64,000 bases of DNA from the NCBI GenBank assembly GCA_020891255.1, contig BQFW01000001.1, positions 2,728,001 through 2,792,000 on the forward strand, in the 5' to 3' direction. The notes beneath the pieces were generated by a model that was not told the origin of the DNA, did not search any database, and saw only the letters and a list, made by a program, of their open reading frames with translations. Of the stretch, positions 1 to 64,000 are shown in pieces (the first letter of the stretch is position 1; every line of letters begins with the position of its first letter). Both the position numbers and the translations under genes were made by a program. The DNA comes from Entomortierella parvispora E1425. Its lineage: Eukaryota; Fungi; Mortierellomycota.

Positions 1-458
1 ATGACGAGAAGCAGGGAAAGAAGGGAAAACATATGGGACAATACCAGAGTTCCAAACCGTACAGGACGACCTAGCTTTGGATGCTGCCACCCTCGCCGAG
101 TCAACGGCGCAAAGATGAATGTTATCCTCAAACGAGAACATGGTCAAAGTCGGTTCTAGTATCTGTCGAAATGGCGGGATGGTGTAGACTAGAACGTCAC
201 CTCCCAACGCAGGCACCGGCATCATGTCCCGAGCTGACTCCTGCCTCCTTTTTTTCTATTTCAGCAAAGGCTGTATATCGTCCGGATGACAAAGGCGACC
301 ATCGATGGTTGTCTGCCCCGGCGGACCTTTGGCTTGGTGGCAATAAGACCCACGTTTTGCCACCAAAAATAGGGATCAATAGAGCGGTCACAAAGTCCCA
401 TAATTTGAAGTTCCGTATCGTATTGTGAGGGTTCTCTCTTTCCTTTGATTTTAACAAA

Positions 459-1850
459 ATGGTACATGCCGTTTGAGGGGGCGCATCCATATCACAGCAG
501 GCATCCATCCGTCGGCTATGGACACCATCGGTCAATCTATCGGGACAGCAACACTGCATATCGACATACCACACACCCACCATCGCCATTTTGTTCACAG
601 GAGGAACTTTTTTTTTTCTTTCAGTGCATCAGGAATCCAACATGAAATCGAGATCATGTCTGTGAATGAAATCTGATCAGAGAGCTGTCTAACAGCACTC
701 CATGACTGAATGGAACAAGAGTTCTCTGCTGGAATCAGTCAGGATCAGGGGACGACTTGACTTCAACATCTCTTCGAGACTGAGAAGCGATCAGAGGACT
801 TGGTCTTACAAAACCATGTGGAATCCAACATCTCATCCAGCAATCTTGCATGGGAAGCAACCTACAACTCTCACCTCAATGCCCGGCCAATCGGCCTCAC
901 GCATCTCCCAATGAGAGGACAAGACAACATATGGCCCAGGAAAAAGACGATCCTAGAGATCTTCAGGAAACCCGATCAAAAAGATCCATCGACTTACATG
1001 AATCGCAATCCTTTAATTGCTTGAACCACCTCTCTAGACTAAGGGTACCTCTTCGTTTGGTAAACGCCACACCAAGTCTCACACCTTGTGCCGTCGGTAA
1101 GTTACTGGCAACCGTATCATGGAGTCTCTTCGTGCTTGCAGTTCAGAGGATCCAGAGGCTGACTATTTTCTTCTTTCTTTCTCGTGGCACCTAGTTGCGG
1201 ACGTCGTTCGTTCCACAACCAGAAGAAGACCTGCGCTCAGTGCGGCTACCCCGCTGCTAAGCTCCGCTCTTGTAAGATCCATACTCTTTTATACCATTCA
1301 CTTCAATCAGGATTCACTGGGACTCGACTGGAACAGCAGTATCCATACAACTGTTTGGCGATACCTTACTTGTTTGGAGGACACTGATCGTATCGCTGGA
1401 CAGGAGGTTGGCCCTTCTAGTATAATCAAGGAGAACAGACAGAACGCCCATCATACTGAATAACCTGAGTCATCAGTAGGCTTCAAAGTGAAGCACAAAG
1501 CCAACACACTTCTCTTTGACTTGGGTTGAAAAGGACGACAATCCAACACTCGTCATAACTGTCCATGAGCAGGGTGGATTCACACGCCAGGAATTGTCAC
1601 CATCTCAGTCCTCGACATCTTGGAAGCCGTCGCTCTCCATTTTATTTATTATTTGGAATCATCTCACTGACAACGTTTTCGATTCTTTCATCCTTTTCTT
1701 CTAACAGACAACTGGAGCGAGAAGGGCATCCGCAGAAAGACCACCGGTACCGGCCGCATGCGCCACTTGTCCGATGTCAACCGTCGCTTCAAGAACGGAT
1801 TCCGTGAGGGCACCCAGGCCAAGAAGCAGACCAAGGCCGTTGTTGCTTAA
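459..1850 (+). CDS. RPL37: 60S ribosomal protein eL37; exons 459-461 (ATG only, tentative), 1038-1096, 1195-1271, 1708-1850
   Basis: Spliced translation [67 protein letters not shown]..., with the C2-C2 zinc finger and GT-AG introns. The first exon is placed at the only ATG|GT found upstream (aacaaaATG|GTACAT). Confidence 0.95.
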
Positions 1851-2201
1851 ATTTCTGATCCCTAGAATTTTAATCATATAAAACGCCAACCTTGTGAACA
1901 GCGGAAAAGAACTCACCCCCCTATCTCGAAAGAAAAATTGACGTCGAGAGTTGAAAAAAAAATAAACGAAATGCTTTCGGGCATCTCGCCACCCATTTTT
2001 TTTTCAATTTTTACTCATACTCAACAAAAAGACCCCTCACTCATGGTAGTTTATTTGACAGGTGTTTTCCCAAGGTATTTTTGTACAGGATGGCAATCAC
2101 ATATATATATTTTTCTGGGGGAAAGGATAGAACGGACAGAGAGTAAAAGAGAGCGAGAGTGCGAGAGTTGAAAGGTGGAGAGGATCTATCCTTGTCTTGT
2201 T

Positions 2202-3362
2202 TTACTCGCGATGGAACGCGTCCAGGTTTTTGCGCCAGAGATCTTCGCGACCGCCGCCTAGACTGCCTCGACCAGGACTGCCGCCGCCGCGGGTGCCGAC
2301 GATATGGGCAGCGGTCATGGGAGGCGTAGGCGGGGCCTCATACGCAACATTGCCCACGTACGGATGGTGCAGTTGATGATGCAGAGGGTGATGATGGTGC
2401 AGACTGTTGGGATGGCTCGCATGGCTTTGAAGACTTTGGTTCCGGGTATGGTGACCTCCATTCCCCCCCGAGGATTTCAACAGGTTCTCATGCCAGCTCA
2501 GGGTCTCCAGATCTGGGGAGACGACGAGGTTGCTTATACCAGAGGTGGCGGATAGGCCGCGTTGACGTCTCCGGTTGGTGCGCATGCGGGCTTGACGGAT
2601 CTTGTAACAGCTCAACAGTACGGCGGTGGTGATGGCCAAGAGAATCGTCACGAGCAAGGCGACTAGCGCCGGGGTAAGACCCTGACCATTGGCGTCTTGC
2701 GCCGTGCGTGAGGTACTGCCGTTTGTGCCGTTCAGGGGTTTGGATCCATTGTCGCCCAAAGCGGGGTCATTGGTGGCACTGAAGGAGGTGGCAGAGGCGT
2801 CGTCCTGTCCTTGTTGGTTCGAGGCCTGGTCTGAAGAGGCGGCGCTTTGACCGGAGGGAGAGGCGGGCTGGGTCTTCTTTTTGGTGGGGGTGGATGCTGC
2901 TGAAGGGGAACCGGCGTCTGAGGAGGGTGTGCCTTTTGAGCCAGGGCCAGCATCATCACTATTGCCCGGGTCAGGTGGAGAACCCGCTGGAGACTTTGGT
3001 GGTGAGGATGACGGCGATGATGAGGAAGGGGGGGAGGATGTGGGCGGTGATTGTGTCTGATCCGGTGTGGGGTTTGAAGAAATGATAGGTGGTGGTGAAG
3101 AAGAAGGACCGTTGCCACTCCCGCCGCCGCTACTGCTCTGACCAGACGATGGAGGGGAAGAGGAAACAGGGGCAGATTGGGGTCCGCCAATCAGACTGCC
3201 CAATAGGTCGCGCTTGTCTAGGGAGAGGGATGGCGACCTGTCGTGTGTGGATAGTCTTTGTGCATTGGATGCAGAGGTAGGGTTGAAACTGAGGATGACG
3301 AGGCAGGTGCCTATGAGAAGGACCAGGCCCAACGTGCGTCTTGGATGTGTCGCGTATGACAT
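2202..3362 (-). CDS. Type I membrane protein: signal peptide, Ser/Pro-rich ectodomain, one TM helix, cytosolic tail (Mid2/Wsc/mucin-like architecture)
   Basis: Single-exon 386-aa ORF. Hydrophobic N-terminus (LGLVLLIGTCLVILSF), LDKR Kex2-like site, S/P/G-rich stalk, and TM LVALLVTILLAITTAVLLSCY followed by basic KIRQARMR. Confidence 0.75.
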   Translation of the reverse strand: MSYATHPRRTLGLVLLIGTCLVILSFNPTSASNAQRLSTHDRSPSLSLDKRDLLGSLIGGPQSAPVSSSPPSSGQSSSGGGSGNGPSSSPPPIISSNPTPDQTQSPPTSSPPSSSSPSSSPPKSPAGSPPDPGNSDDAGPGSKGTPSSDAGSPSAASTPTKKKTQPASPSGQSAASSDQASNQQGQDDASATSFSATNDPALGDNGSKPLNGTNGSTSRTAQDANGQGLTPALVALLVTILLAITTAVLLSCYKIRQARMRTNRRRQRGLSATSGISNLVVSPDLETLSWHENLLKSSGGNGGHHTRNQSLQSHASHPNSLHHHHPLHHQLHHPYVGNVAYEAPPTPPMTAAHIVGTRGGGSPGRGSLGGGREDLWRKNLDAFHRE

Positions 3363-3443
3363 AAAAGTAGGGTGAGGACGGTATGTAATTGGAAGGATAC
3401 TGAAATGACAGGTATGTTTTCTGTCGAGTCAATTGAGTGCTAA

Positions 3444-3445
<2 letters not shown>

Positions 3446-3487
<42 letters not shown>
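3446..3487. repeat. (GA)n microsatellite
   Basis: Uninterrupted GA dinucleotide run upstream of the 2202-3362 gene. Confidence 0.95.
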
Positions 3488-3490
<3 letters not shown>

Positions 3491-4409
3491 GAGAAGGCAA
3501 GAGTCAAGAGACCAGACAGTCATACAGACAGACAGACGTTTAGCCAAGCCAAACAGGCAAATACTGGGTCGGATGTATTTTTTGCCTTTGGACTTGTCCC
3601 TCCCTCTCCCTCTCTCTGTCTGTCTCTCTCTTCAATGGGAGCCGTTATAAAAAAAACATTCAAAGAATGCGACAAACCTGGACTCTTTTGTGATGACGGC
3701 AGGAGTGACCCGATAAAGTCGTTAAGGGACCGTATCGACTTCGTGTCCTCTTTTCCTCTTTTTTTTCGGGATGTGCAACCGACCATTGGTTCAAAATCGC
3801 CAATGTTCGGTGTCGCAGAGTGACACACCGAGAATAACCTTGCGAACAAAAAGAGAGAGAGAGAGAGGAAAAAAAAAAAAGAAAGGAGGTCCCAAAGGAG
3901 GCGCTGAACTTTTTGGCGACATGGGTCAAAGTCGGTGCATGTGTTCGAGGGAACGGAGCTGACGCGCGGTGTGAAGAAGAGGGAGAGAGAGAGAAAGAAT
4001 GAGAGAAAGACAGAGTAAAGAGAAGATAGACAGACAAACAGGTAATACCCGTATAATTAGCGTCAAGGAGGCAAGGAGTACCAAGAGAACTGGTGATCAT
4101 TCGCTAAGCGCGCAACCTTTGCAACGCGGTCTACCAGGATGGAGTCCAGGAGGGCAGAATAACTCGAAAGCAGCACGATACAAAAGAGACCAGGAACAAA
4201 AGTCAAGGGTCAAGGGTCAAGGGTTCTGAAGGTAGGGGGTAGATCCTGGACTCTTTCCCCTTCACTGTTGCGTTTCACAGTACTCTCCGTTCTTGAACCC
4301 CCCCCCTTGGACGCGTTATTTTTTCGCACGCGTCAACAAACTGTCATCATCATGAGATGGTTGCACAACAATTTCTTTTCCTTCTGTTTAAAAAAAGCAT
4401 CTATGGAAG

Positions 4410-5981
4410 CTACTTTGAGGGGGTACTTGTAGGCGCTACAGATACTTCGCCGCAGTAGACACCAGAAAGGCCATTGCCAGCGACGATCTTGACTTCTGTG
4501 AACTTTACACTTCCATCGGCGGCTTTACGGGGAAGGGATGGCGTGAGCTGCAGCCTATTCGTGGCATCCAGGTCCGAGGATGTTGGTGCTTCCGACTTTC
4601 CTCCCTTTGCGATCGCAGCCACAGCAGCAGCTGCAGGAATCAATTTGTCAGAGTCCAAAGGCAAGGCATGTACAGGCTCGGTTCTGTTGATCCTCTTGCC
4701 GGTCAGAAGCTGGTAATATGTGTTTTGACCCCACGCTAGGACATCACGTCCGTGGACAACCACGACCTCGCTCATCTTGTTGTCGCCCTCTGCAATCTTG
4801 TCCTCTGTCACGGCGTTGTCAAGGACTGCAAACGCGTGCGTTGATCCAATGGCAAATTCATGGATACCAATAGGGGTCAGCTTCTTCTCGGACTCTTTGT
4901 CTGTAGATATCGTGAAATGGACATTAGTATAAAAGTTCATGTATACAATACCAAAAGTCAAGATATGATGTGCATCATCATGGACTTACATTCTGCGAGG
5001 TTGGAGAGAGGAGCAATTGTGACCAACGATCCTTGGATATGTGTGTACTATGAAGAAAAAGATAGGTTGGTCATGTTAGAATCTTGGAGGTTAATTGGTG
5101 GACATACAATCTCTGCTCAGAATTGGTCACTTACGGAATCGTCTCCAAGCTGACCCCATTGTCCCATGCCTGCAGACTTGACCTTGTAGTTGTCCTTGTC
5201 CTTCAAGACAAAGTAACTTGTGTTTCCGCCAGCTGCAATCTTGACAACCTCAGCATCTGCCTTGATCAGTGTTGGCTGTGCCAACTTCAGGTTTGAGTGC
5301 GAGTATGCACCTTGAGCCAATTGACCGAATCCATTCAAACCCCATGCCCAGCAGCGTCCCTGATCATCCCTAGCCAAAGAGTGAACTTCACCACAAGCAA
5401 CTTCCACAATCTTGGCTTGTCTGAACTCTGGTGGGCCGACTGCCGAGACTGAGAGACCATCCTCAGAAGAAAAGACACGGCCATTTGAGGTCACGATCAA
5501 CATATGGTTCTTTCCTGCAGCCATGGAAGTGATTCTATAATGGAAACATAGTTAATGGCCTGCCTTGTGTGCAAATATATCTCCGTGCTCGCCTTATGCA
5601 GCATATTGGATCATCCATTGAGGTCCAGACTTACGTCTCGCCTGCATGCAGCACCTCCTGGAGTGGCAGCTGCGTCATAAGATCCTGTGCCTCACCAGCT
5701 TTGCCTCCAAGTCCCACATATCTCCATCGACTAGGCTTGGGCTGCTCAAACTCGATGGCCGCCTTGGAAGGACCGGACGAGGGTCGGACCTTTGGCAAGA
5801 CATAGATGTGGGTTCCATCCTTGGAGAGTGCATATATCCTGTTATCGCAGAGGGCTACTGTGCTGATATTCCTGTTCTTGAGAGTGATCTCGGGCGAATG
5901 GGGTCCACTTTTGAATCCGGATCCCCACTGGTAAATGTCTCCATTTTCATCCACGGCAGCTGATGCAAGCGTCAAAAAAAA

Positions 5982-6013
<32 letters not shown>

Positions 6014-6730
6014 GAGGGGTGAGAAAGCGAGATTCATCTCGGACCAGCGTATTTTCTGAAATATTGCCTCTTAATTCATACCAGCAACATCATCGCCCAG
6101 TCGGAGATCACGAAGCACTTTTCCTTGGAAGAAAGCCAACCGCTGTGGGATCGAAATCACGCCCGCGCTTTTTCCTGAGGGGTCAATCAGTCCATTCCTA
6201 TTTGGAGAGTTACAAAAGGAGTCGCTGTGTGTTAGTCTTGCATGCTTCATTCAGCCCAAGATACATGCCATCAAATATGGAGAAACATACTTGTTGGATC
6301 CCCAGAGCATGACACCAGGGACAGCAATGAGCGCATCCTGCTCCTGCTGCTTCCAGCTTGTAACAGTCAGATCGCTGTCGAGGACAATCTCTCTTTGATC
6401 AACAGCAGGCTTTTTCCTGAACAAGTTTGCAATCTGGGCCCCGATAGAGTCGCTTCCTGGGGGAGGTGAAGTCTTTGAGCTGTCGTTGTGGAGAGCATGG
6501 CGATGCTGCGACACGAGTCCCAAGGAGGGTGACTGGACGAGCAGGGTCACGCCCGAGAAAACGAGTCCGGCGCCCAGATACCACGCCACGGAGGGTCGTG
6601 CACTGCTGCTCTTGCTGTTGACGTTTGTGGCGGACGAAAAGAGACGAGGTCTCGCGGACAGAGTCAGTGATGCATTCCGTGCGCCGATCGAGGCCATGGC
6701 GGCCGAGCCTTTGTGTCCGAGTCGAAGCAT
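4410..6730 (-). CDS. FMP25: Mitochondrial RCC1/BLIP-II beta-propeller protein (Fmp25-like), multi-exon
   Basis: Presequence-like start MLRLGHKGSAAMASIGARN and TM VAWYLGAGLVFSGVTLL. RCC1 repeats (VMLWGSNKNG, DIYQWGSG, VACGEVHSLARDDQGRCWAWGLNGFGQL, IAAGGNTSYF, VLAWGQNTYYQL) join in frame across GT-AG introns. Confidence 0.8.
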
Positions 6731-6980
6731 GGTGATGGTCCGTCCTTGTGCGTGCTGGTCGGGATGAGCGCGGTTCTTCTGGTTCGTTTGTCCGGGCAGA
6801 GAAGACCCGTTTTGGGAAGGACAAGCGAGAGGCCAAAAAGAGGCAGTCACGCCTCGGGGCGGGTGGCTTGTGTCGTAAACAGATCTCGCCCATGCATTCC
6901 TCCTCATTGCCCTGTCCGTCTGCCTCGTCTGTCCTGGTCGTCTGTCTCCTCTGTCCATTCCACATCCACTCCACATCGCC

Positions 6981-7820
6981 ATGCTCAGGACCATCGCCAG
7001 CCAGCTGGCCCGCGCCCCCATGCGCTCCCATCCCGGTAATGCTCAACCCTACACCGGCCTCAGGGATGCTTCTGGCCTTAGATGCAGCTTGCTCTGGAAA
7101 CACCAAAACACAGGAACAGGACCGGAACGGAAACGACGAGCTAGCATGCTTGGCCAATGGTTGCAATGTTGACCTAGCCACTCATTCTCCATGTCCAACC
7201 TCTCTTTTGTGTTCCATTTAGTTGTCGCTGCTGCCGCCACTTCCCGTTTCTTCTCTTCCACATCCGCCGTCTCACAAGGTATGCATGGATGAACTGAGCC
7301 AACGGAACTGTTTTTTTGAACGGAAACCATGCTGGACTCGTCTTCAGGATAAGGACTCTACGACTCTAGTGACGGATTCCCCCTAACAACAGACTCTCTT
7401 GCCTCTTTGTCCCTAGCCACCCCATCCACACCAGTATCAACGTCATCATCAGAATCGTCACCCGTCAACCTTCTTCGTGATCAGCTTCGGTACTACGCCG
7501 TCGCAGAGATCAAGAACCGCCCCTATTTGATCACCAAGAACGACATTATTGTTCTGGACAGACTCAAGGATGTCAAGTTGGGCGATGTGATTGAATTGAA
7601 CCAGATCAAGGAGTTGGGCTCAAAGGACTACGCCATCCAGGGCAAACCCTACGTCTCCCAGGAGTACTTCTCGATCAAGGCTACCGTCATTGAACAGCCC
7701 AAGGGCAAGATTGTCGAGACTTTCAAGAAGAAGAGGAGAAAGCATTTCCAGAGAACTTACAGGATCAAGCCTCTTCATACCTTGTTGCGTGTCAGCGAGT
7801 TGGAGGTCAAGGCTATCTAA
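6981..7820 (+). CDS. MRPL49: Mitochondrial ribosomal protein bL21m; exons 6981-7035, 7222-7278, 7393-7820
   Basis: Presequence MLRTIASQLARAPMR. L21 core YYAVAEIKNRPYLITKNDIIVLDRLKDVKLGDVIELNQI...KKKRRKHFQR...HTLLRV. Intron phases are consistent. Confidence 0.9.
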
Positions 7821-8021
7821 AAACCCTCCCTGTCGGTTAACATCACAACCTTCAGCTTCTCAAAGAATGAAAGGAGATAGAGGAGAATGGAAAACCCAGT
7901 GGAATATATCATCATCATCAAATACATTTTATTAGAATCATGAAAAACAAAGAGGAGGCATGTCGTTCAGCTATGGATTAGCTTTCAATTCGATGACATT
8001 TTTTTTATTTTTTTTATTTTT

Positions 8022-9824
8022 TTATTTTTTTTCAAACCAGCAGTTATCCAAATTGAGGTCTCGAAGGAACCTAAACTTGCGATGTAACTGAGCGTACCAG
8101 AGTTCTTGTTTTCTTGTACGCATCTCCTTGGAGGATGGTTCTATCGTCAAGCGTTGGAGCAACGGACGCTCCGTTACACAATAGTTCTCCGATTGCCCCT
8201 TCAAAGGGGTGCGCCAGAGTCGAATTTACAAAGTCGTCGTCATCGAGTCCTCGACCCAGACCTTCAAACAACGCTAGGTCGCTGATAGGAGTCACAAGTG
8301 TCAGATCAATCAATTGAGGCATCTGTTGCAACAAGATTCGCACTGTGGACAGATCTTGCTCCCAATTTTTCCCTCGCGTACTATCCAGCGGCGAGTCTGA
8401 ACTGGATCGAAAACTGAGAACGGTGACAGTTCTTAACCACGGCAGGCGATGAGAAAAATTGCGCTGGGATATCAGCTCTGGTCCAGATGGGTCGAATAGA
8501 GGCCTGAGCACTTCAACAATATCCAGGTTTGGGTTGATGATACGGAGCAGATCCATCTTGGCAAAGACACGAGAGGAAAGAACTTTGCGAATAAACAGAG
8601 GGTCTTTCTCGTAGATATCAAGTGTAGCGAATGAAAGAGTACGATCTTCAAGGGTCTTGAGAAGGGCCTCGCTTTCCTGCAGGTTCTCTCCTCGAATATG
8701 GGCCCAAGGGAAGTGGAGCCGTGGTTGTCTCTGGGCCCAGGTTCGAACCAGCTGGCTCCAAGCCCACATTTCTGCATTTCCGAAGGGGATATTCAGGATT
8801 TTGAGGCGAGGAAACGGAATCGCAGGAGGATCCTCTTGCTCTGTAGGAGAAAAGAGTATTTGGAAAGAGAGCCATAATGGCAAATTTTAGTTGCAGGCTC
8901 GGGCTACAATTGAGAGACAGGGACTTGACACTCGTTGCCTCCCATACGCGATTCAAATCTTGGGTCATTATTCATTCCACCACTGACGCTGGACTGAGCG
9001 CTTTCATATCCATAGTTGGTTTCGTCGTCAATGTCGAGAATCTCGTAATTCTTAAACGTGAGACTCTCGAGAACTGTTAAACTGCAGATGCACTCTCGAA
9101 AGATCTTCCACCCTACGGAGTACGCTCCTCGCTGGGAAAACTTCAAAATTGTCAGGAAGCGTAACGTCTTGGCTGCCGAACTTTGACCTAGCCGAAACAT
9201 GAATCGATTGATGCTGAGCGGGGACTCTTCCCCAGCATCCACTTTTAGGGTCTCTAGACGATCCAGCAATGAACCCTCCAGTGACAAGAGGTCATAGAGA
9301 TTCCATAGAGCTCCGTCATCAGGATAAGGCCCTATTTCGATGTCTGGACAAGGTGGCGCCCACCTGGAATCAACAAAATCATCATGGGCCTGACAAGGCA
9401 AGAGATTACTGGGCCAAACCTTGCGTGCGGGATAGAAGGGCTTGAGTTCGAATCTGGTGTTTCTCCAGTAGTTGTCCTCAATCTCAATGTGTCGCAAGTT
9501 GTGGCAGAGATTCAAAAGAGGCGTCAGTGTAGTGGAGGTTGGCCTAGGAGCTAGACGGAGACTGCGGATGAGATCGAGTCGAGGGAGAGTCGCCTTATCA
9601 GAAGAGTCCCCTAGAGTCGCATCCAGTAAGCGCTTGTAGTCTGGATATGGGCTCAGCTCAGAAAATACCAGCGCGGCAGAGAAATAGGGCATGCAGAGGT
9701 GGGAAAAGGCCTTGTTAAAGAGTCGTAGGGTGCACAGACTTTTGCAGTCCAGGAACTGGGCGATGGCGCTGAAGAGCTCCGGGAGGTAAAGTGCGTAGTC
9801 CCATGACACTTTGGGGTCAACCAT
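8022..9824 (-). pseudogene. F-box/LRR-like gene (subfamily B), probable pseudogene split across four successive reading-frame segments
   Basis: Starts MVDPKVSWDYALYLPELFSAIAQFLD (F-box-like). Homology to intact 50102-52045 passes through ORFs 8904-9995, 8648-8968 (VWEATSVKSLSLNCSPSLQLKFAIMALFPN), 8071-8883 and 8022-8204 (TERPLLQRL...KFRFLRDLNL), giving three frameshifts. Confidence 0.7.
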
Positions 9825-10031
9825 CAATGGAGAAGGTAGTGGATGGATGCCAAATAAGAGAGGAAAGAGGGAAAAAAATGGAATGCGGCCCCTCCATGAC
9901 CATGAGAAAATGAAAGTGCTCACAACATAGCAATTACATTGCCACGTTGTCCTCTTTCTGTCCGTCCACGACATCACAGGACGACATGACCTCAACCTTG
10001 TAATATCATGTTTTTATTCTCGACCTTTTAT

Positions 10032-12315
10032 CTACAGCCGCTTCGACATTTTGATGATATAGCTCTCTGTTGCCAAAGCTGTCGTAATAAATTGCACATA
10101 GTCATCCCTCTGATAGGGCACGTATTCGATATCGTATGTGGTCAAGATCGTCGCCAAAATCAGCCGCATCTCCATCATGGCAAAGTTCTTTCCAACGCAG
10201 TTCCTGGTACCAGCTGAAAACGGGTAAAATGTGAAGTCCTGGATCAAAGGGAAGGCTGATTCATCTGGGATCCAGCGCTCAGGAATGAATTCAGTAGGTC
10301 GAGGGAAGTACTCCTTGTTCCAATGCAGGGATGGGATATTAGCGAGGACAACTGCAGGAAAGAAGGATGTTGTTCATGAGATTAATGAATCGAAATATAC
10401 CCGTTAATCATTTTGACAAAAGTGGACGCTTACTTGTTCCTTTGGGAATGTTGTATCCACCCATCACTGTGTCTTCTGTGACCTCTCGAGGAAGACCTAA
10501 TATGTCATACCAAGGTATAGAGTGCCCGTGTTAGATTCAACTCCTTGAGGCACAAAAGGCAACAAAAAATAACAAGGTAGCCACCAAGTGCATTTACCTG
10601 TCGCAGCAACAGGTCGCAGACGCATCGACTCGTTGATGCAAGCCGTCAAATAGGGTAGATTTCGGACTTGGTCGTAGGTCGGCAGGGCGCCGATCGGGTT
10701 ATTGGCCGTTGCCTGGTCCAATTCTCTCACCAAGCGGTTGAGTGTGCGTGGATTCTTGACCAGATACATCAACGTGTTGGTCATGGCAGTGGATGAAGTC
10801 TCGGATCCAGCGATCCTATAATTTTTCATAATTGTCATTGATATCCATGCTATGCTTCATACACGTTCTGAATAAAGAGAGAGGAAAATGGTCCTTACAA
10901 AAAGACGATTGCCTCCGTTTCAACTGCGCGGTCTGTGAGTTTTCCTGCAATCATATCCTCGTATTCGTTTCCTGTCTCTCCATTCCCGTTTGCGCGTTCG
11001 TTGGCTTGTGCATCTATCAAAAACTGTAAAAGATCCGCCCTCTTGCCTTGTTCTCCTGCCTCCCTTCGGACCTTAACCCTCTCAGCGCCGAAGCGGAGGA
11101 ATGAATAGTCCAATGGGAGGAACCATCGCATCCAGGGGTTGAAGGTTTGCTGCATGGATCTCTTCAAGGTTTTGGCCATTTGTCGAGGGATTGGATGGGA
11201 GTCATCTCGAACCATTTGAAAGGACTGACCAAAAGCCGTCTCTCCAATAATGTCAAGTGAAAGTCTGTTCATAAAAGAGCAAACGTTAATTTGACCCTTG
11301 GGAAGGATCTTGGTGCCCTTTTTGACGGATCGAGGGTCTTCTAGGATCTCGTCGATTTTTCGGATGAGGACGTGGATACAATCGTGCATGACGGGCTCTA
11401 GAGAGCGTAGATATTGCAGTCCAAACGCAGGTGCCACTAGTCGTCTCTATTTGTTTTCAAAGATGAACCATACAGGGTCAGTCCTTAGTCGGTCCTGTGG
11501 AGCTGTGGGGTAGTTGATATCTTTTGAATTCCGTACCCTGTTCTTGTGGAAATCCTTGTTCCTGGATGAGAACAGATTGTGCTGATTGTAAAGTTCGAGT
11601 CCCTCGTGAATCTCGCTCTTTGGGAAGTCGGATGTAACCAAGATCTCACGGACTGCATCTTTATCCGCGATCGAAACAATGTTGGGCGCTAAAAGTCAAG
11701 AGGGCAAGATCAGCAAATGAATCCAGTTTGAACAATCATTCTGTCTGCTGGTGGATCTAGTGCTGCCAGTGATGGCCTTTTGGCAAAGGTCAATAGAACT
11801 TGCCTACTCGAACAATGTTTCCGTATCTCTTGTGTGTTTGAGGTAAGAAGTAGTGACTATGAGGATCAAACGATCAACTGTTGATTAGATGCTGTGGCCG
11901 TTGATCCGTCTGAAACAGGAGCCGCGTCATCCATGCCCACCTGCGTCCTGACAATACGCCAAGGGCCGTGAAAAGGTATGTCGACGAAAGGATACTGGAA
12001 GGGATATGACTCAACGGGTGAAAGTAACGGTTGGTAATAGCCTGCTCCGAACGGAATAGAGGGTTGAGCATAGAGTCCCTGTTAGTCTTGAACTGGGTCC
12101 CGAAGAAGATGTATCAAAGAATATAGCTGGTGAGTCCTCCTGTATAGCTGCATGTCGACGTGTACCTTTCTGAGTGCGTTCAGGACAGCAAAGGTGATGA
12201 GGAGCCGAGCCAGGATGCGTGGCTTCTTTAGATCCTGCACTGTCTTTGGGTATTTGTCGAGAGATGCCGAGAGTATCCCGGGCAGGTCCGCGAGTAACTT
12301 TGAAACGGCGGCCAT
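10032..12315 (-). CDS. Cytochrome P450 (E-class group I type), multi-exon
   Basis: YFHPLSHIP after the N-terminal anchor, I-helix FLIAGSETSST, K-helix ESMRLRP, FIPERW and heme motif FSAGTRNCVG. Exons join across GT-AG introns. Confidence 0.92.
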
Positions 12316-12360
12316 GGTCTTTGTCCTCTGTCGCCCGTACTCCTGTCTGTGGTGTGTTCC

Positions 12361-12391
<31 letters not shown>

Positions 12392-12428
12392 AGGAAGGGA
12401 AATTAAGGATGGATGCAGCGGAAGAGAC

Positions 12429-12464
12429 AGAAAGAGAAAGAGAAAGAGAAAGAGAAAGAGAAAG
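12429..12464. repeat. (AGAAAG)n hexanucleotide repeat, preceded by a poly-A run at 12361-12387
   Basis: Directly visible upstream of the P450 start. Confidence 0.9.
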
Positions 12465-13355
12465 AAAAAGGGAGGACCGATCGGACCGAGTGGACGTCCA
12501 GAGAACAAACAAAAGTGTGGGGGGCAGAGCTAAAGTGGCGTCCAGCCGAGTGTGTGATGGGAGAGGGAGGTGTGCCATGAGGTGTGCCATCAGTGAGCAC
12601 TCCTTTGTGTCTCTCTCGGGAGAGAGACTCTTTTTTTTTTTTTATTTTTTTTTTTATTTGCCCCCCTTCTTGTCGCGAGGTCGGTTGCACAGACAGAGAG
12701 CCAGTTGCTACTTGCTCGTTCTCGCTCTCGGCTGATTTTGATCATGCTCGCAGTCAGTCCGTCTGTCTGTCGTGGATCCGAAACGTCCGTTCCTGCAGGA
12801 GATGTTCCCTTCACGTCCCGTAGACTACAGTACGCGTTGAATCGGCTGCAGGATGGGGGCAGCGACTCTTTTTTTCATCTCCGGAAAGAGACGCACTCCT
12901 TCGGGTCAGATCCGGCCGAGTGATGTCACCCACACCCTCATTCGCTCCATCTTTCCACTTGCCACCCCCTGTTTTGGTCAAACAAGTTTAGATGTTGTGT
13001 TGTTCCTTGTTCGTTGTTCGTCAAGATAGGATAACGGTAGCACGTTGTTGCGATCTGCACCTTGTGGCTTTACACTGCCCTTTATTTGTCGTGACACAAC
13101 ACAATGGCGATGCAGGAAAACAAGATCGTTGCCTGGGTATTCCAGCAAGGGCCTGGATTGCCGACTTCTACGGCTAAACCGACAGCTGGATCGACCTTTG
13201 GAAAAGAGGTTGGGCGAAGTCCAATTGATGAAAGATATTGCAACAGCTTTTCCCCTTTTCTTTGTCTCCCTTCTTTATTCCTTTTTTTCTCTCTTCTACA
13301 CACCTTCTTTTCCCCCTGTCCGTACTGTCTTTCACATACCATCTTATACCTGCCA

Positions 13356-15056
13356 ATGACACTCGTCGATAATCTCAACATACTCCGAGTGACCTACCAA
13401 GGCGAGGTCAACTGCTACCTCGTACATAAAACCCTGGAGCACTGCAGCTGCTCGACCTGCAAAGGTTGGATCTCCCGCGAGAAAGCCGAGCATTTTCTCG
13501 ATGACACGCGAACCTTTGGCTACATCACCTTGAAAAAGGATGATCGAGAAAGATCATTCTACCTCTGTCCAACGCAAACCTTCCACATGAGCTTGGTGTC
13601 ACAATTGGCTGTCAAACACAGCACCCCCATGACCATGGTTATTCGTAGTGGTGACCAAAGGTCCACATGGAAAGACCAGCTCGCAGTCGGCTCTAAAATC
13701 TACGGGTCAGTCTCGATCAAGGTCCATTCTCATGTCGTTCAAAACTCGCCCATGGTTTTGAAACATAACCGTACCCGATCTCCGAGCAGGCTCAAGTTGA
13801 CATTTCGAGGGCCACAAAAGAGCTGCTTGATCTTTTCAACGACAAGCAAGTGCCGATGCGACACTTGCAAAGCCTGGATACGCTGCGAGACCTTGCCCTT
13901 TCTCGACACAAGAAAAAACAAGTATGGCCTTGTTACGTTCGAGCAGGTCCCGCTGGAGATCAGAACGTTTGACTTTTGTTGGAACCACATCATGAAAGTA
14001 ACGGCGGTTCAGTGGTCAAGTCGGCATCTGTTTCGAGAGCAACACCTCCAAGTCACCCTCAAGGGCTGGAAACAAGGCGCCATCTACCGGGATATTGGAA
14101 AGATTGGCACTGGCACTTTTGAGATTAGGATGGAGGTCTACAGTGTCAGTGACATGCTGCCCCACTACAGTGAGGTGCCGACTACCCAAACTACGTCCCA
14201 GCAACCTAAGCATCCGATCTTTGGTCCTACTGAGAAAGGACAAGGTGATCTTGCGCCCTGCAAACAGGGTGAAACGAAGCTATCAGAGAGCTTTGCAGCA
14301 TCATCATCTGGGGGTGAGCGACTCCATCGTCGTACTGAGGTTTACGATGACGAGCTCCCTGAGTACCACGAGATCGATGATCTGTCTAGCAACATATCGG
14401 GCCCAAGCTCGGTAGCGACAATACATTCAGTAGACCCTCATTCCCCAACACGATCTTTGGATTATATCCCAGAGTACTCATGGCCGCCTGCCTCTGCGAG
14501 CAGCTCATCCCTGCCTCCACGCCAGCTCGGGATCAAGTATGTTGGCAGTAGAAAGGGGCTTTTAGTCTTTTATACAAAGTCTCACTGCAATTGCGTCGTC
14601 TGCAACGATTGGATGAGTCTACAACTTACCCCTTTCAAGAAGGGCCAAGGAGCCTACGGCGTCATACCTTTCGAAAGACGATCAGAAGAGAGGGTGGTTG
14701 ATATCTGCTTCAATCACACCATGGCAATGGGCGTGGTTCCTTGGTCAGACCGTTATAGTGCAGAGAAGGTGGATATGAGTTTGGAGGTCAGTGGCCAGCA
14801 CCAGAACAAGTCATGGCGGGATGTGGTCGGGGATGATGTGGATTCTTGCAAAATCACCTTGAAGGTTTGTGCGATCACCCTCGAAAAAAAACGAAGGTCG
14901 ACGACGATGGCGCGGACTGTCATGAACGGGGCTTGGTCAACCGAGTCAGAGCTTATGTTCCGAGGGAGTGATAGTTGCTATCGAGCTTTTCAAGCCAAGG
15001 TCGACTGTGGATGCACCATGTGCGAATTTTGGAAAGCACAGCGAAAAGATCTTTAA
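13356..15056 (+). CDS. Unrecognised protein with three complete and one truncated ~120-aa CxCxxCxxW repeat; probable start at 13356 (ORF open from 13104)
   Basis: Long intronless ORF. Motifs HCSCSTCKGW, KCRCDTCKAW, HCNCVVCNDW and DCGCTMCEFW sit in alignable contexts. The 13104-13355 extension is largely CT-rich UTR-like sequence. Confidence 0.75.
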   Translation: MTLVDNLNILRVTYQGEVNCYLVHKTLEHCSCSTCKGWISREKAEHFLDDTRTFGYITLKKDDRERSFYLCPTQTFHMSLVSQLAVKHSTPMTMVIRSGDQRSTWKDQLAVGSKIYGSVSIKVHSHVVQNSPMVLKHNRTRSPSRLKLTFRGPQKSCLIFSTTSKCRCDTCKAWIRCETLPFLDTRKNKYGLVTFEQVPLEIRTFDFCWNHIMKVTAVQWSSRHLFREQHLQVTLKGWKQGAIYRDIGKIGTGTFEIRMEVYSVSDMLPHYSEVPTTQTTSQQPKHPIFGPTEKGQGDLAPCKQGETKLSESFAASSSGGERLHRRTEVYDDELPEYHEIDDLSSNISGPSSVATIHSVDPHSPTRSLDYIPEYSWPPASASSSSLPPRQLGIKYVGSRKGLLVFYTKSHCNCVVCNDWMSLQLTPFKKGQGAYGVIPFERRSEERVVDICFNHTMAMGVVPWSDRYSAEKVDMSLEVSGQHQNKSWRDVVGDDVDSCKITLKVCAITLEKKRRSTTMARTVMNGAWSTESELMFRGSDSCYRAFQAKVDCGCTMCEFWKAQRKDL

Positions 15057-15487
15057 AAATAGAATGACGCGACACTTGAACACGAGAAGACGCGAGTTGT
15101 TTTCCTTTTTTTTTGTGTGTGTCTTGCAACTGGTTGACGCCCACAGCTTTGCCATTCTTCTGGTAGCTTCTACCCCTTGTTACCTTTGCTTTCTATTTCA
15201 GGCACAGCACAGCCGAACAAAATGGTTTCTGTCCCCCCAAATGACTTTCTGGCCGTGCGCTGTACTTTTAGAGTCGACTGAGCAAGAAGCAAACCCTTGC
15301 CCCCCTGGGCCGACTTTGCCAGTAACAAACGGCTCAAATATATATATATGTGTCCATCCTTTTGTCCTCTCTCTTCCCTCCCTCCATTTCAACAACTTTT
15401 TTCTTCGCCAATTGGTAGGTGTGTTGCAGATCCCCTTTTTTTTATTGTTACAATCGCTGCTGACTTGTTCTCACAAGGACATTCTTA

Positions 15488-17110
15488 ATGAAGCATTCCT
15501 CCATCAGCAGACAGCCTTTGTCCATTAAAGTCACAATGAACAATTGCAACACCCTGAGATTCAGCCGCTATAGTGGCGAACGCGCCTTGCCTTACTACGT
15601 GTGCTATCGCACATATCGCGACTGTGGATGCGGCATCTGCAATTGGTGGATCCAAGGCGAGAAACGAGCTTCCACAAATAACGACCGTTACAATTTCGGC
15701 GTATTGGACTCAACAGACAACGAATTCAGTGAGACGATCGCCATCTGTCCTAATCAGACCATAAAGCTCAAAATTTTCCCTGGACTCGCCTCCGAAGTCA
15801 TCACTATCAAAGACGGCGATCTGAATTTGGAAGTCGAGGGGAATCGCGCGGAAAAACTGCAAGATATGCATATGCTCAAGGGTCGGCGCTACGACTTTTC
15901 TGTTGAAGTTTACTCTCATGTCGTCCGGAGGTCTTCCGTGGAACATAAGCCAGCTATCGAGCAATCGTCTGCATCGGTAAAGTTTACCCCTGAAATTACC
16001 GATACGTGCCGTTTAGCTTGGTATTCACGATCCGACTGTAAATGCGACAAGTACATCAAGCTCCGGAACAGACAGAAGAGCAAACTTTTCGGTGAGAACG
16101 ATGATCGAAACGTTTATTTAATTAGTCTCGTCCCAGGGAGCGTTAAAAAACCTGTTGAGATTTGCAATCATATGGAAGTTCGAATGCGTCTGGTCAAGAA
16201 GTCGCAAGCTAGCAGTATCCGCTTCAGCGACCTTTGCATGGTTGTCAGGGGCTGGAGACATGGGGAAGTTTTACAAGACAAGGCGATGGAGGGCTGTACG
16301 GTCAAGATCGAGGTCCTGAAAGTAGAAACGACGCCTCCAATTGAAAACAGCACCACAGGCACCACAGACACCCCTCAAGTGTTAGTTCCTCACACGTCGT
16401 CCAATCAAGAAATGGTCGAGACCCCCCATCAACAGCACCACGATATCGCGCAGGTAGCCTCTGAAAGCGACGACGCGTACAAAGTGGAAGTCCAAGGAGA
16501 TCCACGAGATTCAAATCAAGAAATGGCCGAGGCCCCCCATCAACAGCACCAAGATATCGCGCAGGTAGCCTCTGAAAGCGACGACGCGTACAAAGTGGAA
16601 GTCCAAGGAGATCCACGAGATTCAAATCAAGAAATGGTCGAGGCCCCCCATCAACAGCACCACGACGATATCGCGCAGGTAGCCTCTGAAAGCGACGACG
16701 CGTACAAAGTGGAAGTCCAAGGAGATCCACGAGATTCAAATCAAGAAAGAGTCGTGGTCCCCAGCCAACTCACCCAAATCATTGCGGAGGAAGCCTCTGA
16801 AAGCCAGGACGACTTCAGACTGGAGGAGGTGATACGAAGAGATCCGCAAGATTTGAATCGGTCTGTCGAGACAGCCGCGCCTCTGGCATCATCCAGATCC
16901 ACTATGGCCGTCATCTCAGGAGCACCTGTTAGGACCCCACAAGAAAATATTGAACTCCAGCGATTCGACGCAAACGGTGGCGTGCCCAGGTCGCCAGAGT
17001 ACCAGGACTCGCAATCGGACGAATCAACCTCTTCGGAAACCAGCCCTCCAGTCATGGATCTCATCGCAGCGCCATCAAACACTGTCGAGCTTCCTACCAC
17101 CACTTGGTAA
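15488..17110 (+). CDS. Paralogue of the preceding gene: two CxC(xxC) repeats plus an acidic C-terminal tandem repeat
   Basis: 540-aa ORF with DCGCGICNWW and SDCKCDKY in the same domain context. VEVYSHVV matches IKVHSHVV of the upstream ORF. Start is 15488 or 15536. Confidence 0.75.
   Translation: MKHSSISRQPLSIKVTMNNCNTLRFSRYSGERALPYYVCYRTYRDCGCGICNWWIQGEKRASTNNDRYNFGVLDSTDNEFSETIAICPNQTIKLKIFPGLASEVITIKDGDLNLEVEGNRAEKLQDMHMLKGRRYDFSVEVYSHVVRRSSVEHKPAIEQSSASVKFTPEITDTCRLAWYSRSDCKCDKYIKLRNRQKSKLFGENDDRNVYLISLVPGSVKKPVEICNHMEVRMRLVKKSQASSIRFSDLCMVVRGWRHGEVLQDKAMEGCTVKIEVLKVETTPPIENSTTGTTDTPQVLVPHTSSNQEMVETPHQQHHDIAQVASESDDAYKVEVQGDPRDSNQEMAEAPHQQHQDIAQVASESDDAYKVEVQGDPRDSNQEMVEAPHQQHHDDIAQVASESDDAYKVEVQGDPRDSNQERVVVPSQLTQIIAEEASESQDDFRLEEVIRRDPQDLNRSVETAAPLASSRSTMAVISGAPVRTPQENIELQRFDANGGVPRSPEYQDSQSDESTSSETSPPVMDLIAAPSNTVELPTTTW
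16403..16860 (+). repeat. Coding tandem repeat: 111, 111 and 114 bp near-identical units plus one degenerate unit
   Basis: Unit starts aatcaagaa at 16403, 16514, 16625 and 16739. Encodes NQEMVETPHQQHHDIAQVASESDDAYKVEVQGDPRDS. Confidence 0.95.
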
Positions 17111-17471
17111 ACTGTTGAGATGACAATGAATAGCATCTTAGCTAACCGACGCGACGGCTGAAGCATGGTCGTAATCGTAAACAACATCAGCCATATTTTG
17201 GCACATTCGAAGACTTATTAAATACAATAAAATTGCGGTAGATCTGAGATGAAGCTCCAAAGCCTTGCGTTTTTTTTTTAATCTGACTGTGCACCATACC
17301 GTATGCTCACCAGTACCTGAACCAACGTGGTCGAACCTTCGCCTTACGTACTTGGCCACGATGAGCCAACTCAAGAAAAACCACACTGGGGCGAGAGGAA
17401 ACTCGCCCACGACGACGCCTTGGATCAAGCAGGATCTGGATCGACGCAATAAAATAAAAGTTGGTTTTATT

Positions 17472-19151
17472 TTAAACAACATATACGCCCTCGGGGCCAA
17501 AGACGCATGCCCCACCGTCCCTGCCTTCCAGAATCTTTCGACGGGCGTTATTGGTAGCAAGACAAAGAGAATTGAGTTTTCCTGTGATGGTCTCCAAATG
17601 TTCCCAATGTTCCTTCATCCACAAAGCATCCTCCTCCGTTATGATCTGGTTCGTGCCAGTCAAGGCCAAAATTCTCAGATTGCGCCACCCTTTTAGTTTG
17701 TCAAGGCCATTCTTCAGTCCAAGCTGCAGGTCGCGAACTTCCCCATGGAGGGCTTCTCGACGCTTACGAATAGGATCAAGGGACACTCTTGCCTCGAGGT
17801 CAAAGTGTTGGATGCGTCTAAGGGTCCCCAGACGCTCAATTATCCCCCTTGGGTTTGCTTCATCGTCCAGCACTTCCAAGGCAGTCGTGCAGGCCAAGGT
17901 CGAATCAATGGCCTCTTCTGTTAATGTCAAAGTCGTTGCGGTTGTTTCTGTGGCTGTCGATGGCGATGATGATGGCTGCTTGGTAGAACTTTCCCAGATA
18001 CTCACATGTAGCTTGATCAGACGCAAACAAACCCATGGCCGAGGATCCTCGATCACGTCCTTCTCGTCGAGATACTTGGCCGAAAAGGACTCGAGAAGAG
18101 GCAATCTGCAGAGTATATCTTGCACCATATGACTCTCGACATTGGTCAAAGAATACAAATCCAGCGATTGTAATGTGGACCCAAAGTGACTTATGATCAC
18201 ATTCAAGGATCGATTACCGGTCCAAAAAGGCGCCCCCCGAAAGTTCTTGAGACGCACCATTCCCGATGAAATTTTTGATTGCAGATACGGCAAGAGAAGG
18301 TCATACTTCTCTTTCGGAGAGGACCCAGAGTTTAAGAAGATACTGTGCAACTTCGGGCAATGCTTCGCTTGTGCTGCGAAAAAGCCTCCCAGGTCATCCT
18401 GAGAAGCGGTTTGACGCGGGGTCCACGAAAGGGACTCAAGATCGGGGCACCATTTCAATAAAGCCAGTTGATCTAAGCAGCAAGACATGTTGAACATTAG
18501 CCTGAGTTCCTTGATGGTCGAGGGCCATAGTCCTTCCTCGAAGGCGTGAGTGTGGTGGCCCTTGCGGCACTGCTCAGGGTCATCTTTCTCTCCGAATGCC
18601 ACAAACTGCAGCTTCAAAAAGGTCAAGCGCGACCAAGTCGGCCAGCACCACTTTCGCCAGCTCTGTTGACTGATAGTGACTCTGGCCAAAGACAAGAACG
18701 TCAATGACGGACAACCTGCGATGATCTCCCATAGACAGTCTGACTCTTGAACGGACAGTGTCTTCCCTGAAGCCCTGTCGAGCTGTAACCTGGTGAGCGA
18801 CTGGGAATGTAGACGAACAAAGTCGATATGGGAGGCAACATCCGCTTGACGGAGACAAAAGTCCGAAAGGACTGGAAATATCAAGGTCCGGAAGGAGGAG
18901 AGATCCAAGTCTGTGCAATAGATGGATTTCACGAGCTTAGCGTATTGTGTCAAGGTCGTGAAGGCCATTGGTTTTGACTTCCGGTAAGACGAATTGGTTG
19001 TGAATTCGAGGTTGCGCCAGAGAAAGGGAAGGAGGTCGTTGTGCCAATCGCGGCTGACGCGCATACAGACAGCGAGCACTGGACGCGTCAAGAACTGCGC
19101 TACGTGAATTCTAATCTCGGGCAGGTCAAGTGCGGACATTGCCACAGTCAT
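17472..19151 (-). CDS. F-box/RNI-like LRR protein, subfamily A copy 1
   Basis: Intronless 559-aa ORF with ALDLPEIRIHVAQFLTRPVLAVCMRVSRDW (F-box-like), LRR-like repeats, and C-terminal LGLKNGLDKLKGWRNLRIL...WMKEHW. Confidence 0.85.
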   Translation of the reverse strand: MTVAMSALDLPEIRIHVAQFLTRPVLAVCMRVSRDWHNDLLPFLWRNLEFTTNSSYRKSKPMAFTTLTQYAKLVKSIYCTDLDLSSFRTLIFPVLSDFCLRQADVASHIDFVRLHSQSLTRLQLDRASGKTLSVQESDCLWEIIAGCPSLTFLSLARVTISQQSWRKWCWPTWSRLTFLKLQFVAFGEKDDPEQCRKGHHTHAFEEGLWPSTIKELRLMFNMSCCLDQLALLKWCPDLESLSWTPRQTASQDDLGGFFAAQAKHCPKLHSIFLNSGSSPKEKYDLLLPYLQSKISSGMVRLKNFRGAPFWTGNRSLNVIISHFGSTLQSLDLYSLTNVESHMVQDILCRLPLLESFSAKYLDEKDVIEDPRPWVCLRLIKLHVSIWESSTKQPSSSPSTATETTATTLTLTEEAIDSTLACTTALEVLDDEANPRGIIERLGTLRRIQHFDLEARVSLDPIRKRREALHGEVRDLQLGLKNGLDKLKGWRNLRILALTGTNQIITEEDALWMKEHWEHLETITGKLNSLCLATNNARRKILEGRDGGACVFGPEGVYVV

Positions 19152-19399
19152 TTATCCCTGGAGGTGAGTAGATGGGGGAATGAACGGAGAATGAATGGAG
19201 AAATGGAGGAATGAATCCAAGAAAGTGATGAGAAATGAATCATGCATGTCCCCTCTAGTGAATAGGGCACACTGCCACATTTAGCCCTCTTTTTGCGCCC
19301 ACCATCTCTGCCACGGGCATCTCAACTGAGTGCCAGCCCCTCGAGGCCTGCAGACTGGTCCATTTTTCATAAAAAGCAATGATGGAGGCTGATATCTAT

Positions 19400-21061
19400 T
19401 TATACGAGAGAGACGCCAGGTGGACCAGGACTGTAGATGCCAATGTCAATGTCTTTGAGAATCTCTCGACAGGCATTGTCGGCAACATTCTGGACAGAAT
19501 TGAGCTTTCCTTTGAGGGTCTCCAATCTTGACCAGTTCTTCTTCATCCACCAAGCATCCTCCTCTGTCATCATCTGGTTCGTACCAGTCAAGTTCAACGT
19601 TCTCAGATTGTGCCACCCTTTTAGTTTGTCAAGGCCGTTCTTCAGTCCAAACTGCAGATCACGGTGCGTGGTTTGTCGACTGGAGCGTAAAGAATCGAGG
19701 AATATTGTCTCTCCAAGATCGAAATGTTGGATCCGACTCAGGGCTCCCAGGCGTTCAAACATATGCCAGTGACCCGCCTCATATGTAGTAACATCTAACA
19801 CGGTTGTGTAGGCAGCTTCGGGATGGGTTCCATCATGTGTTGTGGCCAAAGTCACGGCGTCCTTTGTCGACGGGCGGGATGGCTGCTCCTTGGCAGGGTT
19901 CATCCATATACCAATATGAAATTTGATCAGACGCAGACAAACCCACGATCGAGGATCCCTTACCACATCATTTTCATGGATATGTCTGGCCGAGAAGGAT
20001 TCGAGAAGTGGCAGACTACACAGTAAATCTTGAACCATAGGGCTTCTGACATGGGTGGCAGAAAAGAGCTCCAACGATTGAAGAGTGGACGCGAGGTGAC
20101 TCAAGAGAAATCTCAAAGTTCCATCACCAGCCCAGTTGGGCGCTGCCTTCAATGACCTCAGAGGTGCAAGACCCGCCTCCGTTCTCGAAAACAAGAATGG
20201 AAAGAGAAGATCACTTTCCTGGGTGGAGGAGTACCCATATTCTACCTTGATGTCGTCCAGTTTCGGGCAATGACTCGCCTGTGCTGCGAAAAAGTCCCCT
20301 AGATTATCTTGAGAGGAACTTTGACGAGGGAACCAGATCAGTGACTCGAGTTCAGGGCACCATTTCAGTAGGGCCAGTTGATCCAAACAGCAAGAGTTGT
20401 CCAAGAGCAGCTCAAGATGCCGGATCTTCGTTGGCCAGAGTCCCTTTTCAAAGGCGGGAGAGTTGTGGCACTGATCAGGGTCACTCGCGTCCCCAATTTC
20501 GACAAAGTGGAGTCGCAACAGGGTCAAGCGGGACCAGGTGGGCCAACACCACTTTCGCCAACTCTGTTGCGTGACCTGAAGTCTGGCCACAGACAAGGAC
20601 CTCAGGAAGGAGCAGGAGGCAATGATCTCCCAAAGAGCATCCGACTCTTGGTCTGTCAATGCGTTTCCTGCAAATTTTTGGTGGAGTTGAAGTCGAACCA
20701 GTGTTTGAGAATGTCGATGGATAAAATCAAAGTAGGTGGCCACATTCACTTGATCCAAAGAAAGGTCCGTCACGGTCGGAAACAAGAGGGTCTGGAAGGG
20801 AGAGTTCGATTCTAAGCAATTGATGCATTTCACAAACGGTGCGTGCTGTGCCAAAGTCGTGAGGGACATTGCTGGACCTGTCGTCTGAAAAATGGAGCTG
20901 GCTCTGACATCGAGTTCGCGCCAGAGAAAGGGAAGGAGGGCGTGCTTCCAGTCGCGACAGACGCGCACACAGACAACCAGCGTGCGACGTGTCAGGAACT
21001 GGGCGATGTGAAGTTTTATCTCGAGCATGTTGAGCGCATGCATTTTTGCTTGCATTGCCAT
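19400..21061 (-). CDS. F-box/RNI-like LRR protein, subfamily A copy 2
   Basis: ALNMLEIKLHIAQFLTRRTLVVCVRVCRDWKHALLPFLWREL, colinear with copies 1 and 3. Start placed at MAMQAK (21061) because the upstream extension is (CCAT)n-derived. Confidence 0.85.
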   Translation of the reverse strand: MAMQAKMHALNMLEIKLHIAQFLTRRTLVVCVRVCRDWKHALLPFLWRELDVRASSIFQTTGPAMSLTTLAQHAPFVKCINCLESNSPFQTLLFPTVTDLSLDQVNVATYFDFIHRHSQTLVRLQLHQKFAGNALTDQESDALWEIIASCSFLRSLSVARLQVTQQSWRKWCWPTWSRLTLLRLHFVEIGDASDPDQCHNSPAFEKGLWPTKIRHLELLLDNSCCLDQLALLKWCPELESLIWFPRQSSSQDNLGDFFAAQASHCPKLDDIKVEYGYSSTQESDLLFPFLFSRTEAGLAPLRSLKAAPNWAGDGTLRFLLSHLASTLQSLELFSATHVRSPMVQDLLCSLPLLESFSARHIHENDVVRDPRSWVCLRLIKFHIGIWMNPAKEQPSRPSTKDAVTLATTHDGTHPEAAYTTVLDVTTYEAGHWHMFERLGALSRIQHFDLGETIFLDSLRSSRQTTHRDLQFGLKNGLDKLKGWHNLRTLNLTGTNQMMTEEDAWWMKKNWSRLETLKGKLNSVQNVADNACREILKDIDIGIYSPGPPGVSLV

Positions 21062-21213
21062 TGTTCTCGATGATGGACTCTGATGGGACGGGATGGATGG
21101 ATGGATGGATGGAGGAATGGATGGAAGAAAACAACGCTCGACCGCGCCTCTGCCACGTTTCACCGGTTTTTTTTTGAAAATATCTGTCTCTGGTGCCGCA
21201 TCAAATCATCCAT

Positions 21214-21400
21214 CCAGGGAGGGTGGGCCCTACAGTCACTATACCACCTCCTCTGTCTGCCTCTTCAGGGACTTTGTGGCGGGGCATCTTGCCTGGTCAC
21301 CATGGTGACCCTCGATAGGACGCAGCTTGGGACAATTGGCCATTCCCGTTGCACTTCTTTTTAGTCGCACTCAACGGTTCATCCGCTCAAGAAAACTCGA
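21214..21400 (-). pseudogene. Decayed copy of the 3' coding end of the 23318-25979 F-box gene
   Basis: Shares ordered exact blocks with 23396-23577 (cctcctctgtct, cagggacttt, ccctcgata, caattggcca, tcatccgctcaa). Its minus-strand translation has a stop and frameshifts. Confidence 0.8.
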
Positions 21401-21503
21401 TCATACTGACCCTGATTGACAGGATGAAGTTCAACTCCAAAGTTCACCAAGCATCCAGGGATATTTTACAAAGAAAAGCAGAACAATGGAGAATGGGTTT
21501 ATT

Positions 21504-23198
21504 TTATACGAGAATTACGCCAGGGGGGTCAGGATTGCGAATGAAAGCGCCAACGTCTTTCAAGATCGCTCGACAGGCGTTGTCGGTGTCACTCTGGACA
21601 GAATTGAGACTTCCATAGATGGTCTCCAATCTCGGCCAGTTCACCTTCATCCATAAAGCATCCTCCTCCGTCAACTTTTGGTCCGTGTCGACCAAGCCCA
21701 AAACTCTCAGATCGCGCCACCCTTTTAATCTGTCGAGACCGTTTTTCAGTCCTATGTGTAGTTTGCAAGCTTTGTGATGCTTTCGACTGATAGGTACTAT
21801 ACCAAAGGCCTGTGGCGGCATGAGGTCAAAGTGTTGGATGCGGATTAGTGCCCCTAAACGCTCAAACAACTCTCGGCCTGCTGATTCATCGGCAAACACA
21901 TCCGTAGTGGATGTGAAGGCTGCCGACAGATGAGTGGCCTCATCTACGGTAGCCAAGGTCGAAACCGTCATTTGTGTTTCTGTCAGTGACGATGGTGATA
22001 GCTGCTGAGTAGGACCACCCATGCAGATGGTGACATGGAACTTGACCAGACGCGGACACGCCCAAGGCCGAGGATCCCCTACGATGTCTTCTTCAGAGAG
22101 ATATCTGGCCGAAAAAGATTCGATAACAGGAAGGCTACAAAGAAAATCTTGGACCATGGAACTCTCGACTCTGGGAACACAACGCAAATCCAGGGATTGT
22201 AGGGTAGACGCGTGATGACTCAGGAGTATCTTTGATGATCTATCACCGATCCATGGGTGTCCCGCCTGGAGTTTCTTTAAGGGCGACGCTCCTCGTGCTG
22301 TTTTCTCTTGCAGAAACGGAAAGAGAGGGTCGATATTAGAGGACGGGATGTGCCCGATGTGCCCAATGACAATGTTGACACTGTTCAGTTTAGGGCAATG
22401 CCTCGCTTGAGCGACAAGTAACTCGTCTACATTATGAGAGGTTCTCCGACGAGGGAACCAGACCAATGACTCGAGTTCAGGGCATCTTTTCAGCAAGGCC
22501 AGCTGATCCAAACAGCAGGTATTGTCCAAAAACAACTCGAGATGTCTGATCGTCGTAGGCAAGAATTCCTTTTCGAAAGCAGGACAGTTGCGGCACTGAT
22601 CAGGGTTGCTCCCGTTCCCAATGTTGACTAGGTGGAGTCTTAATGTTGTCAATTGAGACCAAACTGGCCAGCACCACTTTTGCCAACTCTTTTGCGTGAT
22701 CTGGACTTTGGCCACAGACAGGGACTTCAAGGACGAACAGGAGGCAACGATCTCCCATAGAGCATCCCACTCTTGGTCTGTCCATGTACTCCCCACTCTG
22801 TTGAATTGTAGACGAACGAGTGTTTGAGAATGTCGATGGATAAAGTCAAACCAGGTGACTAGATTTACTTGATGCAAAAAAAGGTCCGTTATGGCCGGAA
22901 ATGTCAGGGCCTGGAAAGAGAAGTTTGGTTCCGAACATCTGATGGATTTCACAAACTCTGCATGCTGTGTCAGGGTTGCGAGGGTTATTACTGGATTTTT
23001 CACATGACAAAAGGAGTTGAATTGGACGTTGAGTTCGCGCCAGAGAAAGGGAAGGAGGGCGTGCTTCCAGTCGCGACAGACGCGCACACAGACAACCAGC
23101 GTGGGACGTGTCAGGAACTGTGCGATGTGAAGTTTTATCTCGGGCATGTCGAGTGCGCGCAGTGTTGCAGCCATTGATCCCTGATGAAAGGATGGCAT
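21504..23198 (-). CDS. F-box/RNI-like LRR protein, subfamily A copy 3
   Basis: ALDMPEIKLHIAQFLTRPTLVVCVRVCRDWKHALLPFLWREL, colinear with copies 1 and 2. Start is 23198 or 23174. Confidence 0.85.
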   Translation of the reverse strand: MPSFHQGSMAATLRALDMPEIKLHIAQFLTRPTLVVCVRVCRDWKHALLPFLWRELNVQFNSFCHVKNPVITLATLTQHAEFVKSIRCSEPNFSFQALTFPAITDLFLHQVNLVTWFDFIHRHSQTLVRLQFNRVGSTWTDQEWDALWEIVASCSSLKSLSVAKVQITQKSWQKWCWPVWSQLTTLRLHLVNIGNGSNPDQCRNCPAFEKEFLPTTIRHLELFLDNTCCLDQLALLKRCPELESLVWFPRRRTSHNVDELLVAQARHCPKLNSVNIVIGHIGHIPSSNIDPLFPFLQEKTARGASPLKKLQAGHPWIGDRSSKILLSHHASTLQSLDLRCVPRVESSMVQDFLCSLPVIESFSARYLSEEDIVGDPRPWACPRLVKFHVTICMGGPTQQLSPSSLTETQMTVSTLATVDEATHLSAAFTSTTDVFADESAGRELFERLGALIRIQHFDLMPPQAFGIVPISRKHHKACKLHIGLKNGLDRLKGWRDLRVLGLVDTDQKLTEEDALWMKVNWPRLETIYGSLNSVQSDTDNACRAILKDVGAFIRNPDPPGVILV

Positions 23199-23317
23199 CT
23201 GATGAATGGAAAGATGGATGAAGTGGATGAGGGAAGGATGATAAAAAAAAGACAATGAGATGGGCGGATGGACAACTTTCGCCTTTTGGGCGCTTTTTAT
23301 TTTCTTGCTCTTTCAAC

Positions 23318-25979
23318 CTAATACCATATCATGTGGTAGTCCTTGCTTGTCCACGATCCTTGGCGCATGTTGTCTGGCGACCAGCCCAACTCGATCCAAG
23401 GGCAGTGCTCCTGCAGCCACTGCACAGCCTCCTCTGTCTCTCCAGGGACTTTACATCGGGCGTCTCCCATGTGCGCCAGGCCCTCGATACGACGTAGCTT
23501 GGGCCAATTGGCCACCATCCATTGCACCTCTCTCAATCGCACGCGATGACTCATCCGCTCAATGCCCAGGACTTCGAGATCCTTCAGACCTGCCAGGTGT
23601 TCGAGGCCCGCGTCCAGGGACAGTGATAAACACGAATACTGGTATCCTGTGTCATGGAACATGAGCGGGAGATCATTTGGCAAACCCTCTTCCCAGTAAA
23701 AGTCATTGTCCGAGTACTCGCTGTCGCTGTCGTCGTCGTCTTCTTCGTCGTATTCCTCGGGTCTCTCCTCGTCGCCATCCTCATTCTTTTCGCCTTTACC
23801 ACTGACATCCTCGCTTTCCCGGTTCACCGACCCGTATTCATTGTCGTCATTCGCCTCCCCTGCCTTCACTGGCCAGTCGATGCCCAGATCCCGAAGTCGA
23901 TCCTCCGGGATATCACGATAAAACGAGAGGTCCTTCCACTTGCGATCGTCAATACCCAGGATCAACTTTTTCAACCTTTTCATCTTGCCCAGTCGTCGAC
24001 AAATCTCTCGCTCTACTTGTACGGCCACGTAGGGCTCTTTGTACTCCTCATGGGCCAAGGTGCCGTTCCGAAGACGGCTCAACTGACCTCCATACTGGCT
24101 CCTTGTCAGATCCGGTCTGGGTACATTCTTGATCATGATCTGCAGAACCTCCAAGCTGTCATGGCAAGCCCAGCTGTTCAGATCGACACATTGACGTTCG
24201 CTGTTGTCATAGTTGTTCTCGTTCAAGAAAATCCACCCTCTGTTTCCGGGGTGAACGGCAGCCTTCTCAGTCCAGGTTGACCAGAACCGATCGATTTCAT
24301 GCAATGGCAACAAGAGATCCTGGGCATCCAAGGCCACGTTCAGATACGGATCATCAAACTCCTGTATCGGATCGTTGTTGTCTTCGATCCCGAGTAGACA
24401 TTTCAAGCGAGGCGATGTTCGAAATATCCGCGCCAGATCTCGCGAAGGGAAACCGTCCGAGAGCTTCAAGGTCAAACTCTCGAGGGTCGACACATGCTTT
24501 AGAATGGCAGCGCTGGTCCGTACATAAGAATCCTCAATGCGCGTCAAGGTAAGGTTCCTCCAGCCGGATGGACTTGAAAAAGAAGGATGGACCCATGATT
24601 CTGTCGAGTGGAGGTCATCAGAAGACGATGTCAGGGACAAAAGTTCGGCCAAATCCTCATCGTCCCACACTTTGGACGTGGTAAAGTTGGAGAGCGACTG
24701 TAGAGCAGACCCTGCTCGAGGCCCGGTTCCTTGAGACCGATCGAGTAATTGTGCTAGTTCCTTGACTCCAAACCATTCAGTCGGCTGAACGCCTGTCACA
24801 AAGAGGCATCCCTCGAGATCCATATCCATGGTCAAGGATTCAAGTGTGGGACGACACCGCTGAATCAATCGCTCCAGCTCTTGCAAGAAATAAGCTGGTC
24901 TCACTAGCTGAGTCCCTGCATCATTGACAACAAAAGTCGAGCCAATGGAGCATCCATCCAATCCAGGCCGCGGTAAGGGATAACATCCAGACAGGCCCAA
25001 GGCCTTGAGTGAAAGCGGTAACATCGGTCTTGTTGCATCTTCCTCTTCATCCAGATCCATTTGACGATCGCGTTCGTTGTCATATCTTTCCATCTCAGTC
25101 ATTGCTTCATCAAACGTCAAAGACCGAGCTTCTATCTCCTGGAACTCAAGACCTGAGGTCCCATCCATGATATCGCAGGATGTTCCACTTTTGATCGTCA
25201 TGAACAATTCCTGAAGGACATGTGGAAGGTTTCTTAGAAGCCAGAACAAGGGATTGTTCCGATCATTTTTGATAAGGTCGACCGTTATCTTCAGCGTCTT
25301 CAGCGCATGCCCGAGATCTACATTTTCACGATCAGGGTTAGCGGCAATCCATGTCTTCTCCTATCTATTTTTTTTTTTTTTTTTTTTTACCATGTGCGAT
25401 CAACGAACTCAAGAAGTGCCGTTTGTAGTACCACTCGGATGTAATCGGCCAATTCACGCAGTTGAATATCTCCAGTCCTGGGTTGTTTTTCATCATCAGC
25501 AGCAGGCGTGGCGGCAACGGTTTGAACCAGGCAAGATTATCGCCTCGGCCCCCCTGAGGATAAACCTCTAGTAATACTCTACTCAGCATGGGGGAACTAA
25601 AGTTCAGTTCGACAAGGTGTCTGACGTAAGGCCGTCCAGGTCGTCTTGGAGCGTCTTCTTCTCCTTCCCTTTCCTCTTCTACTTCCTTTCGTCCTCGGTC
25701 CTCTTCTTCTTTCCCCTCTTGCAAGAACGGTTCCAGCGCATCGAAGGACTGGACGCTCAACTTTCGAATAAAGGATCCGTACTTTCGAACACCCTCCCAA
25801 AACGCCTTGTCCTTGAATGCGTGCCTGTACTTGTTCCTGCGAAGTAGAGCCACCTCGTTCCAGAGAACTGGACTCAACAGATTGTTCCATGCTTTACAGG
25901 CTCGGTTCGCGGACAGGAGCGCCTTTCGATCCAAATCAGAAACAATGACCAAAAAGAGCTCGGGCGGCAGGTTCTCCAT
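23318..25979 (-). CDS. F-box/LRR-like protein, subfamily C; exons 25979-25391 and 25317-23318
   Basis: MENLPPELFLVIVSDLDRKALLSANRACKAWNNL (F-box). A 73-nt intron (GTAAAA..GCTAAC..TGTAG) joins the two ORFs in frame. C-terminal LSLSLDAGLEHLAGLKDLEVL...VQWMVANWPKL. Confidence 0.85.
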
Positions 25980-26034
25980 TTGCTCGTTTTGTGTGTGGAA
26001 GGGGGGCAGAAGAGGAGAAAGAGGAAACGGAAAA

Positions 26035-26075
<41 letters not shown>

Positions 26076-26708
26076 AAAGGGAGGCGTGAGCGGCTGTGCA
26101 TCTGTCCAGGTTCAGTCCCACTCGACACTCCTGTCCTCCCATTTTGAAGACAACAACAAATAAAAACGAGCTTGTTGATTGCGTTCGTCGCATGTTGCGG
26201 ACATCATTGGTGAACCCATATGTGAGTCCCTGGTATGATTTATTTGTTTGCTACAATGTAGTGGAACATACTTTTTGATATGGTATACAAGGAAGGAGAG
26301 TAGAAGTACAAGACTAGACGACAAGGAAAAAATAGCAAGGGAAAAGCAATGCAATGTGGGCTAGGTAATGGTACAATCGATTGTACAAAGCTGCTGTGGA
26401 GAGTGTGTTGTTGGTACAAACATGCAGGTGCGGTGGGATTGTTGCTGCTGTTTCTGTTGCGGTGGTTGCTTTTTTTTTTTTTTTGGTCTTTTTTCTTGTA
26501 AAGAGTACTGGATGTCTTTCTTCGCTCCTTGGAGTTTTTTGTTGTCAAACACCCCTTGAGGTTCTCGTTCCCGATATGTTCGCCTCTGCTCATTCGCCTT
26601 GAAAACGTCTTCTTCCTCATCTTCCACCATAGTGTCGCAAAAAAATAATAAATAGGTGAAAAAAAAAAAAGCAATAGTGTACAAATGGATCCCTGAACCT
26701 CTGACGCC

Positions 26709-29700
26709 TCAGTCAAACGAAATGCCGAACGGCAACAGCCACTCGCTATCCAGTTCTACAACGACCCTTCCGGGTCCTCGCATCTCCGCCAATTGAATAC
26801 TGAGTCGCTGTTCCCGTCCTGGTTGAATCATACCAAAGCTTGGAGTGACAGTAACGCCTGCTGGCCGAAGGACCTCAAACTGCATGCTGCGACGAGATCG
26901 GTTGAAGAGAGTCACGGACGAGTTCACCACCCCGACAACATCGGACGAGAATCGAAGCTCCTTGGGTCGGATTTGGGCTGGACATTCGTTTCTGGAGATG
27001 TCTGTTGACTTTGTGGATGGGCTGCGGGGCTGAATGTCGCGCCGCTGTTGTTGTTGGTAACCAGATCGGAGTGGATGATGATAATCGTCCTCTTCCATGA
27101 TCAGGCTTCCGTCCTGGGCTTGCTTGAAGCGATGAGCGTATTGGTTTGACCCTACATATTGCTGTGTGCGGCCCGAAACAGCGCCGTTGTATTTGGATCC
27201 GTAGCCGACAGGAACGTCATCATCGTAAAACTCGACACTCTGTCCGCTGCTTCCACTGTGATGTCGGTCGCCCGAGACACTGACACGCTTGCTAGACATC
27301 AGGGGTCGAGATGCTGCCTGGCTCAATCTGCCGAGAATGTTTCCAAAAAACTGACGACGATGAGGCGATATGTTCCGCTCCGGGCTGCTGGATGGACTGC
27401 TCTCTATATAAGAGTCTGCACGGCCAAACATTGGCTTCCTGACACTGCCATTTGCATGGTTGGAGGTCGCCTTTTCATCCACAGATGTTCGGACATCCTT
27501 GCGATCGCGAGAGCGTCCAGAGGCCGATGTTTGCTGCACTGGAGGTGACACTTGGTGAGTTGAGCGAGTGGTTACAGTCGGAGAAGAAACTGTTGCCGAT
27601 TGACCCTGGAACTCCTGTCGAAGCTCTACCATATCCTGGCGGACCTTGGCCAATTGCCTGCAAGATTCCTCAAAAGTAGAGACGATACGGTCCTGACCGC
27701 CAAAGAGGGATGATCGTTTGGATCCCAGCCCTCCTGCAGAACGGGGTGAAATGGGTGCAGTAGACAGACTGTCGCTTGAACGCCGACTCGATGCTTTTCT
27801 CTCCCGCACCAAGGCAGATTCCTCCGTCTGAACATGAACCGAAAGCTTTTTGGGTCTAGACAGTCTCCGGTCTTCTTCAGCACGTTCTCGTTCTTCCCGA
27901 GCTTTCTGTGTCGTAGCTTCAACACGCCTTCTGATCTCTTCCTCTTCGCGTCGTCGTTCCGCCGCCTCCTCAGCACGCTGTTTCTCCAAGGCACGAGCAG
28001 CCTCTGCACGTTTAGCATCCGCTGCACGAGCCATCTCTGCTGACCTGCGCGATTCCAAAGCATGCTCTGCTTCCCGAGCCTCTTCCGCTTCAATAGCCAT
28101 GAGCTCCTGTTGCAAACGCAGCTTGCGTTCATATGAAGAGCGGCGTTCGAGATCATCAGGGCGACGCTCGAAGGTTTGCATCCTCGTCGATCCTGATTGA
28201 AGAGGGCTGGGGGATACAACTGAGCGTGGTGCAACCTTTGGTGGTGAGGGCGAAGATACAGCTCGAGCCTCAGTCCTGACGGGCGTTTTGACTCGCTCCT
28301 CCATCCTTGGTGGTGAGAGAGGAGTCATCGATCGCACTGCAATTCTTGGTGGCGAAGGGGGAGATTTGGCACGAGCTGCTGAAACTCTGGGTGGTGGGAT
28401 CGAGGAAGCGCGGGTATTGTTGGTATTGTTTGCAGAGGCGGAGGAAATTCGCGTTGTAGGAAGCGTCGACACTCGTGAGGGACTGGGACTAGCGAGTGCT
28501 CGCTGACTGGCGACTTGAGATACGGTGGCTGGTCCTTGAACAGGGACTGCGGTCATTGACTGCCGGTCTGGGGCACCATTGAGCTTTGACGGGATGCGCG
28601 AGGGAGGCTTGAGCATGGAAGGAGGTCGAATGCCACTGTTGGAGGGAGCAGCAGGTGCAGCCTTGGCAGCATTCGCACTCTCTTGCTTTTCTCTCATCAG
28701 CTCCTTGGCTACTTTGGCTGCAAAGATGGCTCCAGGGCTCTCCTCTGGATGCGAGTCGTACTCTTGTTCTTTCCAGAGACCATCCAGGATACTTCCTGTG
28801 GCCTTGGCAGGCTTGGATGCGGCCACCTTTGGCGGTTGGATTTGCTGGGCTGGACGCGAGGGACTTGAGAGTCTTGCAGAGACTTGGGGTGGACGGAGAC
28901 TAGAGCTGGCAGGAACTACAGGCGCAGGTGTACGAGATGGAGTGGGAGACTCTGCGGGGGGGACATCCGGAGCACTCGATGCTGGGCGCGGGGTGGGTGC
29001 TGCGATTCTGCTGACGATGGTCGACTGAAGAGCCAAGGGGACCTTCTGCTTCAGGGCAGATCCGGGGACGGGCAGTCGTGAACCAGGGGGAGGGGCGAGG
29101 ACACGGGGCTTGCGCGGGATGTTATTCTATAAAGCCATTGAAGTGAAGATGTTAGAGAAGAGATCGAAAGAGTGGACAGACATATCCTTTCCAGTTATTT
29201 GCAGAGATAGGGACTTACTCCAAGGATCATGTTTCCCATGGCACCACCGTTGAGGTCAAGCATTGCGTAGAACTGCTCTTCCTCCTCGTCTTCCTCATCG
29301 TGAAAGATGTCGTCTTCTATCGAGCCATCTTCCTCCTCGTCGTCAAGCTCGTCATCGTGATGCTGGTACCCCATGAGCCCCGTCACGTCACTGCCAGACC
29401 GCTCCGAATCAATGGCTCCCCTGGATCCAAAGAGTGCCTCATACTCTCGTTTCAGTGCTAGAGCAGAGTCTGAGAGGTCAGACTCGCCTTCCTGGCGGAT
29501 CAGACTACCATCCGCCTCCTCTTCCTCTGCCCTCTGCTGCTCTTCTTGCTGCTGATCCCTTCGCTCTTCCCAATCACGGCCTTTGCCCGTCAAGGAAGAG
29601 AGGTGGAAATCATGCGTCTCGTGGAGCGGACCGAGGATGTCGGTGGGCTTGAGGTTAGCAAGCAATTGCTTGTGAATCTCCTCTTCCCGTTCCATTTCCT

Positions 29701-30029
29701 CTTGACCCTCCACATACAAGTCCTCCAAGGCCAGGTCTCGACGCGGTGCCTGATCGATCGGGCGAGAGTGTATCCGTTGATGAGCCACGCTCATCGAAGG
29801 CAGCTCTGACAGTTCGGCGATTGTGGAAAGTCTAGCTTGCATCTCTAGCTGATCTTCCTCATACATGTATGGTGAGAGGCTATTCGGTGGATGAAGGTGC
29901 GGTGGATGTTGATGCTGTTGTTGATGTGTATAAGCTGCATCCTCCTCGTGTTCTGGGTACCAGTCCTGCTCGACCTCGAGATATCGAGCATGCAGCCCCT
30001 CTTCCTCGCCGACATTGTTGGATCGGTGT

Positions 30030-30065
<36 letters not shown>

Positions 30066-30450
30066 AACAACTGTCATTAGATACCAGCAAAATGAGTGGT
30101 TGGTAGGATGGAGCGTTGATATGAGAATGACACACGGTCGAAAGAGAGAGAGGATGGTTGAATGAGTATCGAGCGTGGGTATCACACAGGGTGGTTTGAA
30201 AGAGTATTCCAGACAGACCCATGTCAAGGAGGACACGCCAATCAACGCGCGTGTGGGGATGAAAAAGGGATTGTGGGAGTCTACTGAGATATCGATATCG
30301 ACCGTGTGGCGAACACGCGCGTGAACGGCGAGGATGAAGGGAGAGAAGGACAAGGAGGGAAAAGGCGCTTGTGTGTGAATGGAATCGTGCTTTACATACC
30401 TGTCGCTGTTGCTGTTGTTGTTGCTGCTGGTGGAGCTGTTGCTCCCGTTC

Positions 30451-30486
<36 letters not shown>

Positions 30487-30762
30487 CTCTTGTGCACGAT
30501 GGTGCTGCTCCGCATTGTCCTTTTCATCGCTGTGCTCAGGATCACGTCTGCTGTGGTCCTGGTTCTCATTTTCGTGGTCCTCATCGGAGGAGAGGTAGCT
30601 GCCCTCATCGTCATCGTCATCGTCATCGGAATAGTCTTCTGTTCCTGAGAGAACACTGGGCGAGAAGTTGCGCCGGGGCAGGATCGCCGAGGCGTCGCAT
30701 TCGAAGGGCTCCGCGGGCTGCTCAAACGAGTCATCATAGTAGATGGGCCTGCGAGCCATCAT
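26709..30762 (-). CDS. Large low-complexity/coiled-coil protein (~1210 aa) with a C-terminal PapD/MSP/ASH-like Ig-fold domain; exons 30762-30400, 30070-29219, 29126-26709
   Basis: Both introns are canonical (GTATGT..CTAAT..CAG; GTAAGT..CTAAC..TAG) and preserve frame. Poly-Q and acidic N-half, E/R/A-rich coiled coil, C-terminal KELRF...VTLFN...QFEV...VTVTPSFGMIQPG. Confidence 0.75.
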
Positions 30763-31912
30763 GATGACAAGGGAATATGAATGTGGGAAGCTGAAAGGAA
30801 GGGAGAGAAGGCAAGGAAGACGGAAGTGAAGGGAGGGGGAGAGGGATAGACAGGGATAGACAGGGATAGACAGGGACAGTCAGGCTCTTGTGTCTTCGCG
30901 TGGGATGAGAGATTGCTGTCTGTGGGTCAACGAGATGAGGGACAAAGGGACGAGTGCAGTGCGAAGGTGAAAAAATGAAAAAAAGAGTGGAGAGAAGGGT
31001 GTCAAGGTGAAGGTGGACACACAGAGAGCAAAGAGAGCGTGAAGGGGAAAGTGGAGGTGAAAGTGAAAGTGAATAAAATAAAACCCAAGAGGACGCAAAA
31101 AAGGAGTCTGGTACCCTCTCTTGACCTTTCTTTTCCTCGGGGTCACCATGAGAAGAAACGTTCCTTGCCTTGCCTTGTCTGCCTGTGCCCCCTTTCTCTC
31201 TCTTCTCTCTTTTTCTCTTTGCGCTCTTTTTCTTTTGTGTGTGTGTATGTGTGTATTTGTCTGTGTATGTATGTCGGAGGAGGAGGGAGGGGGGGAACGA
31301 AGAGCCGCATGGTGGGCTTGTTGTTTTTTTTCGTTGTTTTTTTTTTTTTTCTTTTTGGGTTTGTTTGTGTTTGTGCTCCCAATTGCAAATGCATGACAAG
31401 CACGCTCTCTCATCTCTCTCTCTCTCTTTCTCTCGCTCGTCTGTTTGCACGCACCCGTCATTTCTTTGGTCTCCCCCAACGAACGTGCTCTCATGCGCAA
31501 CCCTCCGCCCTCTGTCTCTCTGCTTACGGCGCTTGGTCCCAGGGGACCTGGACTGTGGGCAGAGAGTTGCTTACATTATTGTTGGCTCAGTTCATAGTAA
31601 TATTAATACTTTCTGACATGGCACGGCGGATCGCTCTACCTCCTCCTTCTCCTCGTCTCGCTCTCGGATCCCATCGGGGGATCAATTGCTAGCTGTCGCA
31701 GCCTGAGGCTGCGACCCTGCAACCCTGCAGCTGAAGGAAAGATGGACTTTTAGAGCCTCACATACACACACACACACACACTCTCTCTCTCTCTCTCGCA
31801 GTAGTAACAGATGCTTTCCTCCACAACCAGAGGAAAAAGGAATCTTCGCTGGGGACTTTTTTTTTTTTTTTTTTATCTTTGTAAAGTCAGACTAGCTCCT
31901 TGTCAGCTCACT

Positions 31913-33330
31913 CTACTGCCTTCCGCCCACACGGGTCGCCTTGGAAGAGTCCGTTGAATTCGAGGTCGAGGAGCCGAAAGAAGTCAATGTGCCCCGATCG
32001 CGACTTGAGCTATTCCCGTTCTGGCCTCCATTCCCGTGGCTTTGGGTCCCGTTGCTCTGACTGTTGGCATGATGATGTTCTTCGTGGCCATCCTCGACAA
32101 CTACAGCCGAGGGACTCTGAGGCTCGCGGTTGTCGCCCCCTCGCATCACTAACGTGCCTGCACTGGAGATCCGGTGGGCCTGTTGAGGATTGTGCGTGAC
32201 CCACAAACACACACAGTTCATTTGCCTCAATGTCCGCTCCACCTGGCCACAGCTCGATTCGTCCAAGGCCGATGTGGGTTCTTTGAAAATGGACGGAAGG
32301 AGAAAATAAAGGGGCGGTGGAAGGGGAGAACGAGACAAAGACGGGAAAGAACAAAAAATGTTAGGAGGGAGTAACGCGAAAGGGTCCTGTTGCAAAGGCA
32401 CACCGAACAGAATGCCTTGATAAAAACAAACAAACAATGAAAGAGAAGCATTTACCATCCAGGAGAAGCACATCTGGTCGGAAAGAACATCCAATTGCCA
32501 GGGAAATACGCTGTATCTCTCCTCCAGAGAGAGTGTTCCATCTGCTGTGCCAGAGTTCTGGGCGAATACCCCAACTAGTACAAGGGTACAAGGAATTGTC
32601 GCGTCGTGTCAATTAGTTTGTTTGCATTGTTGTCTCCTTCTTGTGACAACAACCAAGTCCACTTACTCGAGTCCAATCTCAACAGGATCATCAAAGGATT
32701 CTTTGTTCTTCTTATGAGCTCCAAATCGTCGAACTTCTTCAACAAAGTCCGAGGGAGTTCCTTCCATGATAGGTGATCGTTGCGGGATATACATGACGCG
32801 ACTTCTCCAATTAGGCATACCCCACTGATCTGGTGTCCTAGAAAGCGCAATGATGAGGCGACAGCAAAGGATCCGTGACAAAGATCGGTTAGAGAGAGCG
32901 AGACGGACAACGGAATCAATTTGATACCACAATCGACCCGCGCAAGGAGGAGCAAATGCATGCTGCAGGCCTGCATGATTTTTTTTCTGTCCGTGCATTT
33001 TCCAGCCCATACTTGTCTTCGAGATAAACTTGGCCTTCGTCCATGATGATGGTTTGGTTAATGCACTTTAGCAGAGTTGATTTTCTATGGCAAGGAGGCA
33101 CGACACACAAATGAGGTCAATAAAAATTGGTCAAAAGGCGGTCCTGACTGCGAACAGTTCCACAGAGCGTAACGGGCCCAGGCCTTTCTATAGTAGACTT
33201 ACCCTACGCCAGATGGACCAGTGATGGTCAAGATGCCATGCTTAACCTCAAGGTCAATGTTACGGAACAGCCAGTCGCCATCCTCGTTCTTCTTGCCCAC
33301 ACCCTTTGCGCGGAAATGAGATGATGACAT
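31913..33330 (-). CDS. Stand-alone ABC ATPase (single NBD, no TM domain; STAR1/FetA(YbbL)-like), multi-exon
   Basis: Walker A GPSGVGKST split by an intron, Q-loop VMYIPQ, signature LSGGEIQR, Walker B/D-loop VLLLDEPTSALD and H-loop WVTHN. Confidence 0.88.
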
Positions 33331-33434
33331 TGCAGTGGAGTGAAGGAAATGAGGGAAGAATTGAAATCAAATGAGACAAAAGTCAAAAAATCCACCGGGT
33401 TTTTATTGCCATAAAAAGCAACGTTATCATTTGC

Positions 33435-34604
33435 TCACACCGACGCCAAAAAGTCATCAAGGCCAGGAGGAAACAGGCTGTCGTCATCCAGCTCGTCCTC
33501 GGATGGCTTTGGCGGTTGTTGCACTGGCTGTGCAGCTGCCTTCTTGTTCTTCGCGCTGTTCTCTGACGTGCCCTTTGTAGAGCTCTTGCTGGATGACACT
33601 GCTGGTGGTGCTGCCATTGCAAAAGGGGACGATGTTGAACCCAAAGAATGAACGACGATATACAGAGTCTGGGGATGCAGTTTCAATGGCGCGTATCCAA
33701 TCTGGAGAGTAGGCTTTTGATCCAGTTGACTTGCTGGGAACACATCTTCTTGGGCGACTGCCTTGCCTCGTTTACTCCTACTCGATGCCGCCGCTCCTCC
33801 CCGTTGTCTCTTGGATCCTCTATCGTTCTCTCTGTTATTCTCACGATATTCTGCATCTTCGCCCAGATCAATGCCGTCACCCTCTTCATCGTCGGCAGGT
33901 TGAAAGTCGCTCACCCGCAGGTCGTCACTCTCATCTTCCTCACGAATTTGCACGCCGTCGTTGTCATCTATTTCGAGATCTGTTCGAGCTCTTCGACTTG
34001 CCCCTGGTAAATGTTCCTCATCCTCTACTACCTCGGCCTTCACTTTTTGAAATCCAAGGTTCTTTTCAGCTGCAAGAACCGATCCTCCACGTTCTGCGCG
34101 GGTGCTGGGCCGGAATCCAAACCGAATGGCAAATCTAGGCCTTTCGTGGTCGCCTCCTCCCGTCCTCCGCCTTCCAGTCGTGGTGGAAGATGATGTAAGT
34201 GCCTGCTCGACATGACTATCGGAGGGGCCGCCCAATATCACTCCTGCATCTTCCAAGCCATCGTCGATTTCCTGTCCTAGACCGGCGGCTCTACTAGAGT
34301 TGTTGGCAAAGTTGGAGGCCTTCTTGGAGATATGACCGTCCTCGTAGAGCTGTACACGACTCAAAAGTAATGGTTTAAGGACAGCAAGGACTTCCTATTT
34401 GAATGAATCGACGATTAGGACCACAGCTTGACTCTTTCTTTGCTCCTGTCTTCTCTTTCTTCCTGTACACAAAAAAACGAAAACAATTACTTGGAACGTG
34501 TAATCATTAAACCATTCAAGATCCTCTTCTGACAAAAAAAGATTCAACGGTAGTACACCGGTTTTGCTGATGCGTAGGAAATGAAAGTTTGTAGTTGCAA
34601 ACAT
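33435..34604 (-). CDS. Uncharacterised ~357-aa protein, putative SLX4IP (UPF0492)-like; exons 34604-34491 and 34394-33435
   Basis: A 96-nt intron (GTAATT..CTAAT..TAG) joins MFATTNFHFLRISKTGVLPLNLFLSEEDLEWFNDYTFQ to EVLAVLKPLLLSRVQLYE. Acidic middle, then KPTLQIGYAPLKLHPQTLYIVVHSL. Confidence 0.75.
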
Positions 34605-34775
34605 GAGGTGAATGGAATGGAATGAAGAGAGGAGGGTGCATGAAAAGACCCAGGTTCCTTCAATGCAAAAAGATCATGTTGGACATTTCGCGCCACCAAT
34701 TTTTTTTTTTTTTTTTTTTTTTTATTTGTCAAGGAACAGCGACTAGGCTTTCAACATCCAAAAAAAAATGAATAT

Positions 34776-35735
34776 TTAAGCAGAGGCGGCCTCCTGCTGC
34801 TTGATGATATCAGAGTCACCAGCATCAGTGATGGAGAGGACACCAACACTAAAGAGAAAAGAGGGAATGTAATGGACAACAGTCAGCAAAACTTGTTGTC
34901 GTGGACGAAAATGATCCCCATTGCATAGATAAGGACAGTGATCATTCAGCAAGAAAACTTACCGGAAGTACTTTCCGCAGGCGGTACCGAGCTCGACGTT
35001 GGTGCCGGTGTAGTGGTGGACACCGGTCTTGGACAACATGGCGTAGTACTCGATCTCGGACTTGCGAAGAGGAGGGCAGTTACCGGAGATGATGACCAAC
35101 TTGGCTGTTTTTGTTTTCGAAATAAAAAAACAAATTGACCAAGGCACAAACATTCAACAGGTGAACAGTCCACAAGTTCAACAACATCACAAAGATGATA
35201 TGGACAAAACACATGTGTCGTATATAAACCAAGCGAGGAATGGAAATGAATGTAGAAAAGGAATAGATAAAAGAACGAGGTGATGAGTACAAAGGTTTTT
35301 GGGACGTTCTCAGCCCTTGCGAGCTCCGGTCACCAAAACAAAGAGAACTGGCTTGCATTGGGGGGCAAGTGCAAAGAACGCCATCACCCAGAAGGACAAG
35401 GCATCAGGCAGACCAAATTTCAGGTACAAGGCATTGAGCGCGCACTGATACCATATCTAATGCACGCCCAACGACACTGCACTTTTCAATGGCATGCCTT
35501 TATCCTCGGTCCATTCATAGCGAGCGGGTCCCAAGCAAGCCAGAAGAACATAAAAAAAAATTGCGTCCCTGGCGAGACTTCTTCAACGACAGGTTTTCCA
35601 CGTACACTTTCCGTTGCGGAGGGTCTTGAGGGTCGACTTGTAACCGAGCTGGTACTTGCCGGACTTCATGACGAGCGCCAAACGGGAGTTGATGCCCTCG
35701 CCGGACTTGACCTTCTTCTTGTTGATGGGAGCCAT
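34776..35735 (-). CDS. RPL30: 60S ribosomal protein eL30; exons 35735-35606, 35104-34963, 34848-34776
   Basis: [92 protein letters not shown]. Confidence 0.97.
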
Positions 35736-35962
35736 TGCTGATAATTCAAGTCTGATGGGAAATGAGAGAGGAGGATCTCACAAAAAAACAAACAAGCGGC
35801 GGTTTTGCAGCAAGCGAAGAGATTTCTTCGCAGCCCTTAAGCCATCACATCACGTGCCAAGCTGCGCATTCGTCGTGGTTGAAAACTTGCATGGATGGAT
35901 GCATCTGCATCTTTTTCTCTTCAAATCCAACATACCTTAACATTATTTACTCTACAATCTTA

Positions 35963-37719
35963 ATGTCTGACCAAGAACTACTCGCACAGATTGCACAGGT
36001 CGCAGGTAAAGAAGATTCTTTGATTACAACTAAATTTTTTTTTGCGGATTCAAAAACTTATCAACTCTCCCCCTCTAGGCGCCATCAACAAGCATATCAA
36101 TACCCCAGCTGTTCGTGGATTCCAAGGATATCATGGATACAACCAAAACACTCGAGGCGGATACCCTGTTCAAAGTCGTGGAAGAGGTCGAGGAGCCCAT
36201 GCTCCAGCAGGAGCGTTCAATCGGTCACTCACTCTCAACAACACTTCAGCTGCGCCACGTCCACCCTATGCGCGACCAATGCCAGCAACAACAACACCTG
36301 CTGCAGCGGTGACACCAGTACGACCTACCACCTCCACCCCATATTTCCCTACTACATCTTCTGCTGGACCTCAATCAACTCCCAGGCCTCTTACACCATC
36401 TCGACACCTAACATTGGTCAACACCAATAAGAATACCACTGCACCCCCAAATGGACCAGCCTCTCAGTCATCAGTTTCCGGAAATAGCGTACCTGTCTCG
36501 CCCATCTCGCCCGCTTCAGTACCTGTAACGACTGTTGCACCGACACAACAATGGATCCAGTCAAAACGCAAGAATATGTCGCTCATGAACGAGAGCACCT
36601 TTAAAAAGACCATGGTGGCGAAGCAGAAATCGATCCAGGCTTCGAAGGAGTCAAGGCTTAAGCTTCTGAAGGCGAAACGTGCAAACCAACTTGGAAAAGG
36701 AATCGTAACTGTAGGCGGAGCAGAGTACACAAAGAGTCGAGATGGGAGGAAGCTCGTCATGCACAACAACAAACCTGTGGTCATCAACGGCGTGGAATTT
36801 GAGATGGACAGGAGAGGCAACAAACTCGTCCGGAAAGCAGTCGCGGGAGCCATCTCGAAGCTGGAAGCACCAACCATCAAGGCAGGACTTGGACCAACTA
36901 CTCCCTCTGCAGCAACAACGACTCCAAAACAATTCTCAATGGGTGGTGTGTACTATGTGCGGACAAGAAACGGGAATCTTGTCAGAGCCACACTCGTCAA
37001 GGACCAACTCCTCAGAGCAAGGCAGGAGAAGGGGAACAAGAGACAACGGAAGGCAAGACCATTTTGCAGGAATTTTACTCGGTTTGGTAAGAATGCTCTT
37101 TCTCTGCCGAGGAAGGCGTTTGTTTGGAATGAACTGTTGACATCTGTGAATATTGCGGATTGCACGATATCAATCTGCCTTGTGCATTTCTTTTTTTTTT
37201 TCCCTCTTTTTTGTTCAACAATGTGCAAATTGGTGTGCCTCATTCTAGGTCGATGCCACAGGGATTACTTGTGCCCGCTTGTACACTCAAGGGACCATCT
37301 CGCCATTTGCAAAAAGTTTCTGCGCGGTATCTGCCCCCACAGTGCATCCACCTGCTTGCTGTCTCATGTACCTAATCCCCACACGACCCCACCTTGCCAA
37401 CACTTTCAGCGCGCGGCCTGTACAAAAGATAACTGCCCGTATCCTCATATCAAGAAGAACCCGCAGGCTCCTATTTGCAGGCCGTTTGCGACTGAAGGTT
37501 GGTGCAATGATGGAGATGCTTGCAAAGATCGTCATGTGTGGATCTGCCCCGACTTTGGAACACCAGCTGGATGTAAGAGAAAGTGTGGACTAGCTCATCT
37601 GGAGAATGGTGGATTGAAAGTCAAAAAAACAGCAGAGGAGATGGAGAAGTCTAGGCAGGAATGGCAAAAGGCCATGGCTGCGGGCGAAGTTGTCGGTGGC
37701 AAAAGAAAATTTGGGACTC

Positions 37720-37751
<32 letters not shown>

Positions 37752-38141
37752 CCGGGATCTCGCTATTGGGAAAAGCCCAGTGATGCAGGGGATGGTTCAG
37801 TTGCGGATCAATTCGATGAGAACTTCATCCCCCTCAGCTTTGATGAGGCCAGTGCTGAAGAGGATGATATTATCATGGATGAGGATGATATCTTGGAAGA
37901 GGACGCTGACGAAGCAGAAGATATCAGCAGCGACGGAGTGGCAACAGATGACGATGAAGGGGAGGATGATGAAAGTGAGAATGATGAGCCGGTTGAGCAC
38001 GATGAAGAGGAGGATACCCGAGTCAAGTTGCGCGCCATTGAAAGGGTCGAGTATGACTCGGATGAGGATCAGGATGTGGATCCTGCTCAACAGGAATTGG
38101 ACGATTATTACGCGGCGCAGGATCTGGAGGAGTACATGTGA
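35963..38141 (+). CDS. Multi-CCCH zinc-finger protein (ZC3H3/Red5-like); exons 35963-36005, 36079-37086, 37249-38141
   Basis: N-terminal MSDQELLAQIAQVAGAINKH, five tandem CCCH-type fingers (FCRNFTRFGRC..CPLVH, ICKKFLRGIC, CQHFQRAAC, CRPFATEGWC, CPDFGTPAGC) and an acidic tail. Confidence 0.82.
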
Positions 38142-39699
38142 GTTTTCTTCTCTGATGTAACCTTTCACTGTGTGTTGGTCAAAGAAAGTGGATACCCCCT
38201 CCTTTTTTTTACATCTTTGCAAGGCATGGTTCTCTGTTCCCAAGAAGGCTCGAACAAGACATAGAAAAAATAATAAAATAAAAATATATATAGAAAACAC
38301 CATTCAAACTACATCCTCATTGCTGATCTTAAGAGAAAGAGTCTCCGTTGCACCATCCTGTTGCAAACGGCAAGAGTGAGTGCACCCACTCAATCATCTT
38401 TGTCCACATGCGCAAACAGGACAATGGTGGCAAAACATCATATCAGATCATATCGCACCATCCTCGGTCATCATTACTTCTTTCAGTCTTTGCCTTCCGT
38501 CCACAGGGGAGGTTTGCGAATCTATAAGGAACAAAGAGACAGAGGAGCCCCCTTTGGGGAGTGGGGAGGGTTGTTCGATTCCCAATACAAACAAACACAG
38601 GCACTCAACGAACAAGCATAGCAATGGACATACAATTGAGAGCAAAAATGGTGCCATTTTGAGCGTCTCTTTGCAACATTTGTTATTAGATGCTGCACTG
38701 CCCGTGCCGCTAAAGTACATGTATTGACTGTACGACCCCCATGCCGTCGCGTCCAAAACACCTTTTGGCACGTCCACCACTCTCCACCACTCTCCACCAC
38801 TCTTTGCTCCTTATGCACCAACGGTCAACGGTCGATGATCAAACTTTTCAAAACAAAAAGGCACGCGCACGCACAACCGCGAAACTGGGTCGCTAGTTTT
38901 CATTGAAGGCGTTGTTCAGCGACAACTGTTCTGCATGAATGTCCAGAAGTACATGAACATGCACCTACATTGGCCGTTGCCAAGCGGCAGGCGAGGGACG
39001 AAACGGCTCAAAGAGAGAGAGGGTGAAAAGAAAAAAAAGAAGAAAAAAAAAAAAGAAAAAAAAAAAAAGGACAGTGGCTCTCAATTGGGAGATGTGGACC
39101 CTTGTTCTATCATCGCGTTTTTCAGGGCGACAAGGGCTATCAAGCCAGGTTCTGTGTTTGATTGGCAAAAAGGCCACGAAACTTTCTCGTGCTCAGGGTC
39201 GCGGTTTCATTAGAGCGCCGACGAAAGAAGAAGAGGCGAATACGATGCAGTGAGCATGGACCGGTGCTGAAGGGAAGGACAGAAAGGCATACAGTATAGA
39301 GTTTTTGCACATCAACTCTCATCTCGAGAAATGACACCATGCCGACGGGCTGGCGGATATCATCTAATCAAACAGTGCGTTTTCCCCCCTTTCGAGAGCA
39401 GAATGGTCTGCAGATTGGCCTGTTGACCATGATGGGGGTCGGGGGGCGAGCGACCACAGTGTGCACTGCTGGAGTACAAAAAGAGAACCATCGACCATGG
39501 CGCGCTCCTGAAAAGAGATAGCTTTGAATGTTTCCATTTTCCTCTCTTTGATCTCTTCTTCTAACGCTTTTACGACCTCCCCCACTCTGGTGCCCAGCTT
39601 CACTCTACTTTTCTTCCTCTACCTTCATCTCTTGCGTCACAGCCTGTATCCTCCGCCTTCCTTTAATACTCCTTCACCCATACCCACTATAATATAATC

Positions 39700-41166
39700 A
39701 TGAGCGCATCCCTCATCGCGACCTCCATCACCATCAATGAGATCGTCGGCTCTCTCCTCGTTGGGGCTTCCCTTGTCCTCACCACACACTCTCTCTCACG
39801 TATGATCTTTCTACAACGGTCAGGATCGAAACTCCACCTCTTCCCTATCATCAACGTTGCACAGTTCATCAACGAACTTGCCGTCTTCTTCCTCATCACA
39901 ACAGCCTTCAATACGATATCCTTCCGAACAGCACTATGGCTCAATGTCGTCAACAATATCGCCTACTTCATCACCAAACCCACAACCATGTACCTGGCCT
40001 ACCTTCGTTGCTCGGCCGTGTACCCAAAATTTAGGAAGATGGTCTGGCTGCACGCTTTCTTTATTGGTTTCCGGGCCGCCGAGCTATTTGCGATTGTGGT
40101 TGTCAACATTGTCCAGAACTACCGATGTGATGGATCAGTGGCAGCGGGAACACGTTGTGCAGAGTTGGCGATTGCTTGGACGTTCAGAGACGCAGGAGCG
40201 CCTATTTTCAGGTTTTACTACATCATTTGTGAGGCCATCTTTTACGGGAAGTTGTTCAAGACCCTCAAGGGCATGACTGGTGGGAAAAAGAACTTGCAGT
40301 TGATTCAATATAGAAGGCTGCAGACGAGTTTGTTCACAGTGGATCTGATCCTGTTGGTCTTCATGTCCATTTACCGAATCATTGGCATCTTTGACCAGGA
40401 TCTCCCCACCTATGTCTACTACGAGCTATTCTCGTCCACGTTGACGATTTTCAACCTGACAGAGTTTGGTCTGAACATCCGCATCCTGTTCAATACCATC
40501 ACTGAGGGCAAATCCACAGACCCTGCGGATGGGTCTTCAGGCAAGGGTGGACCGGCCATGACAGGTGTCTCGTCTTCCTCTTCGAACGCGAGCAGGTTGG
40601 AGATGGAATCCATGGCCCCGAGCACCGCAGTTGGTGATCAATCCTCGCATCGTCAGCCAAGCACTACAGTCGGCAGCATCGTCGACAGCATCCGACCAGC
40701 CACGAGGCACAACTCGAGTTCTCCCTTGACATCCTTTGCTGCTGATGCCGGGTACAACAGTGACTATGATCTCTCCTCCCCTCGCCACTCCCAGCAACAG
40801 CACCACTACAAAAACCAGCAGCGCCCCTTGTCTCCTCTCTCCTCGATCGTATCCGTACCAACAGCGGCTGCTATAGAAAAGGCACGCGATACCCATGATG
40901 ACTATCTTGCCTATACAGCCGGCATGGACGCGCCAACACAGTCATATTCATATCATCCCTGGGAGTCGGCTGGACGCGGGTCGCGGTCTTTGACTCCAAC
41001 ACAAGAGCACATTGTTGCTCCTGCAAAGCTGCAGAGTCAAACACGACGACAGCAACAGCAACAACAAGGATTTTACGAATTTACGACTAGCCCCATTGCA
41101 TCCCTTTCATCTCGTCCTTCTCTGGACGCGAGGACACCCCCAAGTCCCAGGCAAACATCGCGCTGA
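39700..41166 (+). CDS. Orphan multi-pass (probably 7-TM, GPCR-like) membrane protein with a long Ser-rich cytosolic tail
   Basis: Intronless 488-aa ORF. About seven hydrophobic segments lie in the first ~265 aa, with a Cys pair RCDGSVAAGTRC in a predicted outer loop and a low-complexity C-tail. Confidence 0.72.
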   Translation: MSASLIATSITINEIVGSLLVGASLVLTTHSLSRMIFLQRSGSKLHLFPIINVAQFINELAVFFLITTAFNTISFRTALWLNVVNNIAYFITKPTTMYLAYLRCSAVYPKFRKMVWLHAFFIGFRAAELFAIVVVNIVQNYRCDGSVAAGTRCAELAIAWTFRDAGAPIFRFYYIICEAIFYGKLFKTLKGMTGGKKNLQLIQYRRLQTSLFTVDLILLVFMSIYRIIGIFDQDLPTYVYYELFSSTLTIFNLTEFGLNIRILFNTITEGKSTDPADGSSGKGGPAMTGVSSSSSNASRLEMESMAPSTAVGDQSSHRQPSTTVGSIVDSIRPATRHNSSSPLTSFAADAGYNSDYDLSSPRHSQQQHHYKNQQRPLSPLSSIVSVPTAAAIEKARDTHDDYLAYTAGMDAPTQSYSYHPWESAGRGSRSLTPTQEHIVAPAKLQSQTRRQQQQQQGFYEFTTSPIASLSSRPSLDARTPPSPRQTSR

Positions 41167-41394
41167 CAAGAGCCTTCTACATACCAAACTACCAATAATA
41201 ATAATAAAACGCGCTGACTCTCCCGTCCCGTCACCTGTTCGGCAAGGAAAAAAAGAGGAATGCTCTCCAAGTAAAACAGGGTGCACCAAATTTCACAGTT
41301 CAAGACAATCCTTGCATGCTGTTTTTATTTGTTTTTGTCTTTTTTTTGGTCTTTGTGTGTGCTTTTGGTATTATCCGTGCTGCTCCGACCAATT

Positions 41395-42255
41395 TTAATC
41401 CACGCCGACAAAGAAGGTAGCCTTGCGACGGTACTCGCGCTGCTTCCGGAGCCACTTGCGGTACTCGCTCACGGACTTGATCTTCTCGCCATAGTAGTCG
41501 GGCACGGGGTTACGGGCAGAGTTGGACGAGGGATCAGCGCGGTTCTTGACAATGTGCTTGAAAAACTCGGTATCCATCTATTTTTCAAGAAAAGGAGAGA
41601 ATTCGATCACGTATCACGTCAGCGTGGCATTCACAGTTGGGGTAGAGACATCAGACGACACAGTCAGTCCGTTTGACGTGTTCGCTGCAATGGCTTGGCC
41701 AGCCCCAGTCCTTTTTTTTCCTTATCTCCTTTTCATTTCATGCTGGATCCACCTTGGATCTTATCTTACCCTGTCCACCAAGGGCTTGGCTTTCGAGTTG
41801 ACGGCTCTGAAGACAATGTTACCAACGACGGGGCCGGTCGCGAGTCCAACAATACCGGCAGCAATGGTACCGGCAGCGTAGACAATCATCTGATCCATAC
41901 CAAAGATAGGTGTGGGGTCAAAATCCTGTTGCGCAAAGTAGTAACCGGCACTACCGAGGCCCAAGAGAGCACAAGGCACCATAAAGACGCGTTCGTAGTT
42001 GCGGCGGGTGCGACGCAGAGCAAAGTAAGTGTTCCAGTCCATGGTCTCGGCAGGCGCCGCAGCGGTGGTTGTAGAGGAGGTGGAGGAGGCGGGGGTAGAT
42101 GCCCTTGAAGGTGAAGAGGTGGTCAAGAGGCGACGCGAGCAGGAGGAAGAGGGAGAAGAGGCCATCTTGGTGGCGTTCATGCATGTGGGGCGCGAAATGG
42201 AGTTGGAGATGGAGCGTCCGACGAGGAGCGACATGCGGAGAGATGCGGTGGCCAT
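41395..42255 (-). CDS. PAM17: Presequence translocase-associated motor subunit Pam17; exons 42255-41770 and 41577-41395
   Basis: MDWNTYFALRRTRR, two TM segments, and FFKHIVKNRADPSSNSARNPVPDYYGEKIKSVSEYRKWLRKQREY. Confidence 0.93.
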
Positions 42256-42819
42256 AACGAGATGTGTATATGTGTGTTTGTGTATGTGAGCGTAAATGAG
42301 AAAGGGCTGACTGGGGGACAAAGAGAGGATGGTTAAAGAGAGGTCAAAGAGGGCAAGGAGAAGGACCGATGGAGAAGAAATGCAAATGGATGGAGAACTG
42401 TGTGCATGTGCGTGTGTGCACTGCACAGGACAAGAGCAGCATGGTTTGAATCACGTGCGAATTGTTTACTGAAGATTGAGGGGCAGTCACAAATCTGGAT
42501 CCAGTTCCTTTCTGACCGTCTGTGACCCTGTCGCTGTCATCGGCGCCCACGGCTCAGAGAGATAAAAATTTCCTCTTCTGATGCCAGGGACCAGGACCAG
42601 CCAAGGGCAACCTCCGAGAGGAAAGCCTATCTCTCTGCGTCTGTCTGCCCTGTCTCCCTTGCTGGCCAGCCCTTCGTTCCGAACAGACAGACCCTCAGTC
42701 TCCGCAATCGGCCTTTTCCGTGGTGTGTTGTTTTCACTTTCTTTTCTTCTTCTTTCCCCTCCTTCCTCCCTCCTCTCTTTCTCACCCTCAATCCCTCTCC
42801 CCTCCCAACACCCATTGAC

Positions 42820-44238
42820 ATGTCGCCTCCTTCCTCCAGCAAGCACTCCGAGTCCGGTGTCGCCCGTCTCTGCGGTTCGGGAACCTCGGGATTCCTTGAG
42901 CTCATGATCTTCCACCCCATTGACACTGTCGCCAAGCGTCTCATGAGCAACCAGACTCGTGTAAGTAACCTCGCAGCGGTCTCAGTCTCTCAGGAACAAG
43001 GACAACCTCGCCTTCATAGGCCTGCCAGGATCGATTTTTCTCTCTCGCCCTTCCGTTCTTCACCCCTGTCGACTGTTATCTGATCTGGACTGATAGTGAG
43101 CAATCACCATAGTTGTCAACGGCTCGCTGCGGACAGGACTCGACTGCAAACAACTCTTTGACCGCGAGCATCCGCATCTACCCTGCACATGTGATAATGG
43201 CATCCGACGGAAATGCACTAGTGTATCGTTGACTAAGTCAATGTCGGTCTTCTTCTTTTTTAGCTCTTTGTTCCTGGCCACCCCATGAGTGTTGGTCTTG
43301 CTGCTACCAACAAGGTCATCTTCAAGGATGCTGCTAACGCCGCTTTCCTCAAGAAGTACGCCTCCTTGTTCCCTGGTCTTGGCTTCGCTGCTGGATACAA
43401 GATCATGCAGCGTATCTACAAGTTTGGTGGTCAGCCCTTCGTCAACGAGTTCTTGAACCGCAACTACAAGGACAAGTTCAACAACGTCTTTGGAGAGAAG
43501 ACCGGAAAGACCATCATGCACGCCACTGCCGGTTCCTTTGTCGGAATCGGAGAGATTGCTCTCTTGCCCTTGGATGTTCTCAAGATCAAGCGTCAAACAA
43601 ACCCCGAGGCTTTCCGTGGTCGTGGTGTCTTGAAGATTGTTGCTGACGAGGGAATGGGATTGTACAGGTACGCTGTTCCTCTGTCTTTTTTCTAGAGTTG
43701 ACAAGTTTTGACCCATTACCTCTTTTTTTGTCGCGCATTACAAAGAGACTGGCCTCTCTCCTTCGATTGAACTAACTCGGTCCATTCCTATCCTGTTGTA
43801 TTGAATAGAGGTGCTCTCTGGACCGCTGGTCGTAATGCCCCAGGATCCTTTGCTCTTTTCGGAGGAAGCGCCTTCGTCAAGGAGTGGATTTTCGGACTTG
43901 AGGACTACAACAAGGCTACCTTCTTCCAGAACTTCTGCGCTTCTATTGGAGGATCTGTTGCCTCGATCACTGTTGCTGCTCCTTTGGATGTCGTCAAGAC
44001 CCGTATCCAGAACCGTAACTTTGACAACCCCGAGGGTGGTGTTAGCATCATCAAGAAGATGATCCGTAACGAGGGATTCGGAGCTTTCTTCAAGGGTCTT
44101 TTGCCCAAGATCCTGGTTGTTGGACCCAAGCTCGTTTTCTCCTTCACCATTGCCCAGCAGTTGATCCCCGTCTTCCACAAGTACTTTGAGGAGTCTGGCA
44201 TCACCCACGTTGGCAACCTCAAGAAGTCTGAGGTCTAA
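42820..44238 (+). CDS. GGC1: Mitochondrial GTP/GDP carrier; exons 42820-42960, 43264-43667, 43809-44238
   Basis: ARLCGSGTSGFLELMIFHPIDTVAKRLMSN, SLFPGLGFAAGYKIMQRIYKFGGQP, LLPLDVLKIKRQTNPEAFRGRG and RNAPGSFALFGG. Three carrier signature motifs. Confidence 0.93.
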
Positions 44239-44684
44239 AGGAGTTTATTCCCCTTTGGTTCACCGTCGATTTTCCTTCCTCATTTCATTGTTTTGTTTTG
44301 TTTTTCTCTGTTCATTTCTTTTTTTTTCCACGAACCTTCGCACACATTTTTTTTTTTCATAGACGCTTGGGCTTCGCAGAGGACGCAACGGAAAGAGGCT
44401 GGAAGGCACGTTCATTTGAGGTGCAAACGGTCCTTCCAGCCTAATCCCTCGTAGAACCTCGTTCTTTCTCCTGTCCTCCCCACCTCCCATAATATATCCG
44501 ATGCACAGCATGCCACCATTAAAGCAAGTCGTTCTCCACTGCAAAAAAAAAAAAAAAAAGTTGGTGGCGCTGGCCTACACACGTGATGAGCGGAAATTTC
44601 TCCGCCAAGCGGCGAGAAAGCATGGAGCGTTCATGCGTCTGCCTGCCATCAACCATCCTTCCTCCACCCACTCACATTCTTACA

Positions 44685-46655
44685 ATGTCAGCCTACTTGG
44701 GAGACCGCAAGACTGTCTTGCCCCCGAGTCAGGATGTTCTTGAGGATGAACGGGCCACATTTGGAGACCAAGCCCCGTTTGCGTCTGCATCCCCATCTCA
44801 GCCCTCGCCTCTTGATGCATCATCCTCTGTTACAAACGGACTTCAAAGTCCAAGAGACATTGTCCCCTCACAGCCCACCACACCCTCTGCTCCATCTCAA
44901 TCGACTCTTGGACGGAACCCTCAAGGTATACGGACACCCAGGACCGAGGATAACATGGATAGAGGACCCGGATGTTAGGATTAACTTTTTTTTTACTTTT
45001 GACTAGCAGAAGCTGACCCTACCCCGGATGTTGCGCCACCGTCATATGAAGAGGTCGCCCGTTCATCACCACACGACCCATATAGAACATCGCCTCGTGG
45101 TGGAGGCCAGAACAATCCATCTACACCTTTGATGTCTGGAGACCATCCCAGACCTTCGACCTACTCGTCTATCCCTGTTCCCCCACCCGCCGTGCCATAT
45201 ACTCCTAGTCTCAATGGTATGACTTTGTCCCACGATGAAATTGAGTATTTTTTTTTCTTTTTGAGAGCTGATGTTACAGTTGACTGCGGGTGTAGTAGCG
45301 TCACTTGTGTTGTTTACTCACCGAAGCTTCGTTTCTCTTTGTTCTTGGTGACTGTAGGATCCATAAGGTCCAATTCAGAACGAGCCAGCAGATTCAACAA
45401 GTTCTGGATTGTCTTTTTCTTGGTGGTGGTACTCCTTGCATTCACGGATGACGAAAGTCGAGAAGGAGTATGTTCTCACTGGTTGTATTCCTTTTCTTTG
45501 TTGTGCTCCAAATGGCTGATCGAGTACTAACATCCACTTTTTATCACAGGATGACGGAAGTGGAGGAGGAGGTAGTCATGGAAAAACTTGCGAGGAAAGG
45601 GCGACTTATGTCAGGAACATGACAGCCCTTAACGTGGCAGATACTTTGACCGACTTTTCAATTTTTGCATCGGGTTTGGTACGAACATGCCTAGTACTGT
45701 CTATGGCCTTTTTTCTTTCTTTCTTTCTTTTTTTTTTTTTTTTTTTTTTTTTTGGTGCTTTGATGCTGACTGAATACTTTCTTCCATCTCTTCTCTTTAG
45801 CCTGTGAAGGTGGTGTTTGAGCAAAGTCTTGATGACAGCCCAGATGCTCCAAACACGATCTTCAGTCATGTAGAGGCAAGGGCAATGAATCGGGAAGATG
45901 TGATGACCCTCAGGAGCTCTTTTTTAATGGATCCCGACACCTCTATTGTCAAAGTCACGATCAACCGACTCGGATCGGCAAAATGTGTTCAGGTGTTGGT
46001 GAAATTTATTTTACCACGTTCGGTCAAGTCGATCTCCAACATCAAGATCTCCTTAACTGAAGGATCGACCCTTATCAACTTACTGGAGAAGGATCGACCA
46101 CCCGTCCAGGTTGGAGTCATGGATATACGAGTCATTAACGGAGAGAGTAATGTTCGGGCGCTTGTTGCTAAAGATGCCAAGGTGGGTGGTAGCGTGGGCA
46201 AGATTCAAGGAGAGTTGGTGGTGGGCAAAGAGTTTAGTGTGATTATGGTGGACGGCAATGTCACCATGAACTTGTCACCCGCACAAGGCAGGATTGAAGG
46301 CAAGGTCACTGTCTCAAATGGAAACATTCAAGTCGGACTGGTGAGTGTAACCTTTGATCGGTTGTGTTTATTTCGACCAGCGCGTCGCCATTCTTTCTAA
46401 CAGTTTGTGTTGTTCTATGATATCCATCTTTAGCCCCCTACTTACGAAGGTGTATTTAAATTGGAGACACGCAATGGGGCGCTCGATGTCATCAACCGTG
46501 ATCCGCAAAGGACTGTTGTCACAGTGCAAGAGCCAAGACTCGTTCGAGGATACAACAGCGCGTTAGGAAAGGAGCCCAGGGGGGCTACTTCAGAAGTAAG
46601 GCTAGAGATGCGCAACGGAAACGCATCCTTGTCCATGAAGCATATAGAGCTTTAA
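44685..46655 (+). CDS. Single-pass membrane protein with a Pro-rich N-terminus and a C-terminal adhesin/DUF4097-like beta-repeat region, multi-exon
   Basis: PPSYEE motif, TM FWIVFFLVVVLLAF, and repeated beta motifs (VDGNVTM, SNGNIQV, TRNGALDV, RNGNASL). Confidence 0.65.
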
Positions 46656-47364
46656 ATCTCGACCGCGAGCCTGGAGCGAGGTCGTCATCAACCATTTTAA
46701 ATAAATCAAGTTCAACCTTTCACTCGCTACCTCGGTCTTCTGGCAGTTTAGGTGCTTGATGCCGCTCACAAGTCTTCATCTGGACTCTTCCTGGCCTGAT
46801 GACCATGATTAATGTAAATGGCGATGGGTCCGTCCCTTCGGATGTGTCTAGCTTTGATCTAAATGCTTTTATTTTCAATTTTCAAGGGCCTCCGTGGCTG
46901 TTTTCCGGAACCAAACGTGTTCATCATGTTTTGAACTTCAGGCAGGGGTCATTGCTGCTACAGGCATCTTGGTCGTGAAGCTACCCAAAGTCAAATTCTA
47001 GGATTTGCCGACATGGAACTCAGAACAGATATAGAAATCAACCACCTTTGTAGCATGAACTCGATCAAAAGACCCCTTCATCCTTATAGATTTGGCGGGT
47101 GGAAAGTTCACCGCAAGGTAATACCTGAACCTCACCATCACCTAGGTAAGGATGGGACGGTTGGCGAAGCTGAATGCACAACGACGCCGCACAACAAAGG
47201 CTCAACCCAACCCATTGCATTGCCGTCGCACGACGCCCACATGTTGGCACTTCAGCGAGAATTCGACTCTTCCCTTTCCCATTCACCCATCCTCGTCAAC
47301 CTCTTTTTTTTTTTTCCTATTTACACAAGTCTCCGAGGCAAGAAAATGGTTTCCAAAGACTAGG

Positions 47365-47770
47365 ATGTTTACAAGGGCAACATGGAAGAGGACTCTGACA
47401 CGGCTCAGCCTTCTGGCTCTCGTGGATGATTTTGAAGTGGACGGGGTGTTGACGTCGGTGCTTCAATTGCAGATCCAACACGCGATCCAGGACCTGAGCT
47501 TCTTTCAACGCGTCGGTCGTTGTGCCCCAGCAACATCAACCATGCCTGTTTCTGTCAACAGCTCTCCTGTCACAGCCACGACTACCAAGTCCACGTTAGA
47601 GGGACCGATTCTGTTAGAAATCTACTACTTCACAGAACGGCCACTCTTGCAACGCCTGCGGCTTCGACAGTGCAGTCGGGTTGGCCATTTGACAGAGGAG
47701 AATCCCCTTGCGCCTTGTAGAGAACAACTTCAGTTCCGATTCTTGTCAGAGTTGAAGTTGGAAAGAGAGA
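47365..47770 (+). pseudogene. C-terminal relic of a subfamily B F-box/LRR gene
   Basis: WKRTLTRL, QDLSFFQRVGR, TERPLLQRL and QFRFLSELKL match PWSGTLTRL, GDLALFDGLGR, TDRPMLKRL and KFKFLIDLDL of 50102-52045. No N-terminal part was found. Confidence 0.7.
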
Positions 47771-47989
47771 CGGACCCCTGCCCCGGACTGTGGAACAATG
47801 GCTTCACTGAAGCGTCCAAAATAAAAGCGTCATCCCGACAGAAACGGGAACTGCAAGCAGTAACACGGGAACCTTGCGCCTTTTTTCTTGTGCTCTTGTC
47901 TCTGTCTCTTTTTTCAATCATCCTCGCCATTTGCACCTCAACTCTGTACACTCGCAACCAGCTCCTCTTTCTATTTTCTATCTCTTTCG

Positions 47990-49827
47990 ATAATAACTAA
48001 CCATCAGCCGTCATAGGAAAGGGAGCTTACTCTTCCAGAGTTGTTTGAGGCCATCGTTCAATACATGGAACCTGGAACCATACGTAGCTTGCGACTCGTC
48101 AGCAAGATGTTTCTTGAGCTTTGCATCCCTCACTTTTTCATCACCCTCAGTGTCGACAATTCTAGGCGCTATCCAGAAATGAAGTGGATACTCGACAGAC
48201 ACTACCGGTCTTTGGAAACGGCACAAGAGAGAGATCCCCTGGATTTGATCCAATCCGTGCGAGTCCATGAAGGGCATAGCGACTATTCCAAGATCGATCC
48301 TCGAGGCATGTCCGCACTTTTGAATCGCTGTCGGAATATTCGTCGGGTCAAGGTTGGAGATATTGGCAGTCAGGCTCTTCCCGAGAGGCCTTCGTACCCT
48401 GCCCGGATGCTTTGGCCAGACCTTATGAATTATGGCTATCGCCTCGTCACCGGCACACCCGAAACTGATCATGGAGACCACATGGACGGGAAGCCCTGGT
48501 CCAATTGGGACCTTTTGCCTCTGGAGGGAACTTGCCTGCACAGGGTAGAGATATTACTCTTGGTGGAGGGAGCGAGGACGCCTCTAGACCTGGACAGGTT
48601 CATGGGCCGGCTTCAACGGAGTTGTGTTGACAAGACCTTGCGCGTTCTTTCCATTACCGGAGAAATGGATCAAGGTCGAAGGGTCTCTTTCTCGGCCTTC
48701 CGAAAATGTATCTCTAGCCTGAAAGGACTTGAAACTCTGGAGCTGTCTGGGATATTGATCAAGGAATCAAGGACATTGACGGGTCTGCTGAATGCAGTCA
48801 GGACGTCTGTGCACAGGAACAAGGTCAACAATGGATTGCTCCAAAGGTGAAGGAACTTTTCTTCAGCTGTGTAGTTTCAGTGGACATCAAGCTCGCGCTC
48901 TTTGCCCTCCTCCCAAACTTAGAGGCGTTGACGACGAACCTGGGGAATCTCTTTGAAGACATTGATCAAAGGTTCTTTCCCGACAATATAAACCGTTCAT
49001 CCTGGCCAACGTCACCAATCCCCTTCCCGCATCTGAAGAAACTGGATGCGCCCATATCGGAAACACGCAATTGGGCTGGTTCTCGGACTTTACAAGCTTG
49101 GGTTCGAGGGCATCCTCATTTTGAAGTGGACTCGTTAAAAGATGACCGTGATGTTGTTGATGCCTTGGTTCACGAAGCTTTCACGGTCAAGACGATGCAG
49201 TTCTTTAGACGGGACCTTGAATGGGTCACCCAAGTAGTGACCTTGCCTATGTGTCGCTCAATGGATGATCTCTGGATTGCGTGTGATCAATTGGACTCTG
49301 CAGTCGTGTTGGCTGCTACCTGTAAACGGGTGGAGCTGGGGTCTCCTCGGTCTTGGACTCAACAAGAGGTGTTTGGTCGCCTGCCTTGGTCAAGAACGCT
49401 GACGAGGCTCTACTTTCTGACTGCCTTGGACTCTAGACTAGATGCTGATCAAGGAGAGGGAACGTTGGACTTGATGCGAACATTGCTTCGATTCCTGCCA
49501 CGATTGACCCATCTGAAGATCAACCAAGGGCTGAAAGACCTCGCACTCTTTGAGGGCCTGGGAAGAGTCACGAAGATGGGGGTAACAGATGAAGAAACCG
49601 CGAACGCCCTCACAGCTTCCTCTATTGGGTGCGCAGAGGATCGACCTTGTCTGACAGACCTGATGGTTGCAATTGAATTCTCTGCCTATATGTCAGAGGT
49701 CTTTGAGTACGAGGTGCGCGACGCTTGGAGTGAAAAGTTACATTCTTCTTTTCGATTCCTGAAAACGCTCGAAGTCGTCTACGAGATGGGTCCCAGATCT
49801 CGATGTAGACGGAGACGGCCAAGTTAG
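47990..49827 (+). pseudogene. F-box/LRR-like subfamily B copy disabled by start loss, a premature stop and an 8-bp duplication
   Basis: No ATG before the F-box. In-frame TAG at 48014-48016 where the 9824 paralogue has W. ATCAAGGA tandem duplication at 48758-48773 shifts ORF 48041-48850 into ORF 48847-49827. Confidence 0.75.
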
Positions 49828-50101
49828 GGAGGTCGTGGTGATTTTGGTTGAGTCACCCTGTAAATAGTTCAAACAAAGGTTACCTCAACCAAAGTCGTGG
49901 GATGGCAATGCACGGCTGTTGCTGCGAAGGGCATGTAGCGCCCCTGGAAGTGAGGTGCTTGCTTTGCCACACAAATAAAGCATAGCTCCCAATTGATTCT
50001 CCTTTTTTTTTTTCCTTCCATTCTTTCAACTCCACAGCCGCCTTTGCCAGAAACCTCACCAACAACCCTCGCTAAGAAACCAAGAAACCAAGAAACCTCC
50101 A

Positions 50102-52045
50102 ATGATACGACAGAGTGCACAGACTGCTGTCTTTGACATCCCTGAGCTGGTCCAGAGCATCCTTGTGTTCCTAGATCCTAGAACCCTCAACATTGTTCGG
50201 GGTCTCAACAGGGCCTTTCACCTCCATTGTGAACCCCACTTTTCCATACTGCTCATCATTGGTCATCGGCAACGCTACGAGCAGCTTCGGGAATTGGCCA
50301 ACTTGGCAAAAGAAAAATCTGGTTCTCGCAGCCCAGTAGATGTAATCAGAAGTCTTCATTTGAGCTATCAACACAATATGTACCAACAGTTTCAAGAATT
50401 TGTCCTTCAGAGCCTAGCCTCGGTTTTGAACCGTTGCCGCAATCTCCGTGAGATCACCATTGTAGATAGACCCTGGGACAAAGGGATTCCGACTGAGAAA
50501 CCACAATATCTGGATCGGATCGCCTGGGCAAATTTTGATGTCCATCAAAACAATTCGTGCAGCCCCGTGGAGGATGATGGGAAACCATGGAGTTACATTG
50601 ACATCTTACCGCTCGAGGGACCAATGCTCTGTGGATTGGAGACATTGAAAATTGAGGCCGGCACATGTACACCCGTAAAATTGGATCGTTTTTTTAATCG
50701 GTTGGGGAAGAGTGCGGCAGCAAATACCTTGCGCTCTCTATCTGTGATCTCGTCCTGGAGTAGGGTCCGGTCGACCTCTTGGGATACCTTGCGCAAATGC
50801 ATCTGTGGTCTGAAGGCCCTCGAGGTTTTAATGTTGAACAGCTTCAAGATCGAGCAGAGCCTGGTTGACAACAAAATCCCCAAAGACAACAATGGGGAGT
50901 CCATTTGGTTGGCACCCAGAGTCAAGGTCCTTACCGTGAAGTGCCGGCCCAACCTGGATCTCAAATTAGCTATCATGGATCTATTTCCAAATGTAGAGTC
51001 TCTGTATCTGGGCAACACGACCGATCTATGGGAGAAAGCCGTGGACGATCAATTGATCCCGAAAACATCTACTCGCACCAGTCCTTCAAAGATGGATGCA
51101 GTCGCCTTGCCGACATCAACTCCATTCCCCCGCTTGAAACTTCTGGATGTTGCCATTCGTTGCCCTACAGACTGGGAAGAATCGTTGCTTTTGCGCCTGT
51201 GGGCGCGAGGCCATCCGCACTTTCAGTTGCAGTCTTTACTCCTCAGAGCAACTGAGAGACCCATCAACCAACCCATCAATGAGGACTTGGTCTCCACTCT
51301 TGCCAAGTATCCTCTGTCCGTAAAGGACCTCGTAGTCACTGGCCGCGATCGACTTCGACTCTGCCAATTTTTAAAGTCGAATATATTTCGGAAATTGGAG
51401 ACTCTAGAAGCTCAGGACTTTGGTCTAGATTTTATCGAGGTAGTCCAACAGGTCCTTCGACCGGAACTCTCTGCAAAGGAGTGGCAGATCGCGCAGTATC
51501 AGGAACGGTCCTTGAGGGATCTTTTGCCCTGGTCAGGGACGCTGACGCGTCTGCTCTTGACATCCAGTAACAGAGTCGGGTATTATTCTGCTCAGGAGGA
51601 GGTTTGGAAGGCCTTATCTATATACTCGCTGCAGTCCCTTCTTCAGATGCTCCCTCAGCTCGAGGACTTTGAGCTATCAGAGCCAATTGGAGATCTCGCA
51701 CTCTTTGATGGGCTCGGTCGTCAGAGAGTTATCGAAAGCGATGACACGGATATGAACGTGGACCGAGGCTTGGGCTTTGGTCTGGAATTAGACATGGATA
51801 TGACCTGGAGCTCCGCTAGTACGATTGTTTTCGAGGATTACTCCATGAGCCAGGAGCTCTCTCCACTGGGAACCTCTTGTATGACAGACCGCCCCATGTT
51901 GAAGAGGCTGAGTCTTGTACAATCATATCACTTTCAGGATCCAAGGTACTATGACCCACTGACGCCGTGGCACATGGAGCTTAAATACAAGTTTAAATTT
52001 TTGATCGATCTTGACCTCAAGAGACAAAGGTCTCCACATGGATGA
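50102..52045 (+). CDS. F-box/LRR-like protein, subfamily B, intact copy
   Basis: Intronless 647-aa ORF with AVFDIPELVQSILVFLDPRTLNIVRGLNR (F-box-like), colinear with the three decayed copies. Confidence 0.82.
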   Translation: MIRQSAQTAVFDIPELVQSILVFLDPRTLNIVRGLNRAFHLHCEPHFSILLIIGHRQRYEQLRELANLAKEKSGSRSPVDVIRSLHLSYQHNMYQQFQEFVLQSLASVLNRCRNLREITIVDRPWDKGIPTEKPQYLDRIAWANFDVHQNNSCSPVEDDGKPWSYIDILPLEGPMLCGLETLKIEAGTCTPVKLDRFFNRLGKSAAANTLRSLSVISSWSRVRSTSWDTLRKCICGLKALEVLMLNSFKIEQSLVDNKIPKDNNGESIWLAPRVKVLTVKCRPNLDLKLAIMDLFPNVESLYLGNTTDLWEKAVDDQLIPKTSTRTSPSKMDAVALPTSTPFPRLKLLDVAIRCPTDWEESLLLRLWARGHPHFQLQSLLLRATERPINQPINEDLVSTLAKYPLSVKDLVVTGRDRLRLCQFLKSNIFRKLETLEAQDFGLDFIEVVQQVLRPELSAKEWQIAQYQERSLRDLLPWSGTLTRLLLTSSNRVGYYSAQEEVWKALSIYSLQSLLQMLPQLEDFELSEPIGDLALFDGLGRQRVIESDDTDMNVDRGLGFGLELDMDMTWSSASTIVFEDYSMSQELSPLGTSCMTDRPMLKRLSLVQSYHFQDPRYYDPLTPWHMELKYKFKFLIDLDLKRQRSPHG

Positions 52046-52918
52046 ACACATTCTCTTTCTCCCTCTCTTTTTTTTCTTCTATTCCACTATTCCATGCTTA
52101 CTCAATAAATCCTACGGCGTTGAGACGGGCGGACGCTCGTCAAGTGGAGGAAAAGAACCTCAGACCAGGATTTACCTTTGGTGCCCACCATTCAGTCGCC
52201 TGCTAAGTGGTAAGATCGCAATTGCGTTTAAGGTTAACGAAGCGTTTTTTACGTTAGCTAACTCACATATAAGCAAAGTGACATCACGACTTTGTCCGGT
52301 TCCTTGCTTTCGGCAAACCCCTGTTCATCGAGGCCCCCGCACCCCTCCGGCTCGGCTCTACAGCGCTCTGCTACCCTGTATCGGTCCTCGATCATGTCCA
52401 GCTCTTCCTGCCGAGCCTCACGGCGAAGACGTTCCTCCTCCTCTTGCTTCTCCATCTGGATGATCAAAGGGTCGACAGAGTGAAATATCAACTTTTTGAT
52501 GCAACCATGCCCCTCTTGTGAAGTCTTTTTTGCCCCATCGCAAGGCTACATCCTTTTCAAATAGTCATTTAGAAGATGGTCATCCTCGTCGATCCAGGAG
52601 GGTTGGCTGCACCCCCAGCACTGCCACAGAAATGATGGTTTTTTTTTTCGTCCCTGCTTTGCCTTCCTTTCATTCCATCTTTCCCGCCTTTTCATCTCCC
52701 CGCTTCTCATCTTTTCATAGAGAATGTCTAGTCATTCGGAAAACACCATCCAGCCCACTACCACTACCCTGGAGGATGCGGGAGACCGTTTTTTATTTGA
52801 CCAGGGAACAATCCAAGATACCCTCGTCGTTATCATTCTTTGTTTTTTTTTTTTGAAGAATGAATGATCCCTGTTTTTTTAAATTTATTTCTTCTTTTCA
52901 AGGGGGGGGGGGTGCTTC

Positions 52919-53600
52919 CTAGGGAAGCAGAGCGCCCGACATGGGTCCTAAACTATCTGATCTTGGTTTTAAAGTCTGCTGCTGGCCGCCTTCGATGGGA
53001 GAAGTGGGTGTCGCTCCTATGCTGGAAGCAGACGATTTCCGAGAGCTGGAGAAGGGCCGCGAGGAGTTTCCAAACGGGGTGGTGCTGGAGGAGGGACTCT
53101 CGACTCTCAGTCCGCCGCTTCCTACGAAGGATTGGCTTTGGCTCGTTGGTGCCAGTGAGAGGCGGCTCAGGGCCTGTTCTTCCGCCACCATCATCGATCG
53201 TGTCCTGGAAGGAAGCTTTGGTAACACGTCAAAGATCGTGTGGCTATTCACAATCAGATCCGCGAGTACGAGGTCGTTGCTCCAGCTGGCTGCAGTGGAC
53301 ACCGTGGATGTGGCAGCCGCTGGGGGTGAAGCTGGAAGAGTCGCTGTGCTGCCGGCAGCTAGGTTTGGAGTGGAATAGGAAGCCGACACACCTCCGATCT
53401 GAGGACTGGATCCATAGACATACGAGGGCGGGCCGCCAGTGGTTCCTTCTGAGATGGGCAATGGTGACGAGGGTCCCGAATTACTATGGTGGAACCCTAA
53501 GGTCGGATTCTGGGGGTAGAACTGCAGCTGTTTAGCTTGGTATGACAGATACGGTTGCGGCTGGTAGGGCTGGGGCTGGAATGGCTGTTGCTGCTGCTGC

Positions 53601-53646
<46 letters not shown>

Positions 53647-56373
53647 GCTGCTGAGGTTGTTGCTGCTGCTGCTGATATTGCTGATGATACTGTTGCTGCT
53701 GATATTGCTGTTGCTGTTGTTGATGATGCTGCTGCTGTGGTACCTGATCTGGTGGAGGTGGTGGAGTATATCCTGCCCAAGGAGCAGTGGTAAGGTTTGG
53801 GGAGGTTGCAGTCGGAGAAAGCGCTGATGGATGGACAGCAGGCGTCTCTGTCGCCTGCGGGTTCAGACCTTTAGGCCCCATTGCACTGTTAAAGTCGTGG
53901 AAAATGGCCGGAGTGAAAATCATGGATAGGTTTTCTAGTGTCATCTTGTTGTCATCCACGTTCTCATAGATTCTAAGAAAAAATAAAGGCAAAAAGGGGT
54001 CAGTCAACCTTGCCCGGACATGATACGCGAGACTCTACCATAGTTGCATAGACGATTTCGCCTTACCGACGCAGATGCTGAATCAAATACTGCAGCGTGT
54101 CAATGTTACAATCGGGCAAAAACTTGAGTCGAGCCTTGAGCTCGCTCAACCTCGCCCCTGTATCTTGTATAGCTATAAATAAAATAAATAAAATCCGGGG
54201 GTCAGTGATCATTCCAACGGTTGCAACGCATCTGCATATTTTTTTTCCACATTTTGCCAACGGCTTCATACCAGAATACGTGATTCGCTCTGGGAGGGCA
54301 AAGGGAAAGAGAGGCTCTGGCAACTCGCGCAAGTAAACTTTGAGCACGGCTGCCACTGAGGCACAGTCGTCTCCTAGCGCAGGATCCGTCAAATCAACCG
54401 CGTCTTCGTTCTGATCAAAAAGTCGTCTCAATTGCATGATTTGAGCATGGCGTCCTGACACTCTGTAGATGCCCTCCTTGCGCAAACCTGTAAAAATTCC
54501 ATAGAAATTGTCAATAAGAAGTCCCTGCAACCTACACAACAAGGCATTCTCTTGCTGCAACGAAGAAAATGAGTATACCTGAACGGTCAATTGCATCAAT
54601 GCATTTGACGACTACCAAAGGAATAGGATGTCCCTTCTTTTGAACATATTGTGACAGACTGCTTCCGAAGATTGTATCTATTTTAAAAAATAGACGCGTC
54701 AGCCACTGAGCATTGGTTCCAGTTGGCTATGACAAAATAAGATGCAAGACGTACCTGGGATGATCTTATGGTGGTAATTCTCGTACTGCACTGGCTTGGG
54801 ATGAGAGTGAACGTCCTTTGTGAAGGAGAGGCAAAGCTGATCCCTGTCCCCAGTAGGCTTGATACAAGCGACCACGACAGAAAACTGATCAATCTCCTCT
54901 TTGGACTTTGAAATCAAGTCGCGTTCGCCCACAACAAATGCTTCCAGACACTGTCTGCAGGTTGTTCCACGGTCCTTGATCATGGTTTTCATCGTCTTTG
55001 AAAGCAAAAAAAAAAAAAAAAAAAAAAACGTAAAAAAAAAAATGAAATATATGAGCTCCCGTAACACAGTGATTGATTGTCAATTTGTCAAATCAAAATT
55101 CTGCTTTGCCCATGACCTTTGTCCCACCGTACCTGATACGCCACATCGAAGCACTCTTCTCGCTTCTTTCTAAAAGTTTCAAGGGATTTCACTGCCATCT
55201 TGTATTCCGCATCTGTAAGAAAGAAGAAAGAAAAGGAACAAGTCCCGGGATATTAATAGGCATGAAATAAGAAACAGCCAACCTTCTCGATCGAACCGGT
55301 CGAACCGAGCAAGAGAAAAATATGGAAAAATATGGCACCGTGACAAAAGAAAGGTTGGTACATGCCTGCTTCTTCCATGTCACGTCTGCTTTTGGCGAGT
55401 CGGCCTGCTGCTCCCGACGTGCTGGCTAGATTTTTGAGTCGCTCGCGTACCGGAAGGTGGTCACTGTCTTCTGCCGCAAGTGCCTGATCAAGATCACGAC
55501 AGCGCTGCTCATAGGTCCTTTTCAGCTACAATGGAGATTGGGGTGGTTAGCATCAACGGAGGCGGATGGTTCAGCATCGGTCTTGTTGGGAAAAGTCAAG
55601 GCAGCAGGAAAATGCTCTAACCTTTGGCACAGTAGACAGCCGGTTCTCTGCATAGAGCTGAAAAATGGGTTTCGTAATCTCTTTTTGATTCTTGCGCTCC
55701 TTTTCATGCGAATCCTGTGAAAGAAGGATGAGAACAGAAGAGAAAATGCTCAGGGAAAAGTCTGGACCCTGCTAGCTTGTTTTTCATCGATTTCGATTCG
55801 CGAACTTGTGAGAGCGATCGTCTTTTTTTTTTTTTTTGTTTGTCAGGCACACTCACTCACCTTCAACGTCGCAACAGCTCCCATTAACGTTTTGAGCAGC
55901 TTGATGAACGGGTGTCGCCGTTTGGAGGTCTGGGTGGTCAGCTCAAGCAGGGCAACGAAGGCCATGTGGAGAGTGGTTGGAATTTCTTCTGGGTCAGCGG
56001 CGTTGGAAGCGCCATTGGAATTATTGGCGTTACCGGTATTGGAGCTGGTGGTGGCCGTCATCTTTGGGTCTTTGGCGAGCTTTTCGAGGGAGCGGCAATA
56101 GGTCTCTTCGATCTCGAGGCGGGCCTTGAAGTAGGCGAGGTATTTTGCTGTGTCTTCACCTTGCATGGTCTGGAAGACGCGGTTCAAGGACGAGTCCCAG
56201 GCCTGAGCTTGCTCTCGGGACTCTTTGGCCTCTCTGGTCATGTGCGGCATTCCCAGCTGGGGCATGATGGGCGTGGCGCGAGTGAGACCAGGAGGCGGCA
56301 TTGAGTACGAGTCGCGCTCGCGGTGGGGGTCACGGTCGGCATCGCTAGGGATGCGGCTGTGCCTGGAGGTCAT
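52919..56373 (-). CDS. F-BAR(FCH)-RhoGAP protein (Rgd1-like architecture), multi-exon
   Basis: FCH-like YFKARLEIEETYCRSLEKLAK, RhoGAP core GLRKEGIYRVSG...VAAVLKVYLRELPEPLF...NKMTLENLSMIFTP, and a poly-Q tail. Confidence 0.85.
53583..53740 (-). repeat. Coding CAA/CAG poly-Gln tract in the RhoGAP tail
   Basis: Long (GTT/GCT)n run on the + strand, in frame with QQQ in ORF 52919-54007. Confidence 0.92.
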
Positions 56374-56853
56374 GGGGGTAGGAGGAAGGCAATGAAGGCG
56401 GGAAGGAAGGAGAAGAAGAGGGCGCAAGAAGAGATAAAAGGAAAAGAGAGAATGCAAGCACAGACAGCAGAAGAGAAACGAGGTCCAGGCCTTGTGGCCA
56501 TCGGAGGATTCGAATCGAAGGGCGGGAAGGGAACGAAGAGAGAAAAAGAGAAGCGGTGACTGCGTGTGTATGTGGTGATGGTTGATATTATCTGATGCAG
56601 TGTATGTGCGTGTGCTGTGTGTGTGTACAGTGTGCGTGCTGTGTGTGTGTATGTGTGCGTGCTGTGTGTGTGTGTGTATGTGTATGTTGGAGAGATCTGA
56701 ATTGCATTTCTTCATTCATTCATTCATTCTCTCTTTGTCCGTTGTAATCACCTTCCTCTCCTCTCTCTCTCTCTCTCTCTCCTTTCTTCCTTCCCTCCTT
56801 CCCTCCTTCCCTCCTTCCCTCCTTCTTCCTCTTTCACTGCAACAATAATTCTC

Positions 56854-58983
56854 ATGGACGCAACGACAGAAGCACCGGCCAACGCGCTCTCGGACCTGGA
56901 CCGATGCCTCCAGCTGCTGCGCCCAGGCACTCCAGACGAATCCAAGTTCATTGGCCTCACCCTCATGTCTGACCTGCTCCAGGTTGATCAGGATCCCTCA
57001 ACGATTGCCCGCTTCTTTGATAACATGGACTTTGCATTCTTGGACCGCATGCTTCAAATCGGTAAGCCGGATTGTTTTGTTTGTTGTCCCGTTGGATGGA
57101 CACGTTTTGTTGCTTGCAGCAAAGTTTGCCTTTTCTCTGATCTGTGCTTTTCTCCTTTATTTGGCGTAGAGGAAGACGCTGTTCCCAAGGACGCAGGGGT
57201 TGATGCCGCCACCATCCGCTCAATCGCCATCGACATCCTCACTTGCTTCTCGTCTCAGGGAGATCTTTTAATCAGGAAGGAATTCAAGGACAGGGTCCCC
57301 GCCATGCTCCGTCTCTTGTCTGCGAGGTAATGATGCGATGAGGCTGATCTTGCTTCTCGTGCGCCACCAAACCCGATCTGTCCTCCAGCTCGAAAACAGA
57401 GTCTTACCACCCCTTCTTGTACCTCATTGAAACCACTAGTGATACCACGGACAAGAGCAGCAAGATCCTAAAGATGCTGATCCGGATCTCAACATATCCT
57501 CAAATCGCCATGGTCTTGACCAACCCTCGTTACCAAAGCACCATCGTATCTTTTATTCTCTCGACTTTTGATCGGAAAGGTAAGCGTCCGTCACTCTATC
57601 CTTCAATCTATGGTAGCGGCTAGACTGATCTCAATGAACTCTCTTGTTAGATGAATCTCACAAGGACGCGATCATGGTATGCCAGCGCACTTTCCTCAAC
57701 ATCCAGGAAGGATATAAACAGAATGCGGACGCGGTATTACAAATCACCAAAGAGTTTCTTCCGATCGTCATGAACCAACTCTCAACAGCCTTCTGTCGTT
57801 TAAAAGAGACCCACAAAGCCGAGATCCTGCATTTGCTATCAGATTGCGTGGCGTACCTCCCAGAAACCTATATTCAACGACATGTGAAAGATTACCCATC
57901 AGAGACAAAGGCTTGGACAAAGAACTTGAAATCTGGACTTATTCAGCTACTGAGCACGAGACAAGGTAACATAGAGAAAACTTCACCCAACTTCATGGTA
58001 ACACCTACGAAGAAAAAAAAAGTTCAACCACACTGACCCTTTTGTCTGTGGTTTTTTTAGCTCCCGCCACCAGAGATGACTGTTTCAAATTGATTGGAGT
58101 ACTATTGCAAAGATTGGGACCAAGCTGGCTCTTCCCCGCTCCTCCAAGCAAAAAATCTACCATCAAAAAGCCATCCCCAGCCTCGCTTGCCGACTCGATG
58201 GAATCTTTGTCCTTGTCAGATGGTGAGATTGATAAGAAATTCGCTTCTCTGGTGGTTCATTTGACTTGTGTCGAGGTTCGAGTCCTTATGGATGAACTCG
58301 CCGAAGATATCTCGACCGGTACCCCATCCACCTCCCAGAGTGCTGACAAGGCGACATCATCAACAAAGGTCAGACGGGAGCAGGTCCTTCCGTTCGCCTA
58401 CGAGATTCTCGAAGTATCAATTGGGTACCTAGTCCGCATCTCTGAAGATGACGGGCCGGAATATGGCTTGTTTGACGCGACAGGATTGCTCAAGATCCAA
58501 GAGTCACTGCAGTCGACTTTTGCTGCCATTCTGGATTACCTACGGGATCTGCAGGTATGGTCTTCAGTTTCTAGCAATCTTTTCAATGGTAGAACCCGAC
58601 ATCGAGCGCTCACCATTGATTTCTTTTTTTTTTTTTTTTTTTTTTGATTTTTCTCTGTCCAGACTGGAGCAAAGCCTGAAGCACTGGCATCCAACATGAT
58701 CTACCTCGCATCTCTTCGGATATTGTCTGTCTGGCTTATGGAGGATGACTCTCTTCATGGACAAGCCTCCTACATTGTCCCCACTCTGGAGGCCGTCGTT
58801 CGCTACTGGTAAGGCTAATGAAATGACCCCGTTTCTCTTTGCATGTGGATATGACTGACTGACCGATCCCTTGTTTGCTGCGCCATTGTTCGCTCTAGTA
58901 AATCCAAGGCCTCACAAAAATCTCTCGTGCGGTTACTGGAACCGATCTTGGAGCGGTTTTACGAATTGTCTCTGGACGAGTAA
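56854..58983 (+). CDS. Neurochondrin-family ARM-like protein, multi-exon
   Basis: N-terminal LDRCLQLLRPGTPDESKFIGLTLM, FFDNMDFAFLDRML, LVVHLTCVEVRVLMDE and SLRILSVWLMED. Introns are GT-AG and the stop is at 58981-58983. Confidence 0.72.
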
Positions 58984-59045
58984 TTAAACAGATCTGAAAA
59001 AAGATTCATAAAAAAGCAAAACGTTTCCGTCTTGAGAAAAGCACT

Positions 59046-61763
59046 TTATTGGTCATAACGAACGCGCTTACGGCCAAGTGGCTGTGTAGGACGTTGAGCG
59101 GCGATTTGCGCTTGGTTCGACCTCGAGCTTACACTTTGAATAGTCCTGCCATCATTCAACAGCACTGCTACCTCCTTGGCCTCTTCGAATGCAGCTTCGA
59201 CACTCTCCCTCAGGTTCAGGAGGTCGTCTCGGAACTTTGTTTGATAGGTCGTATCAAACTCGGCCAGGGTATGCACCGTCTTTCGCAGACCGGCCTCAAA
59301 CTGTGATGCAAGAGCATCCGGTTGCATCGCGTTGTCACGAGTAGAAGTGTTCGTCTTTGGACCAAGTACTGCTTGAAAGGCCGCGCTCTCTTCGAAATCC
59401 TGGGCTGATAGGCGAATGGATTCGGCCATTCTGGCCTTGTGCTCAGCCATCTCCTGATTCATCTCCTGAGCCTTGGCAGCAACGGCGGACTGGACAAGGT
59501 TCTGTCGCTGAAGTCCTGCCACACTCAAGATGTGTTGATCCAATGACCATTGACCTTCCACTGCAACGCCTCCACATCGGACAGAATCGCTGCCAGACTT
59601 TTGCAATAATTCGTCCAATTTTTGTGCATCGACGGTAGGTGGCTTCAAGGCTACAGTCCTGTGGACAGAATGAAGGCGCTGCCTCTCTGTAGTCAGGTCA
59701 GTCAATGTTTTCCAGTCGTCTTCAGTAGTGGCCTCGAGTTCCTGTACCAGCGTCGATAGTTCACGCAGACCAGCTTGGATGTCCTCTGAAATGCTGTCCG
59801 AGACCTCCTGAGCAAGAGCAGGAACCCTTTCAAGATTCAGTCGAATCATCTCTAGCACCTTGATGACATTTTCTTGTTTTTGAGTCTGAAGAGCAATCGC
59901 AAACAGACAAACGTAGGTTAGAAGTCAGGAAAGAAAAAAAAAAAAAAAAAAAAAAAAACGCGCGCACTTTTTTACCATTCTTTGATCCATGGTGCGTGAA
60001 GTTTTGCTGAGCTGCTCCAGCCTTTCCCTTTGTTCGTCCACAGAAACTACTCTTTCGACCATGATTTCCTGTTCCGCTTGAATAAAATCAAGAGCTGCCT
60101 CAAGACCCTTCAATTTGGCCCTAGCCTCTTCAAGTTCCTGAGGAACGGCGTCTGCCTTGTTCTCCAATTCGCGATGGTGGGCTCGAGTTCTCATATTAGT
60201 GTATAATTCTTCCCTACGCTCTTCGCAGATCGCAATCCTGTTCATGACTTCATTTATCTGGGCTACCCTCTCATCGTGGTGCTCCCGAAATAGCTAGAAA
60301 AAAAAAGAGGTATTAGAGGCACTCCATTGATTTGCTCTCGAAAATATAGGAGAACCAGGAGTTAGGGTGTATTATGTATACCTTCAGAAGCTCGGTTGTC
60401 TCTCTGTCGGAAGGATGTCCAAGGGTTGCGGAGGCATCTTGATATGAAACATCTGTTAGGATGCTCAATTTGGATTCTTTTATCGATTCAAGCAACAGTT
60501 GGATGTTGCTCTGGTCGAGCTGCTTGACAAATCCCCGTACTGCTGAATTGGATGAAGTGTCCGCCGTGGTCCTGTTCCTAAGAAGAGATCATACTGATAT
60601 TAGTCCTAATCTGCCACCGGTTATCTCTCATTTTCTTTACAGGGCAGCCATACTCTAATACGATCTGCCTTGTCCGCTGAGATACTTCTTCCAAAGCTTT
60701 GGGTAGAGTAGCCTAAAACAAAATTGAGGAGATCGAGAAACTTCTGTTAAGAACCAATGATTCTAGAAGGGAAGGGCGATGCTGACTGGACTCGATGATA
60801 TACCTGTAATGAAGGCTTGGCAGTTGATTTGATGAATTGTAGGTTATGTTGAGACTCGGTTCCTTCGGTACGTTGGAACATCAAACGATATTCCTGCAAG
60901 ATGTCCTTTCTCTGGGCAGACTGTTGAATGTGAATTTTTTTCAATGTTGACAACTGCCTCTGTTGTTTGATCCGCTCCTTCATGTCGTCAATTTCCTGCC
61001 CTAATATGGTTCAAAAACGCAACGGCTCTGAATCAGAAACGACCCTTTTTGTTCTGCATCCAGGGCCCATCGTGCGGCTAACCATTTTGGTCAACTTTGA
61101 CCTCAACCTACGTTTCTTTGTGATGGAGAGTATTGTGTCCTGGCATTGCTTAGTCCTTTGTTGCCGTTCAATGTCCTTTGCCCGTCTGGATCGCGCTTTA
61201 GCTTCGCTCTGTCCCAGGTTCTCATTCTGGATTTGACGCGTTACTCTAAAGTGGAGGGTGTTAGAGCAGCTGTTTACCCTTGACACACCAAGGGTTCGTA
61301 CACGCATTACAGGCACTTACGACCGAGTCTTCAGGTTATTCATAAGGTATTCCAGAATAGGACCGCAGTGTCCGTCACAGAGGCTACACCGCGAGAATGA
61401 AGAGGTCAATGTCAGTGTCGTTGCTCCCTCCTTTCCATAAACTTATATCAAGTGACCTTCAGCGCGGTACCTGACAAGTGCCTGCGGAGTGAATTCGCCA
61501 TGGTCAGGATCGCCCTCTGAAGAGCGATCATGTACCCGGGAGCGAGCGCCGACCTCCAGATCGCTTCCTCTGGGGCGATAGTCCAACTCTGTTGTACTCC
61601 ATGCATAGACGCGTGGTGCCAAGGTCTCTCCGAATGAGGGCGGATCTTCCTGTGGGATTGGTTCCTGGGTCATGGGTGGCATCACTCGGGCCGTTGGCTT
61701 CCTGCGACTTGCGACAGATGCCAGGGTCTGGCGTGGTCTCTGGCGGTGTCCATGCGAGTCCAT
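59046..61763 (-). CDS. Multi-exon coiled-coil protein, putative augmin subunit HAUS5/Dgt5 homologue
   Basis: Exons 61763-61471, 61383-61321 and 61245-... splice to ...YAWSTTELDY...TPQALVSLCDGHCGPILEYLMNNLKTRSVTRQIQNEN, followed by long heptad-rich segments to the stop at 59046. Confidence 0.6.
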
Positions 61764-62012
61764 GTCTGGGGGTGAAGGTTGAATGGAAGCAAATAAAAGA
61801 AAAAAGAAGAGAATAAAAGAAGCGCCAGGGACAGTGGCTTTGAGCGGTGATTCGCCCGAAAAGGACATTCCTTGGATGGAAGAGAGACCGTTGGTTGCCG
61901 ATGCATGTCTTTTGTTCCTTTCTCTCCCTCTCCTTCCGCTGTTCCAATCTAATCGCATCCCTCACTGCCTCATCCCCTCTTCCCCTTTCCCTCCTTCTTC
62001 TTCTTGCTCATC

Positions 62013-64000
62013 ATGGACGACCCCTACGAGGACAGGTCCATGCCTGCTGACTATGGAAACAATGCCGACCTGGAGGATCTCGACCTCGAGGACATGAAGC
62101 CTCCCCAGCTGGATTACTACGCCGTCCTGAATCTGTCAAAGTCTGTGCGTGCCTCACTCCTCACTCCTCACCCCTTCTACTCAGTTTTTGCTGTTGTCCG
62201 GAAAGCTCCCACGGGAACTTTTTGCTTGCGCACCGACTGCACCTGACTAACCGCGTCGGAATTCTCTTGTTGTACATAACAATAACGCAGGCAACAGAGG
62301 ACGATATCAAGGACTCTTACAAACGACTTAGTAGAATCTTTCACCCTGACAAGCACAGTGATCCCACGTTGAAGAAGGCTGCAGAGACAAAGTTTCATGT
62401 CATCAACAAGGCCTTTGAAGGTATGCCTAAAAGAAAAAGATGGATCAAAAATCAGATCTCCTCATGACCTTGGCAACTAATTCAACTCTCTGTCTGATTA
62501 GTTTTGAGCAACCCTCAACTCCGAGCTGCTTATGACGAATATGGCGAGGAAGGACTGAACACAAAGTGGGAAGTGGGACACAGGATCAAGACCCCTCAGG
62601 AGGTAACGATGACTTGATGACAGACCGGACGATCTACCCAACATCTGCCAACGGCTAATTCAAAAACATCTTGTTCCCTGTTTACAGCTCAGAGAGGAAT
62701 ACGCTCGTCTTGCAAGGGAGAAGAAGGAGATGGAACTGGAGAGTTTGGTTCGATCCAAGAATGACATCACCATCAATGTGAACGCAACCCGTGTTTTCAA
62801 GGGAGAGGAGATTCTCTCTCCTTTTGGGGGCACTACTTTTGCCAAGCAGTCTTCAGGAGGATATTTGAGCGCGCTCAAAAGAATGCAGATCATGCAACTT
62901 TACATGAAGAACTCTTTTGAGGTAAACGATATTGGGCTTTTTTTTTTTGACAGTGGAATACGGCAGATGGTACAGAGTTTTACTCACCTTTTTTTTTTTT
63001 TTTTTTTTGGTCAATTTATAGACTCCATTTGGAGCTAGGACCCAAATGATTGTGGGCGGACAGATGACAGCAAGCTCAGGCATGGGAGGAGGAAACGTCG
63101 TCGGTACTCTTCGTCACAGCTTTTCTCAGAACCTGAACGTTGAGGTAAATTCTCCTTGATTATGAAATGGACTCTGAGGACTGAAATCAGGAGCTTTTGG
63201 AAATAACACAATATTGGCAAATTATAGGTTGGCTCGTCCTTGCTCAACCCCAGGATTGGTGTGCTCAAGGGAACGTATTCAATTGATCCCCTGACTTTTA
63301 TTACTGGAACGGCCCAAGTCAGACACTTCAACGCGCCTGCTCCTCTTGTTTTGACTTTTGGACGAAAAATCACCCAAAAGGCCACAGGATACATGACCTA
63401 CCGCACCGGAGAATGGGCTATTGGATCATGGGGGCCTGTTTTCGACAGGCGTCGAGACTTCTCCTCTTTGGCCCTTGGCTTCAGCTCGCAGGACGAAAAC
63501 GGAAGTTCCCAGGCCGAAATCCAGACTGGAATCATGCAGTCTCATCTTTCTGTTGATCACACCTGGACCTTGGATAGCTCAACAAGAGTCCGTGTAGGAG
63601 GAAGTCTTTCAACCACTGCAGGAATTAATGCCAGCATTGGAGGCGATCGTAAAATCACTGAACATACTAAGGTCGGATTAGCCGTAGAGTTTGGACTCTC
63701 TGGAGGCGTTGCCTTCAACATCAAGTAAGAGATCGTTTCGATGGTGCAACCGTGTACGTTGTTATCCATGTGAGCCCCTTCTAACCTTTGATGACCATTC
63801 TAGGGTCAAGCGTTTGGGCCAGAGTTTGACGATGCCCATTGTGCTTGCTTCCGAGTTTAACCCACGACTTGTTCTCTGGGCAACAATTCTTCCCCTCTGC
63901 GCCGTCACAGCTCTGGATATGGGATATGCAAAGCCAAAGAAGAGACGCGAGAGACAGGCCAAACTTAAAGAACTTCGGGAAGTTCATGCCGAGTTTATTG
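62013..64000 (+). CDS. DNAJC11: DnaJ homologue subfamily C member 11, multi-exon, truncated by the window end
   Basis: J-domain DYYAVLNL...IKDSYKRLSRIFHPDKH...AAYDEYGEEGL, then WEVGHRIKTPQELREEYARL and beta-rich segments, with KRLGQSLTMPIVL near the window end. Confidence 0.88.

Follow-up and report, generated by a model that had tools for sequence, protein, structure and literature searches.

Two neighboring genes in the window, the whole 64,000-nucleotide stretch of Entomortierella parvispora E1425 DNA analyzed here, are built from repeats of a module that represents a real, new and so far undescribed domain family with a predicted C2-like fold; its function is inferred only. Neither the 36 units of the family nor the whole proteins match Pfam, and no match to the sequences of solved structures was found, so the module matches no described family. 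The earlier note had recognized no family either. This holds for the sequence but not for the fold, since structure searches weakly return C2 domains.

A tandem gene pair with six module units

The two genes are intact, real and paralogous protein-coding genes. Gene A (13356–15056, forward strand) is a single exon encoding 566 amino acids plus a stop, and gene B (15488–17110, forward strand) is a single exon encoding 540 amino acids plus a stop. The forward-strand reading frame enclosing gene A extends from 13104 to 15056; the start at 13356 is conserved and gives the 566 residues, and its methionine is kept in the copy of a metagenomic relative (P0009). Gene B is present in the deposited annotation as a one-exon model (P0001), and gene A has no deposited model: in the genome record, no gene is called between the P450 gene and gene B. 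The pair had been read as intronless, and both genes are indeed single uninterrupted reading frames. It also lies where it had been placed, between a cytochrome P450 gene upstream (10032–12315, reverse strand; a called gene with a PF00067 match on one exon reading frame) and three tandem F-box-like paralogues downstream (17472–23255, reverse strand; PF12937 matches, 48–58% pairwise identity). No sign of a functional link to the adjacent F-box array was found. A tie through the C-terminal extension of P0003 was rejected, as this extension has no similarity to the F-box protein of the window and no Pfam domain.

The module is about 125 amino acids long, and the pair holds five complete units and a sixth that is truncated, all on the forward strand. 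When 28 units, all of them from other species, were made into a profile and the window was searched with it, all six units were recovered (E from 6e-31 to 2e-5), and nothing else scored below E 1. Gene A starts with unit A1 (13356–13751, residues 1–132, E 4e-27), which has CSCSTCKGW from 13443 and ends in SHVV, and unit A2 (13764–14165, residues 137–270, E 6e-31), with CRCDTCKAW from 13851. After a linker come unit A3 (14496–14900, residues 381–515, E 2e-30), with CNCVVCNDW from 14586, and truncated unit A4 (14916–15053, residues 521–566, E 2e-5), which consists of the first two strands plus CGCTMCEFW. Gene B holds unit B1 (15524–15937, residues 13–150, E 6e-18), with CGCGICNWW from 15623 and an SHVV end, and unit B2 (15944–16342, residues 153–285, E 8e-15), with a degenerate CKCDKY. 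Its acidic, repeat-rich tail contains a 111-nt (37-aa) tandem repeat (16403–16811, forward strand; 3.7 copies, 91% alike). The six units and their cysteine motifs had been proposed from the letters alone, and all of them correspond to sites that were found: C-x-C-x-x-C at residues 30, 166, 411 and 551 of gene A (13443, 13851, 14586 and 15006) and residue 46 of gene B (15623), and C-x-C only at residue 184 of gene B (16037). The units align along their whole length, beyond the C-x-C-x-x-C core. In the alignment, unit B2 has lost the third cysteine and the tryptophan and has retained the invariant later cysteine.

The profile match of unit A4 spans profile positions 7–37 only, and the stop codon at 15054–15056 cuts the unit short. 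Continuation of this unit past an intron was rejected, as no remainder occurs in any frame of 15057–15487. The truncation is shared with the relative, whose P0028 stops shortly after CEFW, and it is therefore old and tolerated.

Judged from the sequences, the similarity between the two genes and among their units is far beyond chance. The proteins match each other across 292 residues (BLASTP E 1e-16), and tblastn between units gave 4e-16 for A2–A3, 3e-11 for A1–B1 and 6e-7 for A1–A2. The paralogy suggested by the SHVV ending, which is common to the first units of both genes, was borne out by the unit tree: the first units of the two genes group together as a clade, and the relative has a separate orthologue for each gene. 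A3 groups with the A3 of the relative with 100/100 support, and B2 groups with its counterpart with 99/95.

Predicted fold and the cysteine cluster

A beta-rich fold had been expected, and structure prediction gives one for the module with high confidence: a beta-sandwich of eight strands with a single helix. With the 36-unit alignment as input, AF2 modelled unit A2 at a pLDDT of 92.4 and a pTM of 0.84; its model of unit A1 has a pLDDT of 79. Structure searches with the models returned C2 domains throughout, as weak matches with grey-zone scores, and all 50 matches listed in the second-look run were C2 domains. By these models, the nearest known shape would be the C2 domain of the cPLA2 type (type II topology; PF00168 clan). 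This raises the alternative that the module, despite its strong divergence, is a genuine C2 subfamily that binds Ca2+ and phospholipid, in which the cysteines are a lineage-specific stabilizing feature rather than the mark of a new domain. The searches give C2 and almost nothing else, the module size (about 125 residues, against about 130 in C2 domains) and the strand count agree, and the lipid anchors of distant members would suit a membrane role. There is no detectable sequence similarity: C2 profiles (PF00168 or related) match none of the 36 units at E ≤ 1 and none of the whole proteins. Classical C2 domains bind Ca2+ through a group of aspartates in their top loops; the module has conserved acidic positions at E42, D48 and D110, but a conserved aspartate cluster of this kind is not apparent, and a C-x-C-x-x-C-x-x-W plus C-x-x-H core is not known from any C2 family. 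A true C2 subfamily is regarded as unlikely.

The new domain carries the signature C-x-C-x-x-C-x-x-W where strand 2 meets the helix, together with an invariant cysteine at the strand 4–5 turn that is usually trailed by a histidine three residues on. Across 36 units, C30, C32 and C35 are each conserved in 35, C72 in all and H75 in 27. This pattern is compatible with putative metal binding; four conserved ligand-type residues in paired spacing are present, as expected of a Cys4 or Cys3His zinc module, and the cluster probably holds zinc. Similar arrangements are known. The p53 core domain has a Cys3His site, and, as in this and similar loop sites on beta-sandwiches, the ligand-type residues of the module come from two loop regions. 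Zinc-knuckle and treble-clef sites carry C-x-x-C at a helix N-terminus; the module likewise has C-x-x-C at the start of its helix and C-x-x-H as the second pair. All these sites are unrelated to the module in sequence and fold, and its own metal site is putative. Metallothioneins consist of roughly 15–30% cysteine in C-x-C and C-C clusters and have little secondary structure; this candidate was rejected, as 22 cysteines in the 566 residues of gene A and 12 in the 540 of gene B are too few and the model is a well-folded beta-sandwich.

C32-x-x-C35 at the helix N-terminus also has the geometry of thioredoxin-type active sites, so that the module could be a thiol-disulfide sensor or oxidoreductase with a redox-active dithiol instead of a metal site. 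One unit gave a sub-threshold Thioredoxin_4 match (E 5e-4), but it was the only one of 36. The model is a beta-sandwich and not a thioredoxin fold, and the four to five conserved ligand-type residues follow a C-x-C-x-x-C ... C-x-x-H spacing that is more typical of zinc sites, which makes a redox role very improbable.

Distribution, constraint and signs of decay

About 38 related clusters came up in an exhaustive profile search; they belong to several Mortierellomycota genera, the chytrid Rhizoclosmatium and two Pythium species. Members of the family are often arranged in tandem, in gene clusters with fast turnover. One match, P0038 (E 5e-4, K/R-rich repeats), was set aside as probably false. 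Word-index homology searches with residues 1–270 of gene A and with the 36-unit alignment gave no matches, which reflects a limit of that method, as the exhaustive profile search succeeded. In ESM Atlas feature searches, the scores stayed low (0.46–0.53), and a full-text literature search for CxCxxC returned unrelated proteins only. The pair had been viewed as part of a fast-evolving, lineage-specific system. Fast evolution is supported by the gene B branches, about five times longer than those of gene A, and by the broken copies in the relative, but the family, with this range, is not specific to one lineage.

It can be asked whether the pair is decaying, i.e., whether the reading frames are relics of a once-functional cluster, unexpressed or useless and open only through recent inactivation. 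The AUGUSTUS annotation, which was made with RNA-seq hints, contains no gene A, and no RNA run is among the listed runs. Unit A4 is truncated and the motif of B2 is partly lost. In the metagenomic relative, as seen in two assemblies, the copy of gene A is interrupted by frameshifts as well as in-frame stops, and the second gene has a frameshift. Sampled words of gene B occur only in DNA runs of the source sample; other runs that carry this species label contain none. In another isolate, one 1,251-letter contig agrees at about 85–90% with two short stretches of gene A; in the contigs of two further isolates, no gene A match was found. Nevertheless, reading frames of 566 and 540 codons stand open in DNA of 48–50% GC, the annotators did call gene B, nearly all cluster cysteines are retained, and the shared truncation of A4 counts as old. 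The dN/dS of gene A against the relative is 0.35, well below 1 although the copy of the relative is broken, and on this measure gene A is under moderate constraint. Decay of the pair is therefore considered rather improbable.

Linker motifs, cellular location and proposed role

Neither protein has a predicted signal peptide or membrane segment, and by this prediction both are soluble intracellular proteins. Secreted cysteine-rich effectors or lectin-like proteins with disulfide-bonded cysteines would match the fast evolution, tandem clusters and beta-sandwich fold, and galectins appear among the protein-language-model neighbors (score 0.46, very low), but the missing signals, the low cysteine content (22/566) and the cytosolic CaaX boxes of Pythium members make this extremely unlikely.

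The motifs around the modules differ among family members. Distant members have C-terminal CaaX boxes (Pythium) or a conserved aromatic tail (single-unit Mortierellomycota proteins). In some members, a Q-rich region that is conserved occurs together with an h-G-h-D-h-G-x-A-F-F tail. The tail motif is confined to the C-termini of family members from loci L007–L009 and is absent from the window; an amyloid-signalling NLR partner was rejected, as these loci hold no NLR domains. Gene A has neither a CaaX box nor an aromatic tail anchor. It carries two PY-like motifs on the forward strand: LPHY (14157–14168) directly after unit A2, and LPEY (14355–14366) in the disordered linker. The former is PPDY in the relative, PPSY in P0003 and PPAY in P0005, and the latter is kept as LPDY in the relative (P0024). 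Gene B has no [LP]PxY outside a unit.

Such [LP]PxY motifs are classical ligands of the WW domains of Rsp5/Nedd4-type ubiquitin ligases, and the gene A product is therefore read as a possible adaptor or substrate of such a ligase. Alpha-arrestins, the ART adaptors of Rsp5, combine tandem beta-sandwich domains with PPxY motifs. In gene A, likewise, [LP]PxY motifs lie in disordered regions behind beta-sandwich modules arranged in tandem; both are cytosolic, and membrane work would be expected of both. The pair has no Arrestin_N or Arrestin_C Pfam match, and no arrestin is among the structural matches, so the resemblance would be one of architecture only.

In the proposed explanation, the Cys3 plus Cys/His cluster would bind one structural Zn2+ and staple the helix region to the strand 4–5 hairpin, and the modules would serve as binding surfaces near membranes. 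Distant members would be tethered by the CaaX farnesylation signals or by the aromatic C-terminal tail; gene A would have its two conserved [LP]PxY linker motifs in place of an anchor, and gene B would be a rapidly diverging copy that lost the third unit and gained the acidic tandem repeat. As a whole, this explanation has about an even chance of being correct. A wider version is quite unlikely: the zinc-stapled C2-like domain would found a new membrane-proximal class in early-diverging fungi and Pythium, with members that are farnesylated, Q-rich with the h-G-h-D-h-G-x-A-F-F tail (possibly amyloid-like or membrane-inserting) or PY-bearing, and that evolve fast and act either as adaptors of ubiquitin ligases or as cell-death/conflict effectors, possibly with exchange of the family between fungi and a mycoparasitic oomycete.

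No long-standing open question is touched, and a 566-codon gene missing from the deposited annotation is flagged. The main gain is a confidently foldable, well-defined domain family that is absent from Pfam and the PDB and comes from the poorly studied Mortierellomycota, chytrids and Pythium. It offers a testable case in which a predicted C2-like sandwich with a Cys/His metal-type cluster would be combined with three devices, namely CaaX boxes, aromatic tails and PY motifs.

The gene pair and its repeat module

Two long open reading frames on the + strand span 13.1–17.1 kb of the window, namely gene A (13356–15056, 566 aa) and gene B (15488–17110, 540 aa). The frame of gene A is open from 13104, and its start Met was taken at 13356, where it is conserved in the related sequence P0009; the stretch ahead of it (13104–13356) is pyrimidine-rich and of low complexity. 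The C-x-C-x-x-C motif of the repeated module is found at residues 30, 166, 411, and 551 of gene A and at residue 46 of gene B, with C-x-C only at residue 184 of gene B. All Cys motif coordinates in the earlier note coincide with these positions. Gene A consists of units A1 and A2, a Ser/Thr/Pro-rich linker (~110 residues), A3, and a fourth unit, A4, which is ended by a stop codon after its C-x-C-x-x-C-x-x-W. The rest of A4 was sought downstream of gene A in every frame and was not found. Gene B consists of B1, B2, and an acidic tail with a tandem repeat (16403–16811; 111 nt, 3.7 copies, 91% alike), which encodes an acidic 37-aa repeat. Every copy contains Y-K-V-E-V, which resembles the last strand of the module units and also the repeated I-K-V-E-V in the tails of P0020/P0022-type family members.

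The similarity among these units exceeds chance. Gene A and gene B align in BLASTP at E 1e-16 over 292 residues, a stretch that covers two units, and unit-to-unit tblastn in the 64-kb window gives 4e-16 for A2–A3, 3e-11 for A1–B1, 2e-7 for A1–A3, and 6e-7 for A1–A2. In the strictest test, a profile from 28 units, all from other species, was compared with the six-frame translation of the window. It matched A1 (4e-27), A2 (6e-31), A3 (2e-30), B1 (6e-18), B2 (8e-15), and the truncated A4 (2e-5, over profile positions 7–37 only), and nothing besides these six units below E 1. The units are alignable beyond the Cys core, over the full ~125 residues, and unit 1 ends in SHVV in both genes, as had been noticed at first reading. 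The original observation is correct.

In the deposited annotation, which was made by AUGUSTUS with mycelium RNA-seq hints (PMC8759367), gene B is called (540 aa, one exon). Upstream of gene B the next called gene is the P450 gene, which leaves gene A, an intact 566-codon frame with four recognisable domain units, without annotation. A search for RNA runs covering this region returned none. The sequence words of gene B are present only in DNA runs of the source sample and absent from nine other runs bearing the same species label, and among the contigs of another isolate one diverged contig matches the region. The P450 gene and gene A are separated by DNA with long homopolymer and dinucleotide-type low-complexity tracts (12200–12700), whose poly-A/T and GA/CT-like runs appear in translation as poly-K, poly-F, and RE repeats. 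On the - strand, 17472–25249 holds three F-box-like paralogues (48–58% identical) and a fourth, distantly related frame; the deposited models of the first two are shorter than their reading frames.

Family status and predicted fold

The domain family is genuinely undescribed. No Pfam model matches the protein of gene A, of gene B, or of eight other family members, and none of 36 aligned units matches any model at E <= 1. The unit profile has no match at E <= 10 among the sequences of solved structures, and a full-text search for the motif returned unrelated proteins only. The impression that no known family is involved is thus borne out by both the Pfam and the solved-structure searches.

Conservation was counted over the 36-unit alignment. 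C72 is kept in all 36 units, and C30, C32, and C35 are each kept in 35. W38 is kept in 29 units (Phe in 4 more) and H75 in 27 (Gln in 6 more), next to G16 (32/36), G101 (33/36), E42 (29/36), and D110 (28/36). The AlphaFold2 modelling and Foldseek search proposed in the earlier note provided a fold and, by weak matches, a C2-like assignment. With five window units as the alignment, pLDDT was 79; for A2 with the 36-unit alignment it reached 92.4 (pTM 0.84), with five of five models above 91. The A2 model has strands at 8–15, 20–26, 53–59, 65–71, 76–83, 97–100, 107–114, and 117–127, a helix at 33–40 that starts within C-x-C-x-x-C, and a short helix at 84–89. Six structure searches with the two models gave the same kind of match, weak in strength. 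C2 domains ranked first against the PDB and AFDB clusters (E 3e-3 to 5e-2, TM 0.35–0.50) and filled 50 of 50 rows of a second-look search, and an Atlas shape search found no stronger match. The module is predicted to be C2-like, and because of this its fold would not be an orphan. That it is a true, diverged C2 subfamily would agree with the ranking of C2 domains; this is considered unlikely.

Distribution and turnover of the family

An exhaustive HMMER search with a five-unit profile against 1.84 billion cluster representatives returned 39 proteins (29 at E <= 1e-10, 8 at E <= 1e-30). P0038, its weakest long match, appears spurious. Named members, every one labelled "hypothetical protein", belong to Mortierellomycota (Lunasporangiospora selenospora, Gryganskiella cystojenkinii, Dissophora globulifera, Entomortierella parvispora, Linnemannia hyalina, and several Mortierella spp.), to the chytrid Rhizoclosmatium globosum, and to the oomycetes Pythium oligandrum and P. 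insidiosum. Contrary to what had been supposed, the family is thus not specific to one lineage. Gene transfer to a mycoparasite might be the source of this patchy fungus–oomycete distribution.

Family members tend to lie in tandem arrays. In P. oligandrum, at least 8 neighbouring genes within 14 kb (L006, 1–14400) carry about 24 units, which resemble the profile only in their N-terminal half, the second half being different and Cys-rich; several of these proteins have C-terminal CaaX boxes. A cluster of four single-unit genes is conserved in three Mortierella-type assemblies (L007, with members at 7315–7956 and 10001–10735, and the whole of L008 and L009), and in Gryganskiella a fragmented copy adjoins an intact three-unit gene. 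On the contig of the window, about 120 kb upstream, lies the single-unit paralogue P0015 (L011, 8001–8429), an isolated family member close to a 1002-aa protein that shows a faint F-box-like match.

A syntenic locus of a relative is present in two soil-metagenome assemblies (L001 and L002, 99.97% identical) and on a third contig (L003); there the P450 gene is followed by the gene A copy, the second gene, and an F-box gene. The unit tree pairs A1 (100/98), A3 (100/100), and B2 (99/95) with their counterparts in the relative and unites unit 1 of both genes in one clade (93/93). These groupings confirm that the genes are paralogues, and the A/B duplication is therefore older than the divergence of the two organisms. 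Gene A and the relative's copy share the truncation of A4, and the relative's second gene has retained a third unit that was lost from gene B. Between gene A and its counterpart, dN/dS is 0.35 (Nei–Gojobori, 517 codons, dS 0.82, bootstrap 0.27–0.45), with 0.33 for units and 0.40 for linkers, which indicates moderate constraint on gene A; for single-unit orthologues, domain values are 0.10 and 0.27. The relative's copies of both genes are broken by stops and frameshifts (L001 766–3855 and L003 3004–3708): in both assemblies, three frame changes as well as in-frame stops interrupt its gene A copy, and one frame change interrupts its second gene. These copies would suit a locus in decay, which is rather improbable alongside the dN/dS of gene A. 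Protein-level constraint thus acts on the family, but the A/B pair itself turns over quickly. Its fast evolution, already suspected, is also seen in gene B branches about five times longer than those of gene A.

Probable metal site and possible function

In the A2 model, C72 ends strand 4 and H75 lies in the turn between strands 4 and 5. A C-x-C-x-x-C with its last pair at a helix N-terminus, combined with C-x-x-H in the turn of a hairpin, has the spacing typical of structural Zn sites. The conserved Cys and His may thus form a putative Zn-type metal site; one ligand is lost in each of two units, B2 of the window and A1 of the relative. A redox-active C-x-x-C would use part of the same cluster and is very improbable beside a Zn-type arrangement. 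Secreted cysteine-rich proteins are scarcely credible, as both proteins lack a signal peptide and a hydrophobic segment (maximum 19-residue Kyte–Doolittle mean 0.85); because the proteins appear intracellular, disulfides between the conserved Cys are unlikely.

A cytosolic binding module is suggested by the fold class together with the lack of secretion signals. Pythium members end in CAIS, CVIS, CVIS, and CNVM, which we take to be CaaX farnesylation signals. Single-unit Mortierellomycota members have in common a VYxQCY motif, a Q-rich stretch, and a C-terminal h-G-h-D-h-G-x-A-F-F tail. This tail, found at their C-termini only, may insert into membranes or be amyloid-like; near the four-gene clusters, no NLR-type partner was seen. 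In three-unit proteins, [LP]PxY directly follows unit 2 (LPHY in gene A, PPDY in the relative, PPSY in P0003, PPAY in P0005), and a second gene A motif, LPEY, is LPDY in the relative. Six such motifs were observed in the family, with about two expected. [LP]PxY is a ligand of the WW domains of Nedd4/Rsp5. Fold, CaaX, tail, and [LP]PxY together suggest membrane-proximal adaptor or scaffold proteins, a picture whose chances are about even, and a link to Rsp5 through [LP]PxY is more tentative than that. Overall, the module represents a new domain family that belongs to a known fold class and probably has a metal site.
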